A DNA stretch of 5,054 nucleotides, from sequence record OP999031.1, one strand, 5' to 3'. Numbering within the stretch: position 1 is the first letter of the stretch; each line of letters starts with the position of its first letter. A program made the translations under genes and the position numbers. The notes under the pieces were generated by a model that was not told the DNA's origin, made no database searches, and was given only the letters and a program-made list of their open reading frames with translations. Of this stretch, positions 1 to 5,054 are shown one piece after another.

Positions 1-186
1 ATTAATGTTAAGTTTTTTCTATTTACCCAAATTTTAAATGAAAAAGAGATAAAAAAATTAAAATGTTAAGCAAATCATTTTTGAAATTTAATCAGATCAG
101 ACATAAAAACAAGTTTTGAAAATCATTTCAGAAACTTTACTAATACAAAATAAGGGGAAAGCGTAAGCTTTACAAAAAATGGGGGT

Positions 187-238
187 TAAGGGGGCGGAAA
201 GCCTCGCCTCTCTGAGGCGGGGATGGATAGCCCCCTTA
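187..238 (+). repeat. Left-end palindrome of the IS200/IS605-type element
   Basis: Inner stem CCTCGCCTC(202-210)-TCT-GAGGCGGGG(214-222), 9 bp with one G.T pair. It is nested inside a perfect 9-bp inverted repeat TAAGGGGGC(187-195)/GCCCCCTTA(230-238). Confidence 0.85.
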
Positions 239-251
239 TAAAGTTTAAATA
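238..251 (+). promoter_or_regulatory. Archaeal BRE-TATA promoter inside the element (former tnpB promoter)
   Basis: ATAAAG(238-243) followed by TTTAAATA(244-251). A GTG at 275-277 lies at the distance expected for a leaderless start. Confidence 0.6.
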
Positions 252-274
252 CCTCTTTGGTGGAATTTTTCTTA

Positions 275-479
275 GTGGCGTTAATGATCCTCCTCTCCAG
301 CTCGATTGAGGGTTTAATGAGACTGAGGGAGGAGCAACTATCATCTCCATTTTCTATTTCACGGGATCCAGACAACGTGAATGACGGATCCCCAATTTCC
401 AAATGGGAGTGGACCTCTGATCCACTCGACTGCCCACCAAATGAGAGATGTAAACCCGAATCAATGGTGGGAACGATGA
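275..479 (+). pseudogene. tnpB: tnpB remnant: short 5' stub fused out of frame to the extreme 3' end
   Basis: Frame 402-479 reads NGSGPLIHSTAHQMRDVNPNQWWER*. From memory this resembles Sulfolobales TnpB C-termini (STAPQMTDVNPNR-like) that overlap the right end. The 5' part (275-~365, VALMILLSSSIEGLMRLREEQLSSPFS) follows the promoter and may be the old N-terminus. No RuvC or zinc-finger motifs remain. The resemblance needs confirming by tblastn. Confidence 0.55.
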
Positions 480-549
480 TCCACTCTGGATGGGAACCCT
501 CGTCCCTTCCAGGGCGGGGAGCAAGTCAGGTAAAGGAGGTGGTATAATA
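400..549 (+). ncRNA. Putative TnpB omegaRNA (reRNA) scaffold plus flank-derived guide (~530-549)
   Basis: Stems are visible: GAGTGGA(407-413)/TCCACTC(421-427); CCCACCA(433-439)/TGGTGGG(465-471); ATCCA(479-483)/TGGAT(487-491); and the right-end hairpin. TnpB omegaRNAs are known to derive from the tnpB 3' end plus right end, with the guide taken from the flanking DNA. The 5' and 3' limits are approximate. Confidence 0.55.
494..529 (+). repeat. Right-end palindrome and TCAG cleavage site of the IS200/IS605-type element
   Basis: GAAC guide (494-497), then imperfect stem CCTCG-t-CCCT(498-507)-TCC-AGGGCGGGG(511-519), then GCAAG-TCAG ending at 529. Confidence 0.85.
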
Positions 550-704
550 TAACAGCTTTGCAATTGCTAACTAAAGCATAGCTATACAAAGAAAGAGAAG
601 GTAGTTAAACTTTGTTTCTCCTTATTATCTATCGTTTCGCATAAATGAACTACGAAAAAGGTACTACTGCTTTATTGTACTACGTAACACATAACCTAAA
701 AACA

Positions 705-716
705 CAAAATTATAAG
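705..716 (+). promoter_or_regulatory. BRE-TATA for the ORF starting at ATG 742
   Basis: CAAAA-TTATAA, with TTATAA at 710-715, i.e. -32 to -27 from ATG 742. This is leaderless spacing and favours ATG 742 over TTG 721. Confidence 0.5.
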
Positions 717-741
717 CTAGTTGGAGCATAAATTTATTGTT

Positions 742-1551
742 ATGATTAAACCCCTTAAGCTAAGGCCAACTTTAGCAATAATAGAGGGTTTTACAAGAAC
801 TGTTCCTCCGCCTGGCCTTTTACGCTACCTAAAAGATGTAGGAAATCCTAAGTACGCGTACTTGATAGATCAAGGCAATGGGTTAGTTGAAATAAAGTTT
901 ACGGATCAGGAATTAAATTACCCGAAGCTGGGCTATTACTTACTTTATAGAAAAGACACTAAAAAGCAAACGTTAGTAATACGTTTTCCACGTGATTATG
1001 ATGGAAGGTATTATAAAGCTTACACTCCTGATTCTATAATCTTATCGAAAAAGACAGTGATAAAGAAACGAAAATACATAAGAAAGTCTGCGTTAGTAAT
1101 TGAGCATTTTGTTGAAGAATTAAAGCCACTTAAGCCAGATTATGATTTGCTTATAATTGCAGACAAGAAGAAAAGCAAAGAAAAGAAGAGATTTATTAAC
1201 AAGACGATGCTAGTTACTGAGTATAATACTGGTGATAGAATATACTACTACATAAAAATACTTGACAAAAACAAAACAATACTAAAGAGAGTAGCGCATG
1301 AATTTTCAAAAGATGGAGTGCTTGAGCTCAACTTAAAAAAGCTTGAACGCTTTTATGGTGTAAAGCTAGGCAAAATTGTTTCTGTGCAGGATTATGGGGA
1401 TGAGATCAGCTTGCTTTACGATACTAGAGAAGAAAGCAAAAAATATGTGCTCAGGGTGAAGTATGATGGTTATTGGGTTGTGACTGTTGATGAGATGATG
1501 AATCTGATAACGCTTGTCCGTTTCCCGACTGTGGCTGACAGTTCGCAGTAG
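742..1551 (+). CDS. Hypothetical basic, beta-rich protein, possibly with several AbrB/SpoVT-like (swapped-hairpin) DNA-binding units
   Basis: Long ORF (721 TTG or 742 ATG to TAG 1551, followed by TAG TAA), rich in Lys and Tyr. The segments GFTRTVPPPGLLRYL...KYAYLIDQGNGLVEIKF, QTLVIRFPRDY...YTPDSIILSKK and KDGVLELNLKKLERFYGVKLGKIVSVQDYGDEISLLY resemble the AbrB pattern by eye. CDS confidence is high; the product call is tentative. Confidence 0.8.
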   Translation: MIKPLKLRPTLAIIEGFTRTVPPPGLLRYLKDVGNPKYAYLIDQGNGLVEIKFTDQELNYPKLGYYLLYRKDTKKQTLVIRFPRDYDGRYYKAYTPDSIILSKKTVIKKRKYIRKSALVIEHFVEELKPLKPDYDLLIIADKKKSKEKKRFINKTMLVTEYNTGDRIYYYIKILDKNKTILKRVAHEFSKDGVLELNLKKLERFYGVKLGKIVSVQDYGDEISLLYDTREESKKYVLRVKYDGYWVVTVDEMMNLITLVRFPTVADSSQ

Positions 1552-2335
1552 TAGTAAGCCTTGCCAGATAACTGAAAAACTCCTGACGTGTTAGAAGGTC
1601 ATTATCATACATATGTAAAAGTAATATGACAGTTGTTGGCCTTGAAACGCCATATTTTTCAAAAAGCGCTTCTTGCTCAAGTAATTCTTTGTATTTTTTA
1701 TATTCTTGCGGTGCCATATATAATGGAAGTTTTTCACCACATTTAGCTGGTATTTTTCTTAGTCTGAGAGCCTTTAGTAGGCTAATTACGTTTTGTTTAA
1801 ATGAAGGATCTGAGAGGAAGCGATAAATTGCTTCTTTTATGTACTCTGCTGGTATACTGCCTGCATTGCGAATCTTGGTGGTTAATTCTTTCTTAAAACC
1901 AAGCGGAACAAAAAATATATGTTTTGTATTATGCATTGCCGAATCTTGAGTATATGGCTCAATATCTTCATCAGTCAGAAGCCCTGCCTCTTTTGCGCTT
2001 AAGAAGAGTGCTGCGAGTAGTAATTTGCTTAATGTTAGTCTTTTTTCTGGCGGAGCATTTTGTAGAGCTTCAACTGCTGCTTTAACTACTTTTTCATAGA
2101 GCGAGAGTGGAAGTAAAACTTTACATTTAGTCATACCTTTTCTAAATGCGTGAATGTTTAGCGCAAAAGTGATTAAGTCTTTCATTACATTAGGATCGCG
2201 GATTGCCTTGTTGAGATAAGAAACTGGAAATTTTTGTAAAGCATAGCTATCCTTTTGAACTAACTTCTCTGCAATATCATCTGGTACAGTATAGTCTACT
2301 TCTTTCACGTAGACTCCAGAGATTACTGGAGACAT
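1451..2335 (-). CDS. Putative transcriptional regulator with four tandem ribbon-helix-helix-like units (2 x 2 duplication)
   Basis: 294-aa ORF. Four strand-Pro-helix-helix units start at KEVDYTVPDDIAEKL, TKCKVLLPLSLYEKV, TKHIFFVPLGFKKEL and EKLPLYMAPQEYKKY. The halves (aa ~10-128 and ~137-256) align by eye. The last ~34 aa are low-complexity and antisense to the opposite gene. Confidence 0.8.
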   Translation of the reverse strand: MSPVISGVYVKEVDYTVPDDIAEKLVQKDSYALQKFPVSYLNKAIRDPNVMKDLITFALNIHAFRKGMTKCKVLLPLSLYEKVVKAAVEALQNAPPEKRLTLSKLLLAALFLSAKEAGLLTDEDIEPYTQDSAMHNTKHIFFVPLGFKKELTTKIRNAGSIPAEYIKEAIYRFLSDPSFKQNVISLLKALRLRKIPAKCGEKLPLYMAPQEYKKYKELLEQEALFEKYGVSRPTTVILLLHMYDNDLLTRQEFFSYLARLTTTANCQPQSGNGQALSDSSSHQQSQPNNHHTSP

Positions 2336-2341
2336 GAAACC

Positions 2342-2698
2342 TTACCCATTCACCAGTTTTTTAGTCTCGCATAATAGTATCTTAATGCTATTAAGGTTAT
2401 CTTTTGCTAATTCTTCTCTTCTCTTTCCTTTAATCAAATCATCTATTTTTGCCTTTTCTGCAACTGCCAATTTTCTAGCAAACTGAAGAAGAATGTATGC
2501 CTTTTCAGCCTCTGGGGTTTCTCTTCTTTTTTCATCGAGCAAAAGCATTGCTCTTGATATATTATTTACGACATTACTAAGGTTTTTTCTGATAGTGAGA
2601 AATTTTTTAGTTTCTGCTGAAGCAGTAAGCAGTTGAATTGAGTTGTCTAGCAGGTTTGTAATTCTTTCGTGAAAAATTTTATTAGTTTGAAGCAACAT
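2342..2698 (-). CDS. Hypothetical all-alpha-helical protein, 118 aa; first gene of a two-gene operon with the RHH-repeat gene
   Basis: GGTGA Shine-Dalgarno (2705-2709, minus strand) 6 nt before the ATG, amphipathic helical pattern, and a 6-nt gap to the next ATG at 2335. Confidence 0.85.
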   Translation of the reverse strand: MLLQTNKIFHERITNLLDNSIQLLTASAETKKFLTIRKNLSNVVNNISRAMLLLDEKRRETPEAEKAYILLQFARKLAVAEKAKIDDLIKGKRREELAKDNLNSIKILLCETKKLVNG

Positions 2699-2732
2699 TT
2701 TTTATCACCATATTAGATATTGACTTTTTTTA

Positions 2733-2746
2733 TATTTAAAGTTTTC
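2733..2746 (-). promoter_or_regulatory. BRE-TATA promoter of the leftward operon
   Basis: The minus strand reads GAAAAC-TTTAAATA, which predicts a transcription start near 2711, just upstream of the GGTGA Shine-Dalgarno. Confidence 0.6.
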
Positions 2747-2800
2747 TCACATCAATAACGTAACAAGAAACGAAAGGAAATGTATGGATAACAATCTTCT

Positions 2801-2890
2801 CCCCCTAAATAGTGGGGTTTGGTAGGCTTTTTCGGTAAATCTACCAAAATCTGTTAAACTGTTCATAATTCTCCAAAACTGGAGAATTAT
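2801..2890. repeat. Cluster of three adjacent inverted repeats in the divergent intergenic region
   Basis: CCCC-CTA-AA-TAG-t-GGGG (2801-2817); perfect 8-bp TTTGGTAG(2818-2825)/CTACCAAA(2841-2848); perfect 11-bp ATAATTCTCCA(2865-2875)/TGGAGAATTAT(2880-2890). Confidence 0.8.
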
Positions 2891-2914
2891 AATGATAAAC
2901 TCGTAAAAGTATGG

Positions 2915-2948
2915 AAAAAGTTTATACAGTTAGCAAAAAGTTTATAAA
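2915..2948 (+). promoter_or_regulatory. Tandem BRE-TATA boxes upstream of ORF 2972
   Basis: AAAAAGTTTATA occurs at 2915-2926 and 2935-2946 (20-bp period). TTTATAAA (2941-2948) lies at -31 to -24 from ATG 2972. Confidence 0.65.
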
Positions 2949-2971
2949 CCGAGTTAAAGAGAAAACGACAT

Positions 2972-3475
2972 ATGGAAGTAACAGCAAACAAGCAAGAAGA
3001 AATAAAGAATAAAAAAGAAGAAATAAAAGAACTGCTGAAACAAGTAGATAACTTTAGCAAGCTTGTGAATAAACTTCAAAACAAAGTAGAAGAACTGCTA
3101 AAGGAAAGAGAAGAGTTGTGGAACGAAATTGCTGAGCTTAACAAAGAGATAAATGAACTAAAGAAAGAGAAGCAAAAGCTAGAGTTGATAGAGAAGGCGC
3201 TAAAACAAAACATTAGTACAATAGGAAGAAGGAAAAAACGTAATGCTGAGCAACTAGACGATTTACCTAGCCAGCTTGATAGAATAATTATAAAGAAAAA
3301 GCAAATTCAAACAAGGTTAAATGAATTGATAAAGAAGCAACGAAACTTAATAGGTAAAAGAAAAGCAGTTGAAGAGGAAATTAAAAAAACCTTGAAAATG
3401 ATGGATGAGGCAAAACAGCAAAGAGAGGAGTCTGAGGCTTTCTTGTCAATTCTTGCAAAAGCTAAAAATTTATAA
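2972..3475 (+). CDS. Coiled-coil protein, 167 aa
   Basis: Near-continuous heptad pattern (e.g. LVNKLQNKVEELLKEREELWNEIAELNKEINELKKE), very rich in Lys and Glu, leaderless promoter upstream. Confidence 0.88.
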   Translation: MEVTANKQEEIKNKKEEIKELLKQVDNFSKLVNKLQNKVEELLKEREELWNEIAELNKEINELKKEKQKLELIEKALKQNISTIGRRKKRNAEQLDDLPSQLDRIIIKKKQIQTRLNELIKKQRNLIGKRKAVEEEIKKTLKMMDEAKQQREESEAFLSILAKAKNL

Positions 3476-3476
3476 A
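3463..3476 (+). promoter_or_regulatory. BRE-TATA overlapping the stop codon of ORF 2972-3475, for ORF 3502
   Basis: TAAAAA-TTTATAAA, with the box at 3469-3476, -33 to -26 from ATG 3502. Confidence 0.5.
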
Positions 3477-3501
3477 ATGACACGTAAAGAAATAAATTAA
3501 T

Positions 3502-4110
3502 ATGAAAGTAAAAGGTCTTAGAGAATATAATAAAGAAGATTATCTACATAATTATCTACATTTCATATTTTTAAAGAACATTTTAAGAAATAAAAAAGAA
3601 CTTCAAGAGTTTAATAGATTATCAAAAAAAGCCGATAGGCTTAGCACTGAAGCAGAAAACACAAGCGAAAAAATTTTTGATAGTATAATAGATCTTTATA
3701 ACAGATTGAATGAAGAAGAGGTGCCGGAAGCTGAGATAACCAGCAAAATAAATGAGATAATAGAAATGCTAGAACGAGAGGATAAGATGGAACTGGAATA
3801 TCTAGAAACATTAACAAAAATGAACCAAACAAATTTAGATATGCTAATGAGATCAGTAGAAAATGCCACTAGGTCTAATCCTATTAACAAAGATAAAATA
3901 ATGGATGGTATAGAAGATCTGAAAAATAGATTAGAGGAGATGCACGAATTACTTCTAAGGACTAACGATATTACAAAAGAATTAATTAATATAATGAAAA
4001 AAGCAAAGCAGAATGCCTCACAAAGATTAGAATTGCTAGAACAGGCAATAGAAGTATTTCACAAAAGAGATGAGATCTCTGATGAACTAGATAAACTTTT
4101 TCCAGATTAA
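3502..4110 (+). CDS. Hypothetical acidic helical/coiled-coil protein, 202 aa
   Basis: Long ORF with amphipathic helices throughout and an acidic C-terminal helix (DEISDELDKLFPD). No catalytic motif seen. Confidence 0.88.
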   Translation: MKVKGLREYNKEDYLHNYLHFIFLKNILRNKKELQEFNRLSKKADRLSTEAENTSEKIFDSIIDLYNRLNEEEVPEAEITSKINEIIEMLEREDKMELEYLETLTKMNQTNLDMLMRSVENATRSNPINKDKIMDGIEDLKNRLEEMHELLLRTNDITKELINIMKKAKQNASQRLELLEQAIEVFHKRDEISDELDKLFPD

Positions 4111-4122
4111 AGAGGCGAGAAG

Positions 4123-4332
4123 ATGGCCAAAATAGGTAAATACTTGATAGAGGATGAAGGTGATTTCTTAAAGATAACTAACTTGGAAAGCGGTAATGAA
4201 CTTGATCTGAACACTGTTAGGCTTTATAAGTTTGAGATTAAGAGAATTGAAAATCTTGGTGATGATGGCATTATTTACTATTATGATGGTAGAAAACAGA
4301 GGATTTCTGAACTCTTCAAAACTTCATTTTAG
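4123..4332 (+). CDS. Small hypothetical beta-rich protein, 69 aa
   Basis: GAGG Shine-Dalgarno-like motif (4112-4115), 12 nt after the previous stop, globular-like composition. Confidence 0.72.
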   Translation: MAKIGKYLIEDEGDFLKITNLESGNELDLNTVRLYKFEIKRIENLGDDGIIYYYDGRKQRISELFKTSF

Positions 4333-4638
4333 ACTTTTACATTCTTCCTTTATTCCCTTAACAATGTAACGAGTTAACACGGGGTTGATAGGGTAAAAAT
4401 CATAATCAAGGCATTTAAAGTTTGGTTTTGCCTTCAGAGAACGATCTGCTAAAAGATTTAGAAGTTCTTCCATATCACTCATTAAATTATTTAAAAGCGT
4501 AACATACTGTGCAACTACTTGTGTGCAATCTACCTTTTGCTCATCTTTTTTGCTTTCTGCAGCCTTTTGCTCTTCATCCTCTTCATTTTTCGGTTTGTCA
4601 GTAGCAACGCGTGCTCTAGGGATGTATGGTAAAGACAT
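4324..4638 (-). CDS. Hypothetical protein, 104 aa (charged disordered N-terminus, helical core)
   Basis: ATG start with a TATA box 22-29 nt upstream on the minus strand, and a 9-nt convergent overlap with ORF 4123-4332. Confidence 0.75.
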   Translation of the reverse strand: MSLPYIPRARVATDKPKNEEDEEQKAAESKKDEQKVDCTQVVAQYVTLLNNLMSDMEELLNLLADRSLKAKPNFKCLDYDFYPINPVLTRYIVKGIKEECKSLK

Positions 4639-4659
4639 ATATTACTATTCGATATTACT

Positions 4660-4667
4660 TTTATAAA
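4660..4667. promoter_or_regulatory. Palindromic TATA box TTTATAAA between divergent leaderless genes
   Basis: The only clear TATA in the 54-bp gap between ATG 4638 (minus) and ATG 4693 (plus): -29/-22 from the first and -33/-26 from the second. Confidence 0.55.
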
Positions 4668-4692
4668 TTCTGTAGTCGAAATAAAGAATAAC

Positions 4693-5054
4693 ATGATAAA
4701 AAGAATTGGTGATTTTGTTATTCAAAATGAAGATCCTAGCAAACCGTTATTGACTGTTGACTATGAAAATGCGTTTAGAAAACAATTCAAAATAATACTA
4801 AAAGATGTGATAGAGGAGAAACTAAAGAGAGACAAAAATCCTTACCTCGATATGCCGCTTTGGCTTAATGATGAGAGTGGACAAAAAGTTTTGATTCCTA
4901 CCATTAACCCCTTCATTATGAAAATAACGAGAGATTTTACAAAAGATTTGACAAGCTTTTCAATCTTTGTCATAGAAGGGGAACAAGGTGCTGGAAAAAG
5001 TAGCATGGCATTACAAATCTTGGCAGGGATTTATGGATATTGGCCCGATGATCC
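4693..5054 (+). CDS. P-loop NTPase, 5' part only (runs off the window); possibly a small viral ATPase of the fusellovirus SSV1 B251-like type
   Basis: Not in the ORF track. Manual translation gives MIKRIGDFVIQNEDPSKPLLTVDYENAFRKQFKIILKDVIEEKLKRDKNPYLDMPLWLNDESGQKVLIPTINPFIMKITRDFTKDLTSFSIFVIEGEQGAGKSSMALQILAGIYGYWPDD. A hydrophobic strand is followed by Walker A GEQGAGKS (4978-5001) and a helix. The subfamily call is tentative. Confidence 0.88.
   Translation, partial: MIKRIGDFVIQNEDPSKPLLTVDYENAFRKQFKIILKDVIEEKLKRDKNPYLDMPLWLNDESGQKVLIPTINPFIMKITRDFTKDLTSFSIFVIEGEQGAGKSSMALQILAGIYGYWPDD

Follow-up and report, generated by a model that had tools for sequence, protein, structure and literature searches.

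A predicted four-unit ribbon-helix-helix chain, and putative operon regulator, in STSV-like viruses

STSV4_5_ORF6, a protein of Sulfolobus tengchongensis spindle-shaped virus 4 (STSV4), very probably carries four ribbon-helix-helix (RHH) units in a single chain. Sequence comparison and structure prediction together give this architecture good support, and the chain appears to have arisen by duplication of a module that already held two unlike units. We infer from the position of the gene that this four-unit chain is also a sequence-specific, Aca-like regulator of the early-type operon that it shares with an ORF72-like gene, a reading we hold with moderate confidence.

The gene and its relatives

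The window analysed here is the whole of sequence record OP999031.1 (5,054 bp), a contig of STSV4 with a nucleotide identity of 96% to STSV3 and about 81% to STSV1. STSV3 and STSV4 originate from the Tengchong hot springs, and both genomes are incomplete sets of contigs (PMC10101205). The gene lies between an upstream gene on the same strand and a convergent one:

1451..2335, minus strand: the RHH gene, complete coding sequence, 294 aa and TGA stop; STSV4_5_ORF6 in GenBank, hypothetical protein
2342..2698, minus strand: ORF7, 118 aa, helical; upstream in the same operon; homologue of STSV1 ORF72 and STSV2_73
721..1551, plus strand: ORF5, 276 aa, convergent; homologue of STSV1 ORF74, phrog_28281

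The initial annotation of this DNA took positions 1556-2335 as the open reading frame, implying a protein of 260 aa. The frame is still open at 1556 and continues to the TGA at 1451-1453, and the shorter range spans only the structured part of the protein. Every peptide segment quoted in that annotation is present in the minus-strand translation of 1451-2335.

Homologues of STSV4_5_ORF6 are STSV1 ORF73 (63% identity) and STSV2_74 (68%), both labelled hypothetical, and the protein matches phrog_31106, which has no known function, from end to end. No paper in the literature searched names ORF73 or STSV2_74. The ORF73 family is confined to STSV-like viruses. A word-index protein search returned five clusters only, all STSV-like, and a HMMER search of 1.84 billion sequences returned, P0006 aside, one 50% representative, that of the protein's own cluster. 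Relatives in IMG/VR were found in STSV1 and STSV2 only, and the GTDB representative genomes held none.

P0006, a candidate relative of 1162 aa made of repeats of about 67 aa and lacking a Pfam match, was rejected as spurious: a stretch of 27-34 residues of unit 4 matched it repeatedly. It probably reflects translation of tandemly repeated DNA.

An internal duplication

The two halves of the structured region resemble each other. In BLASTP, residues 1-132 and 133-262 of STSV4_5_ORF6 align at E 3e-4 with 26% identity over 96 residues. The hhalign self-comparison, built on a 7-member family alignment, matches residues 8-128 with 134-256 over 119 columns at E 4.9e-5. Its score of 33.0 compares with a mean of 11.8 for 200 column shuffles (sd 2.2, maximum 19.9), and none of the 200 reached it.

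The likeness is restricted to particular pairs of units. By hhalign, unit 1 resembles unit 3 (E 2.3e-3) and unit 2 resembles unit 4 (E 3.7e-4), while the comparisons of unit 1 with unit 2 and of unit 3 with unit 4 gave no detectable likeness. This combination points to a duplicated pair, (A-B)(A'-B'), and so agrees with the duplicated RHH pair first proposed for this DNA. To judge from the sequences, the pattern matches what would be expected if an already heterogeneous pair had been duplicated.

Predicted fold

AlphaFold2, given five close family members as input, produced a folded model in two of five attempts; the other three failed (pLDDT 36-47). The model of STSV4_5_ORF6 has a mean pLDDT of 74.8 and a pTM of 0.45. 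The initial annotation had named AlphaFold as one way of checking its reading, and in this model, a prediction from a five-sequence alignment, DSSP assigns a strand-helix-helix(-helix), that is beta-alpha-alpha(-alpha), pattern four times. The four proline-ending strands that the annotation had described are likewise found in the translation, at the residue pairs given here with the DSSP elements:

2150..2314, minus strand: RHH unit 1, aa 8-62; strand 8-18 ending at V17-P18, helices 19-28 and 32-46, extra helix 48-59
1952..2134, minus strand: RHH unit 2, aa 68-128; strand 68-76 ending at L75-P76, helices 77-90 and 102-116, extra helix 122-128
1928..1951, minus strand: linker between the modules, aa 129-136; pLDDT <50 at 131-136
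1766..1927, minus strand: RHH unit 3, aa 137-190; strand 137-142 then V143-P144, helices 147-157 and 162-175, extra helix 177-190
1550..1732, minus strand: RHH unit 4, aa 202-262; strand 202-207 then A209-P210, helices 209-221 and 232-244, extra helix 250-262
1454..1549, minus strand: Q/S/H-rich C-terminal tail, aa 263-294; predicted disordered, pLDDT <50 at 265-294

When the N half (residues 1-132) was folded alone, the secondary elements were as in the full model, at a pLDDT of 68. Units 1 and 2 would together make a first TraY-like pseudo-dimer, and units 3 and 4 a second. The linker between them (aa 129-136) is probably flexible, and with its low pLDDT and the pTM of the whole model the relative placement and orientation of the two halves are not predicted.

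In RHH proteins, helix B touches the DNA backbone with its N-terminus and is preceded by a turn carrying a small or hydroxyl residue (G-x-S/T/N). The turn is canonical in unit 3 (A-G-S-I-P-A-E-Y) and unit 4 (Y-G-V-S-R-P-T). It is degenerate in unit 1 (F-P-V-S-Y) and unit 2 (R-L-T-L-S-K), where the serine is retained and the glycine is absent. Unit 3 is the most canonical of the four.

The halves also differ in charge, with a pI of 9.6 for the C half and 6.6 for the N half. By the alternation rule, the exposed face of strand 1 is T16, D/E14 and E/D12 and that of strand 2 is K70, K72 and L74, both conserved in the family. An acidic ribbon of this kind is atypical for an RHH protein that reads DNA, and the N module may therefore act differently, either reading DNA unconventionally or binding a partner. 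The basic, canonical C module is, on its sequence features, the likelier DNA reader.

Structural matches

The model was compared exhaustively with 48,161 PDB representatives. Z values of 5-8 are middling by the tool's own caution, and the full model gave the following top matches:

Model 136-250: 9f0x_E, chain E of the F-plasmid relaxosome; Z 7.7, 102 residues aligned
Model 134-248: 1u9p, permuted single-chain Arc; Z 6.3
Model 136-244: 6oaw_B, 'CRISPR Cas-related protein'; Z 5.7
C half: DndE, 5wtu and 7x4e; Z 5.4 and 5.3
Model 11-124: VirC2, 2rh3; Z 5.2
Model 140-255: AvtR, 4hv0; Z 4.7

We take chain E of 9f0x to be TraY, from the size of the chain and the description in PMC12117103; the chain is unnamed in the match list. 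According to PMC12117103, F TraY is monomeric, a single chain supplying the complete fold of an RHH dimer, and a train of three copies bends the DNA. Similarly, 6oaw_B is probably the RHH-bearing WYL1 of PMC6547453.

As the C half dominated the match list of the full model, the N half was refolded and compared by itself. Here too 9f0x_E headed the list (Z 7.1, rmsd 3.1 A, 95 residues aligned over model 10-119), followed by single-chain Arc, DndE and VirC2, while single RHH domains (TraM, SvtR of SIRV1, omega, CopA and PutA) superpose on unit 2, at residues 66-119. In an RHH2 module two units intertwine through a shared antiparallel sheet of two strands. Such pairing has indirect support here: each half superposes end to end on single-chain RHH2 proteins, with 95-102 residues for 9f0x_E and 81-83 residues at 3.0-3.8 A for single-chain Arc. 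With Z values that are middling, the weight of this modelled comparison lies in the single-chain RHH proteins that top the lists of both halves.

Other searches of structure gave results of varying strength. Foldseek against the PDB returned the relaxosome E chains with probability up to 0.96 and TMt of 0.5-0.6, together with VirC2 rows; these are suggestive only, as there was no match at E<=0.001. Against BFVD, a collection of predicted viral structures, Foldseek recovered the STSV1 orthologue, as well as proteins of 270, 326, 353 and 355 aa at E ~1e-4. STSV1 ORF23 and ORF26 are among the proteins with these lengths, and the others are presumably STSV2 counterparts, a guess from accession prefix and size. 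The BFVD matches also included many 'ribbon-helix-helix' proteins of about 110 aa from rudiviruses and lipothrixviruses, with TMt of 0.6-0.7, and the matches to RHH-annotated viral proteins had a probability of 1.00. The nearest named language-model clusters in the Atlas feature search all belong to the RHH clan (NikA, RHH_3, ParG and Arc, at 0.85-0.89), a weak lead. No informative cluster came out of the shape search of the ESM Atlas, and a sequence-profile search of the PDB returned only a designed protein at E 0.33.

Relation to the clustered multi-RHH proteins

Pfam recognised no RHH family in STSV4_5_ORF6: the whole protein gave none at E<=1, and its halves and units none at E<=10. An RHH_1 scan of the complete genomes of STSV1 and STSV2 gave 13-14 matches each, clustered at about 16-27 kb and often several to a frame; at the ORF73/STSV2_74 locus the same scan gave none.

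The C half aligns with RHH units verified by Pfam. Compared with STSV1 ORF21-24 it matches units c-d over 71 columns (E 4.6e-4), and the alignment keeps the register of the Pfam RHH_1 unit in ORF21 (148-185); unit 3 alone matches at E 1.1e-3. The score of the C half was 30.4, against 13.3±2.4 for shuffles, and 0/150 shuffles reached it. For the N half, the comparison with the RHH units of ORF21-24 was not significant, with 7/150 shuffles reaching the score.

STSV1 ORF20-24 and ORF26 are tandem multi-RHH genes, at 20795-27334 in STSV1 and about 16.0-23.9 kb in STSV2, annotated as hypothetical. ORF20 has two RHH units and ORF23 (270 aa) has four, as do the first 260 residues of ORF21, ORF22, ORF23 and ORF24. 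ORF21 and ORF22 apparently have six, judging from a C-terminal sequence like that of ORF20.

Chains with several RHH domains have precedents. DndE is established as a two-RHH chain (PMC10853773), and among the Bicaudaviridae it is common for one chain to have more than two such domains (PMC9976892, Methods). The background given in the initial annotation, that two-RHH fusions such as AvtR exist, is incomplete, since longer chains are already present in STSV1 and STSV2 as well as in the Bicaudaviridae. The ORF73 family is most likely a very divergent addition, invisible to profiles, to the known multi-RHH chains, and its novelty is modest.

Upstream gene, promoter and operon

The stop codon of ORF7 and the ATG of the RHH gene are separated by 6 nt. 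Two control elements lie upstream of ORF7:

2733..2748, minus strand: ORF7-ORF6 core promoter, a purine-rich BRE-like element GAGAAAAC followed by a TATA box TTTAAATA; conserved in five relatives
2705-2709, minus strand: GGTGA Shine-Dalgarno sequence

The combination of a BRE with TTTAAATA resembles the early promoters of STSV1 ORF1, ORF2, ORF4 and ORF6. Other promoters within the window have TTTATAAA. In L006, a metagenomic relative, the middle of the ORF72-like gene is missing and the promoter and RHH gene are intact.

The ORF7 homologues STSV1 ORF72 and STSV2_73 are listed as the predicted anti-defence gene ADG.87 (PMC11065993 Supplementary Data). That prediction was based on a strong promoter of early type that recurs in the same genome, and the authors argue that, where a virus lacks Aca8, promoters of this kind must be under other regulators (PMC11065993). 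It is from the 6-nt gap to ORF7, the predicted early anti-defence status of the ORF7 homologues and the type of promoter that we infer an Aca-like autoregulator.

A repeat search of 2699-2971, 530-741 and 4639-4692 found no convincing repeated or palindromic operator, and the alignment of ORF72-type promoters showed conserved blocks with no obvious paired sub-sites.

The STSV1 early promoters upstream of ORF1, 2, 4 and 6 (L004:1300-1411, 2650-2757, 5110-5216 and 7410-7520) have in common a block of about 80 nt that goes beyond the BRE and TATA box. Its upstream element has the form GGCTATAATACCGTTAA; downstream come AACAAATAT and then a Shine-Dalgarno sequence. The STSV1 ORF5 and ORF7 promoters carry a variant of this block, which is a candidate long asymmetric operator for a regulator. 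In the window, GenBank ORF8 (2747..2929) and ORF9 (2887..3060), both on the minus strand, overlie the divergent control region and the beginning of ORF10; these two look like annotation by ORF length only.

The C-terminal tail and the ORF5 overlap

STSV4_5_ORF6 and ORF5 overlap tail to tail by 101 nt (window 1451-1551). When the opposite strands were compared, a conserved motif in the Q/S/H-rich tail was found to lie opposite a conserved C-terminal motif of ORF5. The conservation of the tail is best explained, on these sequences, by the overlapping ORF5. The metagenomic relative P0003 lacks the tail, which looks like an overprinted and dispensable extension of ORF6.

On the contig that encodes P0003 (L006, ena:ERZ27272731:k141_781476), a CRISPR-like array at 5829-6300 begins 7 nt past the stop of the RHH gene, in place of the convergent ORF74 homologue found there in STSV1, STSV2 and STSV4. 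In this array the 24-nt repeat CTTTTAGTTCTTTGTTATTTTGAC recurs every 59-61 nt, in at least eight copies, and there was no match to an Rfam CRISPR-DR family. One spacer, at 6034-6069, matches the STSV1 ORF72 stop/ORF73 start (32/34 nt, E 5.5e-8). The same array is present in a second sample (L007:5829-6063), and the rest of the L006 contig is a rearranged patchwork of STSV-like DNA. The array could be either virus-borne and aimed at rival STSVs, or the product of recombination of viral DNA into a host array.

Discussion

The picture that we favour is of one chain with four RHH units, in which units 1 and 2 and units 3 and 4 would each fold on themselves into a pseudo-dimer of the TraY/VirC2 kind. 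A flexible stretch of some 8 residues would connect the two modules, and the disordered tail after them would be dispensable. Such a chain would have originated by duplication of a two-unit (A-B) module, and would be a very divergent relative of the clustered multi-RHH proteins typified by STSV1 ORF20-24. As a regulator, it would be made from the same early-type transcript as the upstream ORF72-like gene, and would feed back on the promoter of its own operon, and perhaps on similar viral early promoters, as Aca represses the acr operon.

A more specific version can be put forward, in which the monomer is an Aca-like early repressor that binds a long asymmetric operator over the BRE/TATA of the ORF72-73 promoter and of the ORF1/2/4/6-type promoters. 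This would have both of the unlike pseudo-dimers read DNA, including the one with the acidic ribbon, and we regard it as doubtful. The initial annotation had likewise proposed that four different recognition strands would let a monomer read a long asymmetric site.

The same fold could also serve other ends. An architectural role at the viral replication origin, with two linked TraY-like modules on adjacent sites bending the DNA and helping a DnaA-like ATPase or another initiator, would fit the best structural match of both halves (9f0x chain E, our inferred TraY), since TraY binds oriT as a DNA-bending train of monomers (PMC12117103). The surroundings offer something to this idea: in STSV1, about 2 kb separate the gene from a region annotated with repeats and stem-loops (561-1120), the DnaA-like ORF69 is also 2 kb away, and the window itself holds a DnaA-like gene at 4693-5052. 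However, RHH pseudo-dimers of similar structure need not share a function, the window has no iterons or repeated sites attributable to the protein, and an operon shared with an early-promoter gene favours regulation, all of which makes the origin role improbable. We give an equally low probability to a chain that has an RHH-like fold and does not read DNA, acting instead by binding proteins or as a decoy; it might, for instance, sequester host RHH partners or other proteins in the service of anti-defence or host takeover. The neutral N half, its strictly conserved first ribbon with E/D12 and D/E14 at the usual DNA-contact positions, and co-transcription with a predicted anti-defence gene would suit a decoy, and such a factor might account for the repression of host division genes by STSV2. 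Yet the C half is basic with a canonical turn before helix B, and characterised RHH proteins, as a general statement, nearly all bind nucleic acid.

It is less likely still that the protein is not RHH at all, and that a real repeat has been given a beta-alpha-alpha appearance by a shallow alignment and a common small helical arrangement. The blank Pfam result, the want of a PDB match by Foldseek at E<=0.001, the two folded models in five, Z values below 8 and an atlas search with nothing clear would all be expected from such an artefact. Against this, several separate lines of evidence agree. The top matches of both halves are single-chain RHH proteins rather than random helical bundles, the C half falls in register with RHH units verified by Pfam, and the BFVD matches to RHH-annotated viral proteins are of the highest probability.

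This reading provides a fold and a testable role for a family that all four STSV viruses possess and whose members have been labelled hypothetical only. Large spindle-shaped archaeal viruses would gain, beside their other multi-RHH chains, a family missed by sequence profiles, and the protein offers a clean example of RHH growth by fusion and then duplication, from monomer to pseudo-dimer to tandem pseudo-dimers. Should the protein prove to regulate early or anti-defence promoters of STSV viruses, it would close the gap that Bhoobalan-Chitty et al. (PMC11065993) left for viruses lacking Aca8, and would be a compact, monomeric and asymmetric DNA reader from a hyperthermophile.

Comparison with known systems

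The nearest comparison within these viruses is with STSV1 ORF20-24 and ORF26. These proteins are matched by Pfam RHH_1, RHH_3 and CopG_antitoxin, whereas STSV4_5_ORF6 is matched by none of them. Their genes form a tandem cluster at 20.8-27.3 kb, while the ORF73-type gene stands alone beside an ORF72-like gene. A long helix separates their halves; STSV4_5_ORF6 has instead a short linker, and an extra helix after each unit.

In its position the gene resembles those of Aca repressors such as Aca8 of rudiviruses, with a DNA-binding-fold gene under a strong early BRE/TATA promoter. The ORF73-type gene shares its transcript with a predicted anti-defence gene, which is an Aca-like arrangement. Aca8 is a small wHTH protein, unlike STSV4_5_ORF6, and the analogy is one of position only.

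AvtR of the lipothrixvirus AFV6 (4hv0) and SIFV gp29 are tandem-RHH regulators of crenarchaeal viruses, with two RHH motifs and a monomer fold (PMC9976892). They have half as many units as STSV4_5_ORF6 and no detectable sequence similarity to it. DndE also has two divergent RHH units in one chain, with asymmetric targets possible (PMC10853773), and matches the C half at Z 5.3-5.4 and the N half at 3.6-4.1. DndE partners the DndD/ABC ATPase in DNA phosphorothioation, whereas no such partner lies beside STSV4_5_ORF6.

The closest likeness in shape is to F-plasmid TraY (inferred for 9f0x_E) and Ti-plasmid VirC2 (2rh3), where two unlike RHH units in each chain make one RHH2 module. The alignment with 9f0x_E, the best structural match of both halves, covers 95-102 of its 113 residues, at identities to TraY and VirC2 of 6-13% and between proteins of conjugative plasmids and of an archaeal virus. 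A chain of TraY or VirC2 holds a single module, and several such monomers are arrayed on DNA, whereas in STSV4_5_ORF6 two such modules are covalently linked.
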